This document shows, piece after piece, positions 1 through 64,000 of a DNA stretch of 64,000 nucleotides. The stretch is from NCBI GenBank assembly GCA_943349725.1, contig CALQZP010000001.1:5401-69400 (forward strand), written 5' to 3'. How positions within the stretch are numbered: position 1 is the first letter of the stretch; the number at the start of each line of letters is the position of its first letter. This DNA is from Candidatus Nomurabacteria bacterium (GTDB taxonomy: Bacteria > Patescibacteriota > Minisyncoccia > Phycocordibacterales > UBA10002). The notes beneath the pieces are model-generated. The model was not told the origin of the DNA. It made no database searches and saw only the letters and a program-made list of their open reading frames with translations. Position numbers and translations under genes: made by a program.

Positions 1-576
1 ATCTTGTTAGGCATTATGGGATCTTTAGTATCTACATTCCTAGCCTTCCAGCATGACCAGAATATCCTTAAATTCACTGCCCGCCCTAGACTTGCTTTTG
101 ACTTCATAAAATTTGAAGAAAACAATTCATACATAAAAGCAAGACAAACTGAAAAAGGTGCAGAGATCAAATTCCGTTTAGGTATATCGAATAATGGAGA
201 GTCTTACGCCAGAAACATCACTATACCTTCAGGATACTACAATCAAACAGAAGCTCTACACAACCAAGGTGCGGCTAAACTCATTAATACAATAAGTCCC
301 GTGTTGATTTCCCCGAGTGGACTTTTTTCTCTTGCTCCTCAAGAAAAAAGGACAGTAGAACTGACTGTTGATGCCCCTCTTTTTGACAAAAGAGCAGCAA
401 TTGACTTGACTGAAGCAGTCACGAGAAAACTCAATGTGGAATTTCCTTTAGAATTAAAGCTTTCCTATGAATGTGAACCTGAACTAAATTGTGGGATAAA
501 TCAATTTGATTTATCGTTAGTCTATAGACCTTCATGGGTTGACGTGACTCTTTCGACTCCTGATTCGAACAAATAG
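1..576 (+). CDS. hypothetical protein, 5' end cut by window edge
   Basis: Open frame from base 4 to stop at 574-576; translation shows no recognisable family. Confidence 0.35.
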   Translation: MLLGIMGSLVSTFLAFQHDQNILKFTARPRLAFDFIKFEENNSYIKARQTEKGAEIKFRLGISNNGESYARNITIPSGYYNQTEALHNQGAAKLINTISPVLISPSGLFSLAPQEKRTVELTVDAPLFDKRAAIDLTEAVTRKLNVEFPLELKLSYECEPELNCGINQFDLSLVYRPSWVDVTLSTPDSNK

Positions 577-640
577 ATTTAGTACCCCCTTTCAAGCTCC
601 TAATTTCTAAAACCAAACCTCTACGTGGTATGATAGCGGG

Positions 641-1078
641 ATGACAACACTGCCTCTCATGCTTATCATCCTCTGCGCGCTCACGGGATTTTCCATCGCG
701 CTCTATATTCATTTCAAGAAAAAAGAGCCCAAACCTCTTATCTGCCCTATCGGTCACTCCTGTGACCCGGTCGTGCGCAGTGACTACTCTCGGTTTATGT
801 GTATTCCGGTTGAGTGGCTCGGAATCCTCTACTATTTCCTCGTCCTCCTCGCCTATTTCCTCCTCGCTCTGCACCCTGCCCTGCACACGGAGGCTGTGCA
901 GGTGTTTCTGCTGGTAGTTTCGGGTCTTGCCTTTCTTTTCTCCGCCTATCTCACCGGCGTGCAAGCCTTCATTCTAAAAGAGTGGTGCTCGTGGTGCCTC
1001 TTTTCCGCAACTCTCTGCGCCATTATCTTCTTTACCACCCTTACTCTTTCGAGTGCCGAGATCATGATGTTTTTTTGA
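641..1078 (+). CDS. vitamin K epoxide reductase (VKOR)/DsbB-like thiol oxidoreductase membrane protein
   Basis: 145 aa, four hydrophobic segments, Cys pairs CPIGHSC and CSWC typical of VKOR-family CXXC active site. Confidence 0.55.
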   Translation: MTTLPLMLIILCALTGFSIALYIHFKKKEPKPLICPIGHSCDPVVRSDYSRFMCIPVEWLGILYYFLVLLAYFLLALHPALHTEAVQVFLLVVSGLAFLFSAYLTGVQAFILKEWCSWCLFSATLCAIIFFTTLTLSSAEIMMFF

Positions 1079-1088
1079 AAATTGGTAA

Positions 1089-1571
1089 TTGAAAATTGAT
1101 AATTTTATCACCATGTCAGTCTCCAAAATAACGTGGCAAGCTTACAATCGCCCGCAAGAGCCTCACGGCCCCGATTGGTACTGGGCGGTCAGTATTATCG
1201 CCCTCTCCATCACGGTGACGGCGATACTCCTTAACAACACACTTTTTGCCGTACTCGTCGTTATTAGCACCGTTTCTCTATTCCTCCGAACCCTTCAAGA
1301 GCCGCGCCTTATCACCTATGAACTTACAAACCGTGGCCTCTGGACCAACAAGACCTTTGAACCCTTTACCACCTTTGAATCATTTTATGTGACCGAACTT
1401 GAACCTACAAAGCTACTGATAAAAGCAAAGGGTTTGACGACCCCCCTTTCGGTTATTCCCCTTATGGAAATTGATCCGGACACCGTTCGCGAGTTCCTCC
1501 AGGACTATCTTGAAGAGGTACTGCTTGAAGAACCCCTCTCAAAAAGAATAATGGAGTACCTTAGGTTTTGA
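1089..1571 (+). CDS. hypothetical membrane protein
   Basis: 160 aa ORF with two predicted TM helices, no family recognised. Confidence 0.4.
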   Translation: MKIDNFITMSVSKITWQAYNRPQEPHGPDWYWAVSIIALSITVTAILLNNTLFAVLVVISTVSLFLRTLQEPRLITYELTNRGLWTNKTFEPFTTFESFYVTELEPTKLLIKAKGLTTPLSVIPLMEIDPDTVREFLQDYLEEVLLEEPLSKRIMEYLRF

Positions 1572-1609
1572 CGAAGAAGCGTTTAACGTGTAGCGTATAG
1601 CGGTTAGTC

Positions 1610-1684
1610 CCTCTTGTCGTTCAATGGATAGGACACTTCCCTGCGAAGGAAGAGATGCAGGTTCGATTCCTGCCAGGAGGACCA
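1610..1684 (+). tRNA. tRNA-Arg (anticodon GCG as folded by hand)
   Basis: Cloverleaf: acceptor cctcttg/caggagg, D-arm gttc/ggac, anticodon stem cttcc/ggaag with loop ctGCGaa, T-arm gcagg-ttcgatt-cctgc, discriminator A plus encoded CCA. Confidence 0.7.
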
Positions 1685-1756
1685 CAAAGACGCCGTTTAA
1701 CGAAAAACACCCTTTGGGGTGTTTTCGCTATCTACAAACCATGTGCCGTACAGACG

Positions 1757-2695
1757 CTAAACTCGCGTCACTTCGCAGAGTTTGGCGTTTATGTCACATC
1801 GTGATTTCCAGAAAAAATACCCCACAATGAAGACGGTGGTGAGGGGCGATACCCACGCGGGTACGGGTATATGAAACGCGTGAAGAAGCATAATCGCACC
1901 AAGAAAAAAGACGGAGTACATAGCTCCGTTCTTGAGAAAAATATACTTCTTTACCGTTTCTATATTTGAGACCGTGAGTTTCCGAAGCACAATGGCGCCA
2001 ATACCATTCCCGATAAGAATAAGCGGAATGGAGAGTGTAAAGGCGAATGCGCCCAGCACTCCGTCTACAGAAAAAGTCGCGTCAATAACTTCAAGATACA
2101 AAATCTTGCTGATATCAGATTTCTTTGAAGAACCCGAGAGGAGCTCCTTTTCGGCGCGCTCCGCGTTCTCCTTAAACCCGTGGGTTATGAAAAAGGCAGT
2201 GGAGCCGATGACAGCCCCAAAGGCCATAAGCGGGTCTGTCTTGAGTGCAAGCCACACAACGACAGAGAGCAGGATTGAGACGATAGCATAGAACCATACA
2301 CCTTGCTTCACAAAAAAACGCTCACCAGGAAGCCCAAAGTGTTTTTCCTCAAGGAAAAGCCAGTGGAGAAACAAAAATATAAGAAAGATGCCTCCACCCG
2401 CCATAAGGATTGGCGCTGACTTCTCTATCGCGCTGTGTACCACGGGGTCGCTTGACCATGTAGCGGTGAAAGCACCAATGGGACCGAGCGAGGGCACCGT
2501 CGCCCAAATGATGACCCACGGCAAAAGTCCTCGTACGACGAATACCGCGAACAGTATCCCCCAAAAGAGGAACCATCGGCGCATCTTCGCAGACATAGTG
2601 CGAAGCACCTCCGCGTTGATAATCGCATTATCGGCACTTGAGATTATCTCAAAGAGCACAAGACCAAGCACGGTAAGGATTGAACTTATGAGCAT
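1757..2695 (-). CDS. TerC/DUF475-family integral membrane protein
   Basis: 312 aa, multiple TM helices; duplicated motifs EIISSADNAI and EVIDATFSVDGV resemble the E-SLS-DN repeats of DUF475/TerC. Confidence 0.5.
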   Translation of the reverse strand: MLISSILTVLGLVLFEIISSADNAIINAEVLRTMSAKMRRWFLFWGILFAVFVVRGLLPWVIIWATVPSLGPIGAFTATWSSDPVVHSAIEKSAPILMAGGGIFLIFLFLHWLFLEEKHFGLPGERFFVKQGVWFYAIVSILLSVVVWLALKTDPLMAFGAVIGSTAFFITHGFKENAERAEKELLSGSSKKSDISKILYLEVIDATFSVDGVLGAFAFTLSIPLILIGNGIGAIVLRKLTVSNIETVKKYIFLKNGAMYSVFFLGAIMLLHAFHIPVPAWVSPLTTVFIVGYFFWKSRCDINAKLCEVTRV

Positions 2696-2762
2696 AGATG
2701 AGGAATACTATACTCCTGTTTTCCAAAAGTAAAAACTCCCCTGTGGGGGAGCTTTTCCTCTT

Positions 2763-2817
2763 GTCATTCCAGCGGAAGCGGGAATCCATTCTGGATCCCC
2801 ACTTTCGTGGGGATGAC
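2763..2817. repeat. twin-hairpin palindromic element (gtcattccagcgRaagcKggaatcc family), copy 1
   Basis: Two adjacent stem-loops with GNRA-like loops; near-identical 5' half to the element at 51065-51140. Confidence 0.6.
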
Positions 2818-2846
2818 ACTAAAGTAATTCCGAAATTACCTTAGTG

Positions 2847-3110
2847 TCACTTTGTTCGCGCAATGAGCTTCATCAGGCGAGACTTCTTTCGGTCGGCGGT
2901 CCCCTTCTTGAGGGTGTGCTCTTTTGCTGCCTTATCCAGCGCCTTGTAGGCGGTCGGCAGGAGCTTAATGGCCTCCGCTACTTTCTTCTCGGAAACAAGC
3001 TTCTTAATTTTCTTAAGGGTGTTATCAACGTCCTGCTTTCGGCGCACGTTGAACACTCGCTTTTTGAGCGAGGAACGATGGGCCTTTTTTGCTGAACTGG
3101 TTATTGCCAT
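2847..3110 (-). CDS. rpsT: 30S ribosomal protein S20
   Basis: 87 aa, basic, MAITSSAKKAHRSSLKKR... matches the S20 N-terminus and length. Confidence 0.8.
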   Translation of the reverse strand: MAITSSAKKAHRSSLKKRVFNVRRKQDVDNTLKKIKKLVSEKKVAEAIKLLPTAYKALDKAAKEHTLKKGTADRKKSRLMKLIARTK

Positions 3111-3242
3111 GGAATGGGCGCTAGGACCTAGGCCTTAGGCGCTAGGAAACAAAGCCCAAAAAGAGTAACAGATACAAACGGAAAAAGCAATTTTCTTTCC
3201 TAAAGCCTAGTGCCTAGAGCCTAGAGCCTATATACTATTCCT

Positions 3243-3809
3243 ATGATTTCCTACGTTTCCGGCACCGTCGTAGAGAAAGAAGCCAAGTTCGCCATTGTGG
3301 ACGTCTGTGGCATTGGGTATCGAGTATTCGTGACAGACGACACGATGCAAAAACTCCGCATTGGGGCGCAGGCCAAGCTCCTTACGCGCCATGTCGTGCG
3401 CGAAGACGCGGAAGAACTCTTCGGCTTCCTTGAAACTGACGACTTAAAACTCTTTGAACTTCTTTTGAGTGTCCCGGGTATTGGTCCAAAGACAGCACTT
3501 AACATTTTGAATGTCGCCACACCCGAAACCCTCCGCCGTTCCATTACGTCTGGTGAAGTCGCCTACCTTACCAAGATTTCGGGTATCGGCAAAAAAACCG
3601 CGGAAAAAATCGTACTTGAACTCAAAGACAAGTTAGGTAAAGGCGAAGAAGGAACTACCCTCAAAGAAGAAGTGGACGCGCTAGAGGCACTCAAATCACT
3701 TGGCTACTCACATGGAGAAGCGCGCGAAGCGCTCAAAAATCTTCCTGAACATGTGTCCACCACCAGCGACCGCGTAAAGCATGCGCTTAAGGTGCTGGGA
3801 AAACGCTGA
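3243..3809 (+). CDS. ruvA: Holliday junction branch migration protein RuvA
   Basis: 188 aa; MISYVSGTV...AIVDVCGIGYRVFV OB-fold N-terminus, HhH middle, C-terminal domain III. Confidence 0.85.
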   Translation: MISYVSGTVVEKEAKFAIVDVCGIGYRVFVTDDTMQKLRIGAQAKLLTRHVVREDAEELFGFLETDDLKLFELLLSVPGIGPKTALNILNVATPETLRRSITSGEVAYLTKISGIGKKTAEKIVLELKDKLGKGEEGTTLKEEVDALEALKSLGYSHGEAREALKNLPEHVSTTSDRVKHALKVLGKR

Positions 3810-3864
3810 TTGACAATGTCTATACAACTGCTATACTGGCTTTTTAGCAATTTCGTATACACAT

Positions 3865-4137
3865 ATGAACTCACTCATCAGTGTTCGCATAGACCCAAAA
3901 ACGAAAAAATCCGCGCAAAAGACACTCGAAGAACTGGGGCTTGACCTCTCCGCAGGTATTACCTTGTTCCTCGAACAGGTTATTGAAACCGAGTCTATCC
4001 CCTTCACCATTGCAACAAAGCGGGGGCATACACTAAGGCACTGGAAGCTCTACAAGAAAGAAATTGCGTGGGCAAAAAAACATGGAAAAGGCTACCGAAC
4101 AGCTGAAGAAATGCATGCGGATATCTTGAAAGGTTAA
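3865..4137 (+). CDS. RelB/DinJ-family antitoxin
   Basis: 90 aa; SVRIDPKTKKSAQKTLEELGLDLSAGITLFLEQV matches the DinJ ribbon-helix-helix antitoxin. Confidence 0.7.
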   Translation: MNSLISVRIDPKTKKSAQKTLEELGLDLSAGITLFLEQVIETESIPFTIATKRGHTLRHWKLYKKEIAWAKKHGKGYRTAEEMHADILKG

Positions 4138-4225
4138 TGCACTGTCATGTACTCTCTTCATCCTTCAAAGAGCTACAAAGAGAGGGTTAAAGCGACTTTC
4201 TCGTTCGGGACAATTTGATTGGAAG

Positions 4226-4426
4226 ATGCTTGATAGAGTCTTAAATGTACTTGCCTCGGGCAACCTACTTCCCTTGCGATACGGCAACCACCCCTTGCAA
4301 GGAGAATATACGGGCTGTTTTGAGTGTCACATCAAGGGCGACTTACTTCTCATCTATGAAGTCGACGAGCTCAAGCAAATCTTGACACTTGTTACGATTG
4401 GTAGTCATTCGGAACTCTTTAGATAG
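4226..4426 (+). CDS. YafQ/RelE-family toxin, C-terminal two-thirds (N-terminus in another frame, see findings)
   Basis: GNHPLQGEYTGCFECHIKGDLLLIYEVDE...IGSHSELF is a very close match to the YafQ catalytic core; an in-frame ATG start is missing. Confidence 0.6.
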   Translation: MLDRVLNVLASGNLLPLRYGNHPLQGEYTGCFECHIKGDLLLIYEVDELKQILTLVTIGSHSELFR

Positions 4427-6080
4427 GACGTAGGTGTCGTTCATAAATGGTGAACACCGCTTCACTGCGGGGATTATAGACATAGTGTGGCGGAAGACCT
4501 TTGGTGAGCTCGGTAAAGGCTGGGTCGGGCACGATGTTTCCTTCCACGAAATAGAAGTCTCGAAATCCTGACCGCTCGTAATAGTCCGCTCCATTTTCAC
4601 GAAGGTACTGCTGATACGTTGCAAAATCTATAATCGGCCAACCGTGATATATCTTTAATCGGTCAAGCCTCCAGAGTTTTGCCCCGTGGTCAAAGTTACC
4701 GTACGTTACGATGAGTGCGGGATACGGAAGATACCCCTTCCGCTCCCCTTTCCTGATAGAGGTATCCTGTTCTCTTTCTATAAACGCGTACTGCATCCTA
4801 AAGGTCGCCGAGGGAATTTTCCTCGCCAGTTCACGGTCGAAATAGTCGCCAAGCTCGTTGTAGCCCCAGTTGTAATTCTCGTAGCGTATCTTGGACGAAA
4901 GCCACGGCTTTTGCCCTACCGGGTAATATGCGATTTGATTATTTATTGAATAGAAAACCTCAAAAAGTAAAACGGGGACGAGTAACCACAAAAAGTATTT
5001 TCTGAGCTGTAGGTGCGTTTGCAAAAACGCCCCGACAGAAAGCGCGAGAAACGGAGTGAGCATCGCAAGAAATCGGAACCCGGGACCAATAACCGCGAGA
5101 AGGAGCAGGAGGTACCCGAGACTAATGAGGAGAAACGGGCTACGCAAAAAGAAAAGCGCGACCCCGGCGAGGGCGAGAAATAGCCACGAATGCGAACCGA
5201 CAAGGCGCGGAAAGAAATCTTGCGCGCGTTCAAGAAGTGAACCGACCTCCTTCCCCGGAGCCACCTGCCACTCCTTCGGGTTTTGCCCGAACACATAGGA
5301 AAACTGAAAATCAAAATGCCCGACGGTTTTATACAGCATCACGTTGTAGATGATAACGGGCGAAAAGATGACGACGGCGAGAGAGAGTGCGAGCCACAAA
5401 TCTTTGCGTCGAAATGCTTCGCGGTGATAGAGAAGCAAAAACGTGCCGAAGATGGGGAACAAAATAAAAGCGTTGTACTTTGTAAGAAGCGCAAGTCCTA
5501 GGGTAATACCGAGCGGTATAAAGGAACGGCCTTCACGCACTGCCCGCAAAAAAAGGTACGAGGCGAGTAGTAAAAAGAAAATAACAAAAGATTCCTGCAT
5601 TCCCACGCGAGAAATATAGATATGATTGAGTGTGACCGAAAGTAGACTGGCTGAAATCAGTCCCGCTGAGGCAGTAAACAGGAGCGAGCCGAGCAAAAAG
5701 ATAAGGTAGACCGAGGCGACTCCAAGGAGCGCGGACGGTAGGCGCATAGCGAAATTATTTTCGCCAAATACCTTGATAGAGAGGTGCTGTACCCAAAAGA
5801 CCAGTGGTGGATGGTCGTGAAATGAGAGGCTTGTCCAGAGAGGAGGCGCGGGGTCAAACCATTCAAGCGGAGTCGTCTGCTTCCCCGCCTCGTCAAAATC
5901 AAGGAGTCCCACGGCACGAAATCCATAGAACACTTCGTCGTTCACCGTATCACCACGTGAAATCCACCCCACACGGAGCAACGCGGAAACAAAAAGAATG
6001 GCGAGAAGTACTTTTTTTACGGTAGTGGCAGACACACTGAAAAAATACCACCGAACTTCGTGGTACACAAGACACCTCAC
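4419..6080 (-). CDS. GT39-family (PMT/ArnT-like) polyprenol-phosphate-sugar dependent glycosyltransferase
   Basis: 553 aa, about 11 TM helices plus a soluble C-terminal domain; architecture and N-terminal loop typical of dolichyl-phosphate-mannose protein mannosyltransferase-like GT-C enzymes. Confidence 0.55.
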   Translation of the reverse strand: MRCLVYHEVRWYFFSVSATTVKKVLLAILFVSALLRVGWISRGDTVNDEVFYGFRAVGLLDFDEAGKQTTPLEWFDPAPPLWTSLSFHDHPPLVFWVQHLSIKVFGENNFAMRLPSALLGVASVYLIFLLGSLLFTASAGLISASLLSVTLNHIYISRVGMQESFVIFFLLLASYLFLRAVREGRSFIPLGITLGLALLTKYNAFILFPIFGTFLLLYHREAFRRKDLWLALSLAVVIFSPVIIYNVMLYKTVGHFDFQFSYVFGQNPKEWQVAPGKEVGSLLERAQDFFPRLVGSHSWLFLALAGVALFFLRSPFLLISLGYLLLLLAVIGPGFRFLAMLTPFLALSVGAFLQTHLQLRKYFLWLLVPVLLFEVFYSINNQIAYYPVGQKPWLSSKIRYENYNWGYNELGDYFDRELARKIPSATFRMQYAFIEREQDTSIRKGERKGYLPYPALIVTYGNFDHGAKLWRLDRLKIYHGWPIIDFATYQQYLRENGADYYERSGFRDFYFVEGNIVPDPAFTELTKGLPPHYVYNPRSEAVFTIYERHLRPI

Positions 6081-6111
6081 TCTCGTAGCAAAAGTGTTGT
6101 AAACTTGAGGT

Positions 6112-7611
6112 ATGTTACAGAAACTCTCCGACCAAAAAATTTTCTGGGGAATGATAACGCTCTATGTTGTTGTTTTTGGAACCCTTACGGTTTTGCGCCA
6201 TGACAATTTTCAAACGCAAACGTGGGATATGGGAATCTTTACACAATCCTTTTGGAACGCGTCTCATGGCCGTGGACTCGTGAACACCATAGAACAGGTG
6301 CCAAACCATCTGGGCGTGCACTACAGTCCCTTTCTCTTTTTGCTTGTTCCCGGATATGCACTTTTCCAAGGTTTCTCTGCACAGGCGGGTCCCTACTACC
6401 TCCTTATCATGCAGGCACTCGCGCTCGCGCTCGGAGCCTGGCCTCTTTTCCTCCTCGCAAAAAAGCTCCTCGCTGAACAAAGCATTACTTCTTCATGGTG
6501 GCCTTTCGCGATTACCCTAGCCTACCTCCTCTATCCCCCGCTCCATGCGTTACAGATGTACGATTTTCATGAAGTCGCCTTCTTTGTCCCTCTCTTGCTC
6601 TTCGCCCTCTATTTTCTTGAGACAAAAAAATGGCTCTGGGCGGGATTGTTTTTACTTCTCGCAGGAGCCACCAAAGAAGATGCTATCCTTGTCGTCCTAT
6701 TTGTCGGACTGTTTCTACTGGCCAAGCGAACTTCTCTTCAGAAAAACGGCCTACCGTCAGGAAAGCGCACCAAGAATATAGTCGCGGGGATCATCATTGT
6801 TTCTGCTTTTGTGTATTTTCTTCTTGTTGCCAAAGTGCTCATGCCTGCGGAAGGTGGTGGTTTGTTACGAATTGATAGATACGCGCACCTTGGTGAAACG
6901 GGACTAGAGATAGTGAGTAGCGCGATAACTCATCCACTTCTGCTTCTACAGACGGTGGCTACCCTGCCGAAAATAGAATATTCCTTTTGGCTTCTGCTCC
7001 CGGTCTTGTTTCTCCCGCTTCTGTCGTGGCGAGCTCTCATCCTCCTTATCCCCGGACTCGCTGAAAACCTCCTCACCAATTACACACCTCAATTCAGCAG
7101 TGCGTATCATTATGATGCGCTGCTCATACCAGGACTGTTTCTCGCGACTATCTATGGTGCAAAAATTGCGTTGCTCAGATTTCCGGACAGAGAAAAACAA
7201 CTGCGTCTGCTTTTCCTAACCGCGATGCTTGTAGGCTTTCTGACCAACTCTCCGCTTCGTCCAACAGCTTTTCCGACCGATTATTTCCACACGTCCGAAA
7301 AAAAGGTGGCATATCAGAATCTGGTGCGCCTCGTTCCGCCAGAGGTAAGCGTGTCGGCCGATACCAATCTTGTTCCCCACATGGCGAACCGTGAAAAGAT
7401 ATACTTTGCTGGCTTCGAACCCGAGCTCTCCGATATCGCCTTGCTGAACACCGAGAATATGTTTGGTTTTGAAAACACAGAGACAATCGGAAACTATATT
7501 GAGAGTTATGAAAGATCAGGAGAGTACAACCTCTATGTCTTCGACGACCGGTATGTGGTTCTTCTCAATAAAAAATTGAAAGTGACTGGTTTACCCGCGC
7601 AGGCGCAGTAG
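6112..7611 (+). CDS. DUF2079-family polytopic membrane protein (putative GT-C glycosyltransferase)
   Basis: 499 aa; N-terminal RHDNF-TWDMGIFTQSFW motif and TM-rich layout match DUF2079. Confidence 0.45.
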   Translation: MLQKLSDQKIFWGMITLYVVVFGTLTVLRHDNFQTQTWDMGIFTQSFWNASHGRGLVNTIEQVPNHLGVHYSPFLFLLVPGYALFQGFSAQAGPYYLLIMQALALALGAWPLFLLAKKLLAEQSITSSWWPFAITLAYLLYPPLHALQMYDFHEVAFFVPLLLFALYFLETKKWLWAGLFLLLAGATKEDAILVVLFVGLFLLAKRTSLQKNGLPSGKRTKNIVAGIIIVSAFVYFLLVAKVLMPAEGGGLLRIDRYAHLGETGLEIVSSAITHPLLLLQTVATLPKIEYSFWLLLPVLFLPLLSWRALILLIPGLAENLLTNYTPQFSSAYHYDALLIPGLFLATIYGAKIALLRFPDREKQLRLLFLTAMLVGFLTNSPLRPTAFPTDYFHTSEKKVAYQNLVRLVPPEVSVSADTNLVPHMANREKIYFAGFEPELSDIALLNTENMFGFENTETIGNYIESYERSGEYNLYVFDDRYVVLLNKKLKVTGLPAQAQ

Positions 7612-8298
7612 AAAAACTTTCCAAAAACTCTCAAAGATGATGTTCCAGTTAAACTTTGACAAGCCGATCTTCCGTTCGGTAAAGGTAATCGGTATTTCAC
7701 AAATGCGAAATCCCGCTTTGTGCGCCAGGTAGGTGGTTTCAATCTGGAAGTTGTAGCCAACCGAACTCAAGGCAAGGAAGTCTATGGCTTCAAGTGCTTC
7801 TTTCCGGAAACATTTAAATCCACCGGTAAGGTCGTGGTACGAGAGACCCAAAATGATGCGCGCGTAGAGATTACCGAACTTGCTGATGAGTCTGCGAGAA
7901 AATCCCCATTGCTCTATCTTTCCACCCGGCACATACCGCGAACCGAGTACTAGGTCGGAGGCTTTTGAAGCAGTGAGCAGAGCAGGAATAACGAGAGGGT
8001 CGTGCGAGAGGTCGGCGTCCATTTGGATAATGCGCGAGCCCGCTGGAGCCTTAGAAAGCACCTCCTTAAACCCCGCCACATACGCGGTCCCTAGTCCCTG
8101 CTTCCCTTCCCGATGCAACACGCGGAGGGGATACTTCTTCGCAAGTTCGTCAGCAATCTTTCCGGTTCCATCGGGAGAATTGTCGTCCACCACCATAAGC
8201 TCAAGTTCGGGTATTTGCAACGCAAAAATCCTCTCCAACAAAATGGGGAGGTTCTCACGCTCATTGTAGGTTGGGATAACAATGAATGTCTTTGACAC
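7591..8298 (-). CDS. polyprenol/dolichol-phosphate mannosyltransferase (GT2, Dpm1/Ppm1-like)
   Basis: 235 aa; IVIPTYNEREN, MVVDDNSPDGT and the DAD motif are typical of the GT2 Dpm1 family. Confidence 0.85.
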   Translation of the reverse strand: MSKTFIVIPTYNERENLPILLERIFALQIPELELMVVDDNSPDGTGKIADELAKKYPLRVLHREGKQGLGTAYVAGFKEVLSKAPAGSRIIQMDADLSHDPLVIPALLTASKASDLVLGSRYVPGGKIEQWGFSRRLISKFGNLYARIILGLSYHDLTGGFKCFRKEALEAIDFLALSSVGYNFQIETTYLAHKAGFRICEIPITFTERKIGLSKFNWNIIFESFWKVFLLRLRG

Positions 8299-8361
8299 AG
8301 GTTGATTCTAGCAGAACGCGGAAAAAACTCATCTACACGGTATCTACCGTCGTGGCAAACA

Positions 8362-8447
8362 AATAAAGTTTGTCCTCGTCCTATCCCTGCCGAGGTCTTA
8401 CGAGGGAACAGCTTGCTGCGGGGGATAGGACGAGGACAAACTTTATT
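8362..8447. repeat. long perfect hairpin (26 bp stem aataaagtttgtcctcgtcctatccc), family copy 1
   Basis: Perfect inverted repeat seen directly; the stem sequence is shared with the hairpin at 54123-54206. Confidence 0.7.
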
Positions 8448-8482
8448 ATGGCATATTTTCGTGTTGTGCGCTTAAAAAACTC

Positions 8483-8634
8483 CTGTAACTCTCCACGCCT
8501 GTCGAAATAAGGCTCTCTTGTTCCTCCTTTACTAAAGGAGGTGCCGAGTCTCTCGAGGCGGAGGATTTTTAAATCCCTCGGCCTACGGCCACTCCCTTTA
8601 GTAAAGGGAGAATAAGATGTGTGGAGAGTTACAA
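8483..8634. repeat. nested multi-hairpin palindromic region
   Basis: Outer stem gtaactctccaca/tgtggagagttac encloses two smaller palindromes (cctcctttactaaaggagg and ctccctttagtaaagggag). Confidence 0.5.
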
Positions 8635-8690
8635 ACTCCTTGAAGTTGCAAAAAGAAAACCGCTCCATTCGCCGAGGCGAATTGGAGCGG

Positions 8691-8791
8691 TAATTTGTTG
8701 TGGTGAACGCCGCATCGTTCACCTGTTAACCCAAAGAACTATCGCGCAAAGCGGTGCGCGAGCCCGTTTTAGAAAACGGGCAAAATGTTAC
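8691..8791. repeat. about 100 nt direct repeat, copy 1 (palindrome gtgaacgccgcatcgttcac plus cccgttttagaaaacggg hairpin)
   Basis: Roughly 96% identical to 9528-9624; overlaps the stop codon of the 8788-9393 gene. Confidence 0.75.
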
Positions 8792-9393
8792 GGGTCGCAC
8801 TCCGCGAGGGAGTTGACCCTGGGAACCTCCGCGGGCGGATCGAGGAGAAGTTCCTCGACCGTCGGGAGTGAATCCTCCCCCCTCCGGAGTAGCCGTGGGC
8901 AGTCCACGACCACGAAGCCTCCGTTTACCAACGCCTCCTTGTTGAGGTGCCGGTTAACCGCGGCGAGCGGCCAAAGGGGGTGGATGGGCGACGGGGAGGG
9001 GTCCCACTCCCCGTGGAGCTCGTCCCAAAGCTCGCGGTACTCCCAGTCTTTCGCAGGGCGCTCGTGCGCCCGGCAGTGCTCGTTCCGCTCAAGCACATTC
9101 GCCCTCTTGGTGAGGGCCATTGCCGTTGGCACCCGGAGGAGCGGTGCCGGAATACACAACCTTTCGTCCCCACTTTCAAGGCGGAGGACAAAGAGGTCGT
9201 AGTGGGCCTGACTGGCGCACTCGCCGGCAGGGTCGTCCGTTTCGAGCTCGACGACGAGCCCCTTCGCCGCCTCTTCACCCCTGAACAGGGCGTCAAGGAG
9301 GAGGCAGAAGACCGTGTTTGGCAGGGTGTAATTTTCCCCTGCCCCGATGTCTTTCGCCCTGTCCGCGAGGGCGAAAAGTTTTTTGATATCCAT
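8788..9393 (-). CDS. hypothetical protein, GC-island paralog family (copy A2)
   Basis: Translation is about 70% identical, with conservative substitutions, to 33938-34564; start at MDIKKLFALADRAK is preceded by a GGAAAGGAAGT RBS. Confidence 0.65.
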   Translation of the reverse strand: MDIKKLFALADRAKDIGAGENYTLPNTVFCLLLDALFRGEEAAKGLVVELETDDPAGECASQAHYDLFVLRLESGDERLCIPAPLLRVPTAMALTKRANVLERNEHCRAHERPAKDWEYRELWDELHGEWDPSPSPIHPLWPLAAVNRHLNKEALVNGGFVVVDCPRLLRRGEDSLPTVEELLLDPPAEVPRVNSLAECDP

Positions 9394-9527
9394 ACTTCCT
9401 TTCCGGCGCAACATCGCGCCAAGAAGTTTTTTTCTCGATAGGCCGACGATTGGTTTCCACACACATGGAAATCCTCGGCCTAATGAAGTCCAGCACCAGA
9501 AAATCCTTCGATTTGTTGGTGCTGGAA

Positions 9528-9624
9528 ATTGTTGTGGTGAACGCCGAATCGCTCACCGTTAACCCAAAGAACTATCGCGCAAAGCGGTGCGCGAGCCCGT
9601 TTTAGAAAACGGGCAAAATGTTAC
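9528..9624. repeat. about 100 nt direct repeat, copy 2
   Basis: Near-identical to 8691-8791. Confidence 0.75.
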
Positions 9625-9657
9625 CCTTTCACCGCCCCGTAGGACGGCGGGAGGTGA

Positions 9658-10119
9658 TCAATACCCGACTGGGTACCACCACCTGGTGTGGCTCGGTCCC
9701 GGCTTCCACCTTGTCCCCGTGTCGGGGTGGGACTCGAATCCCTCCTGGTGGTTGGGGGTGTAAAACCCCTTCTCCACCTCCTCGTCCAAGTAGACGAGGT
9801 CGTTGAGGGTGGCCCGGCGGAGATGGGCCCAGTTATGCCTACACACGGAGCTCCCGCCCCAGTGGGAGACTCGTTGCGAGTCAACCCCCTCCCTGTACAC
9901 CCATGGGAGGGTGAACAGGGAATTCTCCCTGTTGTTTCTGGCCGAAACAACAACCCCCTGCTGATAGTGGGTTCCAAGAACCCACCCCTCCATATCGAGG
10001 GTGGCGTAGAAAACCCCGTCCTGCTGGTGCAGGTGACGGATGGACCCCTCCTTCGAGAAGTCCATAATTTCCGCCAACGAACCCGCCACCGCCACTCCCG
10101 TAATTTCAATTTTTTTCAT
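9658..10119 (-). CDS. hypothetical protein (GC-island gene A1)
   Basis: 153 aa ORF; AAGGAAG RBS before the ATG; about 65% GC; no recognised family. Confidence 0.5.
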   Translation of the reverse strand: MKKIEITGVAVAGSLAEIMDFSKEGSIRHLHQQDGVFYATLDMEGWVLGTHYQQGVVVSARNNRENSLFTLPWVYREGVDSQRVSHWGGSSVCRHNWAHLRRATLNDLVYLDEEVEKGFYTPNHQEGFESHPDTGTRWKPGPSHTRWWYPVGY

Positions 10120-10749
10120 TTTCTTCCTTCTTTTTCTCTTTTTTTTGTTGTTTGTTTCTTTGAACCCTGTTTAAAGTCGATGATTCAACGACTTTTGCCC
10201 AATGCTTACACAACATCGAGCTACCGAAACGACCGATTTCTCGGTCCTACCCAGAGCCTCCAGTTGGGCCAAGGGTGCTCTATCTCGGAATCGCAGTTAA
10301 TGAAATGCGACCCCTCTTGCTCTGCCGACACAGGTCGGCAAGGCGAAGAGGAGTAACATTTCGGAACGAATGACCGCTCCGCGTCTTCCTGTTTGAGGTT
10401 TTATCTTCACCTCAAACTTTCTTCTGCCTATTCGGTTGTCAAAGAATCAAACATACAGTATACCATGTACCATATATAAAGTCAATAGGTGGGGAGGGCT
10501 GAAAAAGCTATGATTAGAGCCATGAAAAACTCCGCCTTTATTGATGCGCAAACTGAAAAAGGAAGTCAGAGAGAAGATAACAGGACTTATGTACACCCCT
10601 CCCGCGCTAGACGCGTGTGTGCTCCCCTTGTTAGGGGAGAATTAAGACAAAGTTGCGTAAGTCCTAGATAAATTATATGAATAATCTTAATCATAAAATC
10701 GGCAGAGGTTGGAAACGAAAACGCACCGCGCAGACACGAGGACTGCGAG

Positions 10750-12072
10750 ATGCGTTTTCTTGTGAATGAACCTATGATAGCAGACCAAACAGAAAAGTCA
10801 GCAGGGTACGAGATGCCTCCGGCCGTACACGGAATGTCCTTACGGCATCTGGTCAGCACTCTCAAACTCCCCTACCACTACCTGCTCGCCATGCTTGGGG
10901 CCATTATTTATGGCTTCCCTTCACGAAAGTTAAACGTTATCGCCGTAACCGGAACTAAGGGTAAGAGCTCGGTAGTGGAGCTCATAAGCGCATTACTTGA
11001 TGAAGCGGGGTATAAAACCGCGCACGCTTCCACCATTCATTTCAAGATTGGCGACAAGATTGAACGGAATATGCACAAGATGACGATGCCGGGACGTTTT
11101 TTCCTCCAACATTTTCTGCGTAAAGCCGTTCAAGCCGGATGCACCCATGCGGTGATTGAGATGACCTCGGAAGGAGCACGACAGTTCAGACATAAGTTCA
11201 TCTTCCTCAATGCGCTTATCTTTACGAACCTCGCGCCAGAACACCTTGAGTCGCACGGCTCATACGAAAACTATGTTCGCGCCAAAGTGTCTATCGCGCG
11301 CGAACTTGAGAAATCACCAAAGAAAAATAAAATGCTTATTGTAAACGGTGAGGATGCGGAAGCGCACCGATTTCTGGAAGTGTTTACCGGCACCAAAAAG
11401 ATATTTAGTGCGAAGGACGCGGGAGGGCCGGTGGTTACGTCAGAGGGGATTTCATTCAATTGGCAGGGCGTTCGTATAGAATCATCACTTCCGGGGAAAT
11501 TTAACCTGTACAATATTCTTGCCACAGTAACGTATGCGGATACTCTAGGTATACCGTTGGAGAAAATTCAGTCAGGGATCAAGAAAATGAGGGGTATTTT
11601 GGGACGTGCACAAAAGATTGAAGGATCCGATTTCTCGGTCATCGTCGACTATGCGCACACTCCCGAATCACTTGAGCAGTTCTATGAAACCTACGCCGGA
11701 AAATACAAGCGGTGCATTTTGGGAAATACGGGAGGAGGGAGGGACACCTGGAAGCGTCCGGTGATGGCGGGTATTGCCGAAAAATACTGCGATGAGGTTA
11801 TTCTTACCAATGAAGACCCATACGACGAAGACCCCGAGAGGATTATTAGGGAGATGGCCGTCGGAATGAAGTACAAAGAACCATTACTCATTCTTGATCG
11901 TAGGACGGCTATCCGCGCAGCACTCCAAAAATCAACTAAAGGTGATTTTGTGCTCATTACCGGCAAAGGAACCGACCCGTTTATTATGGGTCCGAACGGC
12001 ACCAAAGAGGCGTGGGATGACGCAACCGTGGTGAAGGAGGAATTGCAGAAAATCCTAAATTCTAATATCTAA
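10750..12072 (+). CDS. Mur ligase family protein (MurE-like UDP-MurNAc-tripeptide synthetase)
   Basis: 440 aa; P-loop VIAVTGTKGKSS, DYAHTPESL motif, C-terminal Mur ligase domain. Confidence 0.7.
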   Translation: MRFLVNEPMIADQTEKSAGYEMPPAVHGMSLRHLVSTLKLPYHYLLAMLGAIIYGFPSRKLNVIAVTGTKGKSSVVELISALLDEAGYKTAHASTIHFKIGDKIERNMHKMTMPGRFFLQHFLRKAVQAGCTHAVIEMTSEGARQFRHKFIFLNALIFTNLAPEHLESHGSYENYVRAKVSIARELEKSPKKNKMLIVNGEDAEAHRFLEVFTGTKKIFSAKDAGGPVVTSEGISFNWQGVRIESSLPGKFNLYNILATVTYADTLGIPLEKIQSGIKKMRGILGRAQKIEGSDFSVIVDYAHTPESLEQFYETYAGKYKRCILGNTGGGRDTWKRPVMAGIAEKYCDEVILTNEDPYDEDPERIIREMAVGMKYKEPLLILDRRTAIRAALQKSTKGDFVLITGKGTDPFIMGPNGTKEAWDDATVVKEELQKILNSNI

Positions 12073-12186
12073 ATTCTAAACAAACCACAAAAATTGAAAA
12101 CCTAAACGAGGTTGGTTTATGGCTTTGTGATTTGGATTTTAGAATTTGTTTAGATTTTAGAGTTTCGTTTTTAGATATTCCACTTC

Positions 12187-13443
12187 CTAGTGGCTGTATT
12201 TTTCATTCAGCTTCTGGAGCGTCAGCTCTCCCACAGTTCCGGAAGGCGGAAGTCCATGCTTTTCCTGAAAATCTTTGACCGCAAGTATCGTGCAGGGACC
12301 GAAACTTCCCGTGAGCGGACAATCTCGTTTGCTTTTTCCTTCCGGTGGATACATTTCCTCGAGGAGAAGCGCGGTTTGTAGTGAAAGCACGCTCGGGTTC
12401 CCGCCTCCTCCCGCAACGAGGGGTTCACTCCAGTTATGGGGCAAAAGTGTCGTCGGATATTTTTGGAAAATCTCTCCATTCTTTCCGAAAAAACGATTGA
12501 GTCCCTGATAGGTCTGAAACGCCAGCTCCTTGAGGACGCGCGCACGAACCTCCGGGCCGATGAACTTTTGTTCGTAAATATAGCCATATTCAATAAGGAC
12601 GGAGGCGGGGTCAAGCGTGTTGTACGAACCGATGGCAATAAGCCCTTGGTCTTCCACTATTCCGCTATCTTCAATGGGTAGATTGCTTTCCGCATAAAAC
12701 TTAAGAAATTGCTTGAGTAACGAAAGTGCCACCTCCTTGCTTGCCCGCGCATTTGAAAACTGCGAATCGGGAACGTAGAGCGCAAACCCACTATAGCGAC
12801 CTGTCTTATGACTACGCCTCCCGGGGTAGTCATTGAAGTGAATATGAAGCACGATGTCCACCCGGTGCTCATTTGCCCACTTGTTAAACGAGTAGAGCTT
12901 TGTCGCCACTTCATTCGGCGCGGAATTGTGTATCACTCCGTCAGTAAGATGCACACTCCCGGCGCGCACGAGTTCGCGCATCGTCTGTTTTTTCTCGGCG
13001 ACAAAAGTGGCAATCATATCGCGCTCCGTTTCAAAATAATTTTGAAATTCGGGAGCGTACCCTTTCGTGGTCCGCGTAAGAATCGGCTCATAGGCAGAAT
13101 CGGCCGAGAGAAGTCTCGCGAGCTCCTCCCCTACAACAACATTCATGTCAGCCTCGCGCACGCCCTGAAACTCCGTGCCCCAGGCATCGTTGTCATGCCC
13201 GGGAACAATGAGGACTCGCAGTTTACGTTCCCCGTGTGTCGCCCGAGTATAGATTTCCTGTAACTGCTCGGGGGTAACACTCTCCGTAAAAAAGACGCCT
13301 GCAAATAACCGGTCAACATCCTGAAAAGAAAGGAGTGGGGAATGGGACACACTGAAGGAAACCACAAGAGCGGTTCCACAGCACGACACGGCAAAAAGTC
13401 TTAAAAAGCGCTTCACCGCTCCAGTATACCAGGAAAAGTTCAA
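12187..13443 (-). CDS. N-acetylmuramoyl-L-alanine amidase (Amidase_3) with C-terminal peptidoglycan-binding domain
   Basis: 418 aa, signal peptide, amidase_3-like core, C-terminal ILAVKDFQEKHGLPPSGTVG PG-binding repeat. Confidence 0.55.
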   Translation of the reverse strand: MNFSWYTGAVKRFLRLFAVSCCGTALVVSFSVSHSPLLSFQDVDRLFAGVFFTESVTPEQLQEIYTRATHGERKLRVLIVPGHDNDAWGTEFQGVREADMNVVVGEELARLLSADSAYEPILTRTTKGYAPEFQNYFETERDMIATFVAEKKQTMRELVRAGSVHLTDGVIHNSAPNEVATKLYSFNKWANEHRVDIVLHIHFNDYPGRRSHKTGRYSGFALYVPDSQFSNARASKEVALSLLKQFLKFYAESNLPIEDSGIVEDQGLIAIGSYNTLDPASVLIEYGYIYEQKFIGPEVRARVLKELAFQTYQGLNRFFGKNGEIFQKYPTTLLPHNWSEPLVAGGGGNPSVLSLQTALLLEEMYPPEGKSKRDCPLTGSFGPCTILAVKDFQEKHGLPPSGTVGELTLQKLNEKYSH

Positions 13444-13460
13444 GCCACTGATTTGGGAAA

Positions 13461-14417
13461 GTGCGCTATTTGTTCTACAATTACCTCACTATGGACGATG
13501 CAAAATGGTTTGTTGGGTTTCTTTTGGTTTTCGGGATTATCTGGCTGAGCGGAAAAAGCAATCCATCAAGACAGCCTTCCCCGCACGCGACCTCAACCCC
13601 CAAGACAAGGGGTATTCCCGCAGAGGTGGGTCCTCGAAGAGGAACACCCAAAAAAGAAGTGATCTCCGCCCCGCCAGCGAGTACCGTTTTACCTAGCGCC
13701 CCCATTTCCACGACACCTTCCGAGGATATCTCCCCTTTTTACGGCCGGCTAACCATTGGTTCGCTAAATCGCGGTACACTAGGAAACGAATACGTCATCA
13801 TTCAGGCTTCAAGTAAGAACGTCGGTGACACGGACATCACCGGAGTCACCATTAGAAGTGGGATAGGCCTTACCGGAGAAACTATCGGCAAGGGGTGGAC
13901 GGCCTATTTCCCGGGAACTGTTGGTGAGGGTGACCCTATACTCCTCCGCCCTGGAAACCGGGTGTATGTTCTTTCAGGACGTCCGCCAGGAGGAATGACA
14001 CTACCGTCAAAGGGCGGTTTCCAGCTTAACCTATGCACCGGTTTTTTTGAGCAGGGACAGAATTTTTATCCTGGACTACCGCTTCAGTGTCCTCGTCCAG
14101 AAAACGGGCCACTCCTCTCTTCGGGAGATATCTTGAGCGAAGATTGCTATACCTACCTTAAGCGCATACCCCGCTGTACCGTCCCCTCATCGGTTCCTAA
14201 GAATCTCGCTTCGGACGGAAATTGTCGCGCGTACGCGCTTACCAAAATAAACTACGGACAATGCGTGGTCGATTACCGAAAGGACCCAAGGTTTTTACGG
14301 GGCGAATGGCGCGTGTACCTCGGGCGAGGCACGAGACTGTGGCGTGACGGAAAGGAAATTATAGAAATCTTGGATAAAGACGGGAAACTTATTGCGAGAA
14401 AGCAGTACGGTTCATAG
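13461..14417 (+). CDS. membrane-anchored/secreted hypothetical protein
   Basis: 318 aa, N-terminal TM helix, Pro/Ser/Thr-rich linker, Cys-rich C-terminal domain. Confidence 0.45.
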   Translation: MRYLFYNYLTMDDAKWFVGFLLVFGIIWLSGKSNPSRQPSPHATSTPKTRGIPAEVGPRRGTPKKEVISAPPASTVLPSAPISTTPSEDISPFYGRLTIGSLNRGTLGNEYVIIQASSKNVGDTDITGVTIRSGIGLTGETIGKGWTAYFPGTVGEGDPILLRPGNRVYVLSGRPPGGMTLPSKGGFQLNLCTGFFEQGQNFYPGLPLQCPRPENGPLLSSGDILSEDCYTYLKRIPRCTVPSSVPKNLASDGNCRAYALTKINYGQCVVDYRKDPRFLRGEWRVYLGRGTRLWRDGKEIIEILDKDGKLIARKQYGS

Positions 14418-14894
14418 ACATTGGCGCCACGCGAACTGAAAAAGTACAATCCCCGCGGTCACCGAGACATTGAGCGACTCCTTTGTGCCATGCATCGGGA
14501 TTTCAATGATGTGGTCACACTTTTTGAGTATACTTTTCGGAATACCGTCCACTTCATTCCCAAGAATGAGCGCGACCGAACCTTTCGGTCTGTATGTTTT
14601 GTAATTGACCGAGTGCGTGTCTTGCTCCACGGCGACAATGCTCACCTTTTGTTCCTTAAATTTACGGAGGAGAGGTGCAATGGTTTTCTGATACTCCCAC
14701 GAGACACTCGCCTCGGAGCCGAGAGCAACCTTTGCTAAATCTTTCCGAGGAAGGCCGTAGCGGTCTATCGGTGTTGGTGTAGTCCCAATGAGGTACAGCT
14801 TCTCCACCCCTGCCCCATCAGCAGTTCTAAATATGGAGCCTACGTTATGCACACTCCGGATATTATGAAGAATTAAGAAAACCATGACGGGCAC
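14412..14894 (-). CDS. SpoU/TrmH-family RNA 2'-O-methyltransferase (TrmL-like)
   Basis: 160 aa; SPOUT fold motifs SIFRTADGAG, LILGNEVDGIP, FAWRQ. Confidence 0.7.
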   Translation of the reverse strand: MPVMVFLILHNIRSVHNVGSIFRTADGAGVEKLYLIGTTPTPIDRYGLPRKDLAKVALGSEASVSWEYQKTIAPLLRKFKEQKVSIVAVEQDTHSVNYKTYRPKGSVALILGNEVDGIPKSILKKCDHIIEIPMHGTKESLNVSVTAGIVLFQFAWRQCL

Positions 14895-14954
14895 TGTAAC
14901 AGGGAACAGCTGGATTGCCTATACGCAAAAAGGAGTCGTTTAAAACAGACTCCT

Positions 14955-15104
14955 TTAATTGCGAGAAACTTCTCGACGAAACCGCACGTTATCGTTCGCG
15001 TTCTGCACGTCGTTGTAATTCACGTTCACCGTACCATTGCTGCGATTGAAGTTCACATACGGCACGTTCTCGTCGGGAAGGCGGTTCGTCCTGTCTTTCT
15101 CCAT
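14955..15104 (-). CDS. 49 aa orphan ORF homologous to the C-terminal tail of the 15418-16269 protein
   Basis: MEKDRTNRLPDENVPYVNFNRSNGTVNVNYNDVQNANDNVRFRREVSRN aligns to ...RLPDERVPCVHFNRGLGGVNVYCYDV...VRFRRAV of the upstream gene; the underlying roughly 110 nt DNA repeats are about 80% identical. Confidence 0.35.
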   Translation of the reverse strand: MEKDRTNRLPDENVPYVNFNRSNGTVNVNYNDVQNANDNVRFRREVSRN

Positions 15105-15147
15105 CCGTAATCTCCGGAAGGCGATTGCTCATCTTCCTGTGTCTTAT

Positions 15148-15301
15148 ACCATCTCCAATTAACGCTTGGACATTAACTTATTTCTTAATTTCGAGCGAAA
15201 GACGAGATGGAGTCCGAGCCGTATCGAGATACGGCGAGGACGAAGCGAAGTTTTGTAGCCGAAATTCAGGAATAAGTATGCGATGGTTAATTGGAGATGG
15301 T
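15148..15301. repeat. 16 bp perfect inverted repeats (accatctccaattaac) flanking a 122 nt structured spacer
   Basis: Seen directly; the spacer contains the palindrome ccgtatcgagatacgg; MITE-like or small RNA. Confidence 0.5.
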
Positions 15302-15417
15302 ATTACGATGACCAATCGTCATTCGCCGATGCGAACCGACTGAACAGTCGTCTCAAGCATATACAAAAAGCCGATGTGCAACAATCTCTTGTCACACACC
15401 GGCTGGACTTGTTCTTC

Positions 15418-16269
15418 CTATTGCGGAAGTGAAGAAGTTTGAAGGTTTGAAGGAACAACTGCTCGACGAAACCGCACGTCCGCGAGCGCGAGCAGCACGT
15501 CATAGCAATACACGTTCACCCCACCAAGGCCGCGATTGAAGTGCACACACGGCACGCGCTCGTCGGGAAGGCGGGAGTCAGTACAGAAGGTTATAACGCC
15601 TTGGTCCGGATGAACGCTGTACTGTCTCCCATATGCTCGTCCAAAGAGTTGGCGCATAGGAACCGTAGTAGTTGTCCACGGGAGTTCGCGAACGGCAACC
15701 GTATGAAGATTGATCGGACTGTTCGTGCCCTTTCCAAGACATCCATCCGGAGCCTCCTGCTCATCCGCGACCCAAAAGCCAAAGGTACCGGTGTGTTTGT
15801 GCGTCATCTCCACATCGTCAAGGCTTTTATCACCGGAAAATCTCGAGACCTTGCCACCATAGGCTTTTTTATCGGACTGGAAGAAAAACTCCGCCGACTG
15901 CGCCACCTTTTCGTGCATTAGGCAGAAACGGGCTTTGTAGCCGAGGGGTTGGCGTGGGATAAGGAGTCCGGCGAAATCGGTTTTCATGCCGTATTCGTCG
16001 CTCCAGAACTTTTCTTCCCGCTGTGCGAGTTCGCTCGGAATGGTAATAAGCGACGAATCCGTCTTCGTCGATTCTTTGAGCGCAATGCGCTGGTCGCAAC
16101 CGAGATGCGCGACCGTCCGCACCAACTCTGACACCTGCGGATGATTTTCGTTCTTGAGCAAATAATACACTTCAGCATCCGACAGAACGCCGACACTATT
16201 CGCAAATCTGCCCGCGAGGGTCAATCTTTGCTGTACTTCTTCTGTCACCAACAAGGGGGCCTTAGTCAT
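15418..16269 (-). CDS. hypothetical protein (283 aa)
   Basis: Long ORF with an RBS-like purine run upstream; no family recognised. Confidence 0.5.
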   Translation of the reverse strand: MTKAPLLVTEEVQQRLTLAGRFANSVGVLSDAEVYYLLKNENHPQVSELVRTVAHLGCDQRIALKESTKTDSSLITIPSELAQREEKFWSDEYGMKTDFAGLLIPRQPLGYKARFCLMHEKVAQSAEFFFQSDKKAYGGKVSRFSGDKSLDDVEMTHKHTGTFGFWVADEQEAPDGCLGKGTNSPINLHTVAVRELPWTTTTVPMRQLFGRAYGRQYSVHPDQGVITFCTDSRLPDERVPCVHFNRGLGGVNVYCYDVLLALADVRFRRAVVPSNLQTSSLPQ

Positions 16270-16396
16270 AAGGAATCCTTTTTCTTTTTTTGATTGTTAC
16301 CAAAGGACAGTCGAGATGGCACTAATGCGCGCCATTTTCTGTCCGAAAATACCCTACCATATTTGTCTGTCTGACGTCAAATTTTGAACGAGGACA

Positions 16397-16870
16397 ATGA
16401 GAGGGTCAACGGGGGGTCTGTTCAGTCACCGTTACTTGTCCTTGTTTCTTTGGTATAGTTATTGCATGTTAAGCATCTTCCCCGATTTACTCAACTTTGG
16501 TTTTTTCGCCCCCTTGCTTCTTCGCGTTGCGCTTGGAGTTGTCTTCCTTGGTTTTGGGCGACACACACTAGGCCGTGGTCGTGGGCAACACGGCGCGCTG
16601 TTTGAAGCCATCGGCCTTCGCCAAGGACACCGCTATGTCACTGTCTTCGGTGTGCTTGAAATCGTAGTCGCACTTCTCCTTATCGTCGGCCTCTACACAC
16701 AAGTAGTCGCACTCATTGTATTTATTCTTTCCCTGGAAGCCTACTATCTCAAAGGCAAACACGGTCAGCATATTGAACACCGCCGTCATCTCTTCTTCCT
16801 CATCGGCATTATCGCATTCTCACTTCTCCTCACCGGAGCAGGCGCTCTCGCGTTTGATTTGCCTCTCTAG
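16397..16870 (+). CDS. DoxX-family membrane protein
   Basis: Four TM helices; APLLLRVALGVVFLGFG resembles the DoxX signature; the true start is probably the Met at 16466. Confidence 0.5.
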   Translation: MRGSTGGLFSHRYLSLFLWYSYCMLSIFPDLLNFGFFAPLLLRVALGVVFLGFGRHTLGRGRGQHGALFEAIGLRQGHRYVTVFGVLEIVVALLLIVGLYTQVVALIVFILSLEAYYLKGKHGQHIEHRRHLFFLIGIIAFSLLLTGAGALAFDLPL

Positions 16871-16909
16871 CTTCAAAATCGGAGAGGAGTATGGTATAAC
16901 ACGTGGGTT

Positions 16910-16982
16910 CCGCCCATAGCTCAGCTGGTAGAGCAGCTCGCTTTTAACGAGAAGGTCCTTGGTTCAAATCCAAGTGGGCGGA
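16910..16982 (+). tRNA. tRNA-Lys (anticodon TTT)
   Basis: Acceptor ccgccca/tgggcgg, D-arm gctc-agctggtag-agc, anticodon loop cTTTTaa, T-arm cttgg-ttcaaat-ccaag; close to canonical tRNA-Lys. Confidence 0.85.
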
Positions 16983-17017
16983 TAGAAATATGATAGGCAT
17001 GGTACTATACTCGTACC

Positions 17018-17845
17018 GTGGAATCTTTCAAAAATAAGTGCATTGCGCTACGAACGAAGGGGCTCACCCTAAGTCAAATAGTAGCCCGAACAAAACGCCC
17101 GAAAACGTCAGTGTATTTTCATATACGGAATATTCATTTACCCGAAGACCGAAAACAGGAAATACGCCGTGCAGCAACACAAAGATTTATCAATTACAAC
17201 AAGAGTAGAAAAGGTAAAAGCAGGATGAATCGTCATCCAATCCCGTTTGAGAAATGGAACGTGGCTCTTGTGTCCTTAGTGGGACATTTAATCTTTGACG
17301 GGGAAATAAAACACGGCGGATGCGTATATACAAATAGAAGCCTAGCGCTTCTTAAGCACGTTGCTGCGTGTATGCAAACGATATACCCGTTTGCGCCAAA
17401 AAGATACGAATCACTTCCAGGAGTTCATAAAATTGGATACCACAACGTAGAACTAAATGATTTCTTCAAGTCAAAAGCGAAGGAATTGATTGTGAAAATC
17501 AAATGTATGGAAAGAGAACTTCAACGTTCGTTCCTCCGAGCTTTTTTTGACGATGAAGGTTCCGTATACTTTATCGGCAAACGCAGAGCGATTAGAGGCT
17601 ACCAACACAATGCTAAAATGCTACACCTTGTGCAGCATCTGCTAAGAAACTTCAGCATAGAAAGCAAGGTGGACAGTAAATACAACGAAGTTACCATTAC
17701 CCGAAGAGAAAATATCTTACAATTTGCACAAGAAATAAATTTCTCCAAGGGACTGCGGATAAATGGGAATCGTTCAAACAGTATCTGGAAAGAGTCGCTT
17801 GAAAAACGTGAGTTGCTTCGGCGAGCACTTGCGTCATATGAGTGA
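17018..17845 (+). CDS. free-standing double-motif LAGLIDADG homing endonuclease-like protein with N-terminal HTH
   Basis: 275 aa; two LAGLIDADG-like motifs (LVGHLIFDGEI and FLRAFFDDEGSV). Confidence 0.6.
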   Translation: MESFKNKCIALRTKGLTLSQIVARTKRPKTSVYFHIRNIHLPEDRKQEIRRAATQRFINYNKSRKGKSRMNRHPIPFEKWNVALVSLVGHLIFDGEIKHGGCVYTNRSLALLKHVAACMQTIYPFAPKRYESLPGVHKIGYHNVELNDFFKSKAKELIVKIKCMERELQRSFLRAFFDDEGSVYFIGKRRAIRGYQHNAKMLHLVQHLLRNFSIESKVDSKYNEVTITRRENILQFAQEINFSKGLRINGNRSNSIWKESLEKRELLRRALASYE

Positions 17846-17916
17846 CTTGCGTTTTCGACCTCAAGAGCTAGTATAAGGATTGAACAACCAAAACCATCTA
17901 CAGAAAGTTCTTTTTT

Positions 17917-18978
17917 ATGAGTTTCTACTCACGCGGAATTGACTTCGGATCCGTGCTTCAAGCATCGGGTGCAAGAAACTTCCATGGAAAAGGCTACTGG
18001 TATCATTGGCTACTCCATGTCTTCGGTCTTAACTTTCGAGGCTCAACTATCGTAACCCAAACTACCACTTTTGGTCCGCGACCAGGCAACATGCCGCTCA
18101 AAAATGACGGTGTTACTCCTAAAGAGTGGGTCCCGCGTTGCATTATCGTGAATCGACGCAAACAGTGGGTGCTGAATGCGGTCAGTCTAAGTGGCCCGGG
18201 ACTTGAGTTCTGCATTAAGGCTGGTTGGTGGCAGAGGTTTACCGAGCCGTTTTTGATTTCGGTCATGTCCCCACAGCCGACACACGAAGGACGGCAAGCG
18301 GAACTCGAAGCCATATTTCACAGGCTTGCGGTTGCGAAAAGAGATGAACACTTCCATGCCGACTGGGGCATTCAGGTGAACCTCTCCTGCCCGAATGAAG
18401 GAGTGGACCCGAACGACCTTATCGACGCAGTGGTGCCGATGCTTGAGATGGCGGAGAAACTTCTCCCCGACTCGATACCACTTACGCTGAAATTTGGACC
18501 AGAAGCACACCCACGCTCCATGCTCCGCATTGCAAATCACCCTCGCTGTGACGCCATTTGCTTCTGCAACACCCTTCCGTTTGGAAAACAGCCGAAATGG
18601 GCAACGAGGACTCCGCAGGTTGACTGGAAAGCACTCTTTGGCACCGACGACCCGAAAGAATCGCCGATGGCCAAGCGTTTCCCTGGATTTGCAGGAGGTC
18701 TCTCAGGCGCCCCGCTCAAACCATTTCTCATTGAGTGGTTGGAGCAGGTGCGTGGACTCGGAATCCAGAAATCAGTCATCGCCGGAGGAGGACTGCTCTC
18801 CCCGAACGACGCACGGCTCGCCTTTGATGCGGGTGCGGACGCCATTTCACCGGGTTCGATTGCCATGCTTGCACCAACACAGCTTCGGCCGATGATTCGG
18901 GAAGCACACCGCTATGCCGAAAAAAAGAAGCGGAGTCAGTTTACACTTACCTCTCACCTCTTCGCACACACCGCCTGA
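17917..18978 (+). CDS. dihydroorotate dehydrogenase / dihydropyrimidine dehydrogenase family TIM-barrel flavoprotein
   Basis: 353 aa; VNLSCPN and GGLSGAPLKP motifs are characteristic of the DHOD family. Confidence 0.55.
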   Translation: MSFYSRGIDFGSVLQASGARNFHGKGYWYHWLLHVFGLNFRGSTIVTQTTTFGPRPGNMPLKNDGVTPKEWVPRCIIVNRRKQWVLNAVSLSGPGLEFCIKAGWWQRFTEPFLISVMSPQPTHEGRQAELEAIFHRLAVAKRDEHFHADWGIQVNLSCPNEGVDPNDLIDAVVPMLEMAEKLLPDSIPLTLKFGPEAHPRSMLRIANHPRCDAICFCNTLPFGKQPKWATRTPQVDWKALFGTDDPKESPMAKRFPGFAGGLSGAPLKPFLIEWLEQVRGLGIQKSVIAGGGLLSPNDARLAFDAGADAISPGSIAMLAPTQLRPMIREAHRYAEKKKRSQFTLTSHLFAHTA

Positions 18979-19086
18979 TTGCACTCCTTTCAGGACGTTT
19001 TAGCCCCGCTCGACTCATCTGTCGAGTGGGGTTGCTTTTTGCACTTGGAAAGATAGGATGTGAGAAGTTTTGAAAAATAAAAATGT

Positions 19087-20268
19087 ATGAAACTCATCGG
19101 ACCGACCTACCAACCGACACAGCCTGCACACGTAGGTACTCGTCGCGCCTTTACCAAATTCGTGTTCACGCACGGACATGCACGAAATGTGCCATTCGGC
19201 AGTGCCCTTGAAGAACCGATACCCCGAATGAAGCTCGCTGTTGTTACCACTTCGTGGTGGGCACAGTGGGAAAACTGGCAACCCAACACCGACATCCCTG
19301 GACCCATTTGCGTGGCGGAAGATGCACTTTTATATCACGAGTGGCTCAAAGGGTTTACCCCGGGAACGGAGAAAAAGGTACTGCGTCACAACGTGGTGCT
19401 CAAGCTTACTGCACGCACAACCTACGAAATACTGAATCGGGCAAAAAAGTGTGGGTTCTATGTCGTTAAAATTTACCCTGACGGGGTAACTACCAACTCC
19501 GAAGGTGGCTGGAGTTCGCTTACCGAGCTTTACCCCGCCATTCAATCGGCGGTGGAGCTTGGCTTCATCGTTATGTTCCATGGTGAACAGCCTGGGGAGG
19601 ACATTGATACCTACGCACGAGAGATTGTCTTCATGGAAAAGAGCTTTAAACAAGTCGCGAAAGACTTCGCCGGAGCAAACCTAGATGTGCAACATATTTC
19701 GTGTAAGCGAACACTTGAAATGGTGGGGGAAATGCCCGCGAATATAACTGGAGGCCTTACCATTCATCACCTTATCCTTACACGAAATGATGTACTGGAA
19801 TGGAAAAAGGGTAAACGTCGCGGAATGAATCCACACAATCACTGTCGACCTCCCGCACAACAGTTCCACGATCGCGATGCACTTCTCTATGCGGCACTCC
19901 ATGCCGATGAAACTGCATACCGCAAGTTCCACCTTGGACCGGATTCTGCCCCACACCACACACATGACAAGGAATGCGATTGTGGCTGTGCGGGACTGTG
20001 TACGTCCCCGAATGCAGGACCGGTGCTCGTGGAGCTCTATGAGAACAACGATCGGTTGGATCATCCGTCCTTTCATGCGTTTACCATCGGAAACGGCGCA
20101 CGTATATTCAACGTACAGGTTGACCCCTCGCAAACATTCACGCTGGAAAAGGGGCTTTGGGCCGTTCCCGAGAAGTACGGTGGAGTGACACCGTTCTGGG
20201 CGGGACGTGAGCTTCAATGGAAACCAATTGAGCCTATGGCCTTGAACCCGAGTCTGCTCCTGTCTTAA
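19087..20268 (+). CDS. dihydroorotase-like amidohydrolase
   Basis: 393 aa; HGH metal-binding motif near the N-terminus and GPDSAPHHTHDKE (dihydroorotase DSAPH..K signature). Confidence 0.5.
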   Translation: MKLIGPTYQPTQPAHVGTRRAFTKFVFTHGHARNVPFGSALEEPIPRMKLAVVTTSWWAQWENWQPNTDIPGPICVAEDALLYHEWLKGFTPGTEKKVLRHNVVLKLTARTTYEILNRAKKCGFYVVKIYPDGVTTNSEGGWSSLTELYPAIQSAVELGFIVMFHGEQPGEDIDTYAREIVFMEKSFKQVAKDFAGANLDVQHISCKRTLEMVGEMPANITGGLTIHHLILTRNDVLEWKKGKRRGMNPHNHCRPPAQQFHDRDALLYAALHADETAYRKFHLGPDSAPHHTHDKECDCGCAGLCTSPNAGPVLVELYENNDRLDHPSFHAFTIGNGARIFNVQVDPSQTFTLEKGLWAVPEKYGGVTPFWAGRELQWKPIEPMALNPSLLLS

Positions 20269-20353
20269 TCGTCAGGCTCGTCCACACAGAACACCAAGAC
20301 CGACCCCACAAAGGCCGGTCTTTTTTAATGACAGGTCTGACCTGTGATTTCTA

Positions 20354-21070
20354 CTAGAGGGTCAGAATGAGGCGCTCCAGCGCGATTTCAAAATTGTGGA
20401 TGCCTCGATGGGCATCGTGGTACATATGCACAAAAGACGAGGAGAGCTGTTTGAGTTCGTCCTCTTTATAATTTTTGAGAAAACTTTTTGATTTAGAAAA
20501 GGTATATGGCGCAACCCCAGCTTCTCCTGCCGTCTTTGCGGTAGAGGCAACGAGCATTGATTTGAGCTGCCAAAACAAAATCCCATGAATTTCTTCGGGA
20601 ACGGCGCCACCTGCTACCGCTTTTTGAAACAGCACCCACAAACTCTTTTTATCGCGTTTCCCAAACGCGTCTGTGAGCGAAAAGATATCGAAATCGGGCT
20701 TCCCTTTCCCCTCCTTGCTCTCAAACAATTGCACCTTCTCGGCTACATTGGTTATGGAAAGCAGTGCTTTCTTATCCAGCTCCTCCTCAACCATCACAAA
20801 CACATTGGGAGAGGCGCCGACCTCGTCCAGTCTATCCAGAAAGATTTCCTTTGCCTCTTTGTTCTCAAAGAGCGAAACAACCTCAACAATATATGAATTG
20901 TTGAATAGCCCCTGCCCTGCCGATAGTTCCTGAAGCTTCGCTTCGTTAAAATTCTCGGAGTCAATGCGAAACAGCTCCGCATCCGGCTTTTTTTTCAGCA
21001 GACTTTGCACAAGCGCACTCGCCTTCTCGCGCACGCTGTCTTTATCCTTGCCGTAAAAGAGATATAACAT
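20354..21070 (-). CDS. DNA polymerase III delta subunit-like protein
   Basis: 238 aa; MLYLFYGKD start and overall clamp-loader delta-like helical pattern; weak. Confidence 0.4.
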   Translation of the reverse strand: MLYLFYGKDKDSVREKASALVQSLLKKKPDAELFRIDSENFNEAKLQELSAGQGLFNNSYIVEVVSLFENKEAKEIFLDRLDEVGASPNVFVMVEEELDKKALLSITNVAEKVQLFESKEGKGKPDFDIFSLTDAFGKRDKKSLWVLFQKAVAGGAVPEEIHGILFWQLKSMLVASTAKTAGEAGVAPYTFSKSKSFLKNYKEDELKQLSSSFVHMYHDAHRGIHNFEIALERLILTL

Positions 21071-21194
21071 CTAAGAAGTAAGTAGCTAGTAGAAAGTAGT
21101 TAGTAGTATACAAAAAAGACAATAAAAAATCCCAGCCGTTCTACTTTTGGCTGGGATTAATCAGGTTACAGGACTCCGGCATCCGTCACAGTGA

Positions 21195-21716
21195 TCAAAG
21201 TGAACTTCCGTTTACAAAAAAGGGGTATACCGAGAAGTAGAAGAAAACAATATACAACGTCAACCATACCTTACTCAAGCGAGTCCTCGGAGCAGAAAGT
21301 ATGTTGGCGATAATACCAAACAACAACAGAAGTACAAAAGCTATGGTTTGGATGAGATACGAAGGAAAAGACCAACCAACTGTCTCAAGGATCGACCCAA
21401 AAAGTACCTGAACAAAGAAGTCTAAAGGGGGAAATATCAGCAAAATTGATACAGCGATCACCAGCCGATTTAAATACTCAACTACCCGTAGCACATTCGC
21501 CCACGGCGTTGTTTCCTTAGTCAACGCAGGGGAACGATAGAGCCAAGGAAGAACGTACTGTACGTACAGAAAGAGGGTGCCTGTACCTACAAGCAAAGGG
21601 AGAAAGCTGTATATCATAGGCATTAATTCACCATCACGAGCAGAGAGACTGAGCGCGAACAGCATAAAGACTCCAAAGAAAGTCAGTCCCGCATTTACAA
21701 TTTTGCTGTTTTTCAT
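21195..21716 (-). CDS. hypothetical membrane protein
   Basis: 5-6 TM helices; the longer ORF to 21791 would overlap the polA 3' end, so the start at the internal Met MKNSKIV is preferred. Confidence 0.4.
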   Translation of the reverse strand: MKNSKIVNAGLTFFGVFMLFALSLSARDGELMPMIYSFLPLLVGTGTLFLYVQYVLPWLYRSPALTKETTPWANVLRVVEYLNRLVIAVSILLIFPPLDFFVQVLFGSILETVGWSFPSYLIQTIAFVLLLLFGIIANILSAPRTRLSKVWLTLYIVFFYFSVYPFFVNGSSL

Positions 21717-21735
21717 AGTTATATAACTATAGCAT

Positions 21736-24294
21736 CTATCGCATCTTCTCCATCTCCCCCCAATTATCCCCGATAGAGGCTTCGGCAACAATGGGGACGC
21801 CGTGCGTAACCTTCGGGTCCAAAACCCGCTCCATAATTTGTTTTATATCCATCGCCACTTTCTCCGCGAGTTCTTCTTTCACTTCGTAGACCAGTTCATC
21901 GTGCACTTGGAGAATAAGTGACGCATCTCCTTCCAGCTTTTCGGCTTTGAGATACTCGTCCACCTTTACCATCGCGAGCTTTACAATGTCCGCGCCGGTG
22001 CCTTGCATGGGGGCATTGGCGGCCTGGCGCTCCGCGGAAGAACGAATGTAGGGGATGTTGGAGTGGATAGCTTCATGGTAGCGCCTGCGACCAAACAGTG
22101 TTTCGGTAAAGCCTTGTGTATGTGCGACTCTCTTGGTTTCCTCTAGATAACCAGCAAGTTCATAAAACCGAGAGAAGTATTCGTCAAAAAACATCTGCGC
22201 GTCTTCGCGCGAAATGGGTAGCCCGCCTTCCCCGAGTGCTTGGCGGAGCGAATTGACCCCCATTCCGTACAGAATACCGAAGTTAATCACCTTGGCCTGA
22301 CGACGCATTTCCTTGGTCACCTTATCGCGTGACACGTTAAAGACTTCAGCGGCTACAGAGGTGTGGACGTCCTCACCGTTCTTAAAAATCTCAACAAACT
22401 TTTTATCACCCGAAAGTATTGCCGCGATACGAAGTTCAATTTGCGAATAGTCTATGGATATGAGTTTGTTCCCTGTCTCCGCGCAAAAGGCGTTTCTGAT
22501 ACGTCGCCCGAGCTCGGTCTGAATGGGGATATTTTGCAAATTCGGATTCTGGGAAGCCATTCGTCCCGTCGTGCTCCCTGCCGAAAGAAACTTGGCATGG
22601 AGTCTCCCGTCCGAGCTCACCATCGCCGGAATGTTATCAATGTAGGTTGAAAGTAGTTTCTGAAACTCGCGATACTCTAAAATCTTGCCGATAATCGGGT
22701 GAAGCTCCCGCATCTTTTCAAGCTCGCTCTCTTTAGTGGAAAGCGCGCCTCCCGCCGTCTTCTTTTGTCGCAAGGCTTTGAGCCCCATTTTTACAAACAG
22801 GACTTCACCGAGCTGTTTCGGAGAATTGATGTTAAACGTTACCCCCGCCATCTTCACGATATCCTTTTCGCGCGAGGATAACTCTTTGTGATATTCCTTT
22901 GAGAGACCCTGAAGATACGCCACATCCACATGCACACCTCGCTCGTTCATACGGTCAACGACAGGAATGAGTGGCCGTTCAATCTCTTCAAAGACTCGCG
23001 AAAGTTTCCGCACCTTGAGCTCGTCAAATACCGCTTCGCGAGCCTTATTCCACTCTTTTGTCTGCGCAAACCCGTAAATATCATCAAGTTTGGGGTTGGT
23101 AATGGCGGAATTGATAAGCCAGAGCGCCACGCTTGCTTCCTTAAGCTCCTGTGGAGGAATACCCGACGTCGCAAGAACATCCGTAAGCGAAGCCTGCGAC
23201 GGCCCCTCTTGTGTCTTTCGCGGAGTTGTCTTTTTCTTCTCCTCCCCTCCTGCCTGAAGATTGAGAGGGCTTTCTTCATCATTCTTACTTCTGTATTCTG
23301 TATTCTGTATTCTTTGCACCGCTTCCTCAAGTCTCGGCAAGAGCTGTCTAAACTCAAGCTGTGTAAACAGTGCTTCTGCTTTCGGTAGGTCAACGCTTTC
23401 GCACCAGAGCTTTTCCGGTAGCGAGAAATCTATCGGCACGTCACGACGAATGGTTCCCAAAAGTTTACTAAACTCGGCCTCTTCCTTTCCCTTCTCCAAA
23501 AGTTCAATTGTCCGAGGCTTTACCGAAGTTCTGAGTTTTGAGTTTTTAGTTTTAAGTTGTTTGTAAATATTCTCAACACTCCCAAAGTTCACGATAAGGT
23601 CGGTCGCGGTTTTGTCGCCAATACCGGCCACCCCTTTGATATTGTCGGATGGGTCCCCTTTGAGCCCTTTAAAATCCGGCAAAAGCTCCGGTCCAAATCC
23701 AAACCGTGCCTTCACGGCTTCCTCGTCGTACAAAATCGTATCGTTAATACCCTTTTTGAGCGTAAAGACCTGCACCTTTTTGTCGGTCACGAGTTGAAGC
23801 GCGTCCATATCACCGGTTGCGATGACAATATCAATGGCTTCACTTTTTACTTTCAACTTTTTACTTTCAACTTGGGCAACGATAGTGCCCAGCACATCGT
23901 CAGCCTCAAAACCTTCTTTGTCGTAAATGGGAATATTAAACGCATCAAAAATTTCTCGCGAACGTATCATCTGGGCGACAAGCGCCTCGTCCGCCTTGGC
24001 GCGCCCCTCCTTGTAGGCCTTATAGGCTTCATGCCTGAAGGTGGGCTTCGGAAGGTCATACGCAGCAACAATATAGTCGGGGTGAAAGATTGTGATGATT
24101 TTGAGAATCATCGTGGAGAGCCCGTAAAGACCGCCCGTAGGCTCGCCTCGCGAGCTCGTAAACTGCGGAAGAGCATGATACGCGCGGTGCAAGACCGCGT
24201 GCGCATCAATAAGCACGAGGAGCTTTGGTTCTTCCAGCTTCCCCTTTTTGGGTTTAGAAGGGGTGTTTTCGCCGATTTTCGGAGCCTTTGGCAT
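21736..24294 (-). CDS. polA: DNA polymerase I
   Basis: 852 aa; 5'-3' exonuclease N-terminus and Klenow-like polymerase domain with KLISIDYSQIELRI and VHDELVYEV motifs. Confidence 0.9.
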   Translation of the reverse strand: MPKAPKIGENTPSKPKKGKLEEPKLLVLIDAHAVLHRAYHALPQFTSSRGEPTGGLYGLSTMILKIITIFHPDYIVAAYDLPKPTFRHEAYKAYKEGRAKADEALVAQMIRSREIFDAFNIPIYDKEGFEADDVLGTIVAQVESKKLKVKSEAIDIVIATGDMDALQLVTDKKVQVFTLKKGINDTILYDEEAVKARFGFGPELLPDFKGLKGDPSDNIKGVAGIGDKTATDLIVNFGSVENIYKQLKTKNSKLRTSVKPRTIELLEKGKEEAEFSKLLGTIRRDVPIDFSLPEKLWCESVDLPKAEALFTQLEFRQLLPRLEEAVQRIQNTEYRSKNDEESPLNLQAGGEEKKKTTPRKTQEGPSQASLTDVLATSGIPPQELKEASVALWLINSAITNPKLDDIYGFAQTKEWNKAREAVFDELKVRKLSRVFEEIERPLIPVVDRMNERGVHVDVAYLQGLSKEYHKELSSREKDIVKMAGVTFNINSPKQLGEVLFVKMGLKALRQKKTAGGALSTKESELEKMRELHPIIGKILEYREFQKLLSTYIDNIPAMVSSDGRLHAKFLSAGSTTGRMASQNPNLQNIPIQTELGRRIRNAFCAETGNKLISIDYSQIELRIAAILSGDKKFVEIFKNGEDVHTSVAAEVFNVSRDKVTKEMRRQAKVINFGILYGMGVNSLRQALGEGGLPISREDAQMFFDEYFSRFYELAGYLEETKRVAHTQGFTETLFGRRRYHEAIHSNIPYIRSSAERQAANAPMQGTGADIVKLAMVKVDEYLKAEKLEGDASLILQVHDELVYEVKEELAEKVAMDIKQIMERVLDPKVTHGVPIVAEASIGDNWGEMEKMR

Positions 24295-24311
24295 AGGAGA
24301 ATTGTAGCACT

Positions 24312-24743
24312 TTATAGGCGTATCTGGCGGGTAGTGTCGTCTATGAATTCAAAATAAAGCTTTTGGTGGTCTTGGGGCAAGAGGTCGGCCACCTTATCCG
24401 CCCATTCAATGAGAATGAGGTTCTGGGGGTCGGCGAGAAGCTCGTCAAAGCGGAGTTTGCGAAGCTCATCCGAGCTTTTGAGTCTGTACGCATCAATATG
24501 AATAAGAAGACGGTAGAGAGTAGAAGGTAGAGGGTAGGATTTCATAATCAGAAACGTGGGGCTGTTTACTGTTTCAGAGATGCCGAGCGCTTTGGCGACC
24601 GCCTGCGTGAAGGTAGTCTTCCCCGCCCCAAGGTCGCCGTACAGCCCGACAACCGTCGCCCGAGTAGGGAGTGGCGCAAGGCTACTGGCGTAATCTGTAG
24701 CCATTTTTGTGAACTCACCTAACGTATAGAGGTTTGATTGCAT
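24312..24743 (-). CDS. tsaE: tRNA threonylcarbamoyladenosine biosynthesis protein TsaE
   Basis: 143 aa; P-loop GDLGAGKTTF and the conserved TsaE/YjeE core. Confidence 0.8.
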   Translation of the reverse strand: MQSNLYTLGEFTKMATDYASSLAPLPTRATVVGLYGDLGAGKTTFTQAVAKALGISETVNSPTFLIMKSYPLPSTLYRLLIHIDAYRLKSSDELRKLRFDELLADPQNLILIEWADKVADLLPQDHQKLYFEFIDDTTRQIRL

Positions 24744-24858
24744 AAAAAGAGCATAGCACGCCTTGAATAGTGAAGTAAGAATAATGAATTAAGGTGATAT
24801 CTTCCCTTACCATACTTCCTAATTCATACTTCATAATTCACTCCAATATTGTGCTACA

Positions 24859-26571
24859 ATGATCCGTAATTCTATATTCCACATTCATTATTCTATTTTT
24901 ATGGTTACTTTTGATGATGAAAAAGAAGAACGAGAGCTGGATGAGGTGCGCCTTACGGAGGAAGAGGACCTTATCAAGTTTCTTGCCGATAAACACGGCC
25001 TCCCGTATATAGACCTCCTCACGTTTTCCGTAGAAAATGACGCCCTCCGCCTGCTACCCGAAGCCGAAGCACGAGCAGGCAAACTCGCCGTATTTTCCCT
25101 CAATGGGAAAAAAGTAAGTGTTGCCATCTTTACGCCAAACACCCCTGAAGTGCAGACCGCTCTCAAAAAAATTGAAACTGCGGGGTATCACACCGAGGTA
25201 TATATGGCTACAACCAAAAGCCTTGAGAAGGCGTGGCTACATTACCAAGAAATATCTCACGCAACACTAAGTCACGCGGGAACCGTTGATATGAGTGTGG
25301 AGGGGGTAAAGGAGGCGGCGACCAACATTAAGCACCTACCAGACGTTATTCCCCAGATAGAGGCGGTGGTCACCTCCAAGGAGCAAAATCGTATTTCCCG
25401 CCTGATAGAGGTCATTATGGGCGCGGCCATCGCGCTTGATGCGTCCGACATTCACATTGAGCCAGAAGAAACGTACATACAACTTAGATTCCGTCTTGAT
25501 GGTATTTTGCAGGAGGTCGTTAAGCTTGACCACGCGACATACAAGCTCCTCAATTCACGTATCAAGCTCCTCTCCGGCCTCAAGCTCAACGTCAAAGCAG
25601 AGGCGCAGGACGGGCGCTTCAGCGTAGACTTGGGTGAGAGCGCGATTGAAATACGTACCTCCCTCCTCCCCGGTGCCTATGGCGAATCCATCGTTATGCG
25701 TCTTCTTGACCCGAAATCAATTTCGGTTCCGCTTGAATCCTTAGGTATGCACCCGATTCTTCTTGGCGTCGTAGAACATGAAATAGCAAAACCAAACGGT
25801 ATGCTCCTCACCACTGGCCCTACCGGTTCCGGAAAAACGACCACACTCTACGCCTTCCTAAGGAAAATCCACACTCCAGGGGTAAAAATCATTACCATTG
25901 AAGACCCTATTGAGTATCATCTGCAGGGCATCGTACAAACCCAAGTTGAAGTGGCCAAGCATTACACTTTTGCTTCAGGTCTTCGTTCAGCTCTTCGGCA
26001 GGACCCCGACGTTATGATGGTGGGTGAAATCCGAGATGAGGAAACCGCCGAAATCGCCATCAACGCGTCACTTACAGGACACTTGGTGTTCTCCACGCTC
26101 CATACCAACAACGCCGCAGGTACCTTTCCACGCCTCATTGACCTTGGGGTAAATCCAAAGACGATAACCTCCGCCATTAGTCTTGCGATGGCCCAGCGAT
26201 TGGTACGAAAACTGTGCCCTGTGTGCAAGAAAGAGGTGCCTCTTGATGAGGCGACTATGGCGAGATTTACCAAAATGCTCGCCGGTCTTCCTGAAACCGC
26301 GAATCCAGAAAATAAAACAAAGATGTGGACGGCGGTTGGGTGCGATAAATGCAACAATACTGGCTACAAAGGGCGCACAGGTGTCTATGAGGCAATCAAA
26401 GCAGATGCTTCTATTGAGAAGATAGTACTTGAGAACCCGAGCGAGCGTGAAATTGCCGAGGTTGCTCGACCACAAGGCATTCCCACGATGGGACAAGACG
26501 GAATTTTGAAGATTTTGTCCGGAATGACCTCGCTGGAGGAGCTGGAGAGAGTGGTAAACCTAGAATCCTAA
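24859..26571 (+). CDS. type IV pilus assembly / type II secretion ATPase (PilB/GspE family)
   Basis: 570 aa; Walker A TTGPTGSGKTTTL, Asp and His boxes, C-terminal Cys-tetrad zinc motif. Confidence 0.85.
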   Translation: MIRNSIFHIHYSIFMVTFDDEKEERELDEVRLTEEEDLIKFLADKHGLPYIDLLTFSVENDALRLLPEAEARAGKLAVFSLNGKKVSVAIFTPNTPEVQTALKKIETAGYHTEVYMATTKSLEKAWLHYQEISHATLSHAGTVDMSVEGVKEAATNIKHLPDVIPQIEAVVTSKEQNRISRLIEVIMGAAIALDASDIHIEPEETYIQLRFRLDGILQEVVKLDHATYKLLNSRIKLLSGLKLNVKAEAQDGRFSVDLGESAIEIRTSLLPGAYGESIVMRLLDPKSISVPLESLGMHPILLGVVEHEIAKPNGMLLTTGPTGSGKTTTLYAFLRKIHTPGVKIITIEDPIEYHLQGIVQTQVEVAKHYTFASGLRSALRQDPDVMMVGEIRDEETAEIAINASLTGHLVFSTLHTNNAAGTFPRLIDLGVNPKTITSAISLAMAQRLVRKLCPVCKKEVPLDEATMARFTKMLAGLPETANPENKTKMWTAVGCDKCNNTGYKGRTGVYEAIKADASIEKIVLENPSEREIAEVARPQGIPTMGQDGILKILSGMTSLEELERVVNLES

Positions 26572-27442
26572 AATCCAATACCCAAACACCAAATCCCAAA
26601 CAACACCCAAAGCCCGAAATCTTCAAACAAAGATTTCTTTCTAGAGATTTTGAGTTTGGAATTTGTGATTTGTTTGGTTTTTGGAGATTGTGATCTGAAA
26701 TTTTCAGCTTGCGAGTGTCTTGACCACAAGCTGATTGAATGACCCGCTACTTTTTTCCGGTTGCATACAAAAAAAGCCCGTGTACTATGGACTTAGTCTT
26801 CTTTTTTAATTCGTGTGAACGACATCGGTAGTGTCGCAGTCCGCATGAGGCGGATGTCATCGTTCTAGAGAGGAATCTCTAAGCAATCAAACTTCTAATA
26901 CGTGTACTAAAAGTGAACATAGGACCTAAGGAGTGTTGCAGAGGGGTAAGCCGAAGCAAACTTCCAGAACGTCCTCGGTAAGATGTTGGAACCCGCCGAA
27001 ACGGGCTGATCGCTTAGAGATTTCTACCTAGAACCAATTTTTTTCGCTGTGTGGAACGCCATAAGGATAGTTTTCTCACGGAAAATCCTTACACCCTGCA
27101 GTTGGGCAACAAAAAAATCCCTCGTCGGAATCTTTTTAGCGTACATTTATCAAAAAACCGTCTACAGGATTTTCTTTCTCTCTCCCCTGTGTGCAAACAG
27201 TCTAGCACACAAACAATTCTCTGTCAACCAACTTTCTTACGTTGTCCCCGCGTAGGCGGGGAACCAGAAAGACGGCTCTGTATAAGACTATAATCACTTT
27301 TCTGTCGTGATGTACATTCCTGCAAGTTAGCCCCAGCACTTGGCCTTTAAACTGATTACATTTTGGCGATAATGAGAAAAAGTAGTTACACCTTACAAAG
27401 AAAAATATGTCGTGTGGCCAAGTAACGGGGTAAACCGTACAA

Positions 27443-28489
27443 TTGAGGTCTATGAGTCCACAAGCTTCTCAAAAAGATCCTTCTGCTCCGGCTGTTCCCG
27501 AAGGAAATGACCTCTTTCTTGACCAAGCACTCCGCCCGTCGGTGTGGGACGACTATATCGGGCAAGAAAATATCAAAGAGAACCTGCGAATTCTCCTTAC
27601 CGCGGCAAAAGAACGTTCACATGCGCCCGAACACCTCCTCTTCTATGGTCCTCCGGGACTTGGTAAGACCACACTCGCCCATCTCATCGCGAAAGAGATG
27701 AACGCGCAGATAAAAATTACGTCGGGACCCGCCATCGAGCGCGTGGGTGACCTCGCCTCCATCCTCACCAACCTCTCACCTGGCGATATTCTTTTTATAG
27801 ACGAGATACATCGCCTCTCAAAACAAATTGAAGAGATACTCTACCCCGCGATGGAGTCGGGGAGGCTCGACATCATTATCGGCAAGGGGCCGAGCGCGCG
27901 CACCGTGCAACTTGAGATACCGCCCTTCACGCTTATCGCCGCGACCACTCGTATCGCGATGCTCTCTTCCCCACTTCGTTCCCGTTTCAGTGGAGGAACG
28001 TTCCGCTTGGAGTACTACACACAAGATGAGATTGAAAAAATCCTTTCTCGCTCCGCAAAAATCCTCGGCATAGAATCCAAAGATGGTTCACTCAAAGAAA
28101 TTGCGATGCGCAGTCGCTCTACACCGAGAACCGCCAATTATCTACTGAAGCGCTCGCGCGACTTCGCCCAGGTGGGTAAACGTCCCCTCTCAAAAGAGTC
28201 CGTAAAGGAGGCACTGAAGCTCCTCGGTGTTGATGAGCTCGGTCTCCACCCTTCCGACCGCTCGCTTCTTACCGTCCTCATTGAAAAATTCGGTGGAGGG
28301 CCGGTGGGGCTTAGCACCCTCGGCGCTGCGCTCTCCGAGGAGATGGCCACTATCGAAGACGTGCACGAACCCTACCTCATTCAGCTCGGCCTCCTTGAAC
28401 GCACCCCTCGTGGCCGCACTGCAACCCCACGGGCTTACGAGCACCTCAAAACCAAAGGAAAATTAGCGCCGCAAGAAAAACTTTTGTAA
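27443..28489 (+). CDS. ruvB: Holliday junction DNA helicase RuvB
   Basis: 348 aa; AAA+ motifs [24 protein letters not shown] and the winged-helix C-terminus. Confidence 0.9.
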
Positions 28490-28693
28490 TTACTTAAAAT
28501 CTTCATCTCGAAGATTCGCTTGCCGAAGGATTGATTTGAATGTGCCGATAGGCACCTCCTTTCTGTTTGCAGGAACAATCACCACATACCCGTCTTTTTC
28601 GAATTTAGCATGACTGCCTTTTTGAGAAATAAAAGTAAAACCGCATCGCAAGAGAACGCACTCAATATGACGTGAGGAGTAAAATTTAGGCAT
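28490..28693 (-). CDS. HicA-family mRNA interferase toxin
   Basis: 67 aa; RCGFTFISQKGSHAKF...IGTFKSILRQANL matches the HicA/YcfA fold. Confidence 0.7.
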   Translation of the reverse strand: MPKFYSSRHIECVLLRCGFTFISQKGSHAKFEKDGYVVIVPANRKEVPIGTFKSILRQANLRDEDFK

Positions 28694-28904
28694 ACCGCAA
28701 AGAAGTTGACACCAACTCCGGTCGAAGCACCTCGGTCACTTTTGGTTTCCGGGAGGATTCGAAGTAAAGTTCAAGAGCCTCGGCTAGATTTTTAAGAGCC
28801 AATTTTTTGCTTTCTCCAAAACTGGAAACATCCACGTTGAGGCATTGAGCTACGTAGTATTTCCCCTCTTTCCAAACTATATTTTTAAGATTTAAAGTTT
28901 TCAT
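28686..28904 (-). CDS. HicB-like antitoxin (N-terminal RNase H-like domain only)
   Basis: MKTLNLKNIVWKEGKYYVAQCLNVDVSSFGESKKLALKNLAEALELYF is the HicB_like motif; 8 nt overlap with hicA. Confidence 0.6.
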   Translation of the reverse strand: MKTLNLKNIVWKEGKYYVAQCLNVDVSSFGESKKLALKNLAEALELYFESSRKPKVTEVLRPELVSTSLRYA

Positions 28905-28915
28905 AACACTAGAAG

Positions 28916-29131
28916 TTATATCACATCCTTTAAGGAGCGCCCTCTTTTGAATCTTCCCTGCGCAAAATCCCTTTGGCTTCTCATGACAGACTGGTATAAC
29001 TGCTCTTCTTCCCAAGCTCTCACCGCGTCCCTGAAAAACTCGCTAACGGAAGCGTAATTGCCTTCTTTAACCGCTATGTCCACATTGCGCTTGAGTGAAA
29101 CCGGCATTGAAATGTTTAGTGTTGTTCTCAT
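28916..29131 (-). CDS. ribbon-helix-helix (CopG/ParD-like) DNA-binding protein
   Basis: 72 aa from the internal Met; MRTTLNISMPVSLKRNVDIAV is a beta-strand then helix-helix RHH pattern. Confidence 0.5.
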   Translation of the reverse strand: MRTTLNISMPVSLKRNVDIAVKEGNYASVSEFFRDAVRAWEEEQLYQSVMRSQRDFAQGRFKRGRSLKDVI

Positions 29132-29185
29132 ACAAGAAGTGTAGCAAATTGTGCTACAGGCCGTCAAACAGCATCTTCCTAACAC

Positions 29186-29226
29186 AAAACCGCCCCGATG
29201 TAACATCGGGGCGGTTTTGTTTTTCG
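29186..29226. terminator. bidirectional Rho-independent terminator
   Basis: Stem ccgccccgatg / catcggggcgg with an A-run upstream and ttttgttttt downstream. Confidence 0.7.
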
Positions 29227-29266
29227 TGTGCGAAGAGAGAGATTTAAAACACACGACCACTCTGCA

Positions 29267-29373
29267 CTTGCCCTTCCGTAGCTTTATGCGTAGGAGGGTT
29301 TTCCGGGCTTGTGACCGACACCTCTATTTTGCTTATTCGCGCTTGCCCGTCCGTAGTTTTATACGTAGGAGGG
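29267..29373. repeat. two direct repeats of about 32 nt (cttgccc-tccgtag-tttat-cgtaggaggg) spaced 75 nt apart
   Basis: Seen directly at 29267-29298 and 29342-29373, at the boundary of GC-rich island B. Confidence 0.55.
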
Positions 29374-29493
29374 CGAATAACAGCATAGATGTGGCTGCAT
29401 TAAACTAGGCGCTGGTTCTTATTCGGAAACATGGTGCGCCAACCAATGTCGTTCGAGCCGTCGGGCGAACCTGCCCCGCAGTCTTTCCTGCTG

Positions 29494-29700
29494 TCAGTCT
29501 CGGGAGAACTTCGCGAACAGGATAGCCACAAAGGCCAGCCCAAGCTCCGCCCACATAAGGAGCATCGCTTGGTTCCAGTACGCTCGGAACCCTTCCGAGA
29601 ACGGGGTCGGCTCCTGCCAGAGAATCACTGCTTTCATGGCCATTAAGCCAAGAGAGACAGCGACAATCGCGCGAGCCAACCCAAGGAACAACTTTCTCAT
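29494..29700 (-). CDS. small hypothetical membrane protein (island B)
   Basis: 68 aa, two TM helices, strong GGAGGTG RBS. Confidence 0.45.
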   Translation of the reverse strand: MRKLFLGLARAIVAVSLGLMAMKAVILWQEPTPFSEGFRAYWNQAMLLMWAELGLAFVAILFAKFSRD

Positions 29701-29895
29701 TTTTTCACCTCCTTCCGAGAATTTGAGGATTTAAACCCAATGAACCCGCGACAATCTTTCAGTCTGCGAGCTCAATAAAGTGGAGAATTTTATAACCCAC
29801 GCGAGATTCTTCCGAAACTCGCAACCTTGTCGAGCACCAATATCTTTTGGTGCTCGACCTGCGGACTATTAAGGGAGGTCCGCACTCCGTGTTTG

Positions 29896-30231
29896 TTATT
29901 TTTCCACCCAAGCTTTTGCGGCTTCGAGAGCCGCTTCGGCATCGGCGAAAAAACTCTGGTCGTTTTCGTTGCGCCAGAGTTTGAGAGACGACGTGGCACC
30001 TTGGAGCGCCACAATCATCTCGTTTTCACTGACCCGCTCTCTGGTCCAGTGAGCGGGGGCAGGGTGGGGCAGTCTTTCGAACAGTCCATCTCCGCCCTTA
30101 ACCCCCGTGATCTGGAATATCCGCTCTCCCACGGACCATTCCAGTGCTTTCCGTTCTCCCTCCACCCAGACACGGAGGAAGGCGAGGTCGTGTTTTGTCA
30201 TACACGACCTCAATTGGCCCAACTCCATTGC
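29896..30231 (-). CDS. hypothetical protein (island B)
   Basis: 111 aa from MELGQL; overlaps the upstream gene by about 20 nt (operon-like). Confidence 0.4.
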   Translation of the reverse strand, partial: AMELGQLRSCMTKHDLAFLRVWVEGERKALEWSVGERIFQITGVKGGDGLFERLPHPAPAHWTRERVSENEMIVALQGATSSLKLWRNENDQSFFADAEAALEAAKAWVEK

Positions 30232-30446
30232 CCGACCGGAACCTCCATCTCCACGAGGAGACGTCCGGCCTGGCATCGGATGACAAGAGTTGCCTCGTCA
30301 TCCTTGAGCCAAATTTCTTCGTCCGGAATTTGCTCCGGACGAATCCCAAGTTGCCCAGTCGCCTGAGCAACTTTTCCGGCCATCGCCTGCCACGCGGCGA
30401 TGGCATCCGTGGTTAGAACCACGGACCCCATGTTTATTTTTTTCAC
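30210..30446 (-). CDS. hypothetical protein (island B)
   Basis: 78 aa, GTG start with AAAGGAGG RBS 5 nt upstream. Confidence 0.45.
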   Translation of the reverse strand: MKKINMGSVVLTTDAIAAWQAMAGKVAQATGQLGIRPEQIPDEEIWLKDDEATLVIRCQAGRLLVEMEVPVGQWSWAN

Positions 30447-30522
30447 GGGGTCCTCCTTTCACTTAAATTTTCTTCCTACTCTCCCACAAAACCATTGTCT
30501 TGCGAGAGTGATAAGAAGGTGA

Positions 30523-30543
30523 ACGCCGTATCGTTCACCAAAA
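30523..30543. repeat. palindrome gtgaacgccgtatcgttcac, third copy
   Basis: Same palindrome as in the 8691 and 9528 repeats. Confidence 0.6.
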
Positions 30544-30600
30544 CCCTAAACCTTTTCTTTTTGAATGTTGCACCGAATACGGTCGGCGTTTTATTCTTTA

Positions 30601-31275
30601 CTAGGAATTACAAAATTCCTGGTAGGCCGTTTTTGCCTCCGATTCAAACATGGTGATGGAGCCGAGACACCCATCGTAGGTGCCGCAGATTTCTACCCAT
30701 GCCGGAATCGGCAGTGACACTACCTTCTCCGGTGTTTCAATCTCCCGCACCTGCGGAAACTGCGCCGCTTTTAGGCGGAACATTTCCTTCATCTGCTGAG
30801 CCGAAACCCAAAAAATACTGGGTCTGAAGCTTACACTGACCCGACTTGATCCGACTATCGGCTCAATGAGGATATCGAACCTGATAGAATCCGGCCACAC
30901 TAGGGTCTCTGGGTTTTTATAGCCCGGACCGGACGCGCGGCCATAGAACCCCACGGACGCCAGCTCCTCGGGAGTGAGGGGAACTGCACTTCTCGCCGAG
31001 AGCTCCCTTCGCAAGGCGGCTTCCCACTCTTCGTACTTTCTGCCACTCCCTCCGTCAGGAACCGGCCCATTAATCTCAACGAGCAACTTGCTCGCTGAGT
31101 CGTCCAGCCCCGAAGCGACTGCTTCTTCGGCTAGATGGGTGCATTCGCGCCCCATGTGATACGCGGCAAAGAGCGCCGCGTGAATTGTTGATTTAATCCC
31201 ACTTTTCTTGGCAGCAGGTGAGCCGGTTTTGTTTGTGTTGTTCATAGCAACCTGCTTCCGATAATTCGGAAACAT
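30601..31275 (-). CDS. hypothetical protein (island B)
   Basis: 224 aa ORF; the likely true start is MNNTNK at 31245, which has a GGAAGCAGG RBS. Confidence 0.45.
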   Translation of the reverse strand: MFPNYRKQVAMNNTNKTGSPAAKKSGIKSTIHAALFAAYHMGRECTHLAEEAVASGLDDSASKLLVEINGPVPDGGSGRKYEEWEAALRRELSARSAVPLTPEELASVGFYGRASGPGYKNPETLVWPDSIRFDILIEPIVGSSRVSVSFRPSIFWVSAQQMKEMFRLKAAQFPQVREIETPEKVVSLPIPAWVEICGTYDGCLGSITMFESEAKTAYQEFCNS

Positions 31276-31496
31276 ATTGCTATGAACAACGACTCTATGA
31301 GCCGACCAACACTATTGCCCGGCTCAATAAAGTCCAGCACAACCGACCAAGGAAGTGCTGGGTAAATGTTGGAGAATTAACCCATTCTTTCTGAACAATT
31401 CTCCTTTTGTTCATAAAGTCACAAGAGCCCGCAATACCGCTCTTGCATAACTTCTACCAATCACGCATTGCGACGCGTGTCCGATTTTAGTCGGGA

Positions 31497-32474
31497 TTAT
31501 TTGAGATGGCGGGCCACCACCTCGACCACCTGCTCGACCGTCAGGGTCGAACTGACTCCTTGCGGAGAACCCCCAATAGTCGGCGACCCGCCCCAGCCGG
31601 GTTCAAGCCCCGCCAACTCGGCGAGTGCTGCTTTGATGTCCGCGAACCTGGCCGCCTCAAACGCGCACACCGTAAACTTACGGTGTGGTTCGCCCACACC
31701 GAGCTTGAAACTCGGATTGAGGGCGACCACCACAGGGGCCAGGGAGTACCCGACCATCGTGGCGGCACGATGAGTGGACTCCACGACAGCAATTTTGTCG
31801 TCTGCCGTGGTCAAGTGTTTGATGGCACCCGACTCCAGCGCGCCGACCATCTCGTCGCGCTCCTTCTCCACCTGCTCGCGGTAGCGAGCAGGTTCCTCGC
31901 CGGTCAGAAGCCACTTTTCCATCGTGGCGACCCGCTCGGCGAACGGGACCTTGAAGTCCGCCACCGCCGCGTTGATTGCGGCGAGCGGACGAGAGCTTTC
32001 GGCCGAGGCGCTCTCCTCCGGCCACGGATTGTCCGCGGTCGGAAGCGGTCGAGGCCCGGGATAACCACCCCAAGCAAATTTATCGGCCTTGGCGACCTTT
32101 TTCACCTGCTCCTGGCAAAAAAAAGTTGGCATATCACAACACCCACCACTGCTCTCCAACAGATGGTGACGAATCCCAATGACTGACATTGCCCCGACGG
32201 AGTCCAGATCGGGTCGCACGGTGGCCAGCGTTGTCCATTCCGCCGGCATTTCAATGCCGATCACGACCTCGATGGCCGACCTTCCAGCGTTTCCGCCGGT
32301 GTGTTGGGGGTCAATGTTCCCCAGTGAGCACCGTGCCGCCAATGCGGGCACGGTGACCTCGATCCCGAGAACCGGCCCCGATGCAAAGATCGCGTCGTTG
32401 GCCGCTTGAGCGGATGGGAGGTTTCGGGGATCCAGCACCGCGAATTTATAATTCTTCATAACAATTTCACTCAT
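31497..32474 (-). CDS. hypothetical protein, 325 aa (island B)
   Basis: Long GC-rich ORF with conserved-looking Gly-rich segments; no family recognised. Confidence 0.45.
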   Translation of the reverse strand: MSEIVMKNYKFAVLDPRNLPSAQAANDAIFASGPVLGIEVTVPALAARCSLGNIDPQHTGGNAGRSAIEVVIGIEMPAEWTTLATVRPDLDSVGAMSVIGIRHHLLESSGGCCDMPTFFCQEQVKKVAKADKFAWGGYPGPRPLPTADNPWPEESASAESSRPLAAINAAVADFKVPFAERVATMEKWLLTGEEPARYREQVEKERDEMVGALESGAIKHLTTADDKIAVVESTHRAATMVGYSLAPVVVALNPSFKLGVGEPHRKFTVCAFEAARFADIKAALAELAGLEPGWGGSPTIGGSPQGVSSTLTVEQVVEVVARHLK

Positions 32475-32849
32475 CTCAAAATAAAAACAAAGCTGTATCA
32501 GTTTTTTCGATACGGTCTTTGTCTTTCATACTGCGCGGGTTTCTATGTCGCGCAAATATGTCATCTCGAATTTTTCGACAAGTGAGCGGGGGTCTAGACT
32601 GTCCCCATTCACTGGTCGAAGTAAGTGAAATTACTATGAATACCTGTCTACAGACCGGCAAAATTTGTCGGCCTGATAAACAGGAGAAGTTTTTAACCGA
32701 AAACTTCTCCACATAACCCTTGCGATTATTTTTCTCGGGAAATCGTCCTTCCCAACGCACTGCATGCGAGGCTCACGCTTTAAAAAGGTGACAACAATTA
32801 GTGCTTCTGTAGCGAAAGTTGCACTATCTTTCGGATGTCTTTCCATCAG

Positions 32850-33185
32850 TCAGTCGAAAGGCTCGAGTCTTCTCAAGACTTCCAACATCCCCTTTACCGG
32901 TTCGGGGAGGACTTGGTTCTTCACCTCAAACCCAGGTCTCGGACTCTTAACAAGTCCGTTCTGGATTTTTATGAAAGTGACATTGTCCACTTCCATAGTC
33001 CTCTCCCCGCTCTGTAGGATTATAACCACTTCATTTCCATGAAGTATCTTATAATCCCCAGAGACGGTGTTTTGGATCAGTAGTCCAAAACCTCCGGCCA
33101 GCCTAAGCTGACTAGGGGTGAAAACTTTTCCTCCCTCCCGGCATGGGATGAGAGTAAAGTTTTCTTTAGATAAGAAAAATACCAT
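32850..33185 (-). CDS. hypothetical protein (island B)
   Basis: 111 aa ORF, beta-rich composition. Confidence 0.35.
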   Translation of the reverse strand: MVFFLSKENFTLIPCREGGKVFTPSQLRLAGGFGLLIQNTVSGDYKILHGNEVVIILQSGERTMEVDNVTFIKIQNGLVKSPRPGFEVKNQVLPEPVKGMLEVLRRLEPFD

Positions 33186-33326
33186 TTATGGTATCCTCCT
33201 CCCGTTTTTTTCACTGAAACGGCAAGCTTTCGACCTAACTTTCAAGCCTCGCCAAACAGCTCACACTTTGTAACAGGCAGTGAGCGCCTTTGTCCTTCCT
33301 ATTCCCACGGTGCGGGAATAGGAACA

Positions 33327-33740
33327 TTACGAGATGAGGACCCCCTCAATCTCGCTCCTGGCCACCGCAAAAGCGTCGGCGTCACAAACCCCGGTCTCCT
33401 CCGGGATTTGCCGTAGGAATTCCTCGTACCTCGAAAAATTCTTTTGGTCGAGACTTTTTGCCTCGACCAACCACAACACGCCTACGCGTGTGTGGATTTT
33501 AACCGCGGCCATAAGGCCGCGGCCGCTCATCGACTTCCACCTGAGCATTCTCAGGTTTCGTTCGGTGAACTGCATCCATGAAAAACCAGTTGAACGGTTT
33601 TCATGGTTTTCGGGCTCCGAACGCCCATTCCACAGCCTATCGGCTCCTTGGTGTTCGGTCCCAACAAGAACTTTGTCGGTGGGGGCATCGGCCCCCAGTT
33701 GATTGCACGCCATGCGACTCAAATCGCATAGCGACGCCAT
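33327..33740 (-). CDS. hypothetical protein (island B)
   Basis: 137 aa from MASLCDL; carries the same conserved 5' leader as 8788-9393 and 33938-34564. Confidence 0.45.
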   Translation of the reverse strand: MASLCDLSRMACNQLGADAPTDKVLVGTEHQGADRLWNGRSEPENHENRSTGFSWMQFTERNLRMLRWKSMSGRGLMAAVKIHTRVGVLWLVEAKSLDQKNFSRYEEFLRQIPEETGVCDADAFAVARSEIEGVLIS

Positions 33741-33937
33741 TTTATAATTTTCACACTTCCTTTCTGGCGTTACACGCGCCAAAAGTTTTCTTGATGGGCC
33801 AACGACTTTTCCGCACACACGGAGAATTGCAAGCCCAATAAAGGGGAGGAACGAAAACCCTTTCGTTCCTCCTTTGAAACCTTAACCTTTTCGCACCTTT
33901 AAAAGTGCGAGCGCGTTTTAGAAAACGCGCAAAATGT

Positions 33938-34564
33938 TTACACTCTCACCGCTTCTGGGTGGAGTGCCCAGTACTCGGCCGTACTGGAAAGTCCCAGCTC
34001 CGCCGGAGGCGGGTTGACGAGAAGCTCCTCGACCGTCGGGAGCAGCTGCCCCTTCCCCTTTAGTGACCGCGGGATCTCCGCGACCACAAACCCTCCCCGA
34101 ACCAGCGCCTCTTTGTTGAGGTGCCGATTGACCGCAGCGAGCGGCCAATAGGGGTGGATTGGGGAGGGAGAAGGCTCCCACTCCCCGTGGAGCTCATCCC
34201 AGAGCTCCGATAGCTCCCACTCCCCAGGAGCCTCGTGCTCCCGAGAGTGTTCCACTCGGCCGACTCGATTGGCCCGCTTCGTCATCGCCATGGCCGTCTC
34301 CACCCGGAGGAGCGGTGCCGGTATGCATAGCTTTTCGTTTCCGCCCGGCAAGCGGAGAACGAAGAGGTCGTAGTACGCCTGGTCGGCGAAATGACCCTCG
34401 TCGTCCTCAGTTTCGAGGTCGACGACGAGTCCCTGCGCCTCCTCGTTGCCCCTGAAAAGGGCTTCGAGAAGAACGCAGAAAACTGCGTTGGGGAGGGAAT
34501 AATCTTCCCCTCCCCCAATTGTCTTCGCCCTGTCTGCAAGGGCGAAAAGTTTTTTAATGTCCAT
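33938..34564 (-). CDS. hypothetical protein, GC-island paralog family (copy B2)
   Basis: Paralog of 8788-9393 (DIKKLFALADRAK...LCIPAPLLRV...ELWDELHGEW...PLAAVNRHLNKEALV). Confidence 0.65.
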   Translation of the reverse strand: MDIKKLFALADRAKTIGGGEDYSLPNAVFCVLLEALFRGNEEAQGLVVDLETEDDEGHFADQAYYDLFVLRLPGGNEKLCIPAPLLRVETAMAMTKRANRVGRVEHSREHEAPGEWELSELWDELHGEWEPSPSPIHPYWPLAAVNRHLNKEALVRGGFVVAEIPRSLKGKGQLLPTVEELLVNPPPAELGLSSTAEYWALHPEAVRV

Positions 34565-34745
34565 ACTTCCTTTCCGGCGCGACACTGCGCCAAACAGCTT
34601 TCTCTATAGGCCGACGATTGATTCCGCACACACGGAGAATTGCAAGCCCAATAAAGGGGAGAAGTTTTTAACCAAAAACTTCTCCCATAACCCCATGCAA
34701 CAATTTATCCATCTAATGGAAAGGAAGTTGCTCTTCCTTTGCGCT

Positions 34746-35552
34746 TCAGCTTTCCACCGAAGCGGCGACCTCTTCCCGCGTAGCGGGAGGAGTGTAGTTT
34801 TTCTTGGCGGCCTCAATGGCCGCCAAGATTGCATCCACACCTACCGGATTTCTAAATCCGGTGTAGGTGAGGAGCAACCTCGCCTGAATGGCGGGGGAGG
34901 TTCTGACCTCCCGCCCACCAACTGAGGAGAGAACCTCCTCCATGCTGTCCTCTGACAGCCCCTCGGCTGTCAGCTGTTCCCGAGTGACCGTGAGGTCCTC
35001 GGGAAGATTTTCTACCGCCTCCTTGTGGCGGCAGGGAGGGCACTTGCCCTCCAACTTGATGACAGGAAGCGCGTGCGCGCTCCCTTCCGTCCCTTCGTCC
35101 TCCCCCACCCGGAGAAGGACGAACTCCGACAGCGTGGACCCGCAGTAGGTGCGGGTCCAGCAAAAGCCTGCCTTAGGAGTAGGCAGGCTTTGGGGTTCCC
35201 AGTAGCCGTTTAGGACGGCTACTGGATTTAGAATCGCGTGGCCACCCACGCGACCCGACCAGTTCCAGAGTTGGAACTCGATCGGGTTCACCGGCCGCCC
35301 TTCGGCGGTGGTAAACCCCGTCGCCACCGACCCAACCCCACCCATGGTGAGGAAGAGAGTGGCGATTTCACACGCCGTGGCCAAGGCCTCGGCGTTTTCG
35401 ACTTTCTCCACCCGGAACTTCCGGGTGGATTTCCCGCAACAGGAGCATGTGCGCTCCATGATGCGGGCGTTTACGACGTCCCCGTCTGCGGGGACGTCAC
35501 CGGTCCAGAGTTTGCCGGGGGAACCGATCCCCCGGCGAATTTTAACAATCAT
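34746..35552 (-). CDS. hypothetical protein with Cys clusters (CSCCGKS, CPPCRH), island B
   Basis: 268 aa ORF; possible zinc-binding motifs. Confidence 0.4.
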   Translation of the reverse strand: MIVKIRRGIGSPGKLWTGDVPADGDVVNARIMERTCSCCGKSTRKFRVEKVENAEALATACEIATLFLTMGGVGSVATGFTTAEGRPVNPIEFQLWNWSGRVGGHAILNPVAVLNGYWEPQSLPTPKAGFCWTRTYCGSTLSEFVLLRVGEDEGTEGSAHALPVIKLEGKCPPCRHKEAVENLPEDLTVTREQLTAEGLSEDSMEEVLSSVGGREVRTSPAIQARLLLTYTGFRNPVGVDAILAAIEAAKKNYTPPATREEVAASVES

Positions 35553-36136
35553 TTTTCCTTTCCGGTGTATCTCTACACCTTTTTTGTTTTTTTATTTCTT
35601 CGAACCCATTCGGATCCAAAAAAACGGAATCGTCTTTGCGATCCCTCTTACCCCACCAACCTTAAGTCTTTCGATCTATCAATAAGTGGGGCGAAGAGGA
35701 ATAACATTGCGGAACGATTTGTTCCACGTTTTCCTAATTCGCTATTCTGTTTTCAAAGTTCATCCTTACTCTCTCCTTTCACTTCCGCGCAACTCTCTCT
35801 TCCTTGCCCGAACAAGTCTTCTTGTTTTAGGGTAATTCAGATTGCGTGGCTTCCTGGTGTAAGGACATTTTGGAATACAAAGCGGGTTAGACCTTATATT
35901 CCATCGATGTCCTTGCGAGCCTTCTCGCGAACAACGTGCGGTGAGTTTGCCTGTAGGCATAGCTCCTTTATTTGGGTAGGTTTCGAAGCCACACAAATAT
36001 AGAGCACTCACCATTCGAAACGAGACTTTCATAAGCTTGCTTCTCTCCCCACTCTCTCTTCTTTCTACGCTTAGTCCCTTGCGGGAAGGTCGTAGTACCC
36101 TCGAGCACTAACTTGTGCGTGCGCTATAATTGCAAT

Positions 36137-36391
36137 ATGTATTATGTATACTTTTTGCAAAGTGGTGTTGGTAAAACCTATATCGGCTATACCAACGACC
36201 TGAAGCGCAGACTCGCACAACATAACTCCTCGCAAAGTACCTACACTCGAAATCAAAAGTGGCGACTTGTGTACTACGAAGCTTACGCTTCTAAAGCTGA
36301 TGCCGTGTGTCGAGAAAAATGTCTCAAGCAACGCGGTCAAGCTGTACGCCAACTTAAAGATCGTGTATCTGAATCTTTACGCACAAGTTAG
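36137..36391 (+). CDS. GIY-YIG nuclease family protein
   Basis: MYYVYFLQSGVGKTYIGYTNDLKRRLAQHN is a canonical GIY-YIG (URI) motif. Confidence 0.75.
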   Translation: MYYVYFLQSGVGKTYIGYTNDLKRRLAQHNSSQSTYTRNQKWRLVYYEAYASKADAVCREKCLKQRGQAVRQLKDRVSESLRTS

Positions 36392-36648
36392 TGCTCGGCT
36401 AGAGGCGGGGAGCAAACTTATGGCTATCTCCTCAATGAACCATTCGACAAGCTCATGGCAAGCTATCTGACTCACCCATTCACCTGTCTTTACTCTCTGG
36501 GCAAAATAGTACAGGTTTTCTTATGTTCTGTCAATTATCTATGTCAGATAAGCCTATTTAGGCGTAACACACTCAAAAATATGACTTATCCACAGTCTAT
36601 ATTTGTCATAGATTTGTAACAAAAACAGATTAATGTTAGGATAGCTCC

Positions 36649-37461
36649 ATGGAAAATATACAATATGAAAAGTTTTTAGGGGAGCTTGGACTCAACAAAG
36701 AGCAGTCACTCGTCTACGAATCGCTCTTAAAAAACGGGCTTATGCCCGCTAGAGTTGTAGCCCAAAAATCAGGGGTCAAGCGAAGTCTTGCTTATAAAAT
36801 ATTAGAGCAGCTTATTTCGCTTGGTTTGGTGGAAAAAAGAGACAATATCGGGAAAATTACCCTGTTCTTCCCTGCCCACCCGGGCAAGCTTCGAGAATTC
36901 CTGCAAAAGCGCGAGGAAGCCATAAAAACCGCCGAGGCTTCGCTCGGCGGGATTATGGGGAAAATGGTGTCGGACTTTAATTTGCTTTCAGGAAAACCCA
37001 ACGTGCAATTCTACGAAGGGCCGGAGGGGATGAAAAAGGTGTTGGAAGATTCTCTTTCGGCGGAAAGTGAAATCTATTCATATTCTGATGTTATTTCGGT
37101 ACAACAATATATCCCCACTCTTAACACCGAATACATGGCCAAGCGGACCAAATTTAATGTAAAGAAAAAAATACTTTTTTTTGATTCTAAAGAAGCACGC
37201 GCTCTTCTTCCTAAAATATACAAACCGGATATCACGGAATATAAATTCATTCCGTTCAAAACGGAACCGCCTCATACTGTCATGCAAATGTATGACAAAA
37301 AAGTATCGTACATCACCCTTGCCAAAGAACAAATGATCGGCGTCATCATTGAGGACGCGAATATTTATTCACTTCATAAATATCTCTTTGAACACCAGTG
37401 GAGTACTAGTCCCGAACTCCCAATAGGAGCGGTTTCTGCGGTCGAGAAAACTCTTCAATAG
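36649..37461 (+). CDS. TrmB-family transcriptional regulator
   Basis: 270 aa; N-terminal winged HTH (LNKEQSLVYESLLKNG...ILEQLISLGLV) and TrmB-like C-terminal domain. Confidence 0.6.
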   Translation: MENIQYEKFLGELGLNKEQSLVYESLLKNGLMPARVVAQKSGVKRSLAYKILEQLISLGLVEKRDNIGKITLFFPAHPGKLREFLQKREEAIKTAEASLGGIMGKMVSDFNLLSGKPNVQFYEGPEGMKKVLEDSLSAESEIYSYSDVISVQQYIPTLNTEYMAKRTKFNVKKKILFFDSKEARALLPKIYKPDITEYKFIPFKTEPPHTVMQMYDKKVSYITLAKEQMIGVIIEDANIYSLHKYLFEHQWSTSPELPIGAVSAVEKTLQ

Positions 37462-40300
37462 CCGCGTCGGTAGTCTTCTCAAAAACCAAGTAAGAATTCT
37501 GCGACTTCTTGTCTCGAATATAACGGGTAAGAACATGCCGAGTGCCGTCTGCACTGCGCTCATTTAGAAGTGCGAGGTCAGTCTCTGTCACAGATTCTAA
37601 TGGAACTTTCTTACATATATACCCCGTTGCAGTTTCACATGTCCGCATAATTTCTTCAGATGCAAGATTTTTTGAAATGAATATGTCTTTTTTTGTGTCG
37701 TGTCGAGTAATGTACATCAGATGCGGTTCGTTGACTTGTTTGGTATGCGTTCCAATAAAACCTCGTTCGATATAGTTCGAAGCGACACTTTTATCCGCAA
37801 TACAATTTGCTTCTATCACCGAATCTCTTGCCTGTACATCCAAAGACTGTTGCATCAAAGCTTCGCCTAGGCCTGAACCGGCGTATTTCGGGTTCATGTT
37901 GAAGGCGCCGAAGTAAATCCTGTCTTGAGGAGACATACCAAGCCGGTAAAACCCTTCGATTTCACCTTTGTATCGAAGTACGTAAAACCGATTGGTTGGC
38001 TCTTTCAAAACCCGTTCAAAACTCTCAAGCAACATTTTTTGAAACTCGGGATATGCCGAGTAATTAATTCGATAAAATTCCTTCATTCTTTCTTTATCCA
38101 CTTCAGAAAAAGACTCGGGGGAAATACCTTGAGTAAATTCGACATCCTTTATCTCGGCGAGGTTTAATTGTTCTCCCGTTTTTGCTAACTCTTTGAACGT
38201 AGCGGCAAAAAGTGCGGCATCACCGCGAAGAAGAGAGAGTTCCTGTTCCAAATCCTCAACCGCTCGATCATACTTCCCTTCTTTTGCTGATTTAACTTTT
38301 GTCGCAAACAAAACGAGCAATTCCCTCCCTTTCCTCAACAAATTTTCCCGAACATCTACCACCATCTCCGGTGACCGTGTGCCCGCAAGCTGTCCTGTAT
38401 AACTTTCGGCTTGTTCGGCCGCGTCCACCAGCTCACCATACTTTTCGAATAATCGAGAGGCCTCCGCCTTAGGTAATTTCTCGCCGAGTGCAACAATATC
38501 ATCTCCGAGTTCGCGACCGTATTCGAGGGAAAGAAATGTGCGAAAACCATTTTCTCCATATTTTGCGACAAAGTCTTGTACTTTTTTAATTTCGCCCTCT
38601 TTTTTTGCTTTTATATAATTTAAAAATTGAAACTGCTCACTGGCTGGGAGTCTTTGGATCGGGTACGAAAAAAGCTTCTCGATTTTATTCCTCATCGCTG
38701 GTGTCAACAAATATCTGTAATCAAGAAAAATTTGTTTTCCCTCTTCTTCATTCCCAAGAGAACCTTTCATTGTAGGCCCGTGGGGGTCCATTTTATGGAG
38801 TTCGTATTGGGTAATTATTGGAAGAAAACTTCTTCTTTCATCGCGCACTGAAGAAATCTCACTTTCGAGATTTTCTATATGTTCGGAAATCTCATCAATT
38901 TGATCAACGAGTTCTTTTCGCGTCTTTTTTGACACATCCTCCCTTTTTTTAAAATATTTTTCAAAGTCGTTTAGTGCCCGGTCTTGCAAAATTTTACTTG
39001 TTATTGCTTTTGTTTCCTCAACCGCGCGTTCTTTGTCAGATGCCACAGTACTACCCTCTCCGTAATCCTCGTCTTCTAAGACGTGGAATATAAAATCGCT
39101 TTCTTCAGCTATTTTATTCCTTTGACGAATTAAACTTTTCAACTTCTCTTCACACTTTTCCAATCTTTCAAGTGCTTCAATGTCACCTTCTTTTAAGGAA
39201 TCTGAAACATAAAGACCGTCACTTTTTAATACAGCAATCTTATTCCTCTCGTATTTAAAAAATCTTTCGTTATTTATTAAAGAATCCTTCATACGGCTAC
39301 GGGAAAGAATTTCACCTTGCACCAACTCCAACTGGAGACCCGAGTCATCCTCATTGTTGATAATGTCTTCCGCGCGCATTTTCAATAACATTCCCGAATC
39401 CCCCGTAACTTTCTTTTTTAACACATCTCTAAGCGTTAGAAAAAAAAGATGGTCGGCGCCTCTATCCATCACGGCTTTTATAAACTCCAAAAAAGCGGCT
39501 GTTTGGGCATACTGGCGTTCGTCCTCAAAATTAAGTGCTTCATCAAACTCTTTCTCTATCTCCCACAACAAACTCTCGCCCATATAAGATTCTTCTCCAG
39601 CTGTAAAATCAGAAAAATCTGATGCATCCTCAAATATTGGGTCGTGAAAAGGTCCAGAGAACTCCTTGTTTTTTTTAATTCTCTTATTCGCCTCTTCTGC
39701 ATATTCCCACTCTCTATGAAAGACGTAATACAGAATTCCGTCATCAGCGTCACGAGAAGCAAATTCCCATGCTAAATGCTTATAGGCTTTTATCAATTCG
39801 GGCATACCAGCTGGTCGCGGGACAAGAAGAGCTATTACCTCTTTCTTAACTGCAAGAGGGGGACTTTTTTGTTCTTCCAAACCCTTAATCATTAAGAGTA
39901 AGGCTTTTTTGTGCTCTACTTCGTAGGGTGAATTTACCACCTTCACTTTCTCGGCAAACATTTCATCGTCTTCACAAATTACTAAGTTTTCTGCATATTT
40001 AAGAATATCCTGCTCCACATCAGGAGTAATACGGAATCCACCTTCGTGATACATCTCCCTTTCAGCCTCAATCTTTTCTTGTTTCCACTGCTTCGATAGA
40101 GCTATGGCGACCGTTACAGCATCGGCTTTTTCTTTTACTTTTGTATCCTGTTGGTTGGGAACATCCGGAGTTGGTGTAAACATTTCAGACATGACACCAT
40201 TATAGGCGAGTGGAGGGGAAAGAAAAGGATGCGGAATGCGTCTTGTTTTGTCGCCATATGCATAATGGCGACCACGGTAACCGACTTTTGAGCTATCCAC
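37406..40300 (-). CDS. large acidic coiled-coil protein (964 aa) with a C-terminal GNAT-like acetyltransferase fold
   Basis: C-terminal segment FYVLRYKGEIEGFYRLG...NPKYAGSGLGEALMQ...YIERGF resembles GNAT motifs A/B; the rest is unrecognised. Confidence 0.45.
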   Translation of the reverse strand: MDSSKVGYRGRHYAYGDKTRRIPHPFLSPPLAYNGVMSEMFTPTPDVPNQQDTKVKEKADAVTVAIALSKQWKQEKIEAEREMYHEGGFRITPDVEQDILKYAENLVICEDDEMFAEKVKVVNSPYEVEHKKALLLMIKGLEEQKSPPLAVKKEVIALLVPRPAGMPELIKAYKHLAWEFASRDADDGILYYVFHREWEYAEEANKRIKKNKEFSGPFHDPIFEDASDFSDFTAGEESYMGESLLWEIEKEFDEALNFEDERQYAQTAAFLEFIKAVMDRGADHLFFLTLRDVLKKKVTGDSGMLLKMRAEDIINNEDDSGLQLELVQGEILSRSRMKDSLINNERFFKYERNKIAVLKSDGLYVSDSLKEGDIEALERLEKCEEKLKSLIRQRNKIAEESDFIFHVLEDEDYGEGSTVASDKERAVEETKAITSKILQDRALNDFEKYFKKREDVSKKTRKELVDQIDEISEHIENLESEISSVRDERRSFLPIITQYELHKMDPHGPTMKGSLGNEEEGKQIFLDYRYLLTPAMRNKIEKLFSYPIQRLPASEQFQFLNYIKAKKEGEIKKVQDFVAKYGENGFRTFLSLEYGRELGDDIVALGEKLPKAEASRLFEKYGELVDAAEQAESYTGQLAGTRSPEMVVDVRENLLRKGRELLVLFATKVKSAKEGKYDRAVEDLEQELSLLRGDAALFAATFKELAKTGEQLNLAEIKDVEFTQGISPESFSEVDKERMKEFYRINYSAYPEFQKMLLESFERVLKEPTNRFYVLRYKGEIEGFYRLGMSPQDRIYFGAFNMNPKYAGSGLGEALMQQSLDVQARDSVIEANCIADKSVASNYIERGFIGTHTKQVNEPHLMYITRHDTKKDIFISKNLASEEIMRTCETATGYICKKVPLESVTETDLALLNERSADGTRHVLTRYIRDKKSQNSYLVFEKTTDAAIEEFSRPQKPLLLGVRD

Positions 40301-40375
40301 TACTGTTTCGGTAACCTTTTTAATGAGCTACAACGAAATTTTGAGTGTGCCAGAAAAATGTGCTAGTATACCAGT

Positions 40376-40582
40376 ATGAACCTGACACTCACCATAACAC
40401 CGAAAACGGTGCGGGGGTCTAAAAAGTTCGTCGTAGAAATGGACGCTGACAAGCTGGAGCGCATGGCGGCGGCTTTTGGCATGTTTAACCCGGATTTTCT
40501 TGCGAGCATTGAGCGTGCGGAGGAAGATTACCGCAATGGCCGCGTCTATGATGTTGAATCGCTCGAAGAACTCCGCAAATAA
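40376..40582 (+). CDS. putative antitoxin
   Basis: 68 aa acidic protein immediately upstream of a RelE/ParE-like toxin. Confidence 0.45.
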   Translation: MNLTLTITPKTVRGSKKFVVEMDADKLERMAAAFGMFNPDFLASIERAEEDYRNGRVYDVESLEELRK

Positions 40583-40596
40583 TCACTCAACCGAAT

Positions 40597-40866
40597 ATGC
40601 GTATTCGCTTTACGGAAGAGTTCAAACAGCGGTATAACCAATTGCCGCGCATTCTCCAAAAGAAAGCTGACAAGCAACAGCGTCTTTTTCGAAGTAATCC
40701 GTTTCACCCATCTCTGAACACAGAGAAGCTCGCGCCAAAAAGCAGAGAGGTGTGGACTTTTCGCGTTGACCGTAAATATCGTATCGCTTTTAGGTTTATA
40801 GACGGAGACACTATTCTTGCACTTACGGTCGGTCCGCATGACTGGATTTACAAAATCTTTAGATGA
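40597..40866 (+). CDS. RelE/ParE-family toxin
   Basis: 89 aa; ...VWTFRVDRKYRIAFRFIDGDTILALTVGPHDWIYK matches the RelE/ParE core. Confidence 0.6.
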   Translation: MRIRFTEEFKQRYNQLPRILQKKADKQQRLFRSNPFHPSLNTEKLAPKSREVWTFRVDRKYRIAFRFIDGDTILALTVGPHDWIYKIFR

Positions 40867-40869
40867 GCT

Positions 40870-41436
40870 ATGAGTGGGCACAATAAGTGGTCGCAGATAA
40901 AACTCAAAAAAGGTAAGACTGACGCGAAAAAGAGCCAGGTGTTTTCAAAGTATGCAAAACTGATTGCGAATGAGGCGCGGGAGGCGAAAGGAAACCGCGA
41001 AGCGCCGGCGCTTCGGACGGCGATTGATCGTGCCCGCAAAGAAAATATGCCCAGCGAGAACATTGAACGCGCCATCAAGAAGGCCACCGAGGGCGGAGGC
41101 GCACTAGAGGCGATTATGTACGAAGGATACGGCCCTGGGGGCGTCGCCCTTCTTATTGAAGTTCTTACCGACAGCAAAAACCGCTCGGCGGGTGAGATAA
41201 AGCACCTCCTCGCTGAAAACGGAGGGAATCTCGCCTCCCCAGGAGCTGCGGTTTGGTCGTTTGAGAAGCTCGACACTAATACACGAATGAGCGCGAATGA
41301 CACGAATAACGCTGAGCGTTGGAGAGCGACGACGACGGTTCCGCTTGAGAATGCCGATATTGAAAAGCTGGAAAAATTGGTTGAGGCGCTAGAGGGAAAC
41401 GAGGATGTGCAGGAAGTGGTCACCAATGCTGAGTAG
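40870..41436 (+). CDS. yebC: YebC/PmpR-family transcriptional regulator
   Basis: MSGHNKWSQIKLKKGKTDAKK is the canonical YebC N-terminus; shorter than typical (188 aa). Confidence 0.75.
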   Translation: MSGHNKWSQIKLKKGKTDAKKSQVFSKYAKLIANEAREAKGNREAPALRTAIDRARKENMPSENIERAIKKATEGGGALEAIMYEGYGPGGVALLIEVLTDSKNRSAGEIKHLLAENGGNLASPGAAVWSFEKLDTNTRMSANDTNNAERWRATTTVPLENADIEKLEKLVEALEGNEDVQEVVTNAE

Positions 41437-41549
41437 CCCCTTAGCTATCTTTCTAAACCTTTTGTAATTCTAAAGAAAACAACGAGCCAGATATCGTATA
41501 ATAAGGCTAAAAATATAGGTATCCTTATGTAATTGGGAATTACTCTTGC

Positions 41550-43022
41550 TTGAGAAACATGTATATGGAAAAACAAAAACAATGGGAGCCTCGTGCGCTA
41601 GAATTGCTTAAAAGGAGTCTCGAGCCCCTCCCACAAGAACTTAATGAGATAGACTGGAAGGTTAACTTTTCTGAGAAAGGAAACCGCCCAGCAAAGCATC
41701 TCTCAGCCCTTGCCAATTATTCAGAAGGGGGATTTCTAGTCTTTGGCGTTAGCGACGAAGGGAAAAAGAGGGGTATCGACACAAAGTCATGTAGGGATAT
41801 CGTACAAAAGATAGGAAACCTTGCGAGAGAAGGCCTTGAGCCACCTATAGTTGTTGACACTTCAGTAGTTGAGGTAGGAAAGTCTAATCTTTTGTTTGTC
41901 TTTATAAAAGAATCGGAAACTAAACCTGTACACTTGAGAGGAAACTCTATTTATGAATCCTATACTCGTTCTGCAGGACAAACCAGGAAATTAACAAAAC
42001 AGGAAGTGGCTCGGATGATTTCAAGTTCAACAGGTTTAACATTTGAAACAAAACTTGCTTCAGGTTCCTTGCTAAAAGAAGAGGTGGTAGCAAAACTCGA
42101 CTTTTCTATCTACTTTGACCTGCTGAAGAAACCTTTACCTTCGTCTACAGATTCAATCATTGAAATCCTTTTGGCCGATAAACTAATAAAAAGAGCGAGT
42201 GATGGCTTTTACATAACAAATCTGGGTGCCATTCTTCTTGCGAAAGAACTCGACGACTTTGAAGAATTGAAGAGAAGATCTATCCGACTTATACAGTATC
42301 GGGGAAAAGATAGGCTGGAGAGATTAAAGGAAATAACAGGACATAAAGGTTATGCCGCAGGTTTCGTCAGTCTTATAAATTACATAAATGCACTACTTCC
42401 ATCAAATGAGTTTATAAAAGAATCTCTAAGAAATGAGGTTAAGCTGTATCCTAATCTGTCTCTTCGAGAATTAATTGCAAATGCTCTTATCCACCAAGAT
42501 TTTGAAATTGTAGGTTCGAGCCCTGTAGTTGAAATCTTCGAAGACAGAATTGAGGTTAGAAACCCAGGAAGACCGCTTGTAAGAACTGAACGTTTCTTAG
42601 ATCATCCCCCTCGTTCAAGAAATGAACAACTTGCGTCATTAATGAGACGCTTTGGGATGTGCGAGGAATCCGGAACGGGGATTGATAAGATAGTTTCTCA
42701 GTGTGAAGTGTACCAGCTCCCGGCCCCTAATTTTGTGGTTGAAGATGACCACCTAATTGCAACTCTGTATGCTCCGAGAACATTAACAAAAATGGACCGA
42801 GCCGATAGAATACGGGCGTGTTATTTGCATGCTTGTTTAAGATACGTTTCAAAGGAAGTAGTTACAAACGCTAGTATTCGAACTCGATTTAAGATATCTA
42901 AAACAAACTATCCGCTTGCTTCAAAAATATTATCTGAAACTCTAGAGGCCAAGCTAATAAAACAACGTGATCCCTCAAATAAATCTCGTAAACACGCACA
43001 ATATGTTCCTCATTGGGCGTAA
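41550..43022 (+). CDS. AlbA_2 (Schlafen-like divergent AAA) plus HATPase_c_4 domain protein (RecG-C-like putative regulator)
   Basis: 490 aa; LIANALIHQDFEIVGSSPVVEIFEDRIEVRNPG is the HATPase_c_4 signature; the N-terminal half resembles AlbA_2. Confidence 0.55.
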   Translation: MRNMYMEKQKQWEPRALELLKRSLEPLPQELNEIDWKVNFSEKGNRPAKHLSALANYSEGGFLVFGVSDEGKKRGIDTKSCRDIVQKIGNLAREGLEPPIVVDTSVVEVGKSNLLFVFIKESETKPVHLRGNSIYESYTRSAGQTRKLTKQEVARMISSSTGLTFETKLASGSLLKEEVVAKLDFSIYFDLLKKPLPSSTDSIIEILLADKLIKRASDGFYITNLGAILLAKELDDFEELKRRSIRLIQYRGKDRLERLKEITGHKGYAAGFVSLINYINALLPSNEFIKESLRNEVKLYPNLSLRELIANALIHQDFEIVGSSPVVEIFEDRIEVRNPGRPLVRTERFLDHPPRSRNEQLASLMRRFGMCEESGTGIDKIVSQCEVYQLPAPNFVVEDDHLIATLYAPRTLTKMDRADRIRACYLHACLRYVSKEVVTNASIRTRFKISKTNYPLASKILSETLEAKLIKQRDPSNKSRKHAQYVPHWA

Positions 43023-43072
43023 CATTCAATATAAAACAACTAAATTATAAAAAATACTTTAAGAACTAGCGT

Positions 43073-43615
43073 ATGCGCATTATTGCTATTGACCCTGGAT
43101 ACGAGCGTCTTGGTATCGCCGTGGTTGAGAAACTTCCACGGCAGAAGGAGATGCTTTTGTATTCCACTTGTATACGTACACCAAAAACGCTTCCCCACTC
43201 GGCACGCCTTTTGAAAATTGCGGGCAAGGTGCGAGAAGTGATTAGAGAGTACGAGCCGGAGGGATTTGCCATTGAAACACTGTTCTTCGCCACCAACCAC
43301 AAAACCGTGATGCCTGTTGCCGAGGCGCGTGGTGCGGTGCTTGTGGAGGCGGCAAGGGCAGGACTTCCCGTCTACGAATACACACCCCTTCAGATAAAGA
43401 TGGCGGTTACCGGCTACGGCAAAAGCGACAAAACCCAGGTCACCGAAATGGTGAAGAAGCTTATTGCAATGCCTTCAGAAAAATCCCTCCCCCTCGAAGA
43501 CTCGGGTACTCCCTTTACAAAAGGGAGAATACGCCTGGACGATGAGTATGACGCAATTGCGGTGGGACTGACCTGCCTGGCATCACAGAAATGGAACAGG
43601 GACCATGAAATATGA
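43073..43615 (+). CDS. ruvC: crossover junction endodeoxyribonuclease RuvC
   Basis: MRIIAIDPGYERLGIAVVE plus the RNase H-like fold. Confidence 0.85.
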   Translation: MRIIAIDPGYERLGIAVVEKLPRQKEMLLYSTCIRTPKTLPHSARLLKIAGKVREVIREYEPEGFAIETLFFATNHKTVMPVAEARGAVLVEAARAGLPVYEYTPLQIKMAVTGYGKSDKTQVTEMVKKLIAMPSEKSLPLEDSGTPFTKGRIRLDDEYDAIAVGLTCLASQKWNRDHEI

Positions 43616-43909
43616 ACTACTGGCTCCCCGCCTCCGCGGGGATGACACCGCTGTCCACAGGCGGTGTCACTTGCAAAAATCTGATGGTATTGATACATTC
43701 GGAGCGTTAACAATTAGAATTCGTACAACGTATGGAAGAAGATGTCGTAAATCCGGTCCCTCCCGTAGAAGGAGAAGAGGGGGATGACAAAGAAGTTGAC
43801 CCCGATATGCTTGAGGACACGTTTGATGATGTGGACCCGCTCTAACTCTCCGTTGCTAAGGTTACGGAAAGACGAGCGTACCAAAACCACCCTCTCGGGT
43901 GGTTTTTGG

Positions 43910-45124
43910 TTACTTGATTTCAATAAATCGGTGCTTGCCGATACGGTACTTTCCTGGAGGAGCCGACTTAAGAAAATCTTCACCTACTTTGGTGTCGGTA
44001 TCAAGATTGGTGACCGCTCCTTCTCCGATAAGCCGGCGGAGGTCTGTTTTTGAGGAAATAATACCTTTTTCAATAAGTACCTCCGCGGTTTCCCTACCCG
44101 ACAGCGAAATAGATACAAACTCTTGTGGCTTCCCTTCCGAAAACGTGGCGTCAAAATCTTTTCTCGCCTGCACCGCTTTTTCCTTGCCGTGAATGAGTGC
44201 GGTAATTTCTTCGGCAAGCTGTAGTTTCAGGTTCTTAGGATTCTCACCTCGTTCAAGAGCGGACTTAACCGTTTCTATTTCGGACTGTGCGACGCGGGTA
44301 CAGAGTTCAAACCCAAGCAGTATCTGTCCGTCAGGCCAGCTCATCACCTTCCCGAAGACGTCGGTAGGGGTGTCGGACAGCGCCACCATATTTCCCTCTG
44401 TCTTCCCCATCTTCTTTCCGCTGGGGTCTGCGAGAAGTTTCATCGCGACGACAAACTTCTCACGCTTTTGCAAAGACTTAACGAGGTCGCGCCCGACGAG
44501 CATATTGAACGTCTGGTCATTGCCTCCGACTTCGCCATCAACCTCCATAGCAACCGAATCGTATCCCTGCAGTATCGGGTACATAAGCTCATTCATATAT
44601 AAGTCTTTTCCCTCTTCAATCCGTTTTTGAAACATATCCCTTTTTACGATTTGGGAGTGAGTAACATGAGAAAGTATCTTTATTACATCCGTCAAAGAAA
44701 GCTTCCCAAGCCAAGAGGCGTTATAAAGAAGTTTTGCGGGGTTTGACCCACTAAAATTGAGAACCTTCGACACCTGATCCTTGTACCACCTCGCGTTCTT
44801 CAAAACTTGCTCGTGAGTTAGCGGTACTCGTGCCGTCATCTTATCGGGGTCACCAATGGTCGCCGTAAAATCACCAATAAGAAGAACAACTTCATGTCCG
44901 AGTTCTTGAAATTGACGGAGCTTGAGAAGTGGAATCATATGTCCGATGTGGAGCGTCGGTCCCGTCGGGTCTATCCCGAGAAAGAACTTAAGGCGCTTCC
45001 CGCCCACAAGTGCTTTCTCAAGAAACTCTTCATTGGGAAATACACGTTCCACTCCGCGGGTAAGAAATTCGCGGATTTTGGCAGGGTCGTTACTCACTAT
45101 CTGGTTTTTCCTGAAAAATGACAT
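43910..45124 (-). CDS. tyrS: tyrosine--tRNA ligase
   Basis: 404 aa; HIGH (TLHIGHMIP) and KMSKS (KMGKT) motifs, C-terminal S4 domain. Confidence 0.9.
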   Translation of the reverse strand: MSFFRKNQIVSNDPAKIREFLTRGVERVFPNEEFLEKALVGGKRLKFFLGIDPTGPTLHIGHMIPLLKLRQFQELGHEVVLLIGDFTATIGDPDKMTARVPLTHEQVLKNARWYKDQVSKVLNFSGSNPAKLLYNASWLGKLSLTDVIKILSHVTHSQIVKRDMFQKRIEEGKDLYMNELMYPILQGYDSVAMEVDGEVGGNDQTFNMLVGRDLVKSLQKREKFVVAMKLLADPSGKKMGKTEGNMVALSDTPTDVFGKVMSWPDGQILLGFELCTRVAQSEIETVKSALERGENPKNLKLQLAEEITALIHGKEKAVQARKDFDATFSEGKPQEFVSISLSGRETAEVLIEKGIISSKTDLRRLIGEGAVTNLDTDTKVGEDFLKSAPPGKYRIGKHRFIEIK

Positions 45125-45238
45125 AGCCTAACGGTACCACACCTTACGTGAATAATGAATTAAGAATTCAGAATTAAGGGAAAGAAATTAAACTGGCCTC
45201 TTCCTTACTTCATAATTCATACTTCATAATTCTTTCTC

Positions 45239-47776
45239 TTGTGTTACTATCTTCCCATGTCGCGCCTCAAGAAACACCGACATCTCATTAGAAACCTCCT
45301 TCTCCTTGGCCTTTCGGTTGGTCTTTTTACCACGGGGGTGCTCACCCTCTGGGTATCTTCCTGGAAGCTTCCCGACCTTGCGGAGTTTGATAATCGAAAA
45401 GTGAGTGAGTCCACAAAAATATACGACCGTACCGGGGAAATTGTCCTGTATGACCTTCACAAAGGAGCCCAGCGCACTATTGTCCCCTACAACGAAATAT
45501 CGCTCAATGTTAAAAACGCGACGGTCGCTATTGAGGACAGTGAGTTTTGGCAACACAACGGCATCCGAGTTAAAGCGATTGTGCGCGCCGTATTCTCAAA
45601 CCTCTTTGCAGGGAACCTCCTCGGAGGACAGGGTGGCTCCACGATCACACAGCAAGTTGTCAAAAACTCGCTCCTAACCAACGAAAAAAAGATTTCTAGA
45701 AAACTCAAAGAGTGGGTACTTGCAATTCGTCTTGAAAAGACGATGAACAAAGAGACGATTCTCTCACTCTATCTCAATGAGATTCCCTATGGAGGAACTC
45801 TTTACGGTATTGAGGAGGCATCGCAGGCTTTCTTGGGTAAAAGCTCACACGACCTTTCTATTGCCGAGGCGGCTTATATGTCGGCTCTTCCTAATGCTCC
45901 GACGTATTATTCACCGTACGGCAACCACAGAGACAAGCTTGAAGAACGCAAGAACGTGGTGCTCCGTAGAATGGAAGAAGTAGGCTTTATCACAAAAGCA
46001 GAGCACGAAAAGGCGAAAAAAGAAGTGGTCACTTTTAAACCAAATACTGAAACAGGTATCCTTGCTCCTCATTTTGTTATCTATATTCGGCAGTACCTTG
46101 AAGAAAAGTACGGCCGTGAGGCCCTTGAGGAACAAGGGCTCAAGGTGATTACCACGCTTGACTACGACCTACAAAGAGTAGCAGAGGAGATTGTAAAGAA
46201 ATACGCGCTGGAGAACAAGAAAAAGTTTGACGCGGAAAACGCTTCGCTTTCCGCGATTGACCCAAAAACTGGACAGATTCTGGTTATGGTGGGTTCTCGT
46301 GATTATTTTGACAAAGAGATTGAGGGAAATTTTAACGCGACCATTGCCTATCGCCAGCCGGGTTCGTCTTTTAAACCGTTCGTCTACGCGGCGGCCATTG
46401 CGAAGGGATACACCCCAGAAACGGTGGTGTTTGACCTCCCCACCGAGTTTTCCACCGAGTGCAACCCCGACGGCCTCCCGAAGGTTCCCGAAAATGCCGA
46501 CAAGTGCTACAAGCCGGGAAACTATGACGACAAATACCGCGGGCCGATGACCTTCCGCACGGCCTTGGCCCAATCGGTGAATGTACCTGCCATTCAGGTC
46601 CTCTACCTTGCGGGAATCAAAGAATCTTTGCGTCTTGCCAAAGATATGGGACTCACCACACTCAAAGACCCTGACCGCTATGGACTTACCCTGGTGCTCG
46701 GTGGTGGCGAGGTAAAGCTTCTTGAGCTCACCGGGGCTTATGCGACCTTTGCCACAGAGGGTGTTCGTCGAGAGCCGAAGGGTATCCTTCGCATTGAGGA
46801 CAAAAACGGCAATGTACTCGAAGAATGGCGCGATGAGCCCGAGCAGATTTTGAATAGAGAAACAGCGCTTACCATAAGCGACATGCTTTCGGACAATACG
46901 GCGAGGACTCCCGCCTTTGGCGCAATCTCCCCGCTCTATTTCCCAGGGCGAGATGTCGCCGTGAAAACGGGAACCACCAATGATTTCCGTGACGCATGGA
47001 TCGTTGGCTATACTCCCAACCTGTCGGTTGGAGCATGGGCTGGCAACAATGACAACCGCCCGATGAACAAAGTGGCTGCCTACATCGTCGCCCCCTTATG
47101 GAATGCGTTTATGCAGGAGGCACTCAAACGCTTTCCTGTGGAATCATTTGAAAAACCTGCCGAAACCGACACTTCTTCTCTCCCGCCCATACTCCGCGGT
47201 ATCTGGCAGGGAAATAAGACCTACTTCATAGACAAACTCTCGGGAAAGCGAGCGACCGAATTCACTCCGTTAGAGTTTAGGGAAGAGAAAGCGATTAGAG
47301 AGGTGCATTCTTTGCTCTACTCCGTTGATAAAAATAATCCGACTGTTCCTCGGGTGACGGCACCACAGACTGACTCCCAATATGAGTACTGGGAATACGC
47401 GGTTCGTAAGTGGGCGGGAGAACAAGGCCTTACCGACGAAACCGAAGACTCCGTCTCCAATGCGACCGATGACATTCACCGACCGGAATTTTCTCCCGTT
47501 ATTCTGGTAACCAATCCCGTAGCGGGCTCGGTTCTTTCCGAAAAGGAAACGCTGGTTCTTCGCGCGACCATTACCGCGCGTTTCCCGATAGCGCAGGTAC
47601 ACTTCTTCATCAATAACTCTTTTATGGGGTCAAGCAAAAAAGCCCCGTGGCAGATTTCACTCTCACCTTCAGATCTTGAATCGATACTCTCCTCAGAAAA
47701 CGACCTCTCGGTCGTGGCGTATGATGTGTTTCAAAACAAAGGACAGGTTTCGATCACCTTCAGTACAACCGACTGA
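45239..47776 (+). CDS. bifunctional penicillin-binding protein 1A (transglycosylase/transpeptidase)
   Basis: 845 aa; N-terminal TM helix, GT51 motifs (EDSEFWQHNGI), transpeptidase SSFKPF active-site Ser motif. Confidence 0.85.
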   Translation: MCYYLPMSRLKKHRHLIRNLLLLGLSVGLFTTGVLTLWVSSWKLPDLAEFDNRKVSESTKIYDRTGEIVLYDLHKGAQRTIVPYNEISLNVKNATVAIEDSEFWQHNGIRVKAIVRAVFSNLFAGNLLGGQGGSTITQQVVKNSLLTNEKKISRKLKEWVLAIRLEKTMNKETILSLYLNEIPYGGTLYGIEEASQAFLGKSSHDLSIAEAAYMSALPNAPTYYSPYGNHRDKLEERKNVVLRRMEEVGFITKAEHEKAKKEVVTFKPNTETGILAPHFVIYIRQYLEEKYGREALEEQGLKVITTLDYDLQRVAEEIVKKYALENKKKFDAENASLSAIDPKTGQILVMVGSRDYFDKEIEGNFNATIAYRQPGSSFKPFVYAAAIAKGYTPETVVFDLPTEFSTECNPDGLPKVPENADKCYKPGNYDDKYRGPMTFRTALAQSVNVPAIQVLYLAGIKESLRLAKDMGLTTLKDPDRYGLTLVLGGGEVKLLELTGAYATFATEGVRREPKGILRIEDKNGNVLEEWRDEPEQILNRETALTISDMLSDNTARTPAFGAISPLYFPGRDVAVKTGTTNDFRDAWIVGYTPNLSVGAWAGNNDNRPMNKVAAYIVAPLWNAFMQEALKRFPVESFEKPAETDTSSLPPILRGIWQGNKTYFIDKLSGKRATEFTPLEFREEKAIREVHSLLYSVDKNNPTVPRVTAPQTDSQYEYWEYAVRKWAGEQGLTDETEDSVSNATDDIHRPEFSPVILVTNPVAGSVLSEKETLVLRATITARFPIAQVHFFINNSFMGSSKKAPWQISLSPSDLESILSSENDLSVVAYDVFQNKGQVSITFSTTD

Positions 47777-47843
47777 ATGAGAAGCTGGACCCCGTATCCA
47801 AGGTACGGGGCGCGAAGGATATAGTCGCTTTGCTCCTTATCCT

Positions 47844-48944
47844 TCAGCGGTTCATCGGCATCACGAGGTATAGAAAACTTGTCTCCCCCACTCCAGAGAT
47901 GAGCAGTGGTTTGTTTTCTCCGCTAAACTTAAACGCTACACTATCTGCGGAAAGAGCATTCAAACAGTCAGCTATGTACCGGTGGTTAAAATTACCCTGA
48001 AGTGGCTCCCCTGTAAGCGCAGAAGAAACCGAGGCACTACTTTCTCCGAGTTCCCCGCTCTTAGCGGAAAGCTCAAACAGCTTCTTCTTAGGCTCAAGGC
48101 TCACGTGTAGCTGATTAAAACGGTCAGAAAAGAGCGTAGTGAGCTTAAGTGAGGAAATAAGGTCTTCCTTGAGGACAACGGCCTCTGTGGCGAACGTTTT
48201 AGGCATAATCTGCCGATAGTCTGGAAAAGAACCTTCTACAAGCCTTGAGGTGGCAAGAAGTCCATCACCTTCAAGTGAAAGCTGTCCTTTACCAATAGAA
48301 AGCTTCACTTCGTCCTTTTCCTCTTCAAGAATACGAATAAGTTCGGTTACGTTTTTGATAGGGACCAAAACAGGCTGAAATGACGTGGCTGTCTTTTTGA
48401 AAGGCACCTTCTTCTCCGCAAGTCTAAATGAGTCCGTCGCTACAAACACAATATCCTCTCCATCTTGATAAAGATACACACTTGAAAGCTCCGGTTTAAG
48501 GTTCCCCACAGCTCCAGCGTAATAAACAGACTTAAATCCTTTAAGCAGAAACTCTGGAGTGAAGGAGAACGTAGAGCCTTCGGCCTTCGGAATGGTCGGA
48601 AAATCATCACTCGCTGTACCGTTAATCGTCGCTTTTGCTCCACTAGAAGAAATAGTCAATTTACCATTTGTTACTTCTAGCGACACACTTTTCACATTAC
48701 CCAAGTTTGAAATAAAAGAAGAGAGAACTCCAGCAGGAACTGCTATTTCTCCTTCTTTTTCAACCTTAACAGGAATTTTATACTCAACTCCCATCTCAAG
48801 ATTGGTCGCCCTCACCGTAAGAAAACCTCCTTTCGTAATAAGGAGAATATTAGAAAGAATAGGGAGAGAAAGATGTTTAGAAGCAAGACGGCTTGCCTTT
48901 CCTACAACTATTTGTAATTTATCTTTTATAACTTCAATCTTCAT
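47844..48944 (-). CDS. dnaN: DNA polymerase III beta sliding clamp
   Basis: 366 aa, three-domain clamp pattern, MKIEV start, directly downstream of dnaA. Confidence 0.85.
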   Translation of the reverse strand: MKIEVIKDKLQIVVGKASRLASKHLSLPILSNILLITKGGFLTVRATNLEMGVEYKIPVKVEKEGEIAVPAGVLSSFISNLGNVKSVSLEVTNGKLTISSSGAKATINGTASDDFPTIPKAEGSTFSFTPEFLLKGFKSVYYAGAVGNLKPELSSVYLYQDGEDIVFVATDSFRLAEKKVPFKKTATSFQPVLVPIKNVTELIRILEEEKDEVKLSIGKGQLSLEGDGLLATSRLVEGSFPDYRQIMPKTFATEAVVLKEDLISSLKLTTLFSDRFNQLHVSLEPKKKLFELSAKSGELGESSASVSSALTGEPLQGNFNHRYIADCLNALSADSVAFKFSGENKPLLISGVGETSFLYLVMPMNR

Positions 48945-49236
48945 TTTGTTTTTTATTATACTAATTCAATTTAGTTATCCACATTTTTCCACCTCTCTTT
49001 CTTTAATAGATATTTTTAAAATAAAGAAGTAGTTATTATTAAGAGTTCTGTGTATAAGTGGATAACTTTTTATACCCTTTCTTGTAGCTCTATTTCAACC
49101 CCTCAGGTAACTTTTATTCTGTGCATAATTCATTTTTTCTGGTGGTATCCCCCAAAAACATTTTCAGATTTTAATTTTATCCACAGGTTTTCCTTTTGTT
49201 GTCCCACTGTTTTCCACAGAGTTCCTCACAGAATAA
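48945..49236. promoter_or_regulatory. candidate oriC (dnaA-dnaN intergenic) with DnaA boxes and AT-rich DUE
   Basis: Perfect TTATCCACA at 48975-48983 and 49177-49185; one-mismatch boxes at 49057-49065 (reverse) and 49210-49218; AT-rich tract 49000-49050. Confidence 0.6.
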
Positions 49237-50580
49237 TTAGAGGAGAGCCCGAATCTGATTAATTTCCTGAAGTAGGTTTGGGTCTTCGCGGATCTCGTTC
49301 TTTATTTTGTCGCACGAGTGGATGACTGTTGTGTGATCTCTTCCTCCAAGCCTCTGCCCAATAAGAGGGAACGAAATACTGCAGTCCTCACGGAGAATAT
49401 ACATGACAAGCTGTCTCGGCTTCACCACCTCTTTCCGACGAGTCTTCTCGTAGATGTGATTCTCGTCAATGTTGTAAAAGTCGGCGACAACCTTCGTAAT
49501 ATCCTTAATTGACAAGCTTTTCTTCGGCTTTCCGGTGTTCTTAAGAATAGCTTTTACCTCAAGTACCCCGAGGTCTCTCCCTTTCACCTGTGTCTGCATC
49601 ATAATGGAATTGAGAATTCCTTCAAGCTCTCTGATGTTCCCCTCAAGAGTTGCGGCGATGTAGTCGGCAACTTCACTTGAAAGCTCAAACCGCATAAGCC
49701 GAGCCTTGGTTTTGAGGATAGATACACGCGACTCCCTGTCCGGAGGAGGAATATCGACAATCATACCGGCCGCGAAACGGGATTTTAGACGTTCCTCAAG
49801 ATTCTGAATATAATTTGGGTGCTTGTCAGAGGAAAAGATAATTTGTTTGTTATGCGCGTAAAGGTCGTTGAATAAATGGAAAAGTTCTTCCTGACTCTTC
49901 TCTTTATTTGAAAAGAACTGGATGTCATCCATAATCAGCGCGTCATACTGACGATACTTCTCCTTAAATTGAGAGATGCGACTCTGTTGCATCGCGGTCA
50001 CAAAATCCTGGGAGAACTTTTCCGAGGTAACATAATAGATTTTTTGTCCGGGAAACGCAGTCTTGAGATGATTCCCAATAGCTTGAATAAGGTGGGTCTT
50101 GCCGTGCCCAGTCGAACCGTAGACAAAAAGAGGGTTGTAGGTAGCCCCCGGGCTTTTAATGATGGCCTGCGAGGCAGCGTGCGCGAGTTCGTTGAAAGGA
50201 CCCACGACAAACGAATCAAAGGTGTAGCGTGGGTTAAGGTTGGTCTCTTTGTCCACATAATGATCCTGGAGCGGGAGTTCGGGCGTGCGAGACGGAGCTG
50301 ATGTTTTCAAAAGTTCCCGTTTTCGGGGGTCGTCCTTGGTAACGGTATATTCAATGGAGCGGATGTGCTCGGAAAGAGTACGAAGCGAATGAAGAATCGA
50401 TTTGTGGTATTTGTTGAGCAACCAATCCTTCACAAAGGTATTTGGTACCGAAAGATGGACTACCCCCTCTTCTATGCGTGCTATCGCAGTATCTTTAAAC
50501 CACGTCGTAAAGTTCGCCTTAGAAACGGCGAGTTCAATCTCCGCAAGAGCACTTTCCCAGAGTTGTTTGGTGTCGGTCAT
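49237..50580 (-). CDS. dnaA: chromosomal replication initiator DnaA
   Basis: 447 aa; AAA+ motifs GSTGHGKTHL, box VII, C-terminal DNA-binding domain. Confidence 0.9.
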   Translation of the reverse strand: MTDTKQLWESALAEIELAVSKANFTTWFKDTAIARIEEGVVHLSVPNTFVKDWLLNKYHKSILHSLRTLSEHIRSIEYTVTKDDPRKRELLKTSAPSRTPELPLQDHYVDKETNLNPRYTFDSFVVGPFNELAHAASQAIIKSPGATYNPLFVYGSTGHGKTHLIQAIGNHLKTAFPGQKIYYVTSEKFSQDFVTAMQQSRISQFKEKYRQYDALIMDDIQFFSNKEKSQEELFHLFNDLYAHNKQIIFSSDKHPNYIQNLEERLKSRFAAGMIVDIPPPDRESRVSILKTKARLMRFELSSEVADYIAATLEGNIRELEGILNSIMMQTQVKGRDLGVLEVKAILKNTGKPKKSLSIKDITKVVADFYNIDENHIYEKTRRKEVVKPRQLVMYILREDCSISFPLIGQRLGGRDHTTVIHSCDKIKNEIREDPNLLQEINQIRALL

Positions 50581-50848
50581 AAGATAATGAAATATGGAAT
50601 ATGAACTATATAATAAGAAAGCTAATCGGATATCTTATGGTATATGGTTCATATTCCATTTCTTAGTGGTACTAGTATATACCGATAACCGAAATGCAAA
50701 ACTTGTGAAAAAACCTGTGATATGTTAATAATATGTGGACAAGTTGGGGACAAGACCATATGGACCACATAACATGGATCACGTAACATCAGGCAGTCTC
50801 AAGAAAAGTCTTGTATTCCGTGTTTCATAATTCATAATCCATTTCTTT

Positions 50849-51001
50849 ATGAGCTTCACCTACAACCCAAAAAGAAAGAAACGAGCACGAACACACGGTT
50901 TTCGCTCCCGCATGGCTACCCCCGGAGGTCGTTCGGCTCTTTCCAGACGACGCGCTAAAGGACGTAAGAAGCTTACGGTAAGTCGAAAGAAAGCCTCCTA
51001 G
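50849..51001 (+). CDS. rpmH: 50S ribosomal protein L34
   Basis: 50 aa [24 protein letters not shown]...; below the ORF-track size cutoff, found by manual translation. Confidence 0.85.
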
Positions 51002-51005
51002 GAGC

Positions 51006-51037
51006 AAAAAAGCCTGCCTGTTGGCAGGCTTTTGTTA
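51006..51037 (+). terminator. Rho-independent terminator after rpmH
   Basis: aaaaaagcctgcc tgtt ggcaggcttttgtt. Confidence 0.7.
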
Positions 51038-51064
51038 TAGGGCTTACACATTTCGCACTTTTCT

Positions 51065-51140
51065 GTCATTCCAGCGAAAGCTGGAATCCAGTGTTAGGCC
51101 ATTTTCTGAAGTCCTGGATTCCAGTTTTCACTGGAATGAC
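51065..51140. repeat. twin-hairpin palindromic element (gtcattccagcgaaagctggaatcc family), copy 2
   Basis: attccagc-GAAA-gctggaat hairpin plus ggattccag-ttttca-ctggaatgac hairpin; shares its 5' half with 2763-2817. Confidence 0.6.
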
Positions 51141-51182
51141 ACCGATTGAGCAGGTTCTATATAAGCTAAAAGCTCTCCTTCA

Positions 51183-51521
51183 ATGCTCCCCAAATCAAAA
51201 CGTCTCACCACCGAGGACTTCAAAACACTGAAGGGTGGGCGAACCACGCACACTCCCCACCTCATTCTCCGCCTCTCCCCTGCACCTGAAGGAGTGGGAA
51301 AATTTGCCGTTGTGGTGTCGTCTTCAAACTACAAACGAGCGGTTGACCGCAATCTACTTAGACGACGCCTTTACAGCCTCATTAAGAGGCTTCTCCCACT
51401 TCTCCCAAAAGGTATCCTCACCGTCACCTGTAAAAAGGGAGCACTCCTTGCGACCTTTTCGGAGTTAGAAAACGAGGTACACTCCTTGTGCGCAAAAAAG
51501 CCCACATCTACGGCAGTCTGA
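51183..51521 (+). CDS. rnpA: ribonuclease P protein component
   Basis: 112 aa basic protein, KSKRL...FAVVVSS RnpA pattern, follows rpmH. Confidence 0.8.
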   Translation: MLPKSKRLTTEDFKTLKGGRTTHTPHLILRLSPAPEGVGKFAVVVSSSNYKRAVDRNLLRRRLYSLIKRLLPLLPKGILTVTCKKGALLATFSELENEVHSLCAKKPTSTAV

Positions 51522-51573
51522 CTGCTGTAAATACTCCTTTGGTAATTTACCGATTTTGGGCTAGAATAGGGCC

Positions 51574-52308
51574 ATGTTCGCACTGCTAAAGGCGATTTTT
51601 TATATTCCCCTCTACAATGGGCTCATTTTCCTGATAGATGTCCTCCCCGGACATTCGGTCGGCATCGCGGTCATACTGTTTACCTGCCTCGTTAAACTGG
51701 TCCTCTCCCCTCTTTCCCATAAGGCGGCCAAGTTTCAGTTGGAAATGAAATTGCATGAGCCCGAGATAAATCGCCTTAAAGAACAATTTAAAGCCGACAA
51801 ACAGGCACAAGGAAAGGCAATTCTAGATTTTTACCGCGAGAAGAAGATCAATCCGTTTGCAGGTATTTTGCCCCTTTTTATACAAATTCCCATTTTCATC
51901 TCCCTTTACTATGTGTTTTATGCGGGAGGGCTTCCTTCGATAGACTCTTCCCTCCTCTATTCATTTGTAGCGGTACCTGTCCCCGATATGCATCTTTTTG
52001 GTTTCAACATTCTTGAAAAAAGCATGCTGCTCGCTGTGTTGGCGGGAGTCGCCCAGTTCCTGCAGGCGCACTATGCTATGCCCCCTGCACCGCCCAAGAC
52101 CGACACACCCTCACTTGGGAATGACCTCGCGCGCGGTATGCATATGCAGATGAAGTATGTACTCCCCGTATTTATGGTCTTTATCGCCTACGCGATAAAC
52201 GGAGCAGTTGCACTTTATTTTATAACGAGTAGTCTGTTTACCATCGCGCAGGAGCTTGTGGTGCGCAGGTCACTCAAAAAGGGCCATCCTACCCACCCTG
52301 ACAAGTAA
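51574..52308 (+). CDS. yidC: membrane protein insertase YidC (short form)
   Basis: 244 aa, five TM helices, conserved YidC core; rpmH-rnpA-yidC-jag synteny. Confidence 0.8.
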   Translation: MFALLKAIFYIPLYNGLIFLIDVLPGHSVGIAVILFTCLVKLVLSPLSHKAAKFQLEMKLHEPEINRLKEQFKADKQAQGKAILDFYREKKINPFAGILPLFIQIPIFISLYYVFYAGGLPSIDSSLLYSFVAVPVPDMHLFGFNILEKSMLLAVLAGVAQFLQAHYAMPPAPPKTDTPSLGNDLARGMHMQMKYVLPVFMVFIAYAINGAVALYFITSSLFTIAQELVVRRSLKKGHPTHPDK

Positions 52309-52402
52309 CAGATACCAATCAACGAATGAACACCAATCTACAAATACCTACAAATGAGAGATAGGAGGATTAGTAGGTATTCGTTATATTGGTACAGATT
52401 AG

Positions 52403-52912
52403 TTGATTGGTAAAAGTATGAACTCAACCGAAATCAAAAAAATCATAGAAGACTTGCTTCGCCACATGCAGATATCCGTGGAGAGTATTTCGGTATCCGA
52501 GTGTGATGGGCGAGAGTGTTTTTCGGTACAAACTCCCGACTCCAGGCTTCTCATCGGGGAAGGCGGAGTCAATCTGCTTGCCTTCAATCACCTCGTTAAG
52601 AAGATGGCCTCACCAAAAGGCTCCACAGGCGAGACCCCCACAGTCGAGGAACGAGGGAAAACCTTTTTCGTTGATGTAAACGGCTTCCAAGAAGCCGCGC
52701 TTCAGAATATCAAAAATGTAGCCAAGATAATGGGCGACCGCGCTCGGTCATTCAAGACCAGTGTAGAGCTTGATCCGATGTCTTCGTATGAGCGAATGGT
52801 TATTCACGCCTTTTTCCAAGAGGCGAAGGACCTCAAGACCGAGTCGGTAGGTGAGGGAGACAAACGAAGGGTGGTGATACGGTATGTTGAAACTGGAACA
52901 AGTGACTTGTAA
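52403..52912 (+). CDS. jag: Jag/KhpB RNA-binding protein (KH plus R3H)
   Basis: 169 aa; R3H-like C-terminus RMVIHAFFQEAKDLKTESVGEGDKRRVVI; synteny with yidC. Confidence 0.75.
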   Translation: MIGKSMNSTEIKKIIEDLLRHMQISVESISVSECDGRECFSVQTPDSRLLIGEGGVNLLAFNHLVKKMASPKGSTGETPTVEERGKTFFVDVNGFQEAALQNIKNVAKIMGDRARSFKTSVELDPMSSYERMVIHAFFQEAKDLKTESVGEGDKRRVVIRYVETGTSDL

Positions 52913-53070
52913 CAGGTAACTGGAACTAAGATTTCGCGTGACCGAGTTTCTTCTTGAATCCACCAAGTTGGTCTGAAATACAATACTGTTGCTATTAGTA
53001 GGTTTTTAACATAAACCTACTAATATTTGTTGACTTTAGCAGGTTTAGGTATTAAACTTACGGAGCCCTT

Positions 53071-53802
53071 ATGGTAACTAACGGTAAAATAAGAATAAGT
53101 GAAGCAGCAAAGATACTTGGCGTATCCGTCCCTACTCTCCGTAATTGGGAAAAGTCTGGGAAACTCCGTGCAGAAAGAAGCGTTGGCAAACAACGCTATT
53201 ATAATCTTACCGACCTACAAAAATTTGTTGTTGATGTAGAGGGTTTAGGATTGATATGGGCGACGAGTGCAATACCGCAAGAACTTCCCCGTGAGTACTA
53301 TTGTGAGTCGTCGGATCGTTTTACAACTCGAGTAACAAGGATGGGCGCCGAACTTCAAAGAGATGGTCGTTTCTCCGGAGCGTTGGATTCGCTCATTACA
53401 CTAGTTGCTAGCGAAATAGGCGACAACTCTTTTGCGCACAATTTGGGCAATTGGCAAGATGTTCTGGGTATGTTCTTCGCCTACGATCTTGAAAAGAAGA
53501 TCATAGTAATAGCTGATAGAGGACAAGGTGTTAAGACAACCCTTCTGCGAGTCAGACCGTCCCTTGCCAGCGATATGGAGGCATTGAAGGTTGCTTTTAC
53601 GGAGATAATTTCCGGGAGAAACCCGGAAAAGAGAGGAAACGGATTGAAGGTTGTGCTCAGGGTGCTGGAATCACGTGAAGTAGGACTTTTTTACCGGTCT
53701 GGAATTGGAGTCGTCACTGTTCCAGTTGAGAAGCCTGGCTATCTCACGATAGGCACGGCAGATCAAAACGTACGCGGGATGTATTGTGTTATTAAGTTTT
53801 AG
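53071..53802 (+). CDS. MerR-family HTH fused to a GHKL-type (RsbW/SpoIIAB-like) ATPase/kinase domain
   Basis: N-terminus ISEAAKILGVSVPTLRNWEKSGKL is a MerR HTH; the C-terminal half has GHKL N-, G1- and G2-like boxes (EIGDNSFAHN, IADRGQGV, GNGLKV). Confidence 0.5.
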   Translation: MVTNGKIRISEAAKILGVSVPTLRNWEKSGKLRAERSVGKQRYYNLTDLQKFVVDVEGLGLIWATSAIPQELPREYYCESSDRFTTRVTRMGAELQRDGRFSGALDSLITLVASEIGDNSFAHNLGNWQDVLGMFFAYDLEKKIIVIADRGQGVKTTLLRVRPSLASDMEALKVAFTEIISGRNPEKRGNGLKVVLRVLESREVGLFYRSGIGVVTVPVEKPGYLTIGTADQNVRGMYCVIKF

Positions 53803-53809
53803 ATTTATT

Positions 53810-54127
53810 ATGCAAACAATTTATCTTAAGAAGTTCGGTAACGTCCTCGTAGGACGACCCAACGGGCAAGAAGCTTTTAATGCTCTTAGACCTGAGTTAA
53901 ATCAAGATCAGTCTGTTCAGATTGATTTTAGTGACGTACTTACTGTCAATCCTTCGTGGCTTGATGAATTTCTTACCCGCCTTGCTGATTTCAACCAGGG
54001 AAAGGTTCAATTACTTCCCACCAGTAACGCTTCTGTGCGAATAGCGCTTCCAGTGCTAGTAATGGAGCGCAAAGATTTTGTAGCTGACATAGTAAACCGG
54101 GCTATAAAAGAAATGGGACTTAAATAA
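53810..54127 (+). CDS. DUF4325 (STAS-like) domain protein
   Basis: 105 aa; IYLKKFGNVLVGRPNGQEAFNAL...VQIDFSDVLTVNPSWLDEFL matches the DUF4325 STAS-like pattern. Confidence 0.5.
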   Translation: MQTIYLKKFGNVLVGRPNGQEAFNALRPELNQDQSVQIDFSDVLTVNPSWLDEFLTRLADFNQGKVQLLPTSNASVRIALPVLVMERKDFVADIVNRAIKEMGLK

Positions 54128-54206
54128 AGTTTGGCCTCGTCCTAGTCCCCAAAGCTCGCTCTGCTCGGAAGACCTCGGCGAGGTATTAGGCGAGCCAAAC
54201 TTTATT
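54123..54206. repeat. long hairpin, family copy 2 (aataaagtttggcctcgtcct...gccaaactttatt)
   Basis: Lies between convergent genes and likely acts as a bidirectional terminator; stem sequence shared with 8362-8447. Confidence 0.65.
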
Positions 54207-55401
54207 CAGTCATCTGCAGGCTCCAGAGGGTCCCGCTCACTTTGTCGGTAAAAACCAAGAATTTGTCGTCAGTGCTCACTTGCGGGTGCGTGAGGTCAAT
54301 CGGACTTCCCCGCTTCTCGCTAATATCTAAGATTCGCTCGGTAACTCCCGAAGGTGAAATACTCCACACCTCGTCGGTAAAGGGGATGACCCCTTGATAC
54401 CACACGTCAGGATAGCTTCCAGTGGGGATTTCCTTGGGGACGCCACAATAAAATATGGTCCCGCCTTTGTTCCACGCGCATTTTTCGGGGAAGGTGGTCA
54501 CGCCGACCTGTGTACGCGCGCCGGTTGTCATATTGAAGAGTGAGAGCGAGATGGAAGCTTCCCTGCTTGAGGAAAAGAGTACTTCAGGTTTGACCGGATT
54601 GGGGAGCGCGGTAAGGCCGGGGGTATTGCGGAGCACAAGTGAGGTGTTACCGGTGCCGGGGTCGAGCGAGAGAAGCATACCGTCGGCCAAGAACGAAGGC
54701 TTCGAAAGCAAAAAGATTTTGTTTTGAGATGGCCATAGGACGAGCCATTCATAAAGGGGCGAGTCCCAAAGCTGTGTTCTCCCGTTTCCCGCAAGGTCGC
54801 TTCTAATTCCTATGGCCCCTCCATTTTTCTCGGTGAGGTAAAAAAAGCTCGTTCCGTCGGGAGAGACAGCTCCATCGAGTATTCCGCGCGGGAGAAAGGT
54901 TCCGGCAAGCTCTCCTTCTGCCCCGGATGCTTCGAGGTTGACGCGTGCCGAGAAGGATTCAATCACCTCACTATCGTCGCGAAGATATCGTGAGATGAGG
55001 GTGGTACCCGATTTACTCCACAGCGCTTCATAGACCTTCGGAATGGTCGTATTCGTGAGGCGCTTCTCCCCTTCCGCATTTGCGCCTATTTCAAAGATAT
55101 TTCCGGTGGCCCTGTCCTGATAGCGGACAATCGCCTCGCCACTCCGTACTCCCAGCACCGCTCCTGCGGTCGGTTCTTTGGAGAGTTGTCGCAAGATAGG
55201 CTCAAACGCCCCCGGTTTTTCTTCGGGGAGCACCACGGGAGGCTCTTGTTTGGGCGTAACTTCGTCGCCTACCCCCGGAAAGGTGCCTCCGCCATCTGGC
55301 GAAACCGGCTCCTTGGTAAACAGGAAATACAGAAAGATACCGAGGGCTACCAAGAGGAGCACCACAACGACCCCTATGATGATTTTAGTTCTTCGGGACA
55401 T
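54202..55401 (-). CDS. N-terminally membrane-anchored protein with beta-propeller-like (PD40/TolB-like) ectodomain
   Basis: 399 aa, one TM helix, Pro-rich linker, repetitive beta-rich segments. Confidence 0.35.
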   Translation of the reverse strand: MSRRTKIIIGVVVVLLLVALGIFLYFLFTKEPVSPDGGGTFPGVGDEVTPKQEPPVVLPEEKPGAFEPILRQLSKEPTAGAVLGVRSGEAIVRYQDRATGNIFEIGANAEGEKRLTNTTIPKVYEALWSKSGTTLISRYLRDDSEVIESFSARVNLEASGAEGELAGTFLPRGILDGAVSPDGTSFFYLTEKNGGAIGIRSDLAGNGRTQLWDSPLYEWLVLWPSQNKIFLLSKPSFLADGMLLSLDPGTGNTSLVLRNTPGLTALPNPVKPEVLFSSSREASISLSLFNMTTGARTQVGVTTFPEKCAWNKGGTIFYCGVPKEIPTGSYPDVWYQGVIPFTDEVWSISPSGVTERILDISEKRGSPIDLTHPQVSTDDKFLVFTDKVSGTLWSLQMTE

Positions 55402-55412
55402 GTGTTAGATGA

Positions 55413-56417
55413 CTACGGTTGGCCGATTTTAGTACAATCCGTCGCTCTAGTAGGACCAACTGCAGTGTTGTACTTGGCGCAGAGCGACTTTAACGCGGTG
55501 ATGAATTCGGCCTGTACCTCTTGAGCTTTGGCGGGAAAACCAAGACGGTTAAGTTCCTGGACCTCCACATCTCGTTTCTTTCCCATTTCCTCAATTCCTT
55601 CCAGGAAAATCCTATTTGCGCCGTCTATACTTGGATTCGCATCTATCTGGTACTCATAATTTTTGGCCTGAAGATTTATTCGCGCCTTAGCGGCTACTAC
55701 ATCCGCATCTACTGCTTTACGAAGCAAGCTCGCACGGAGGGTTTCAAGCTCAGTCTTCTTCTTTGCAAAGGCGAGAATCTCCGCTTGAGTTGCTGTCGGG
55801 TTTCTCATATTTTCCTCTAATTTCCAAATGGCATCCGCGGCTTCCATCGCTTTCGCTTTCGCAATTTTTGCATCAATGACATTGGGTTTTGCATTTTCCG
55901 TTTTCAAGTCGGACAGAAGCTTATCCAGCACTTTGCTGTAGTGCTCTTCCGGATTGTCCACCACTTGCAACGTTGCATCTACTTTTTGCACGGTTACCCG
56001 ATCGAAGTTGAGCGATAGGTCAAGGTCGCTTCCGAGCGACGGACTAATCTGGTTCATAAAGATAAAGGAGCCGTAGACGATGACAACTCCCCCAATCGCC
56101 CGCAGGATAATGCCCTTCGCCTCGCTGTGCCCAAGAATGGAGTCGGTGAAGATAAGGGTAAAGCCTCCGCGGACAATCGCGAAAACGGCAAAAAAGCCGG
56201 CAAGTGCGACACCGACATTGTAGATAGTGCGGAGGTAGCGAGGGAAGCAGGTGGGGGCGACACATTCGGTATCCTTGGTAAACTCTGAGCCGGGGGCGTT
56301 AATCGGGGCAAGCGGGATATAGTTCACCTGGGTCGCATAAGCAATAGGAACCTCCACCTTCCCTATCGCGGAGAGGACTGCTATGACACAAAGGCTGTAA
56401 ATAAATATCGTTTTCAT
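55413..56417 (-). CDS. secreted/membrane protein with signal peptide, two TM helices and long coiled-coil tail (pilin/VirB2-like N-terminus, speculative)
   Basis: 334 aa; signal peptide ending AYA, hydrophobic pair VGVALAGFFAVFAIV / GGVVIVYGSFIFM. Confidence 0.35.
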   Translation of the reverse strand: MKTIFIYSLCVIAVLSAIGKVEVPIAYATQVNYIPLAPINAPGSEFTKDTECVAPTCFPRYLRTIYNVGVALAGFFAVFAIVRGGFTLIFTDSILGHSEAKGIILRAIGGVVIVYGSFIFMNQISPSLGSDLDLSLNFDRVTVQKVDATLQVVDNPEEHYSKVLDKLLSDLKTENAKPNVIDAKIAKAKAMEAADAIWKLEENMRNPTATQAEILAFAKKKTELETLRASLLRKAVDADVVAAKARINLQAKNYEYQIDANPSIDGANRIFLEGIEEMGKKRDVEVQELNRLGFPAKAQEVQAEFITALKSLCAKYNTAVGPTRATDCTKIGQP

Positions 56418-56426
56418 ACAACTTTT

Positions 56427-57470
56427 TTATCGCGTAAGTGTCGGGTCAAACTGAAACCCCTTTAACGGAAACTCAATCATAAGATTCGCGTCGGTTGCTT
56501 GAAACGCTCGCTTGTCATCTGAACTACGTGCTTCAAGGAAGAGGCTTGTTCGCCCGGGGGCATCGGAGGTACGTCGCAAAATGATGAACGGGTCCTTTGA
56601 AGATTCAAGGGGGGTGTAGTTCATTTGCCACTCGTAGACCATATCCTTACTTCCTCGCGTGCCCGACGTTTCAAAATAGTAGGGAACGGCGTCTATGCGA
56701 GCCTCATCTTCCTCAAGCGAAAAGGTACTGCCGAGAGCCTTTTGAAGCAACAGGCCATAGCGAGGGTGGTTTTCGTAGAACAACAAACGAGGAGACACGG
56801 GGTCTACTGTGATACTCGCCTCCGCGGACATCGTTCGGTCCGGACTTTCCACCAAGACGGAAATGGTTTTTGGTCGCATAGGAACGGCTCCGCGGAACGG
56901 GAAAAGATTTTTGCCTTTTCCTGATGAGCCACCAATAACATCATCTCCCTCTTTCCAGGTATAAATGAGTGACTCCGGAGCCATCGTTGACCTTCCCTGC
57001 GCAAAGGTAGGAACCGCTGTTACCATTACCGTGCCTTGAAAGGGCATAAGCGCCTTTCCGCGATAAAACGGAGGGGTGTAGGACTGCGCCTGCCACAGGA
57101 GATTTACTTCCGCCGGACGAATAACCGTATCTTTTGAATAGGTATTGCCGTTTTCGGCTATTGCCGCGACACGCACGATGGTGGTTTCCCCATTCCGACC
57201 TGCGCGGACGACGAGCTTTTTGTAACCCACAGCGGTTTTGACGGGGCGGTCGTTTACAAACCAGTGCACCTCCGAGCGGTTAAGGTCAAAGTTGTAGCTT
57301 TCAATGGAAACGGTCACCTCTTCTCCCGGGCGTGGGTAGGCTGGGGAAATCACCATCGTGAGTTCTGTCCCTGTGTTTCCCACTTGGGCAAAAGAAGGAT
57401 GTGCCCCGACAACAAGGTCAAAAAGAAAAAGAGTAGCTAAAAAGAAAGATGTGAGAATCTTACGATGCAT
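56427..57470 (-). CDS. secreted hypothetical protein
   Basis: 347 aa, N-terminal signal peptide, beta-rich. Confidence 0.4.
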   Translation of the reverse strand: MHRKILTSFFLATLFLFDLVVGAHPSFAQVGNTGTELTMVISPAYPRPGEEVTVSIESYNFDLNRSEVHWFVNDRPVKTAVGYKKLVVRAGRNGETTIVRVAAIAENGNTYSKDTVIRPAEVNLLWQAQSYTPPFYRGKALMPFQGTVMVTAVPTFAQGRSTMAPESLIYTWKEGDDVIGGSSGKGKNLFPFRGAVPMRPKTISVLVESPDRTMSAEASITVDPVSPRLLFYENHPRYGLLLQKALGSTFSLEEDEARIDAVPYYFETSGTRGSKDMVYEWQMNYTPLESSKDPFIILRRTSDAPGRTSLFLEARSSDDKRAFQATDANLMIEFPLKGFQFDPTLTR

Positions 57471-57518
57471 AGCGTATAGTATACCTTGTATTTACACTTT
57501 TTTCTGTGCACATCCTCT

Positions 57519-59096
57519 TTAGGGGAGCTTCTCTCCCCTCAGTACTGCTTTAATGACGTGGGCCAGCTCATTTTTGAGCTTCTTCTCGGTTTTCTTCACC
57601 GCTTCTTTAAGGCCTTCTTTAAGACCAGAGATGTTTCCGGTTGTTTTCTGTCCGCCTTGCGTTGAAACATCTGCTTCTATAGGTTTTGTCTGTTGCGCGG
57701 ATGAGATTGACGCGGTGGGGGTAGTATCATTTCCACTCTTCTGGTTCCCTGGGGAGCTTGTGGCGGTTTGAGCCGCTCCATTTGTTGTTGCTCCCGCAGG
57801 AGTCTGGGTTGGCGCACTTCTTTTTTCTTCAGGCTTACTATTTTGAGTTTGCGGAATAGGTTGTGGTGCTGTTTGTGCGGGAGGCGGTGTGTTTTGTGTT
57901 TGCGCTGGTGCGGGTGAAGCAGTGGCCGGTGCTCTCGTAGGAGTTGTTTGTGCTGGAGGCGTGGTTGCTTGTGGTTTTGTTTCGGTAGGTTGCGGTAAGG
58001 AGGTTTCAGCACCCTTTGCTTGAGCTCCCTGCGGACGTGCAGGCGGTTTCTGGCTTTGTGGAAGCGGTGGTGGGCTTGGTCTCCTCGGTGCGCTGTTTTC
58101 TGGTGACGGTGTTGATACAGGAGCCGTTCCAGGTTCTTGTCTAGCGGGTTCCGGGCTCGACTTATTCGCTGTAGGTGCCTGCCCTAATGGAGTTGGCGGG
58201 GGTTGTACTGTGGAAACTTTCGGACTCTCCCGCTTTGTTTCTGGTGCTTCTGCCTGCGAAGGTGACCGTGGAGTCTGCACTGTGTCGGAGCTGTGCGGTG
58301 CCATTTCCGCGGTTGAGTTTTGCGGTGGAACAATCGGAGATTGTGGTTGTCTAAACACCGGCTGTGCGCCAATGTCCTGATTTGGTGTTGCAGAAGGAGC
58401 TTGCCCCGTGGAAGAGTCTTGGTGGCGTGCAGGATGGTTAGCAGTTACGGGGCTTGAAGCGCCTCCCGTTTCGGCGACACGGTGAGTTTGCTGTGTACTT
58501 TCTTGTCCCCCATGCGATACGCTTCCCGCACTCCCCACAGCACCTCCGCTTGTTGCCTCGGTTGCCTGTGGAGCGCGAAGGTTAAGAGTGTTGTGTGTTT
58601 CTCCTCCACCACCCTCCTTCTTTTCCGCTTTATCCGCTTTCTCACTCTCCGACCTTTGAGAATGAGCGAGACTTAGACCTCCCTGCGTCCTCGCTGCGAG
58701 AGCCTTTGATGCTAGGGTACCAAGTGGCCCCGCTTTCTCTAGCAGTTCCTCGGCACGTGTCGTCGCGAAGAGCACAAGTACCGCTACGGTCCATGTGGGT
58801 AAGATTCCGCCAATGGGTACGACTTTGACAAGAAGCGCCAGCGGGAATGTCATAATACGCTTCACGCCAACGAAATTTACGCCGTGCAATTTGAACCACA
58901 CATAGAAGGTGAGCCATGCCCAGATAGAAACCAGCACACCAACCATGAGGTTTATTGTGGAAGTAAGCAAATTCAAAAGCGGGATAAAGTCCAGCAATTT
59001 CGGGGCAGCAACTATAACATCAAACAGCAGTGCAACCGCTCCCATAAGCACAATTGTGGGAATGCTGATTCTGTGTTTTGCGGGGGTTGAGGGCAC
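57519..59096 (-). CDS. polytopic membrane protein with long Pro/Thr/Ala/Gln-rich disordered C-terminal region (VirB6/TrbL-like candidate)
   Basis: 525 aa; 4-5 TM helices in the first 120 residues, then low-complexity PQ/PT/PA repeats. Confidence 0.4.
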   Translation of the reverse strand: MPSTPAKHRISIPTIVLMGAVALLFDVIVAAPKLLDFIPLLNLLTSTINLMVGVLVSIWAWLTFYVWFKLHGVNFVGVKRIMTFPLALLVKVVPIGGILPTWTVAVLVLFATTRAEELLEKAGPLGTLASKALAARTQGGLSLAHSQRSESEKADKAEKKEGGGGETHNTLNLRAPQATEATSGGAVGSAGSVSHGGQESTQQTHRVAETGGASSPVTANHPARHQDSSTGQAPSATPNQDIGAQPVFRQPQSPIVPPQNSTAEMAPHSSDTVQTPRSPSQAEAPETKRESPKVSTVQPPPTPLGQAPTANKSSPEPARQEPGTAPVSTPSPENSAPRRPSPPPLPQSQKPPARPQGAQAKGAETSLPQPTETKPQATTPPAQTTPTRAPATASPAPAQTQNTPPPAQTAPQPIPQTQNSKPEEKRSAPTQTPAGATTNGAAQTATSSPGNQKSGNDTTPTASISSAQQTKPIEADVSTQGGQKTTGNISGLKEGLKEAVKKTEKKLKNELAHVIKAVLRGEKLP

Positions 59097-59212
59097 GATT
59101 GTAAAGAAGCTTTTAGCTACTAGGTTTTAGGTTCTAGGAGCAGAATAGGAGCAGAAAGCGTAGCATCCGAGGCACTTCCTGTTGCTAGAAGCTAGCACCT
59201 AGAAGCTTGCGG

Positions 59213-62200
59213 CTATTCCTTCCCTTCCGCCGCCTTCAGCTCATCCTTTGCAGCCTTGATGGAGAGGAGTTGCGACGGGTCGGAGGTAATGATTTGGTCT
59301 TCGGTATAGGAAGCAATGATTTTGATGGCGACATGCTTGAGGCCCACGAAGAAGAGCCCCTCCCCTACGTCAGATTCAAGCAGGAGATATTTCTCTTCAT
59401 CCGTTAGGCTGAAAATAGTTTGGAGCTTGTCCACCACCGTTGGCGATTGCTTGAGGAGCATCTGCATTGAGGAGTTGGTGAGAATGGGGAGTCCATAGGG
59501 CGACTTCAAAAAGTCGTCCACGTCTTGAGTAATAGTAGAAAGACCGAGGTAGTATTTGCGTCCACGTTTCGCAAGGCCAAGAAGGAACGAAGCGGTGTCC
59601 TCCGATTTCATCATCCACCACGCCTCATCAATCACCATCAAACGTTTCTTGAGCTCCTTTCTGATGGAGTTCCAGATGAAGTGCATTACGATATACATTG
59701 CGGCAGGCTTCAGCTCATCTTCCATATCGCGGAGTGAAAAGACGATAAAGTTTGAATTGATGTCCACGTTTGACGGTTGGTTGATAAAGCCCGCCCACGT
59801 GCCGTGCGTATATTTGGAAAGACGCTGTACAAGCGACTCGGCTCCTTGGATTCCCGCAAGCACCAATTCAAAGTCGGAAAGAAGCGGTGGCTCTATTTTT
59901 GAGAAATCAGAGTCGGGAGTAATGTCCTTCAGCGCGTAAGTTTCGGCAATGGCGCGGTCAATCATCGCGTCTTCCTCCGCGGAAAGCCCTCCGAGGAGAA
60001 TGCGAAATAGTCCCACCAGGTTGATGATGTTTGAGCGTAGCACGTCAGCCGGAGATTCGTCTTCTCTTGGGGGCGCAAGCTCAAAAGGGTTGATATGGTG
60101 CTCCGAGTTGAGTGAGATGTTGAAGTATTTTCCGCCTGTTGCCTCCGCGAGGTATTCATACTCGCGTTCGGGGTCAATGACAATCACGTCCGTGCCGAAC
60201 ATCAGTGAGCGCAAAATCTCAAGCTTGGTCATATACGAGTTATGCACGAACATACCGCCATATCCCGCTAAGAATACTTCGTTATCCACCGTTAAATCAT
60301 AGACATATCGTTCCGTTTTGTTTGTGAAAGGTTCAATCGCCACAATCTCGTCCCACGCGAGGTCTGCAGTCGCCAACTTCTCCAGTCGCACGAGTAGCTC
60401 CCGCACACGAGGAATGTTGTTGCATAAGGAATGGTAACGGGCAGAAATGAAGGAGGACGCCTGCGTCAGCATTTCATAAGAGGTGTTGGCTTCAGGGTGG
60501 ATATGAAGGGCTGTTCGAAGTGAAGGGTTATGATACTTCATTGGCTCGCCTAAGAATTCGAATCCCTCGCTTATCGCTTCTTTGAGCTCGGGTAGTCTGG
60601 GTACGTCAATTCCCATACAGGAAAGAGCGGTAACGGCATTTGCCATTCCGGGCATCTTTCCTTTTTTCATTGTCGCAAAGCTTGAGCCGAGTTCTTTCCA
60701 TAGCAGGGCGTTTACGGCTTTGCTCTGCTTTGCCACTTTTATAATATCCGCAATGGTAGGCAATCCAGTGAGAACCCTGAAAAGAGCCCGCTTTGATTCA
60801 ATGTCCCGTATCACCATTCGTATGTCGGCAATGACTAGTTTTAACTGCCTCGGTGATGGGTTAAAGACACCACGTTTGAGGGGACTCCAATTCTTTCGGC
60901 CACGCATCGCTTTGCCGAGAAGCGCGTCAATTTCTTGAAAGAGTGGAGGAAGTCCGGGAATGATATCTACATTCGTATTTTCGGCTCGCTTCAATGTAAG
61001 CAACATCCCTTTTTTTCGTTCCGATATGAAATTGATATGTTCTCGAAATGACGACAGATTCTTCTGCCCCGATATGGTGAGCAACGAATAGTCCTCCTTA
61101 GATTTTCCGGGTATGAGCTTTTTCCTTACCGCCAAACGACTGATGACGCCAAAGTTATACAGCAAGTAGCAGAGGTCGGAGGTAAGCATTCTTGATTTTG
61201 AGACTGCGGTTATGGTCGGTCCGTCCACTCCGCCGTCACCCTCAAAATAGGCAGAGAGGAAAGCCGTCTGCGCGTTTCGTGGGCTTTCAAAAATGATGGA
61301 AGGAACTCGTTTGGTTGCCGATTTTTCTTGTAATCCGATTATGGCGAGAAACTTTACGAAAATAATATCGCTTATAACCACACTTTTCGGTGTAAGGAAA
61401 TGTTGCACTTCCAAAGTGGTAAGAGCCGTACAAACGTCCTGTATCACTTCAGGGTCAATGTTGCTTATAATCGCAACCTTCTTTCCTATAGTCCCTTCGG
61501 ACACCAAATACCCAAGTATTTTTGCAAGTGCGGGAGTGACGGTATAGAACGCGGGTAGCTTTCCTGTCCCGCTCGCGGAGATAATGAAGCACTGTGCTAG
61601 GCGAGCGTCGGTTATCTCAAGAGAAAGGCAGGCAAGTAGTTTGCGAAAATAGGAGATTGGTACGCGCCTTCCGGCGGCATACTTGTAAAGATAGCGGTCA
61701 AATCGTGAGTCAATAACCTCTGTCCTAAGCAAGCGTCTGTATTCCACCATAAGCGGTGCGACTCCGGTAACATATACACGCGAGTCCGCCATATGTTTTA
61801 GTAGATTGAGTGTGAGTGGAGAGGTTGTGCCGTTCTTTACTTCTCGTGGCAAGGGTACATATTCACCTAGACCGATATCCGCGCTCTTGGTGGCAACCAC
61901 TTCTCCCTTCCGAAGCACCAGCATATTATGGTCGCCTGTAGTTTCCACCACACGACCACTGCGAGTTTTGAAACGGTACAGTTCTTGCGGAGCGTCTTTT
62001 CGTGCCGCAACCGTTACTCTGCTCCACGTGCCCTTCATCTCTTTATCAAAGCTCCATACTTCAAGTCCTGGGTCAATAACCCCTTCTAGTTCGTGGTCAA
62101 TTTGCATCACCCCACGTTCCAAAATTGCTTCCTCAACAATATCCCCGATCGGCCGAAGTAACACTCGGTCATTTTTTCGCATGAGCACAGGTTCGTGACC

Positions 62201-63016
62201 AAGAATGCTCTTGCCCGAACCTGATTTAGCTAGGGTGATTGAGTTGTAGTTCTCCAAACTGAAGCGGTCAAAGAGAACAAGGGAAGCGTTGTGACGGTTG
62301 ATGCCGTAGAGAATGCCCTTGTTGGAAGTAAGGTCAAACGAGAGAAACGGAAACACGCTTGAAAGTGGAGAAGAGTTGAGCTTCGTGTGCACCATAAGCT
62401 CGTCGTTGCCAAGCGGAGAGGTGGAACGAAATCCTTGCTCCTGCTGAAAGAGAGCCGGTTTCATAATGACGAGTTTGCTTTCAAGAAGCGAGCGTATTTC
62501 ACTCTCGGTCTTATCAAGCTCGTTCTCATCTCCCGCATAGATGGTGAGATAAATACCGACATCAAAAAGCTTTTCCTGCGCCTGCAGAAGGTCATCACGA
62601 AGTTTCTCAAGGTCTTGGTAGGCTGTCTCAAGCATCGGGTCGCGTACGAGCCCCTTCTTCTCACGGTCCGCCATTTGACTCTGGACCTCCGCTACTTTTT
62701 TCTGGAAGGTGCGCAGTACCTTGGCGGTATCCACCGGGTGAATAAAGATACTGATGTCAAAAACCTTATCAAGATTGATAATGGGCGCGAACCAGCCTTC
62801 GGTGAGGTAACGGGGGTAGGAAATGACAAAGAATGTTCGCGTCATCTTCCCGCTCACGTTGAGCGACTTCGCCTCTATCTTGAGAGCCGCGGGGGCGATG
62901 ACATCTTGGAGTTCAAGCGTGCCAGATTGGTAAATCTGCTCGGGGAGAAATTCCGCGATATCCTTGTCCGCTTTTTTCTTGTTGAAGAAATTAAAAAACC
63001 CCATAATGTTTACCAA
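59213..63016 (-). CDS. VirB4/TraC-family conjugation/T4SS ATPase interrupted by an intein
   Basis: 1267 aa; Walker A AKSGSGK|S is split, and rejoining gives GSGKSYMTKLE; Walker B MVIDEAWWMM lies in the C-extein. Confidence 0.75.
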   Translation of the reverse strand: MVNIMGFFNFFNKKKADKDIAEFLPEQIYQSGTLELQDVIAPAALKIEAKSLNVSGKMTRTFFVISYPRYLTEGWFAPIINLDKVFDISIFIHPVDTAKVLRTFQKKVAEVQSQMADREKKGLVRDPMLETAYQDLEKLRDDLLQAQEKLFDVGIYLTIYAGDENELDKTESEIRSLLESKLVIMKPALFQQEQGFRSTSPLGNDELMVHTKLNSSPLSSVFPFLSFDLTSNKGILYGINRHNASLVLFDRFSLENYNSITLAKSGSGKSILGHEPVLMRKNDRVLLRPIGDIVEEAILERGVMQIDHELEGVIDPGLEVWSFDKEMKGTWSRVTVAARKDAPQELYRFKTRSGRVVETTGDHNMLVLRKGEVVATKSADIGLGEYVPLPREVKNGTTSPLTLNLLKHMADSRVYVTGVAPLMVEYRRLLRTEVIDSRFDRYLYKYAAGRRVPISYFRKLLACLSLEITDARLAQCFIISASGTGKLPAFYTVTPALAKILGYLVSEGTIGKKVAIISNIDPEVIQDVCTALTTLEVQHFLTPKSVVISDIIFVKFLAIIGLQEKSATKRVPSIIFESPRNAQTAFLSAYFEGDGGVDGPTITAVSKSRMLTSDLCYLLYNFGVISRLAVRKKLIPGKSKEDYSLLTISGQKNLSSFREHINFISERKKGMLLTLKRAENTNVDIIPGLPPLFQEIDALLGKAMRGRKNWSPLKRGVFNPSPRQLKLVIADIRMVIRDIESKRALFRVLTGLPTIADIIKVAKQSKAVNALLWKELGSSFATMKKGKMPGMANAVTALSCMGIDVPRLPELKEAISEGFEFLGEPMKYHNPSLRTALHIHPEANTSYEMLTQASSFISARYHSLCNNIPRVRELLVRLEKLATADLAWDEIVAIEPFTNKTERYVYDLTVDNEVFLAGYGGMFVHNSYMTKLEILRSLMFGTDVIVIDPEREYEYLAEATGGKYFNISLNSEHHINPFELAPPREDESPADVLRSNIINLVGLFRILLGGLSAEEDAMIDRAIAETYALKDITPDSDFSKIEPPLLSDFELVLAGIQGAESLVQRLSKYTHGTWAGFINQPSNVDINSNFIVFSLRDMEDELKPAAMYIVMHFIWNSIRKELKKRLMVIDEAWWMMKSEDTASFLLGLAKRGRKYYLGLSTITQDVDDFLKSPYGLPILTNSSMQMLLKQSPTVVDKLQTIFSLTDEEKYLLLESDVGEGLFFVGLKHVAIKIIASYTEDQIITSDPSQLLSIKAAKDELKAAEGKE
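60239..62209 (-). mobile_element. intein (about 657 aa) with double-LAGLIDADG homing endonuclease inside the VirB4 P-loop
   Basis: Ser1 directly after the GSGK; block B TTGDHNMLVL; LAGLIDADG motifs ILGYLVSEGT and LSAYFEGDGGV; C-terminal ...FVHN followed by Ser+1. Confidence 0.7.
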
Positions 63017-63045
63017 TCAACTAATCTGTACCAATCTACTAATAC

Positions 63046-63480
63046 CTACGAATCTGACTCTCCTGGCTTGCGTGCCCCGTAGGCAACGCGGATAACACGG
63101 TGAGATCGAACATAAGTTCCTCCGAAATTAACAATGATACCCAATTGAATACCGGTTGCTTGCAAGTATCGCTGTATCTGATCATAATCCCCACTCGCCA
63201 CAAAAGGTTTCGCTTTCAATTCTAAGATGATCTTATCTTCAATTAAGAAGTCAAGAATGTTGTTCGTATCTCCAATTCTAAGCTCTCGCTTGTAGGTGAT
63301 GCCGTTTTCTTTGAGTTTTTGCTCCAGTAAGTCCGCGTATTGTTTTTCTCGAGAAAACTTTCCGATTTCATTATGAACAGTGTAACAGAGACCAACCATA
63401 TCGAAAGAAAGGTCGGGATAGAGAAGTCCTAGTCCTTTTTTCGCGTTCTTATTTGTAGGTATTTGCAGATTGGTGTTCAT
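63046..63480 (-). CDS. GxxExxY-family protein (PD-(D/E)XK-like)
   Basis: 144 aa; HNEIGKFSREKQYADLLEQKL, ILELKA, GIIVNFG motifs. Confidence 0.65.
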   Translation of the reverse strand: MNTNLQIPTNKNAKKGLGLLYPDLSFDMVGLCYTVHNEIGKFSREKQYADLLEQKLKENGITYKRELRIGDTNNILDFLIEDKIILELKAKPFVASGDYDQIQRYLQATGIQLGIIVNFGGTYVRSHRVIRVAYGARKPGESDS

Positions 63481-63494
63481 TCGTAGATTGGTAT

Positions 63495-63941
63495 TTAATT
63501 AGTAGATACGGTTTTTTCCGTCTCCCCCGGATTGAACAGCTGATAAAAGAGATCTACTACCTCCTCGGTCCCGAGTTGTGCAACCCTGACACCTGTTCGT
63601 ACCAATCCTTGTTCCACAACCGACACACGCTGTTCAAGCTGGGTACGTTGTTCGTCAAAGCTCTTCTGTTTTTCCGCTTCCGTATGCTTCCCTCCCCCGA
63701 ACCCGTCTTTAATACGCATCGTGATACCCCCGGCTCCACTGCTCAAATCTACGATGGCGGACGAGTAGGGCACGACAATGAAGAAACTCTTGTTCATAAT
63801 GTTCGTCCCCTCGGTAAATTTCTTGATGAAACCGATGTACTCGTGAGTCTGCAATTTAAGCAGTTCGTTCTTCTGACCTTTCAGACGCTCTTCAAGCGTC
63901 GCGATATACGGCCTGATATTGAACCGTCGAGACTGGACCAC
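63495..63941 (-). CDS. hypothetical protein
   Basis: 148 aa ORF at the end of the T4SS-like cluster; the region continues to the window edge. Confidence 0.35.
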   Translation of the reverse strand: MVQSRRFNIRPYIATLEERLKGQKNELLKLQTHEYIGFIKKFTEGTNIMNKSFFIVVPYSSAIVDLSSGAGGITMRIKDGFGGGKHTEAEKQKSFDEQRTQLEQRVSVVEQGLVRTGVRVAQLGTEEVVDLFYQLFNPGETEKTVSTN

Positions 63942-64000
63942 AATTTGTGTGGAAAAGTCTAGCGAGTTTAAGAAGTTTTGAAATTGGGAAATGATGGCCT

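Follow-up and report, generated by a model that had tools for sequence, protein, structure and literature searches.

Three neighbouring genes in the 64,000-nt stretch of DNA analysed here (the window, to which all coordinates refer) probably serve to load mannose onto a lipid carrier and to pass it, through two membrane transferases, to targets at the cell surface. The organism is a candidate-phyla-radiation (CPR) bacterium. The features of the module are listed in Table 1.

Table 1. Genes and junctions of the three-gene module
Feature	Position	Strand	Remarks
PMT_2/GT39-like GT-C glycosyltransferase	4419..6035	-	538 aa from probable GTG start at 6035
DUF2079 polytopic membrane protein	6112..7611	+	499 aa; predicted GT-C-fold glycosyltransferase, C-terminal alpha/beta domain
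GT2 polyprenyl-phosphate mannose synthase (Ppm1/DPM1-like), predicted	7591..8298	-	235 aa; catalytic domain and interface helices only, without TM domain
PMT_2/DUF2079 divergent intergenic region	6036..6111	.	76 nt (corrected start)
Convergent 3' overlap of the DUF2079 and GT2 genes	7591..7611	.	21 nt

All three open reading frames were found where a previous, sequence-only reading had placed them, the first in its longest form (4419-6080, minus strand). This longest form starts at a GTG at 6080 and encodes 553 aa; the 31-nt divergent gap given in that reading is valid for it only. Relatives of the PMT_2 protein start at the equivalent of codon 16, where the related locus L025 reads M-S-A and the window GTG-TCT-GCC, and the start at 6035, with the correspondingly wider gap, is therefore more likely. 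The 3' overlap, previously counted as 20 nt, is one nucleotide longer when both stop codons are included. The DUF2079 and GT2 genes are also tightly packed at their 3' ends in relatives, with variable spacing (overlaps of about 24 nt in L003 and about 4 nt in L006, and a gap of 106 nt in L012). The divergent region presumably holds both promoters. A sigma-70 consensus scan of this region gave no promoter-like site, and a promoter and terminator consensus scan gave sites no more numerous than in shuffled sequence. No paralogues of the three genes were found elsewhere in the window. A gene for a DedA/VTT-domain protein lies about 6 kb upstream of the module.

The three encoded proteins

The assignment of the GT2 protein as a putative polyprenyl-phosphate-mannose synthase using GDP-mannose is well supported. 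The protein matches Pfam PF00535 (Glycos_transf_2) far above the gathering score (E = 1.4e-29), as the sequence-only reading had anticipated, and its residues 3-230 align with the dolichyl-phosphate-mannose synthase (DPMS) of P. furiosus (PfDPMS; PDB 5mlz) at E = 6.5e-44. The DPMS match scores 153.6 bits versus 47 bits for the next solved enzyme, which is about 100 bits weaker, and ArnC-type enzymes match at E = 2e-11 or weaker. Twelve of 16 functional residues of PfDPMS are identical, including D39, the DAD motif, H94, R117/R131/S135, and R202/K208 (PfDPMS numbering). A GT-A catalytic domain of the GT2 type with the DXD (DAD) metal motif is present, D94-A-D96-L-S-H99 being aligned to 89-DADLQH-94 of PfDPMS. 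Among the guanine and mannose residues, D39, D94, H99, L69, and R121 are identical to D39, D89, H94, L69, and R117 of PfDPMS, F177 is conservatively replaced by Y182, and two donor-site residues differ (Q93 to S and K178 to N183). The acceptor-phosphate residues R121, R135, and S139 and the A-loop residues R209 and K215 all equal their PfDPMS counterparts, of which R117/R131/S135 have been described as 'conserved in bona fide DPMSs'. In 24 orthologues, D39 (guanine), D94/D96/H99 (metal and mannose), R121/R135/S139 (lipid phosphate), and R209/K215 are conserved at a level of at least 97%. The protein has two amphipathic interface helices and no TM anchor.

It is quite improbable that the same architecture serves a lipid-linked sugar other than mannose, such as glucose, a GDP-linked deoxyhexose, or an amino sugar (cf. 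GtrB, ArnC, and PpgS). GT2 polyprenyl-phosphate glycosyltransferases for other sugars do share this fold, the protein gives weak NCBIfam matches to ArnC, AglJ, PgfS, and PpgS, and the two donor-site replacements depart from PfDPMS. However, no other solved enzyme approaches the DPMS score, and the guanine-reading Asp39 and the residues near mannose O2/O3 (Asp89, His94, and Leu69 of PfDPMS) are kept, the change of Phe177 being conservative.

The PMT_2 protein contains the PMT/PMT_2 transmembrane core and matches Pfam PMT_2 (E = 3.8e-30) and PMT (E = 1.1e-14) far above the gathering scores, in agreement with its earlier assignment to the GT39 type. The prediction places about 13 TM helices ahead of a C-terminal alpha/beta domain of some 170 aa, and the best structural match is Pmt4. 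The GT-C loop motif (DxD/DE) looked for after TM1 is represented by an Asp-Glu pair in N-D-E-V-F-Y-G-F-R (D33 and E34 in the 538-aa numbering), which is invariant in 28 sequences and, judging from TM1 (residues 3-22) and the N-terminal lysines, would be located in the first extracytoplasmic loop. Neither the C-terminal PMT_4TMC module of GT39 protein O-mannosyltransferases nor the MIR domain of their eukaryotic members was matched in Pfam at E <= 0.01, and the score against the NCBIfam Pmt equivalog NF058602 is 24.6 bits (cut-off 800). This makes the protein a GT-C protein of the PMT_2 type rather than an established Pmt orthologue. It scores 33.4 bits against the equivalog NF009784 for ArnT, the GT83 lipid A aminoarabinosyltransferase (cut-off 567), and its best NCBIfam match is TIGR03663, 'flippase activity-associated protein Agl23' (E = 2.2e-13, 50 bits, cut-off 126.25). 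Since it falls below every curated equivalog threshold (Pmt, ArnT, and Agl23), homology does not specify its acceptor class.

The DUF2079 protein matches Pfam PF09852 over profile positions 1-419 of 459 (E = 1.4e-70, 239.1 bits, cut-off 28.2), a family with about 13,800 cluster representatives at 50% identity (E <= 1e-10). Its structural model shows a confident GT-C fold with the GT-C transmembrane architecture, and all of its strong structural neighbours share this fold, most being lipid-phosphate-sugar transferases (such as ALG12, ALG9, ALG3, PIG-M, PimE, and Pmt). External loop 1 opens with an acidic residue, D39, which immediately follows TM1 (helix 7-31) and shows no variation among 26 sequences from Patescibacteria and Chloroflexota. 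Profile alignment with PMT_2 over 350 columns indicates remote homology, and in an extended, low-confidence alignment D39 falls on the PMT_2 DE motif. What had been a guess, that this protein is a candidate GT-C transferase, has gained support from the model, the invariant Asp, and the remote PMT_2 homology, and neither large membrane protein proved to belong to a non-glycosyltransferase family. The fold and the linkage to a GT2 synthase gene suggest that DUF2079 may use a lipid-phosphate-linked sugar donor. A full-text literature search found no paper mentioning DUF2079.

Conservation of the gene neighbourhood

An alignment of 12 closer sequences was used as the query in a genome scan. Among species-representative Patescibacteria, 33 loci had enough sequence on either side to be assessed. 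The same three-gene arrangement is present in 19 of these, at DUF2079 identities of 43-63%, so that the co-conservation expected from the earlier reading extends across divergent genomes. The flanking genes of the window are common only to the three closest loci (L036, L003, and L025, of which L036 is cut on the PMT_2 side), and in loci at 43-53% identity the flanks differ, whereas gene order and orientation within the module are unchanged. Both partners are missing nearby in approximately one-third of the Patescibacteria DUF2079 loci; therefore, the linkage is not obligatory across the whole family. In Anaerolineae, a PMT_2 gene directly precedes a long-form DUF2079 gene in a co-directional overlap (L050 and L055), and long-form DUF2079 genes also occur in clusters with PMT-, GT87-, and GT2-type genes.

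A fourth co-conserved gene (flippase, GDP-mannose pathway, or acceptor) was sought in 20 loci and none was found. The commonest neighbours of the module are genes for a methyltransferase (9 of the 20 loci), a cupredoxin, an RsmE-like protein, a surface protein with Ig repeats, and a membrane protein of the DUF4383 family, and each of them is confined to one lineage.

The adjacency of the three genes is not due to chance. It is highly improbable that they are mere neighbours with unrelated functions, kept together by shared regional ancestry. The whole region from RuvA through a Mur ligase to an amidase is indeed common to the closest relatives, and compact genomes crowd unrelated genes together, but this explanation is largely refuted by the locus comparison: order and orientation outlast the change of flanks, no flanking gene reaches more than 9 of the 20 loci, and the PMT_2-DUF2079 pair recurs in another phylum in another orientation.

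A reverse search of metagenomes with the GT2 protein yielded mostly high-GC, stand-alone homologues that have neither DUF2079 nor PMT_2 as a neighbour, many of them in soil contigs at about 50-57% identity to the window GT2. Such neighbours were found only among nine low-GC, CPR-like contigs. Three of the nine carry an adjacent DUF2079 gene, with PMT_2 also present in L057 and L058 and L056 cut at that point; two carry a long-form DUF2079 gene within about 3.5 kb, and an adjacent PMT_2 gene is a strong match in one and a weak match in two. Long open reading frames upstream of the high-GC homologues were considered as Lnt-Ppm1 fusions like that of Mtb and rejected, the Pfam search showing the GT2 domain only.

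Proposed pathway and comparison with known systems

We consider that the module directs polyprenyl-phosphate-mannose-dependent extracytoplasmic glycosylation with two GT-C transferases, with a probability of roughly 0.7. The proposal of a polyprenol-phosphate-sugar synthase with two candidate GT-C transferases, made in the sequence-only reading, is supported by profiles, motifs, folds, and co-conservation. In the first step, which is well supported, the peripheral GT2 protein would use GDP-mannose at the cytoplasmic face to mannosylate polyprenyl phosphate, probably undecaprenyl phosphate. Dol-P-Man synthase and actinobacterial Ppm1 catalyse this type of reaction. The lipid-linked mannose would then be translocated across the membrane, and on its outer face the PMT_2/GT39-like protein, through its loop-1 DE, and DUF2079, with Asp39 at the equivalent position, may mannosylate surface acceptors, which could be Ser/Thr residues of proteins, a lipoglycan, or a wall polymer. 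The two GT-C proteins could act sequentially, the PMT-like protein initiating and DUF2079 extending, or as a complex. Given that the pairing is constant across lineages and that the two genes overlap in the same direction in Anaerolineae, both most likely serve one product.

No flippase gene of the GtrA, SMR, MATE, or Wzx type was found among the genes called in the module or within 10 kb on either side. A small membrane protein adjoining the module in six loci was considered as GtrA and rejected, being DUF4383. In glycosylation systems of this kind, the flippase gene often lies at another genomic site. One of the GT-C-fold proteins might itself be the missing polyprenyl-phosphate-mannose flippase or scramblase instead of a transferase, which would make the system a complete set of synthase, flippase, and transferase. 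Consistent with this, no conventional flippase gene is present and the best NCBIfam match of the PMT_2 protein is to Agl23; the Haloarcula Agl23 is a proposed hexose-phosphate-dolichol flippase, and the purified protein moved lipid-linked oligosaccharide in liposomes (PMC11182771). However, the TIGR03663 score is so far under the family cut-off that the window protein is not a member of the Agl23 family, both proteins retain, as expected of transferases, acidic residues that do not vary at the catalytic position of GT-C enzymes, and the flippase may be encoded at a distance, the DedA/VTT-domain gene upstream being a candidate. We therefore regard a flippase role as improbable. A broader conjecture, rather unlikely in our view, takes one of two forms. 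Either the flippase gene would be missing because one GT-C-fold protein has been repurposed as a polyprenyl-phosphate-mannose translocator (or has a dual role, as reported for the PMT_2-related archaeal Agl23), or DUF2079 and PMT_2 would associate obligately in a hetero-complex of the Pmt1-Pmt2 kind, the founder of a new glycosyltransferase family building a CPR-specific envelope mannoconjugate of importance to these ultra-small bacteria.

On the glycosylation reading with two transferases, DUF2079 acquires, through its fixed link to a Ppm1-type synthase and a GT39-like enzyme, a testable function as a lipid-phosphate-mannose-dependent GT-C transferase. Patescibacteria, whose genomes are very small, rely on surface contact with their hosts, and the retention of the module in many of their lineages points to an undescribed mannose-containing envelope component. 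A full-text search on CPR bacteria together with GT39 or O-mannosylation gave no relevant paper. The case extends a well-understood pathway logic and introduces no new principle.

Actinobacterial protein O-mannosylation is carried out by Ppm1 and Pmt (Rv2051c and Rv1002c in Mycobacterium; Ppm1 and Pmt in Streptomyces coelicolor). As in that system, a GT2 mannose synthase without its own TM domain would feed a GT39-type GT-C protein with a loop-1 DE, whereas the window genes are clustered, include a second GT-C protein (DUF2079) as a fixed member, encode a PMT_2 protein that differs from Pmt in its low equivalog score and in having no PMT_4TMC domain, and have no Lnt-like partner (Ppm2/D1). The GT2 protein resembles the P. 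furiosus type III Dol-P-Man synthase and eukaryotic DPM1 in its catalytic domain, DAD motif, R/R/S triad, A-loop R/K, and both interface helices, all of which align, but the four C-terminal TM helices of the archaeal enzyme are absent, the two donor-site residues differ, and the lipid is presumably bacterial polyprenyl phosphate rather than dolichyl phosphate. In Haloarcula hispanica, Agl22/Agl23 likewise pair a GT2 lipid-sugar synthase (for hexose-phosphate-dolichol) with a PMT_2-related polytopic protein; unlike Agl23, the window protein has a large C-terminal domain and the invariant DE motif. Three-component periplasmic glycosylation is represented by GtrA/GtrB/Gtr*, ArnC/ArnEF/ArnT, CsbB/GtcA/YfhO, and the GT136 pentofuranose system (Mann & Whitfield 2016; PMC11127046). 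The window cluster differs from these in the absence of a dedicated flippase gene (GtrA, SMR, or MATE type), in its two different GT-C proteins instead of one, and in a donor that is probably derived from GDP-mannose rather than a UDP-sugar, but shares with them, as defined in PMC11127046, a GT2-type polyprenyl-phosphate sugar synthase together with a GT-C protein that would act outside the membrane.

Gene layout and distribution of the three-gene module

The three ORFs claimed for the module in the sequence-only reading are present at the positions listed in the table, and Pfam searches, with matches far above the gathering thresholds, assigned them to the anticipated families PMT_2, DUF2079 and Glycos_transf_2. 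Homologues of the PMT_2 protein start at codon 16 of the 553-aa ORF, as does the profile alignment, and the N-terminal M-S-A of the protein in L025, one of the closest loci, corresponds to GTG-TCT-GCC in the window. These data point to a PMT_2 gene that probably spans 4419-6035 (538 aa), 553 aa being the longest possible reading. With this probable start at 6035 the divergent spacer is 76 nt; the 31 nt given earlier applies to the longest ORF. The convergent 3' overlap, previously put at 20 nt, measures 21 nt (7591-7611).

Features of the module and its surroundings
Feature	Position	Strand	Length	Pfam match or remark
PMT_2 gene, longest ORF	4419-6080	-	553 aa	PMT_2, E 3.8e-30; PMT, E 1.1e-14
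DUF2079 gene	6112-7611	+	499 aa	DUF2079, E 1.4e-70
GT2 gene	7591-8298	-	235 aa	Glycos_transf_2, E 1.4e-29
Insert ORF	8788-9462	-	224 aa	
Insert ORF	9658-10119	-	153 aa	
RelB-antitoxin-like ORF	3865-4137	+	90 aa	E 1.2e-11
LAGLIDADG_3 homing-endonuclease-like ORF	17018-17845			E 8.9e-11; free-standing

Scanning a single genome for each species yielded 44 DUF2079 loci, almost all from Patescibacteria, the homologues mainly bearing Parcubacteria-group names (e.g. Niyogibacteria and Harrisonbacteria). The three window proteins served as queries against the ORFs called in each locus. Of the 33 loci with sufficient sequence to either side, 19 contain the full arrangement of the window, i.e. PMT_2(-), DUF2079(+) and GT2(-), and the expected co-conservation in related genomes was thus observed. 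Three loci contain the divergent PMT_2 gene only, and 11 have neither partner in this arrangement, including three (L043-L045) with a more distant PMT_2 gene, convergent and downstream. DUF2079 identities in the full-arrangement loci range from 43 to 63%, and the RuvA, Mur-ligase and amidase flanks of the window are common only to the three closest loci (L003, L025 and L036, the last truncated at its PMT_2 end). When the flanking ORFs were clustered, no fourth conserved gene emerged, the commonest neighbour occurring in 9 of 20 loci. Linkage of the three genes is conserved, and their adjacency by mere chance is very improbable.

Outside Patescibacteria, in two Anaerolineae loci (L050 and L055), a co-directional PMT_2 gene immediately precedes and overlaps a long-form DUF2079 gene (~800 aa). 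The PMT_2-DUF2079 partnership thus predates the module and is more widespread, whereas Parcubacteria-type genomes are characterised by the three-gene form. Long-form DUF2079 genes of Anaerolineae (L055 1-18385, L053 and L054) are also found in large gene clusters, in which polytopic GT-C-like genes (PMT_2 twice, PMT-like and GT87-like) are accompanied by GT2, LPG_synthase_TM and phosphodiesterase genes, suggesting a larger envelope-glycan assembly locus. Some Patescibacteria carry tandem DUF2079 paralogues without a PMT_2 or GT2 neighbour, e.g. the pair of 484 and 463 aa with overlapping ends in the patescibacterial locus L005 (6001-8830); diversification of the family thus extends past the three-gene module.

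Predicted functions of the three proteins

The best solved relative of the GT2 protein is the Pyrococcus furiosus Dol-P-Man synthase, PfDPMS (PDB 5mlz; E 6.5e-44, residues 3-230), and ArnC enzymes follow only at ~E 2e-11. The functional residues of PfDPMS (PMC5526996) were transferred by HMMER alignment. The GT2 protein is identical at Glu12, Asp39 (which reads guanine N1/N2), Arg63, Leu69, Asp89 and Asp91 of the DAD motif, His94, the lipid-phosphate site 'conserved in bona fide DPMSs' (Arg117, Arg131 and Ser135; PMC5526996), and Arg202 and Lys208 of the A-loop, and conservation of these residues across 24 orthologues is at least 97%. Phe177 is conservatively replaced by Tyr, and Gln93, Lys178 and Glu206 differ (Ser, Asn and Leu, respectively). 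Residues of the donor and acceptor sites of the synthase are thus present, and a lipid-linked sugar other than mannose is unlikely. Because the chain ends after the second interface helix, the protein lacks the four TM helices of archaeal PfDPMS and is a peripheral catalytic subunit. Eukaryotic DPM1 and the catalytic domain of actinobacterial Ppm1 are likewise peripheral catalytic subunits. Many stand-alone homologues (50-57% identity) were found on high-GC contigs in a metagenome scan; the enzyme is thus a member of a broad conserved family rather than a module-specific invention.

The PMT_2 protein carries the motif G-D-x-x-N-D-E-V-F-Y-G-F-R after TM1, in which Asp33-Glu34 (numbered on the 538-aa protein) does not vary among 28 homologues, in agreement with the DE loop motif anticipated earlier, and it ends in a conserved alpha/beta domain of ~170 residues. 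No Pfam match to PMT_4TMC or MIR was found, and NCBIfam scores were below threshold for curated Pmt (24.6 vs 800), ArnT (33 vs 567) and Agl23 (50 vs 126), so that the protein is a PMT_2-type GT-C enzyme with no demonstrated orthologue among characterised transferases. NCBI annotates this type as 'GT39 family'.

The DUF2079 family comprises 13,806 cluster representatives (E <= 1e-10); a sequence search of solved structures gave no match, and a literature search found no paper naming it. Profile-profile comparison of 44 DUF2079 and 32 PMT_2 sequences from the fetched loci gave a probability of 85.8% (E 5.4e-6, 350 columns), and precomputed PMT_2 matches are present on some family members. In Patescibacteria and Chloroflexota members, Asp39, His70, Phe152-His153, Glu189, Met244-Pro245, Pro422-His423 and Arg427 are invariant, and Asp151, completing an Asp-Phe-His motif, is nearly so (at least 90%). 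Asp39 directly follows TM1 and aligns with the first residue of the PMT_2 DE motif in an extended, low-confidence hhalign alignment. An invariant Asp where external loop 1 begins is a hallmark of GT-C enzymes, in which this position holds the acid for catalysis or donor binding. Both membrane proteins have a predicted GT-C fold and conserved loop-1 acids.

Proposed pathway and neighbouring features

We propose that the GT2 protein would make polyprenyl-P-mannose at the membrane's inner face, that the lipid-linked sugar would then be flipped, and that both GT-C proteins, probably acting on one pathway sequentially or as a complex, would pass mannose to acceptors outside the membrane, which may be protein Ser/Thr, a lipoglycan or a wall polymer. 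The main gap in this mechanism is the flippase, since no GtrA, SMR or MATE gene was found within +/-10 kb of the module. A DedA/VTT-domain membrane protein is encoded ~6 kb upstream of the module, ~2 kb before window position 1 (1897-2502 of L052, DNA reaching upstream of the window), and is a candidate because its family is linked to polyprenyl-phosphate translocation; the gene is not co-conserved with the module. As the main alternative, translocation could be the task of one of the GT-C-like proteins, a role reported for Agl23, a PMT_2-related archaeal protein (PMC11182771), but this is rather unlikely because both retain catalytic-type acids and the Agl23 score is well under threshold.

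A GC-rich 2.45-kb insert (8300-10750; GC about 0.56 vs about 0.48) lies between the GT2 and Mur-ligase genes and is absent from the closest relatives, the corresponding gap in L003 being ~90 bp. Its two ORFs have no Pfam match and no meaningful PHROG match, and each is followed by a ~110-nt element (8682-8791 and 9516-9624), the final 67 nt of which are 100% identical between the copies and include the palindrome GCCCGTTTTAGAAAACGGGC. The insert, which also contains a perfect 26-nt inverted repeat (8362-8387 / 8422-8447), is possibly a small island of acquired or mobile DNA. The RelB-antitoxin-like ORF has ruvA on one side and the 3' end of the PMT_2 gene on the other, and the LAGLIDADG_3 ORF is separated by 35 nt from an upstream tRNA gene (16910-16982).

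Relation to known glycosylation pathways

The module supplies a concrete hypothesis for the function of DUF2079 and points to a so far undescribed mannoconjugate on CPR cell surfaces. It is unsurprising in principle, sharing its logic with the actinobacterial Ppm1/Pmt pathway and with 'three-component' periplasmic glycosylation systems (as defined in PMC11127046). It differs in that the locus is without a flippase gene, two different GT-C proteins are present, one from an uncharacterised family, and the genes form a fixed three-gene cluster in a reduced-genome lineage.

Follow-up and report, generated by a model that had tools for sequence, protein, structure and literature searches.

The window analyzed here, a stretch of 64,000 nucleotides, carries genes for PMT, DUF2079, Dpm1, a Mur ligase, DnaA, RnpA, YidC and Jag as well as a T4SS-like cluster, and the nearest homologues of its genes carry the names Patescibacteria, Parcubacteria and Candidatus Taylorbacteria, so that the window can be assigned to the CPR. 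Patescibacteria (CPR) possess tiny, streamlined genomes with almost no intergenic space. Long hairpins occupy two of the gaps between genes. Copy 1 is located 64 nt upstream of the gene for a Dpm1-like glycosyltransferase (7591-8298, minus strand), at the edge of an island (8448-10749), and copy 2 lies between the convergent genes 53786-54127 (plus strand) and 54202-55401 (minus strand), the stop codons of which both fall within the terminal AATAAA/TTTATT of the hairpin. The conserved genes of the T4SS-like cluster (TraC-like, TraG-like, PrgI) end with the minus-strand gene of this pair. Within this cluster, the gene of the TraG-like P-loop ATPase (59213-63016, corresponding to L120 10477-14268) contains, according to Pfam, an intein that harbors a LAGLIDADG homing endonuclease, and the same intein arrangement is found in the TraG-like gene of Candidatus Taylorbacteria relatives.

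Copy 1 consists of a 26-bp stem and an interior of 34 nt; the arms of the stem (8362-8387, AATAAAGTTTGTCCTCGTCCTATCCC; 8422-8447, the reverse complement without mismatch) are 100% complementary. The calculated MFE of the RNA is -52.3 kcal/mol for the plus strand and -47.9 for the minus strand; compared with the folding energies of dinucleotide shuffles, which served as reference for both hairpins, this corresponds to z = -9.6 and z = -8.1, respectively, and none of 200 shuffles folded equally well. Of 21 positions in the left arm of copy 2 (AATAAAGTTTGGCCTCGTCCT), 20 agree with copy 1, and position 12 has G for T. Its stem is imperfect: 13 perfect pairs come first, groups of 3 and 6 pairs are then set off by two single-base bulges (22 in total), and its MFE is -40.9 (z = -5.7/-5.2). 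Both hairpins are thereby confirmed as real and far beyond chance. An earlier note on this DNA had described a perfect 26-bp stem for copy 1, and this is borne out, as are the locations it gave, i.e. upstream of Dpm1 beside the island and between convergent genes at the edge of the T4SS-like cluster. Its proposal to fold the sequences likewise places both copies far outside the shuffles. The note had also assigned the same stem to copy 2, which holds for the arm sequence and fails for the hairpin as a whole, as the latter is bulged.

According to the same note, the two hairpins differ in their interiors. This turned out to be incorrect once copy 1 was read on the minus strand: aligned with the plus strand of copy 2, 70 of 88 columns are identical (80%, full length), including GCAGCAAGCTGTTCCCTCG.AAGACCTCGGC, versus 66 of 91 columns when both copies are aligned in the same orientation. 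The better alignment of minus with plus strand indicates that copies 1 and 2 are the same element, inverted relative to each other. The 21-mer AATAAAGTTTGKCCTCGTCCT occurs three times in the window at ≤3 mismatches, whereas 0.00 occurrences are expected (100 shuffles). The parts of both hairpins are compiled in Table 1.

Table 1. Positions of both hairpins and of their parts in the window
Feature	Position	Strand	Basis or remark
Copy 1, hairpin-A-only family member	8362..8447	sense strand minus	profile and CM matches
Copy 1, right arm on family sense strand	8362..8387		26 nt; exact complement of left arm
Copy 1, family left arm	8422..8447		AATAAAGTTTGTCCTCGTCCTATCCC on minus strand
U-rich tract UUUAUUUGUUUG	8356..8367	minus	sequence; 3' of G+C-rich stem part on minus-strand transcripts from island ORFs
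Copy 2, hairpin-A-only member	54123..54206	sense strand plus	profile and CM matches
Copy 2, left arm	54123..54146		holds TAA stop (54125-54127) of DUF4325-like gene 53786-54127
Copy 2, right arm	54185..54206		holds stop 54202-54204 (TTA on plus) of 399-aa gene 54202-55401 (-)

A repeat family with three hairpins

JGI metagenome contigs were scanned with the 19-nt arm AATAAAGTTTGNCCTCGTCC, which yielded 64 loci, ~58 of which extend into the same conserved element. The contigs bearing the family are Parcubacteria-like (Patescibacteria). Candidates L035 and L049 as well as the phage contigs L038/L055 were discarded as chance matches to the arm. As the family was collected by exact match to the 19-nt arm, both its diversity and its taxonomic range are undersampled. 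A hairpin with both exact termini (AATAAAGTTTG N45-75 CAAACTTTATT) was not found in 185,579 representative genomes, the 22 matches all being unrelated, A+T-rich chance matches. Viral contigs (IMG/VR) scanned with the arm, the A/B junction and hairpin C likewise returned chance matches only, the covariance model (CM) finds no member among them, and no annotated plasmid or phage matched a full element in blastn. Rfam searches of the window and of 20 loci yielded only tRNAs at or above the gathering score and nothing relevant at E ≤ 10; the best match of a full element had E = 7.2. The literature searched for such repeats in CPR, Parcubacteria or Patescibacteria provided no description, and to judge from it, the CPR have so far been without a described interspersed repeat family. 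In sum, a real and widespread family is at hand, which seems to have escaped annotation.

The element was defined from the alignment of 29 distinct full-length copies. At full length it measures 165-275 nt and comprises three hairpins, A-B-C, between the conserved ends AATAAAG...CAATAAA. On the sense strand, hairpin A reads AAUAAAGUUUG / GCCUCGUCC / UCCCCGC - variable loop - GCGGGGUA / GGCGAGGC - 7-nt bulge - CAAACUUUGUU and is made up of the stacked helices P1 (AAUAAAGUUUG:CAAACUUUGUU), P2 (GCCUCG(U)CC:GGCGAGGC) and P3 (UCCCCGC:GCGGGG), with a variable apical region and the bulge (AUCGGGG) on the 3' side. The linker GUUGUAG(A) is located 3' of hairpin A; hairpin B (GUCGGC-UCC-GCCGAC) has a conserved GUAG on its 5' side. 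Hairpin C, UUGCGGAUUCAUCCCCGCC - loop - GGCGGGGUAUUCUCCGCAA (in detail UUGCGGA-UUCA-UCCCCGCC...GGCGGGG-UAUUC-UCCGCAA), has the core AUCCCCGC...GCGGGGUAUU in common with hairpin A, and the tail of the element is UUACAAUAAA. A long-range stem GUUGUAG/UUACAAU is possible, in which U-A is changed to C-G in 6 loci. The apical loops are the 2-5-nt centres of near-perfect DNA palindromes and not typical RNA tetraloops. The ends of the element (AATAAAGTTTGG... and ...TTACAATAAA) are direct rather than inverted, and as the flanks are unconserved save for an A-rich bias, AATAAA at both ends is the only constant boundary feature. Elements of 84-275 nt are without coding capacity, their sole ORFs being spurious read-throughs.

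The paired architecture is reflected in the alignments. In the alignment of 20 sequences, 92.4% of the cells are paired, in comparison to 36-49% in slid controls, and 11 pairs are changed on both sides versus 5.5 ± 1.5 in shuffles, none of 500 being as high. In a 60-sequence alignment, which was fitted to the CM and includes weak matches, 93.2% are paired and 31 pairs show two-sided changes versus 13.1 in shuffles. Counts of G-U against A-C, used for strand assignment, are contradictory (44 vs 43 overall; 10 vs 43 without the two fixed wobbles).

Both window copies match positions 1-92 of the profile only, that is hairpin A from the first to the last paired base of P1. Copy 1 scores higher on the minus strand in nhmmer (48.9 versus 34.7 bits on the plus strand), reaches 53.7 bits with the CM (E = 3e-12) and is 81% identical to hairpin A of loci L086, L072 and L058. 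Copy 2 scores higher on the plus strand (44.8 versus 12.9 bits), reaches 39.5 bits with the CM (E = 1e-8) and is 77-78% identical to hairpin A of L072, L058 and L031. The window hairpins are shown to be homologous, oppositely oriented and truncated members of a dispersed non-coding repeat family of Patescibacteria, and each is only the first module of the larger three-hairpin element. A profile HMM and CM search of the whole window detected no family copies beyond these two. A further 12 kb of the same contig (k141_995313, 89.9 kb, ENA ERZ27280297) contain none either, i.e. there are 2 in ~76 kb total, and none were found in ~100 kb from the closest relatives. Another long hairpin (51064-51141; 28-nt arms, 93% complementary) sits between rpmH (50849-51001) and rnpA (51183-51521), just past a canonical terminator at ~51006-51035; it was rejected as a family member, since its 20 CM bits derive from structure only and it has no sequence in common with the family.

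The window copies deviate from the family by better pairing. Both are without the 7-nt bulge, and the conserved U-G wobble is changed to U-A. Copy 2 retains the right-arm sequence of the family (GGUAUUAGGCGAG), whereas in copy 1 the right arm is also without the internal loop and has been rewritten in its entirety as the exact complement of the left arm. A corresponding change is seen in hairpin C of four loci, where the right arm is an exact complement with GGGGAUGAAUCCGCA in place of GGGGUAUUCUCCGCA. Changes that arise several at a time and all restore pairing are characteristic of quasipalindrome correction through intrastrand template switching, a process by which imperfect hairpins of the family may have been perfected. 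From this wholesale perfecting of arms we infer that family sequences extrude as DNA hairpins.

Dispersal of the family and its genomic neighborhood

Several properties of the family are those of a dispersed repeat. In metagenome Ga0209541, 8 contigs carry copies that are 97-100% identical next to 8 different flanks, and every one of these contigs ends inside the element. Logan contigs L024 and L026, which stem from two different runs, both end at window position 8391, 30 nt from the element base at 8362. Logan graphs are built with k = 31 (PMC12424806), and an end at the first 30 nt (k-1) of copy 1 is as expected from a branch introduced by other copies with that 30-mer; the arms of copy 1 itself have only 26 nt in common, so the hairpin cannot cause this break on its own. 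Deletion and mosaic derivatives are frequent: A-left/C-right arm fusions (~65 nt) are present at six loci, hairpin A is fused to the tail in L033, and in L030 arm-only stubs are located directly 3' of stop codons. Synteny is lost exactly at the element between L058 and L079 after 1,047 identical nt, between L072 and L085 after 2,946 nt, and between L054 and L087/L060, though synteny breaks at repeats in metagenome assemblies can alternatively reflect chimeric joins.

Other mini-palindromes are nested within the element at differing positions and are also found alone elsewhere. One of them, the 33-nt CCCGCCCGTACCGAAGCGGTACGTTCGGGCGGG, resides inside the elements of L032, L036, L054 and L087 at two different positions and alone at L036 5921-5953, L060 1554-1585 and L096 3968-3986, so that it may represent a further palindromic repeat family of smaller size. 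Likewise, a 60-nt insert (GCGACCTAAATTTC...) is found again in L094 (564-617), which is closely related to the window genome.

Every copy with examined flanks falls in an intergenic gap between main ORFs, and at ~9 of roughly 50 sites examined the TAA stop of the upstream gene coincides with nucleotides 3-5 of the element. The genes next to the copies have ordinary housekeeping functions (dnaK, miaA, alr and UDG, for instance); genes between close pairs of copies, as analyzed by Pfam, are housekeeping genes as well, without transposase or integrase. All-against-all clustering of 639 neighboring ORFs revealed no recurrent protein, only spurious ORFs running through the repeat. When the joined 200-nt flanks of each copy were compared with all loci by blast, no match spanned an empty site, and inspection of the element ends revealed no target-site duplication beyond the constant AATAAA and no clean empty site. 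Presence/absence polymorphism is seen at the window sites themselves, as the element is absent at both orthologous sites in relatives with 72-82% aa identity.

Upstream of Dpm1, the hairpin is absent in L094, L096 and L097 (77-82% aa identity), while the promoter-proximal sequence TTCTGCTAGAAT is kept in relatives with 77-82% identical Dpm1 (L094-L097). The island adjoining copy 1 spans 2.3 kb between the Dpm1 and Mur ligase genes and has a G+C content of 56% versus ~48% elsewhere. It is missing in L096/L097, where the distance from the Mur ligase gene to Dpm1 amounts to 91 nt, and is replaced by one different gene (204 aa) in L094. Its two minus-strand ORFs (8788-9462, 9658-10119) have no match in Pfam or PADLOC. 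A direct repeat of ~110 nt lies behind each of the two ORFs (8682-8791, 9516-9624); 67 nt of it are identical, and it contains terminator-like hairpins. A composite imperfect palindrome (8516-8617; 28-nt arms, 82% complementary) adjoins copy 1, and each of its arms is a small palindrome itself (CCTCCTTTACTAAAGGAGG / CTCCCTTTAGTAAAGGGAG).

At the second site, the 399-aa gene of L098, L100 and L101 (72-75% identity) has the same stop codon position (...QMTE*), and the hairpin is absent. In these relatives a 23S_rRNA_IVP/bAvd gene follows directly on the 3' side, whereas in the window the hairpin and the cassette 53071-54127 are found, which encodes a MerR-type HTH protein (243 aa) and a DUF4325 STAS-like protein (113 aa) in genes overlapping by 17 nt. 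The MerR-type protein has a weak PADLOC match to 'mad1', which is confined to the HTH. In the distant relative L066 (35-64% aa identity), a full-length element (L066 5444-5611) is located between Jag and the 399-aa gene, while in L122-L124, which hold the one relative that was found for the 399-aa protein of L066 (49% aa identity), merely 5 nt separate Jag from the 399-aa gene, without an element (L122 1977-1983). At 49% identity these sequences are too diverged to provide a base-level empty/filled junction. The presence of the element in L066, of cassette and hairpin in the window, and of neither in L122-L124 indicates that the Jag/399-aa gap has been occupied independently or repeatedly. The gap is a recurrent landing place, taken by the element (L066), by cassette plus hairpin (window), by the bAvd gene (closer relatives) or by 5 nt (L122-L124).

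Taken together, the comparison with relatives shows both window copies to be lineage-specific and to lie at junctions of conserved genes with strain-specific cassettes. Permissive intergenic sites would yield the same association of hairpin and cassette. The hairpin is present at one boundary only of each cassette; at the far boundaries near 10413 and 52993, CM matches are insignificant, and putative remnants at 10301-10425 (E = 0.22) and 52996-53056 (E = 4.4) were rejected. On the far side of the island, a small terminator-like hairpin (10395-10425; GTTTGAGGT...ACCTCAAACTTTCTT) has the base GTTTG...CAAACTTT in common with the P1 stem of the family; with a CM E-value of 0.22, which is not significant, it may be a family remnant or a coincidence.

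The earlier note had grouped the hairpins as a family that could consist of REP/MITE-like elements, reused terminators or boundary markers, and as a check it had proposed a genome-wide search for the stem motif and an examination of whether copies flank acquired blocks. About 58 homologues in other Patescibacteria contigs, multicopy within single metagenomes, have now been found; both window copies adjoin lineage-specific cassettes and are absent at orthologous sites, and three contig pairs break at the element. In outline, its reading is therefore supported by the further copies and the boundary association.

A probable terminator role and competing explanations

On either strand, the hairpins present an A-rich leader, a G+C-rich stem of 20 bp (GUUUG...CAAAC) and a U-rich trailer. 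The trailer of copy 1 is UUUAUUUGUUUG on the minus strand, which also carries the island ORFs and Dpm1, and those of copy 2 are UUUAUUCAGU (plus strand) and UUUAUUUAAG (minus strand). Canonical bidirectional terminators are present elsewhere in the same genome, e.g. at 29181-29223. Among 23 copies with both neighbors known, 20 are faced by at least one gene 3' end. In co-directional gaps the orientation of the element is unbiased (7 sense versus 8 antisense), as expected for a two-way device. The gap types (5 convergent, 15 co-directional, 3 divergent) resemble those of any intergenic element and provide no specific support for termination. A simple terminator scan, which is limited to loops of 8 nt, does not call the hairpins, the stems and 34-nt interiors of which are much larger than in canonical terminators. 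From the geometry of leader, stem and trailer, which gives circumstantial support, we infer that the hairpins probably function as two-way intrinsic terminators or insulators.

We favor, with somewhat better than even confidence, an account in three parts: the hairpins are members of a dispersed family at these sites, the family would spread as a non-autonomous element similar to REP/BIME or MITEs, and its members would serve as bidirectional terminators or insulators. Recombination of copies with each other could generate the deletion mosaics and the synteny breaks. At their present sites, the window hairpins would act as bidirectional intrinsic terminators or insulators, copy 2 stopping both convergent genes, whose stop codons fall in its AAUAAA ends, and copy 1 keeping minus-strand transcripts of the island ORFs from running on into the conserved Dpm1 promoter.

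In an unlikely alternative, a trans-acting Y1 (HUH) transposase would move the family in single-stranded form, either as a palindrome-associated element (PATE) derived from IS200/IS605 or in the REP/RAYT manner, in which case the similar cores of hairpins A and C would be the recognition hairpins of the left and the right end. The full-length element resembles a substrate of this kind in being devoid of terminal inverted repeats, in having the same hexamer AATAAA at both ends, two subterminal hairpins with a common core on one strand and the conserved GUAG 5' of hairpin B. The wholesale perfecting of hairpins, which points to extrusion as DNA, and apical loops that are palindrome centres instead of RNA tetraloops agree with it, too. 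However, tblastn with IS608 TnpA and E. coli RAYT as probes found nothing at E < 0.1 in the 722 kb of loci, the clustered ORFs include no recurrent neighboring protein, and the window copies are without hairpin C yet apparently multicopy.

The lack of terminal inverted repeats, the identical AATAAA ends and the two similar recognition hairpins would also permit a new type of element. We consider it rather doubtful that A-B-C represents a new small mobile element or structured RNA/ssDNA restricted to Patescibacteria and mobilized in an unrecognized way, with hairpin A as a self-propagating portable bidirectional terminator and a seam for cassette swaps.

Slightly less credit is given to a family of structured ncRNA genes with a trans or cis role other than termination, of which the window hairpins would be functionless decayed fragments. 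Its strength is the multi-helix architecture with compensatory changes, including those of the long-range GUUGUAG/UUACAAU (6 loci), and loops carrying expansion segments of variable length as in many structured RNAs. Yet no Rfam match was obtained even at E ≤ 10, the flanks are unconserved with no evident promoter, orientation to neighboring genes is unbiased, and the G-U/A-C counts (44 vs 43; 10 vs 43) give no consistent strand. Moreover, truncated, mosaic and identical copies at many loci are the behavior of a repeat, not of a gene.

That the hairpins are sites of site-specific recombination, attC-like or Xer/dif-like, which bound exchangeable gene cassettes, is improbable. Both copies are positioned exactly at cassette edges with stop codons in the hairpin ends, as is common at attC, and synteny breaks at elements, but the core-like motifs GTT...AAC, present on both strands, run in reverse of attC (RYYYAAC...GTTRRRY), each with a mismatch. 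There is no array and no integrase beside any copy, only one boundary of each cassette has a hairpin (E = 0.22 and 4.4 at the others), and most family members sit behind ordinary housekeeping genes. Finally, ordinary gene-specific terminators, alike by chance or through one local gene conversion, would account for two copies in the window that are both downstream of genes, but this is refuted by ~58 homologous copies in unrelated contigs, by the profile matches of the window copies, by 0.00 chance matches expected for the shared 21-mer and by homology running through the non-stem interior.

A structured multicopy palindrome of this kind, which is located at gene ends, synteny breaks and cassette borders and has other mini-palindromes nested in it, would be of practical consequence. 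It would break up CPR MAGs during assembly, mark the plasticity of these genomes and be a candidate for the insulation of CPR transcription units, and the covariance model built from the family alignment offers a direct handle for its genome-wide detection.

Comparison with known systems

The REP/BIME sequences of proteobacteria (REPINs) are likewise extragenic, non-coding imperfect palindromes, which assemble into modular mosaics of several hairpin motifs, are frequent at gene 3' ends and have a GUAG motif beside one hairpin. Their many near-identical copies per genome have a possible counterpart in the at least 8 near-identical copies with distinct flanks in one metagenome. REPs at gene 3' ends act as terminators or mRNA stabilizers. 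However, with 84-92 nt hairpin A has 2-4x the length of a REP, whose palindrome comprises ~20-40 nt, and A-B-C is a fixed arrangement rather than the variable cluster of a BIME. Further differences are the phylum, Patescibacteria, the low copy density (2 in ~76 kb) and the lack of any match to the RAYT probe in 722 kb.

The MITEs known as Correia/CREE in Neisseria, RUP in pneumococci and ERIC in enterobacteria resemble the family in being 100-300 bp long, non-coding and rich in secondary structure, in their presence/absence polymorphism between relatives, in insertion near gene ends and as substrates of recombination. For Correia and ERIC, terminator and insulator effects are documented. The full-length element differs from them, as it is without terminal inverted repeats and ends in direct AATAAA hexamers, and neither a target-site duplication beyond AATAAA nor a parent IS was found among the loci examined. 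Solely the hairpin-only derivative resembles a pure inverted repeat, which the window copies are throughout.

PATEs of IS200/IS605 share with the family the lack of terminal inverted repeats, similar subterminal hairpins near both ends on one strand and a conserved short boundary sequence. Such a hairpin pair is present in the full element; for the window copies, which are without hairpin C, the comparison is inapplicable. Neither TnpA nor TnpB was found in the loci examined. Integron attC sites are different in the order of their motifs (GTT...AAC in the family), and the window copies are single, 46 kb apart and have no integrase among their neighbors. With bidirectional intrinsic terminators the hairpins have in common the symmetry of A-tract, G+C-rich stem and U-tract as well as their location, which for copy 2 is between convergent genes and for copy 1 between an operon upstream and the promoter that follows. 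They differ in stem length (22-26 bp instead of 5-14 bp), in the size of the interior (34-40 nt instead of 3-8 nt) and in having a sequence common to unrelated loci and genomes. Being too long for a REP, devoid of terminal inverted repeats and with no target-site duplication shown, the family is neither REP nor classical MITE. It is therefore filed, while lacking defining features of each, as an interspersed extragenic palindromic repeat that resembles REP/BIME sequences and MITEs.

Follow-up and report, generated by a model that had tools for sequence, protein, structure and literature searches.

The Patescibacteria (CPR) represent a large and poorly understood share of bacterial diversity, and their gene regulation is barely known. 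In a 64-kb stretch of a Patescibacteria metagenome contig (ENA ERZ27280297 k141_995313; the whole stretch is hereafter called the window), an ORFan gene, geneA, is bracketed by two nearly identical copies of an element of about 100 nt. A first-pass annotation attributed this arrangement to a recent duplication or recombination of a repeat-gene unit, as in cassette arrays. Here, we ask what the element is and how it came to lie on both sides of the gene.

The repeat pair was confirmed by self-comparison of the window and by blastn. Positions 8695-8791 (copy 1) and 9529-9624 (copy 2) were 96.9% identical over 97 nt with one 1-nt indel, close to the 96% first read by eye, and 67 nt (8725-8791 and 9558-9624) were 100% identical. 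Weaker similarity reached out to 8682 and 9516. The palindrome GTGAACGCCGCATCGTTCAC was found at 8703-8722, with variants at 9537-9556 (two mismatches) and 30519-30538 (one mismatch), giving three matches in the window against 0 expected from 100 shuffles. The hairpin with CAAAATGTT was located at 8765-8789, 9598-9622, and 33914-33938, again against 0 expected from shuffles. As annotated, the TAA stop codon of geneA lies inside the element, within GTTAC; it is the complement of 8788-8790. The partial third copy expected at the stop codon of the paralog, geneA', was present as a repeat match at 33874-33940, and geneA' ends inside it. Other readings of the first-pass annotation needed correction. 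The palindrome near 30.5 kb does recur, ~4 nt away from where it had been placed (30523-30543), and it does not stand alone but is part of a complete module. The order given for the repeat also had to be turned round: with the genes encoded on the minus strand, the element sits 3' of each gene, and a reading in gene sense meets the hairpin before the palindrome. The suspicion of an assembly artefact was dispelled by an independent assembly from another sample (L002, ERZ27280223), which also contains both copies.

The repeats belong to two GC-rich islands (54-59% GC versus ~47%). Island 1 (~8.65-10.49 kb) is located between genes for a GT2 glycosyltransferase and a Mur ligase, and island 2 (~29.7-36.5 kb) between RuvB and a TrmB-family regulator. 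The position of island 2 is the same in the relatives L003, L006, L164, L169, and L171, and a TrmB-family gene adjoins this main locus in every case. The locus is chromosomal in Patescibacteria, with housekeeping genes on its flanks, and viral contigs and phage or plasmid records gave no true matches. Pfam scans of ORFs in and around the islands, along with the gene tables for these loci, recovered GT2, Mur ligase, TrmB, RuvB, RHH, and GIY-YIG proteins, and no integrase or transposase beside either island.

All island genes are encoded on the minus strand, and nearly all are without a Pfam or PHROG match. geneA (8788-9393, 201 aa) has no Pfam, PHROG, or informative remote homolog, and its family holds only five close members but ~200 remote clusters. 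The first gene of island 1, geneB (9658-10119), encodes a 153-aa ORFan. geneA' (33938-34564), in island 2, shares 70% amino acid identity with geneA. The conserved core gene of the locus, in island 2 (31497-32474), encodes a 325-aa protein with a DHH/DHHA1-like fold and has more than 1000 homologs in Patescibacteria.

A sigma-70 consensus scan gave one strong match (10/12 positions) per island, at the head of the leader, and none inside any module or spacer; the other minus-strand matches were two weak ones (9/12) in island 2, outside the modules. On the minus strand of island 1, the promoter and leader occupy 10123-10485, with TTGACT-17-TATACT at 10457-10485 and a leader of ~330 nt. Their counterparts in island 2 occupy 35553-36534 on the same strand, with TTGACA-17-TACTAT at 36506-36534 and a long structured leader. 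The 3' domain of the leader (~10290-10400 in island 1) is common to 11 loci, including both islands of the window. The main-locus leader is conserved and structured, with a length of roughly 600-900 nt; in the window genome, the leader of island 2 contains a GIY-YIG ORF that runs on the opposite strand and interrupts it. A sigma-70 promoter made of TTGAGC and TAGAGT was ruled out, as the spacing between the two varies from 21 to 45 nt. Island 1 is closed by a canonical intrinsic terminator (8650-8690, minus strand), with a hairpin at 8660-8690 and a U-tract at 8650-8659. Each island is predicted to be a single transcription unit of one kind, with a module after each gene.

Read in gene sense, the module follows the order stop codon, AAUUUUGC, HP1, HP2, GGGUUA(A/U), and HP3, and it begins at the stop codon of the preceding gene or within ~40 nt of it. 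The HP3 position is filled by at least four types of sequence: alpha (GGUGAACG..CGUUCACC), beta (GGAGAAG..CUUCUCC), gamma (GGAGGAACG..CGUUCCUCC), and delta (CCAGCAC..GUGCUGG). In most spacers, HP3 is directly followed by (A/C)CUUUAUUGAGC, a U-rich tail that doubles as the 5' arm of HP4, a long hairpin with a 3' arm ending in GCUCAUAGAG. The base of HP4 (CTTTAT(T)GAGC / GCTCATAGAG) is conserved and consists of 6 bp, a bulged U, 4-5 bp, and an invariant U.G; the sequence of the upper stem is wholly different among copies, with pairing always kept.

The modules of the window are all on the minus strand. Copy 1 (alpha-type, 3' of geneA) comprises HP1 at 8762-8781, HP2 at 8742-8761, the GGGTTAAC linker at 8725-8732, and HP3-alpha at 8702-8723, and it matched the covariance model R1, described below, at 8690-8763 with 74.5 bits. 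It is truncated after HP3, without HP4, and the terminator that closes island 1 comes next. Copy 2 (alpha-type, between geneB and geneA, 70.1 bits with R1) comprises HP1 at 9595-9614, HP2 at 9575-9594, and HP3-alpha at 9536-9557; in its HP3, the stem has a change to G.U and the loop an alteration that weakens the predicted loop-loop pairing. Copy 2 continues into the 5' part of the geneB-geneA spacer (9405-9525), with a delta hairpin (9490-9525), the tail and HP4 (9434-9489), and the leader hairpin HP5 (9405-9420), which lies immediately upstream of a Shine-Dalgarno sequence and is followed by geneA. The third, partial copy (33845-33941, 3' of geneA') comprises HP1 at 33911-33930, HP2' at 33891-33910, and HP3-gamma at 33845-33872. 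Its HP1 has GCGCG/CGCGC in place of GCCCG/CGGGC, a double change that keeps the pairing, and its HP2 and HP3 differ in sequence and still fold. The fourth module (30506-30591, 57 bits), with a complete alpha-type HP2-HP3, is located 3' of a 224-aa gene. A beta-type module (34599-34745) lies upstream of geneA', with HP3-beta at 34657-34686 and the tail and HP4 at 34602-34656. Upstream of the DHH-like gene, a beta-type HP3 (32683-32710) and HP4 (32646-32681) together span 32646-32710, and upstream of the 224-aa gene, a delta hairpin and then HP4 (31293-31332, CTTTATTGAGCC...GGCTCATAGAG) span 31293-31370.

The first-pass annotation had asked whether the hairpin lacks a U-tract, and in copies 1 and 2 it does: HP1 is followed by UCGCG and HP3 by ACAACAA, and only HP2 carries a weak U-rich tail (UAGUUCUUUG). 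These copies are not intrinsic terminators, in which a G+C-rich hairpin is directly followed by a U-tract. In island 2, HP3 with CUUUAUU was terminator-like in a loose terminator scan; the HP3 of copies 1 and 2 has no such tail. The three-hairpin fold had z-scores of -3 to -5.5 versus shuffles in all three repeat copies. Several known RNA architectures were considered and rejected. A P1 helix closing HP2 and HP3, as in purine riboswitches, is not conserved; the GGGUUA linker, taken as a catalytic core, is missing in 3 of 22 copies; and the hammerhead-like CUGAUGG..GAAAG in the 32.8-kb spacer fits neither the core nor the stems. Rfam 15, searched with gathering and E-value thresholds, returned only tRNAs and chance-level matches.

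Relatives of the element were sought in other genomes. Scanning metagenomes for the HP3-alpha pattern gave 30 loci; roughly half were true relatives extending into a full module, and the remaining loci were chance matches in GC-rich coding DNA. A scan of genome contigs used too degenerate a pattern and returned almost nothing but chance palindromes; only L087 was real among the matches listed. The covariance model R1 was built from 18 copies. At E<1e-5, it found 22 modules, spread over 15 loci of related Patescibacteria metagenomes. In the 64-kb window, R1 found three modules only, all inside the islands and in gene sense. A long sense ORF ended 0-77 nt upstream, mostly within 40 nt, in all 20 of the 22 modules with enough contig, and the genes preceding the modules are mutually unrelated.

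The structure is supported by the pattern of sequence change. In the 22-module alignment, which was fitted to the model and thus leans toward structure, 92.8% of cells were paired, compared with at most 45% once partners were slid. Column shuffles gave 81%, and 0 of 500 reached the observed value, a control that overstates significance because the module sequences are related. Eleven pairs were altered on both sides, and 6 of the 7 pairs of the HP2 stem covary in this way. The HP4 set, pre-filtered for hairpin closure and hence also leaning toward structure, had 94.6% of cells paired and eight pairs altered on both sides, with upper stems unrelated in sequence. The HP2 loop, CCGCAU, is complementary to the HP3 loop, AUGCGG, and 89% of the loop-loop cells were paired. 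Compensatory variants were CCGUAU:AUACGG in the fourth module (window, 30.5 kb) and CCGCAA:UUGCGG in three loci; a further variant, CUGCAU:AUGCAG, was seen by eye in L087. This complementarity with compensatory changes indicates an HP2-HP3 kissing-loop fold. The stems hold 19 G.U pairs versus 5 A.C mismatches, and HP4 has its fixed U.G plus numerous G.U pairs, which points to the gene-sense strand, as RNA, as the strand that folds. The near-invariant stem and loop of HP3-alpha could also suit a sequence-specific protein site, and single-stranded DNA of the same strand could form identical hairpins.

How the repeat came to surround geneA can be approached by comparing genomes. The stems of HP1 and HP2 are identical in copies 1 and 2 and vary by compensation in other copies; functional constraint therefore cannot explain the identity, and the copying must be recent. 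A recent common origin of the two copies by duplication, gene conversion, or recombination is supported on this ground. The claim of a recently duplicated repeat-gene unit holds for the repeats but not for the unit as a whole, since geneA and geneA' are only 70% identical. Copy 2 also shows a sign of copying between modules: it keeps GCGGTGAAAGGGTAA, compared with GCGGTGAGAGTGTAA at the end of geneA', although it now follows geneB, and 11 nt on its gene-sense 5' side (9625-9635) match the final codons of a geneA'-type gene.

Close homologs of geneA were found in three other clusters only. In the L003-L006 loci, the same spacer blocks are 88-97% identical, and the shared proteins 47-70%. The gene order is 268aa - geneA' - 138aa - 111aa - DHH-like - 224aa - 73aa - 126aa in island 2 of the window, DHH-like - 561aa - 266aa - geneA - 82aa - 107aa in L003, and geneA - 266aa - 345aa - 103aa in L006. 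HP4 and HP5 are kept with geneA in all four copies from four genomes. The 3' flank type and the HP3 type differ among genomes, both after geneA and after the 268-aa gene, and gene, 3' flank type, and HP3 type re-assort independently among the window, L003, and L006. In island 2, an exact 40-nt repeat (33809-33848 and 34622-34661) links two modules and shows that the leader sequence of geneA' was copied in front of the 138-aa gene. L164 has a tandem duplication of gene plus module, with three paralogs and the same module after each. Population variation was also inspected. The sole variant seen, a 432-nt deletion in island 1 of L002, is not bounded by modules, and island 2 of the second sample is collinear, with no module-bounded variant. 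Since breakpoints are multiple and lie within conserved blocks, the pattern fits exchange at several points by homologous recombination or gene conversion and does not fit a single site-specific crossover.

The G.U bias, the covariation, and the pairing between loops point to an RNA structure of the sense strand rather than a DNA recombination site. Were the modules integron-like sites, HP4 or the whole module would fold in single-stranded DNA as attC does, and a recombinase encoded at another location would excise and insert units of gene plus site, leaving the direct repeats around geneA. The single gene bracketed by the repeat and the tandem units of L164 agree with this, as do the co-oriented, mostly ORFan arrays behind one promoter, whose content and order vary among relatives, and the attC-like layout of HP4, with its conserved base, bulged base, and distal part variable in sequence and length. 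We consider it very unlikely all the same, for no integrase, transposase, or other recombinase was found in or beside the islands or the related loci examined, and RYYYAAC/GTTRRRY core sites are absent. HP4 goes with the following gene while the 3' flank and HP3 type re-assort separately, which implies multiple breakpoints, and an attC-type site would have no use for the HP2:HP3 covariation. The G.U bias here indicates the coding strand, whereas it is the bottom strand of attC that folds. The integron-like reading of the array is thus partly supported only: a co-oriented ORFan array with related spacers and variable order is present, but without an integrase, a transposase, or attC core sites.

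The palindromic HP3-alpha (GGTGAACG-N6-CGTTCACC) might instead be a double-stranded DNA operator for a dimeric regulator, such as one of the TrmB family, which would control island expression by binding between genes, with the rest of the repeat hitch-hiking. Its stem sequence is near-invariant in the 22 copies, it is a 22-bp inverted repeat, and the TrmB-family gene that always adjoins the main locus is divergently encoded. Against such an operator, which we regard as quite unlikely, the beta, gamma, and delta hairpins at the same position keep structure and not sequence, stem variants stay paired (GGTGAACTG..CAGTTCACC and GGTGAGCA..TGCTCACC), and covariation ties the central 6 nt to the loop of another hairpin, for which an operator has no need. 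The TrmB-leader promoter region, moreover, holds another conserved palindrome (TGTCACAAGTATATGACA-like) and no HP3-alpha. A functionless by-product, whether of recent local duplication, of a MITE/REP-type selfish element, or of assembly, would account for the near-identity of copies 1 and 2 as recent copying and for the mutations of copy 2 that weaken its loop pairing. It is nonetheless highly improbable. The independent assembly speaks against artefact, the architecture is kept in at least 15 loci of different genomes with covariation that indicates purifying selection on structure, and the element always follows a stop codon directly, in a single orientation. Elsewhere in the 64-kb window it is absent, and inspection by eye of the sequences read showed neither terminal inverted repeats nor target-site duplications.

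The modules probably form a new family of intercistronic RNA elements, folded from the sense strand and punctuating a polycistronic transcript, with their repeats serving as recombination substrates and giving rise to the geneA pair. In this model, one promoter and one structured leader would serve each island, and the modules would punctuate the resulting polycistronic mRNA. In the folded alpha module of the minus-strand RNA, the HP2 loop would kiss the HP3 loop. The modules probably act in attenuation, processing, or stability, a role read purely from their position and shape. The hairpin with its U-rich tail may be a leaky terminator or attenuator, the compact kissing fold may shield the 3' end of the preceding cistron from 3' exonucleases, and HP4 with HP5 may be a processing site or a 5' cap for the following cistron. 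The role in recombination is drawn from comparative mosaicism: near-identical blocks of 20-100 nt in one orientation would allow recombination or gene conversion to duplicate, delete, and re-assort genes, and copies 1 and 2 around geneA would be the product of a recent event of this kind between modules.

A bolder proposal would unite the modules, the leader RNA of roughly 600 nt, and the conserved DHH-like protein in an undescribed RNA-based system specific to Patescibacteria; it seems unlikely to us. The unit of kissing hairpins and HP4 could then be a new self-processing or enzyme-guided RNA punctuation element cutting the transcript into capped monocistronic mRNAs; alternatively, it could serve a non-integron gene-capture platform as its attachment site, with the recombinase gene lying elsewhere. 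Catalytic RNA and recombination of single-stranded DNA are each compatible with the conserved structure and the mosaic gene content.

If intercistronic modules of this kind are the correct reading, the element is a repeated regulatory cassette, or structured intergenic RNA, of a previously undescribed family; at least two RNA motifs match no Rfam family and have no description in the literature searched. A conserved expression architecture, consisting of one promoter, a large structured leader, and kissing-loop spacers, would thereby be exposed in the Patescibacteria. It would serve a widespread locus that combines the DHH-like core gene with fast-changing ORFans. Recombination between repeated regulatory modules is a suggested route by which accessory genes are gained, lost, and shuffled, one that would suit tiny genomes without obvious mobile-element machinery.

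Several known systems resemble the modules in part. In the early region of phage T7, RNase III cleaves at intercistronic processing hairpins, and the mRNA ends so produced keep protective hairpins. The modules likewise place long conserved hairpins between cistrons of a single long transcript, but their cleavage is putative, they resemble the T7 hairpins neither in sequence nor in shape (bulged U, conserved U.G), and their host is a CPR bacterium. REP/BIME and ERIC elements are transcribed intergenic repeats that can block 3' exonucleases and set differential expression within operons. Like the modules, they are repeated extragenic hairpins at the 3' ends of cistrons. REP/BIME and ERIC elements are genome-wide and occur in both orientations, whereas the modules belong to one kind of operon, with a modular HP1-HP5 build and loop-loop covariation. 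Dispersal of the REP/BIME or MITE type was not seen in the 64-kb window, where the copies occur in the two islands only and in gene sense.

Integron attC arrays share more features with the islands. In both, co-oriented, promoterless ORFans of variable content stand behind one promoter, and each gene is followed by a structured imperfect palindrome whose variable part conserves structure over sequence. attC core sites, R'' (RYYYAAC) and R' (GTTRRRY), lie at the base of one imperfect hairpin. IntI and such core sites were sought here, and neither was found; the GTAAC...GTTAAC of copies 1 and 2 is unconserved in other copies. The modules further differ from attC in having several hairpins with a tertiary loop-loop contact and a strand bias that fits the coding strand, and in breakpoints that do not fall at a fixed site among the window, L003, and L006. 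With no IntI or other recombinase, no R''/R' core sites, and no fixed breakpoint, the modules are not attC sites.

The closest working analog is the PeSL (promoter-early stem-loop) cassette of the hyperplastic regions of T4-type phages, where repeated regulatory cassettes can drive gene shuffling (PMC2839356, PMC4122927). The absence of an internal promoter and of a phage context places the modules outside that class. They occupy a syntenic TrmB-RuvB locus on a bacterial (Patescibacteria) chromosome, contain no detectable sigma-70 promoter, and are longer (100-250 nt); their kissing-loop fold covaries, their long hairpin has a conserved base, and no mini-circles have been seen with them. Like PeSL, they are short, conserved, composite regulatory cassettes with a stem-loop, one that scores as terminator-like in island 2, set in one orientation between small non-essential ORFan genes of variable regions, where they flank the ORFans and mark the boundaries of indels and replacements. 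Recombination between PeSL cassettes accounts for the insertion, deletion, replacement, and duplication of single genes, and the same is proposed for the modules described here.

The gene array at about 29.7-36.5 kb of the window is preceded by a non-coding, conserved leader of ~600-900 nt, which begins directly downstream of a TTGACA-17-TACTAT promoter and is divergent from the TrmB gene. It occupies window positions 35553-36505 on the minus strand, and its relatives were located in other metagenome loci at L003 4100-4936, L006 8110-8799, L164 1700-2490 and L148 7930-8650, and in L169 and L171. The blocks of the long leader are conserved and the insertion points are variable; a long-range helix, in which CATAAGTTTGCTCCCC pairs with GGGGAG..GCAAGCTTATG, covaries. 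A search of Rfam returned no match for the long leader, which is probably a large structured RNA that has not been described.

A 3' leader domain is common to window positions 35600-35760 and 10290-10400 (both minus), L170 8520-8690, and eight further loci. Its layout is ..GAAUAGCGAA..AGGAAAACGCGGAAC-loop-GUUCCGCAAUGUUAUUCCUCUUCGCC-hairpin-UAAGAGGGAUCGCA, and its stems covary. In the smaller island, at about 8.65-10.49 kb, and in L170, the domain stands alone as a short leader.

A GIY-YIG nuclease ORF (window 36113-36391, plus strand; Pfam E 4.5e-15) is inserted into a variable leader-RNA loop, on the strand opposite to the leader, and is absent in all four of the other aligned genomes. The insertion looks like the invasion of a conserved RNA gene by a homing endonuclease. 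A LAGLIDADG_3 homing-endonuclease-like gene lies elsewhere in the window (17018-17845, plus strand), directly downstream of the tRNA at 16910-16982.

In L002, a contig of a second sample, 432 nt (window 9830-10261) are missing, a stretch that takes in the leader's 3' portion together with the 5' portion of geneB, the first gene of the smaller island. The deletion junction carries a microhomology of 8/9 nt (AGATGGGCC / AGTTGGGCC). This deletion is a population variant, and the folded intercistronic modules do not bound it. An exact 40-nt repeat (window 33809-33848 and 34622-34661; also 9431-9455) spans the region of module hairpin HP4 5' of both geneA', the paralogue of geneA, and a 138-aa gene; the geneA leader, with its hairpin HP5 and Shine-Dalgarno sequence, has been copied ahead of an unrelated gene. 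In L164 (2489-3910), three small paralogous genes (147, 129, and 75 aa) stand in tandem, each followed by the same module of the alpha type and >150 nt of identical downstream sequence. The array is a tandem duplication via unequal exchange between modules.

Other repeats were noted in the window. Two kinds of short hairpin-type repeats, ACTCCCTTTAGTAAAGGGAGAATA-like (8586-8614 and 43503-43531) and TGTCATTCCAGCGGAAGCGGGAATCCA-like (2762-2788 and 51064-51090), lie outside the islands; they may represent REP-like elements or terminators of the host. Copies of an AT-rich repeat, CCTTACTTCATAATTCATACTTCATAATTC, ~81-93% identical, lie in divergent intergenic regions, close to where genes start (24808-24839, 45201-45232, and 50816-50842). 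A 118-nt direct repeat of 81% identity (14967-15084 and 15457-15574; spacing 490 nt) is near or inside a 283-aa ORF (15418-16269).

In another genome (L142/L157; L157 7637-8994), an AbiEi/AbiEii toxin-antitoxin pair and, upstream of it, a VWA_CoxE-like protein lie within the same variable locus or at its margin; therefore, the locus can carry defence-type genes. The core gene conserved at the TrmB-leader locus encodes a 325-aa protein (window 31497-32474, minus strand) in which no Pfam domain was found. It has >1000 homologues across Patescibacteria, with 56-69% identity among the best 120 listed, and its AlphaFold model (pLDDT 88) is similar to the DHH/DHHA1 phosphoesterases PggH, NrnA, RecJ, and GdpP.

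What the first reader, a model, noticed from the sequence alone, without database searches (positions are those of the whole stretch)
10349..10380. Shared 32 nt segment upstream of the first gene of each GC island (possible island boundary or operator)
GGCGAAGAGGAGTAACATTTCGGAACGAATG at 10349-10380 and GGCGAAGAGGAATAACATTGCGGAACGATTTG at 35689-35720 are nearly identical. Each is preceded by a hairpin ending in GGCGAAGAGG, and each lies 140-230 nt upstream of the first minus-strand gene of its island (starts at 10119 and 35552). The opposite boundary of island B carries two 32 nt direct repeats (29267-29298 and 29342-29373). Conserved ends on both islands would be expected for site-specific insertion (att-like) or for a common regulator.
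Basis: seen in the sequence. Interest (0 to 1): 0.5.

Follow-up and report, generated by a model that had tools for sequence, protein, structure and literature searches.

The report
Conserved leader RNA heading gene islands
The shared 32-base segment is the core of a previously undescribed, strongly folded RNA that sits between a promoter and each GC-rich gene island in this and many other Patescibacteria; it marks the transcribed head of the islands, not an insertion scar.

Summary
A 28-nt degenerate match occurs exactly twice, with none expected by chance.

It is not an island end. Read on the minus (gene) strand, it is the 3' strand of hairpin P1, a conserved junction, and the 5' strand of long hairpin P2. 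These belong to a 130-155 nt RNA domain at 35626-35756 and 10287-10442.

A covariance model built from 24 relatives finds exactly these two copies in the window. It finds one copy in each of about 30 Patescibacteria loci. In the model's structure, 18 of 35 base pairs show compensatory changes and 90.8% of cells are paired, against 40-52% for slid controls. Invariant G-U pairs fix the strand.

The domain follows a sigma-70-like promoter and precedes co-oriented, GC3-rich operons whose gene content varies. No protein family is universal. Copy B also carries a roughly 380-nt covarying 5' domain. Rfam, phage, plasmid and literature searches find nothing similar.

No copy of the segment occurs at the distal island ends. 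A relative that has lost its cargo keeps the RNA.

Best reading: a new cis-acting structured leader RNA, most likely controlling transcript elongation or expression of a cassette-like array. The mechanism is inferred, not shown.

The parts
35626..35756 (-). Copy B of the conserved RNA 3' domain. It has a 5' motif UUGAAAACAGAAUAGCGAA and a closing helix Pc that encloses P1, P2 and P3, forming a four-way junction.
   Evidence: Covariance model R1 scores 126.5 bits, E = 1.3e-22. Covariation is shown. Fold z-score is -5.2.
10287..10442 (-). Copy A of the same domain. It keeps the 5' motif, Pc, P1, the junction, basal P2 and P3. The conserved P2 apical loop is replaced by a plain GC hairpin, and an optional hairpin (10391-10417) is inserted.
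   Evidence: R1 scores 84.6 bits, E = 3.3e-14. Alignment. Fold z-score is -7.1.
35690..35717 (-).
10342..10369 (-).
35642..35701 (-). P2 of copy B, a long arm. Its basal helix UCCUCUU/AAGAGGG is invariant, with a CG/U internal loop, a covarying inner helix, a distal helix and the conserved apical loop GAUAG..GAAAGACUUAA.
   Evidence: 20 pairs, 7 with changes on both sides, 93% paired.
35709..35727 (-). P1 hairpin of copy B (GUGGAAC/GUUCCGC). The copy A equivalent is at 10363-10380.
   Evidence: all 7 pairs show changes on both sides across the family. Its length varies from 5 to about 30 nt of loop or insert.
35626..35641 (-). P3 hairpin plus the closing UUCC of copy B. In this copy it is followed by U7, so it looks like a terminator. 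The copy A equivalent is at 10287-10310, without a U tract.
   Evidence: Only 3 of 30 loci have a U tract after P3.
35757..36135 (-). The 5' domain of the long form of the RNA. It is present in copy B, absent in copy A, and its 5' end is shortened compared with relatives.
   Evidence: Conserved in L001, L004, L011, L022, L024-L026, L036 and L041. RNAalifold predicts 60 pairs, 35 with compensatory changes in 9 sequences. The 88-aa ORF here is not conserved, being interrupted by a stop codon in the L001 sequence (reading).
10457..10485 (-). Sigma-70-like promoter of copy A and island A (TTGACT-17-TATACT, with TG before the -10). It lies about 15 nt upstream of the RNA.
   Evidence: Equivalent consensus promoters are seen in short-form loci L006, L008, L010, L013, L015, L018, L039 and L046.
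8788..10119 (-). Island A cargo: two genes of 153 aa (9658-10119) and 224 aa (8788-9462).
   Evidence: GC3 0.76-0.77.
29495..35552 (-). Island B cargo: about ten co-oriented genes. They include a 215-aa paralogue of the island A gene (71% identity) and a 325-aa protein with a DHH-like fold.
8650..8690 (-). Intrinsic terminator closing island A: CCGCUCC..GGAGCGG followed by UUUUCUUUUU.
   Evidence: Sequence read.
29184..29220 (.). A 17-bp hairpin with U/A tracts on both sides, the likely terminator of island B.
8702..8723 (-). Intercistronic hairpin GGUGAACGAUGCGGCGUUCACC. Further copies lie at 9536-9557 and 30518-30539. It is a second conserved RNA module of the islands.

Best explanation
The segment belongs to a new family of structured RNA, transcribed from the minus strand as the 5' leader of each island operon.

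Shown:
- The fold is a 130-190 nt domain. A short closing helix (GGAA/UUCC) encloses three hairpins, P1, P2 and P3, with invariant junction strands (AAACG, CAAUGUUAU), an invariant basal P2 helix and a conserved P2 apical loop.
- The domain lies directly downstream of a strong promoter, or downstream of a further roughly 380-nt structured 5' domain in the long form.
- The next genes are co-oriented, start a median of about 90 nt further on, and are usually not separated from the RNA by a terminator.
- The cargo differs from locus to locus, while the RNA is constant.

Inferred:
- The RNA acts in cis on its own transcript.
- The most likely mechanism is that the nascent folded leader, perhaps with a protein that also recognises the invariant intercistronic hairpin GGUGAACG-AUGCGG-CGUUCACC, makes the transcription complex able to read through the hairpin-rich spacers of the array. 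This would be processive antitermination in the manner of HK022 put, B. subtilis EAR or lambda nut. It would allow any cassette placed behind the leader to be expressed.

My estimates: structured RNA on this strand, about 0.95. Cis-acting leader, about 0.6. Elongation control as the mechanism, about 0.3.
For: Chance and copy number: two copies, none expected by chance.

Family: exact-pattern scans recovered 11 genuine loci in species-representative genomes, 10 labelled Patescibacteria and one duplicate contig binned as Bacteroidota, and 21 genuine metagenome loci. Model R1 finds one copy per genuine locus and exactly two in the window.

Covariation: 90.8% of cells are paired, against 40-52% for slid controls. 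18 of 35 pairs change on both sides. 0 of 500 shuffles reach the observed values.

Strand: U-G or G-U is invariant at pairs 192-256, 200-249 and 207-242.

Promoters.

Co-transcription: 24 of 30 loci have no terminator-like hairpin within 150 nt downstream of the RNA. First ORFs start 3-300 nt downstream.

Cargo: mosaic families F0-F12, none universal, and the first gene differs between loci.

Cis action: each of the two islands in one genome has its own copy.

Spacers: strong hairpins follow most island B genes. A conserved hairpin module recurs in spacers across genomes.
Against: No experiment and no transcript data are available.

Terminator-like sites are only modestly enriched in island B: 18 found against 9.4 +/- 3.4 expected, counted on both strands.

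The island mRNA strand is G-rich rather than C-rich, so Rho-dependent polarity is not an obvious problem to solve.

A leader of 500-600 nt, as in the long form, is far larger than the known antitermination RNAs as I recall them.

In L013 the RNA is kept with almost no cargo, only a 22-aa ORF. That would also fit an RNA with a function of its own.

A Woesebacteria locus with the same TrmB and DHH-like genes has no such RNA. The cargo can therefore be expressed without it.
Confidence: 0.35

Rival explanations
1. A regulated leader: a riboswitch or a protein-binding switch. The four-way junction would bind a small molecule or a regulator and toggle between alternative pairings, turning the array on or off.
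For: Invariant junction and loop nucleotides in a multi-helix junction are typical of aptamers.

The junction AAUGUUAU has two further possible partners. One is the 5' motif AAUAGCG, which could form 7 consecutive pairs in at least 26 of 29 sequences. The other is the 5' strand of P3, with one or two compensatory events.

Copy B, L006 and L023 have a P3 that doubles as a terminator-like hairpin.

Some cargo acts on nucleotides: a DHH-like fold, NDK and HD_4.
Against: The downstream genes have no common function and the first gene differs between loci.

No conserved expression platform exists. Only 3 of 30 loci have a terminator built from P3, and no SD sequestration is conserved.

The alternative pairings involve nearly invariant strands, so covariation cannot confirm them.
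Confidence: 0.22
2. A free-standing functional RNA, either a large ornate RNA or the RNA part of a ribonucleoprotein. Its strongly expressed locus would merely be a favoured landing place for foreign cassettes, and the cargo would be a passenger.
For: The long form is about 520-600 nt, with covariation throughout.

Sequence conservation exceeds that of most cargo proteins, across genomes with upstream flanking GC from 0.31 to 0.48.

The RNA is retained in L013 with almost no cargo.
Against: There is usually no terminator between the RNA and the co-oriented genes.

Two copies in one genome each head an island.

The short and degenerate copy A lacks the whole 5' domain and the P2 apex, yet keeps its position before an operon.
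Confidence: 0.2
3. An integron-like cassette platform. The conserved head and the conserved hairpin modules between genes would be recombination sites, or guides for recombination, used to capture and shuffle cassettes.
For: The array consists of co-oriented genes, mostly without recognisable promoters, behind one promoter.

Modules identical over 40-67 nt flank unrelated genes.

The same hairpin module marks spacers in many genomes.

A clean 3.5-kb cargo indel has its left break inside such a module.

GC3 is 0.70-0.77 in most cargo genes (0.51-0.61 in three of the island B genes) against 0.38-0.58 in host genes.
Against: No integrase or other recombinase was found in or near any locus.

The modules lack consistent attC core sites. 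GTTRRRY is present in about 4 of 11 (my reading).

Ordinary homologous recombination between repeated modules explains the indels.

G-U pairs indicate selection on the RNA rather than on folded DNA.
Confidence: 0.1
4. An att-like end left by site-specific insertion of each island, or a DNA operator for a shared repressor.
For: The segment is shared by both islands at equivalent positions. A TrmB-family regulator gene lies divergently next to island B and next to many relatives.
Against: There is no second copy at the distal ends and no integrase.

The indel junction in relatives lies elsewhere.

Compensatory base-pair changes and strand-specific G-U pairs are present.

Island A has no TrmB neighbour.

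In long-form loci, and apparently in copy B, the segment lies hundreds of nt downstream of the promoter.
Confidence: 0.04

Closest known systems
Processive antitermination RNAs: HK022 putL/putR and Bacillus EAR (the epsC motif in Rfam)
   Same: A promoter-proximal, cis-transcribed folded RNA at the head of a long multi-gene operon. Its action would not depend on what the downstream genes encode. One element sits before each operon.
   Different: There is no sequence or model similarity, and no Rfam family scores at E <= 10. The fold is a four-way junction rather than two stacked hairpins (put) or a pseudoknotted element (EAR); both comparisons are from my own knowledge. It is much longer in the long form. 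Antitermination has not been tested.
JUMPstart/ops leaders with RfaH, and lambda nut sites with N
   Same: A short conserved leader shared by variable, compositionally foreign operons. A conserved hairpin is repeated along the transcript and could be a protein-loading site, like boxB.
   Different: ops works as a non-template DNA element (own knowledge), whereas here the covariation shows an RNA structure. No NusG paralogue or N-like protein was identified.
Riboswitch aptamers built on multi-helix junctions, such as SAM-I
   Same: A closing helix with three arms, invariant junction nucleotides and a 5' UTR position.
   Different: There is no consistent downstream gene function and no conserved expression platform. 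No Rfam match was found.
Large ornate bacterial RNAs: OLE, GOLLD, ROOL and raiA
   Same: The long form is about 520-600 nt and densely base-paired, with covariation. It is restricted to one lineage and its function is unknown.
   Different: It does not match their Rfam models. It is always followed by co-oriented genes, and a 130-nt short form also exists.
Integron platform (Pc/attI plus attC cassettes)
   Same: One promoter-bearing head is followed by an array of co-oriented cassettes with foreign composition. Structured repeats lie between cassettes, and array content varies between relatives.
   Different: No IntI is present and there are no attC core sites. The conserved head is a transcribed RNA structure.

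Membership tests
Any Rfam 15 family | A score at or above the gathering threshold of a family's covariance model | tested here: not met
   The whole window gives only two tRNAs at gathering thresholds. Both leader regions were scanned at E <= 10 with permissive filters and gave only chance-level hits.
tRNA or tmRNA gene acting as an integration target | Recognisable tRNA or tmRNA structure | tested here: not met
   ARAGORN finds nothing at either copy or at the copies in 12 loci.
att site of an integrative island | A direct repeat of the site at the opposite island end | tested here: not met
   The longest words shared between leader and distal regions are 9-12 nt.
att site of an integrative island | An integrase or recombinase gene in the island | tested here: not met
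   No Pfam, NCBIfam, PHROG-function or PADLOC hit for the 8 island proteins. The 126-aa island B gene (29896-30276) has no Pfam hit either. No recombinase family appears in the gene tables of the related loci.
att site of an integrative island | The island junction coincides with the site in island-free relatives | tested here: not met
   In L013 versus L037, the 3.5-kb indel junction lies about 290 nt downstream of the RNA, 28 nt from tRNA-Val. The RNA is intact in both.
Integron | An intI tyrosine recombinase next to the array | tested here: not met
Integron | attC sites with RYYYAAC and GTTRRRY cores at cassette ends | tested here: inconclusive
   Structured spacers exist, but a GTTRRRY-like core precedes only about 4 of 11 hairpin modules (my reading). 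No dedicated attC model was run.
Integron | Co-oriented cassettes expressed from one upstream promoter | tested here: met
   No strong internal promoters were found.
Riboswitch | A conserved structured aptamer in a 5' UTR, supported by covariation | tested here: met
Riboswitch | Association with genes of one pathway or function | tested here: not met
   Cargo families are mosaic and the first gene differs between loci. Pfam hits range from helicase and AAA to HD, radical SAM, NDK and CsrA.
Riboswitch | A conserved expression platform, either a terminator or SD sequestration | tested here: not met
   A terminator-like P3 occurs in only 3 of 30 loci.
Riboswitch | Specific ligand binding | not testable with these tools
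   This needs in-line probing or binding assays.
Processive antitermination RNA (put or EAR type) | A promoter-proximal cis element at the head of a multi-gene operon | tested here: met
Processive antitermination RNA (put or EAR type) | Internal terminators that must be read through | tested here: inconclusive
   Strong spacer hairpins with partial U tracts are present. The count is 18 against 9.4 +/- 3.4 terminator-like sites on both strands of island B.
Processive antitermination RNA (put or EAR type) | Homology to put or EAR | tested here: not met
   No Rfam hit. To my knowledge Rfam has no put model, so put itself was not compared.
Processive antitermination RNA (put or EAR type) | Terminator read-through activity | not testable with these tools
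   This needs in vitro transcription or reporter assays.
Large ornate ncRNAs (OLE, GOLLD, ROOL, raiA) | A match to the family model | tested here: not met

The most novel reading that the evidence does not exclude
The RNA is the head of a Patescibacteria-specific cassette system. A conserved ornate RNA and conserved intercistronic RNA modules together form a platform that expresses foreign GC-rich gene cassettes, and possibly helps acquire or shuffle them, without any recognisable integrase. In logic it resembles an integron, but it would be RNA-based.
Probability: 0.15. Interest if true: 0.9.

Novelty: new variant of a known kind. Interest (0 to 1): 0.7.

Why it matters
Patescibacteria have tiny genomes and few known regulatory RNAs. 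This work defines a new covariation-supported RNA family. Its core is a 130-190 nt four-way junction, and long forms reach about 600 nt. It is found in dozens of these organisms and always heads variable, compositionally foreign operons.

If it is a processivity or expression element, it would explain how these reduced cells express acquired genes, and it would provide a portable expression leader. If it is a free-standing ornate RNA or part of a cassette platform, it adds a new class to a very short list.

The work also gives a practical marker, the covariance model, for locating the accessory-gene hot spots of Patescibacteria genomes. It flags a family of more than 1000 DHH-fold proteins that has no Pfam model.

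Tried and rejected
- **Rfam**, at gathering thresholds and at E <= 10: nothing found.
- **tRNA or tmRNA** (ARAGORN): none at the element.
- **Leader peptide or SD-AUG reading:** AUG triplets after AAGAGGG, and small ORFs starting at AAGGAUG, are not conserved between loci (reading).
- **The 88-aa ORF over the 5' domain:** interrupted by a stop codon in the L001 sequence.
- **Non-coding islands:** rejected. The differences between the paralogues are 45, 36 and 87 at codon positions 1, 2 and 3.
- **att duplication:** none.
- **Phage or plasmid origin:** no blastn hit in 50,697 phage or 72,556 plasmid records. Pattern scans of viral contigs gave only chance hits in coding DNA, and no model hits.
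- **Defence-system annotation:** no PADLOC hit.
- **A signature protein always linked to the RNA:** none.
- **ANTAR-type hairpin reading of the spacer hairpin:** the loop is (A/U)U(G/U/A)C(G/A)G, which does not fit the A..G.. hexaloop rule as I recall it.
- **CsrA-sponge idea:** GGA-rich stretches are present and one locus has a csrA gene among its cargo, but this was not pursued.
- **Literature searches** for a described RNA of this kind in Patescibacteria or Parcubacteria: nothing found.
- **Chance pattern hits** discarded: L012, L020, L030, L032, L034 and L035.

Full report
**1. The observation**

The pattern GGCGAAGAGGARTAACATTKCGGAACGA occurs at 10342-10369 and 35690-35717 and nowhere else in the window, even with three mismatches allowed. 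Shuffled sequence gives 0.00 matches. The flanking hairpins, the distances to the start codons at 10119 and 35552, and the two 32-nt repeats at 29267-29298 and 29342-29373 are all as described.

**2. The strand and extent of the element**

Both copies lie upstream of minus-strand genes. On the minus strand the two regions align well beyond 32 nt:

ACGYGGARC..UCGUUCCGMAAUGUUAYUCCUCUUCGCC[variable hairpin]AAGAGGGRUCGCA[..]GAUUCC

Both fold far better than shuffled controls, with z-scores of -7.1 and -5.2. No Rfam family matches, either at gathering thresholds over the whole window or at E <= 10 over both regions.

**3. Relatives**

The 215-aa and 224-aa island paralogues are 71% identical. They have only five relatives among 5.8 billion proteins. 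The contigs carrying those relatives hold the same non-coding sequence upstream of similar gene clusters.

An exact-pattern scan of one genome per species found 12 places. Eleven are genuine: ten come from Patescibacteria MAGs (labelled Paceibacteria, Nomurabacteria, Taylorbacteria or 'Saccharibacteria'), and one is a duplicate contig binned as Bacteroidota. The twelfth is a chance hit in a spirochaete gene. A metagenome scan added 26 places, of which 21 are genuine. Viral contigs, phage records and plasmid records contain none.

**4. Structure**

I aligned 24 sequences (A3) and built covariance model R1 with 144 positions and 35 pairs. R1 finds one copy in every genuine locus. In the window it finds exactly two:
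- 35626-35756 (-), 126.5 bits
- 10287-10442 (-), 84.6 bits

It also finds copies in two further loci that were reached independently through a cargo protein.

On the 29-sequence alignment:
- 90.8% of cells are paired, against 40-52% when the 3' partners are slid by 1-3 columns.
- 18 of 35 pairs show changes on both sides.
- No shuffle out of 500 reaches any observed measure.
- All seven P1 pairs covary, as do seven of the twenty P2 pairs and two each in P3 and in the closing helix.

Three pairs are invariant U-G or G-U. These would be mismatches on the other strand, so the structure belongs to the transcript of the gene strand.

The architecture has these parts:
- a 5' motif, UUGAMAA-N3-AAUAGCGAAG
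- an optional hairpin
- a closing helix, GGAA/UUCC
- P1, of variable length
- the junction CAAUGUUAU
- P2, with an invariant UCCUCUU/AAGAGGG base, a CG/U internal loop, covarying inner and distal helices, and the conserved loop GAUAGCGUAAAAAACUUAA
- P3, RUYGYA..UGCGAU

Copy A keeps everything except the P2 apex.

The junction could alternatively pair with the 5' motif or with the 5' strand of P3. Those strands hardly vary, so this cannot be confirmed.

**5. A larger RNA in copy B**

The following loci share a further roughly 380-450 nt of conserved non-coding sequence upstream, with its own consensus promoter in the relatives: copy B, L001, L004, L011, L022, L024-L026, L036, L041 and, in variant form, others. 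RNAalifold on nine sequences predicts 60 pairs, 35 of them with compensatory changes. The long form is therefore about 520-600 nt.

In the window its 5' end is shortened. A GIY-YIG gene (36113-36391) sits where relatives have a 23S_rRNA_IVP-family gene. No good promoter was detected for copy B.

Short-form loci, including copy A, have a near-consensus promoter 15-60 nt upstream of the domain.

**6. Context**

The RNA is always followed by co-oriented ORFs that are richer in GC than the flanks. In L007, for example, GC is 0.31 upstream and 0.51 downstream. In the window, GC3 is 0.70-0.77 in most island genes (0.51-0.61 in three of the island B genes) and 0.38-0.58 in host genes. The paralogues differ mainly at third codon positions, so the islands are genuinely coding.

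Clustering all downstream ORFs gives mosaic families F0-F12. None is universal, and the first gene differs between loci. Cargo with recognisable domains includes:
- a DEAH helicase, AAA and MoxR ATPases, a radical-SAM activase-like protein and an HD_4 protein
- NDK
- CsrA

The window's 325-aa protein has more than 1000 homologues at 60-70% identity and no Pfam domain. Its AlphaFold model has pLDDT 89.5. The best structural matches, at moderate similarity (Foldseek E about 2e-4, TM-score 0.3-0.35), are RecJ2, PAP phosphatase and NanoRNase A, which share the DHH/DHHA1 fold.

A divergent TrmB-family gene adjoins many long-form loci. A Woesebacteria locus has the TrmB gene and the DHH-like gene but no RNA.

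**7. Island ends and island-free relatives**

Nothing resembling the leader occurs at the distal ends. L013 and L037 are collinear relatives. Both have tsaD, the RNA, a small-ORF segment and tRNA-Val. L037 carries an extra 3.5 kb, a helicase plus one more gene, inserted at a single point about 290 nt downstream of the RNA and 28 nt from tRNA-Val. Its left break lies inside a conserved spacer hairpin. The RNA is therefore resident and the cargo comes and goes behind it.

**8. Other conserved modules**

The spacers of the islands contain repeated structured modules. One of them, GGUGAACGAUGCGGCGUUCACC followed by ACYUUUUUGAGYU-hairpin-AGCUCAUAGRG, recurs on the gene strand in the islands of at least eight genomes. 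Fourteen of its 24 predicted pairs covary. Strong hairpins followed by CYUUUAUUGG close several island B genes.

**9. Mechanism**

Three points are shown: the element is a structured RNA on the gene strand, it is promoter-proximal, and its cargo varies.

Twenty-four of 30 loci have no terminator-like site within 150 nt after the RNA. First ORFs begin a median of about 90 nt downstream. Each island in this genome has its own copy. Together these favour a cis-acting leader.

Three points argue against a classical riboswitch:
- there is no conserved expression platform;
- the downstream genes share no functional theme;
- only 3 of 30 loci have a terminator built from P3.

My preferred mechanism is elongation control, that is, processive antitermination, possibly with a protein that also binds the repeated spacer hairpin. 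This is an inference from position, cargo-independence and the hairpin-rich spacers. The enrichment of terminator-like sites is modest, the mRNA strand is G-rich, and the long form is much larger than known elements of this type.

A free-standing ornate RNA and an integron-like platform remain open.

**10. Novelty**

Rfam 15 holds no matching family. Three full-text literature searches found no description of such an RNA in Patescibacteria. I file it as a new structured-RNA family of the leader type, with an unusual association to cassette-like arrays.

Noticed in passing
window 8682-8791, 9516-9624 and 30480-30560 (minus strand); also L001 8974, L009 2906, L011 823, L015 4164, L016 6992, L023 5455, L037 5409 and 6149: A second conserved RNA-like module sits in island spacers. 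It is the hairpin GGUGAACGAUGCGGCGUUCACC followed by a covarying hairpin (14 of 24 predicted pairs compensatory). In island A the whole roughly 110-nt module is duplicated after both genes, with 67 nt 100% identical.
   Followed up: partly
window 33809-33848 = 34622-34661; also 9431-9455, 33787-33811 and 34599-34623: A 40-nt stretch is 100% identical upstream of two adjacent, unrelated island B genes, and a 25-nt stretch is shared with island A. These look like 5'-UTR modules reused between cassettes.
   Followed up: no
window 34657-34686, 33845-33872 and 32683-32710 (minus strand); L013 about 4450-4490: Strong 11-13 bp hairpins followed by CYUUUAUUGG lie after several cassette genes. A similar one follows the 22-aa ORF in L013. 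This may be a cassette-end signal.
   Followed up: partly
In L001 one copy is inserted inside the leader RNA between P1 and the junction, in the opposite orientation relative to the genes. It is found only in the window and its closest relative.
   Followed up: partly
window 31497-32474 (minus strand): This 325-aa protein has more than 1000 homologues at 60-70% identity across Patescibacteria and no Pfam family. A confident AlphaFold model gives as its best, moderate structural matches DHH/DHHA1 phosphoesterases (RecJ2, PAP phosphatase, NanoRNase A).
   Followed up: yes
window 36113-36391 (+ strand): A GIY-YIG nuclease gene lies where relatives have a 23S_rRNA_IVP-family gene. The 5' end of the long RNA domain is shortened next to it, and no clear promoter remains for copy B.
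   Followed up: partly
L037 6254-6364 and 6418-6482; L013 about 4200-4290: Partial duplicates of the 3' part of tRNA-Val (..CAGCTAACCGCGCATA..) lie beside the full tRNA gene, at the far end of the cargo region.
   Followed up: no
window 36649-37461 (+ strand); L001, L004, L007, L011, L014, L044 and L048: A TrmB-family regulator gene is divergently adjacent to the long-form RNA and island in many genomes. It is also present in a Woesebacteria locus that lacks the RNA.
   Followed up: partly
window 28686-29260 (minus strand): Two small overlapping genes lie just past the island B terminator, an RHH (CopG-type) protein and a DUF7387 protein. They may form a toxin-antitoxin-like pair.
   Followed up: partly
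window 14967-15084 and 15457-15574: A 118-nt direct repeat, 81% identical and 490 nt apart, unrelated to the islands.
   Followed up: no
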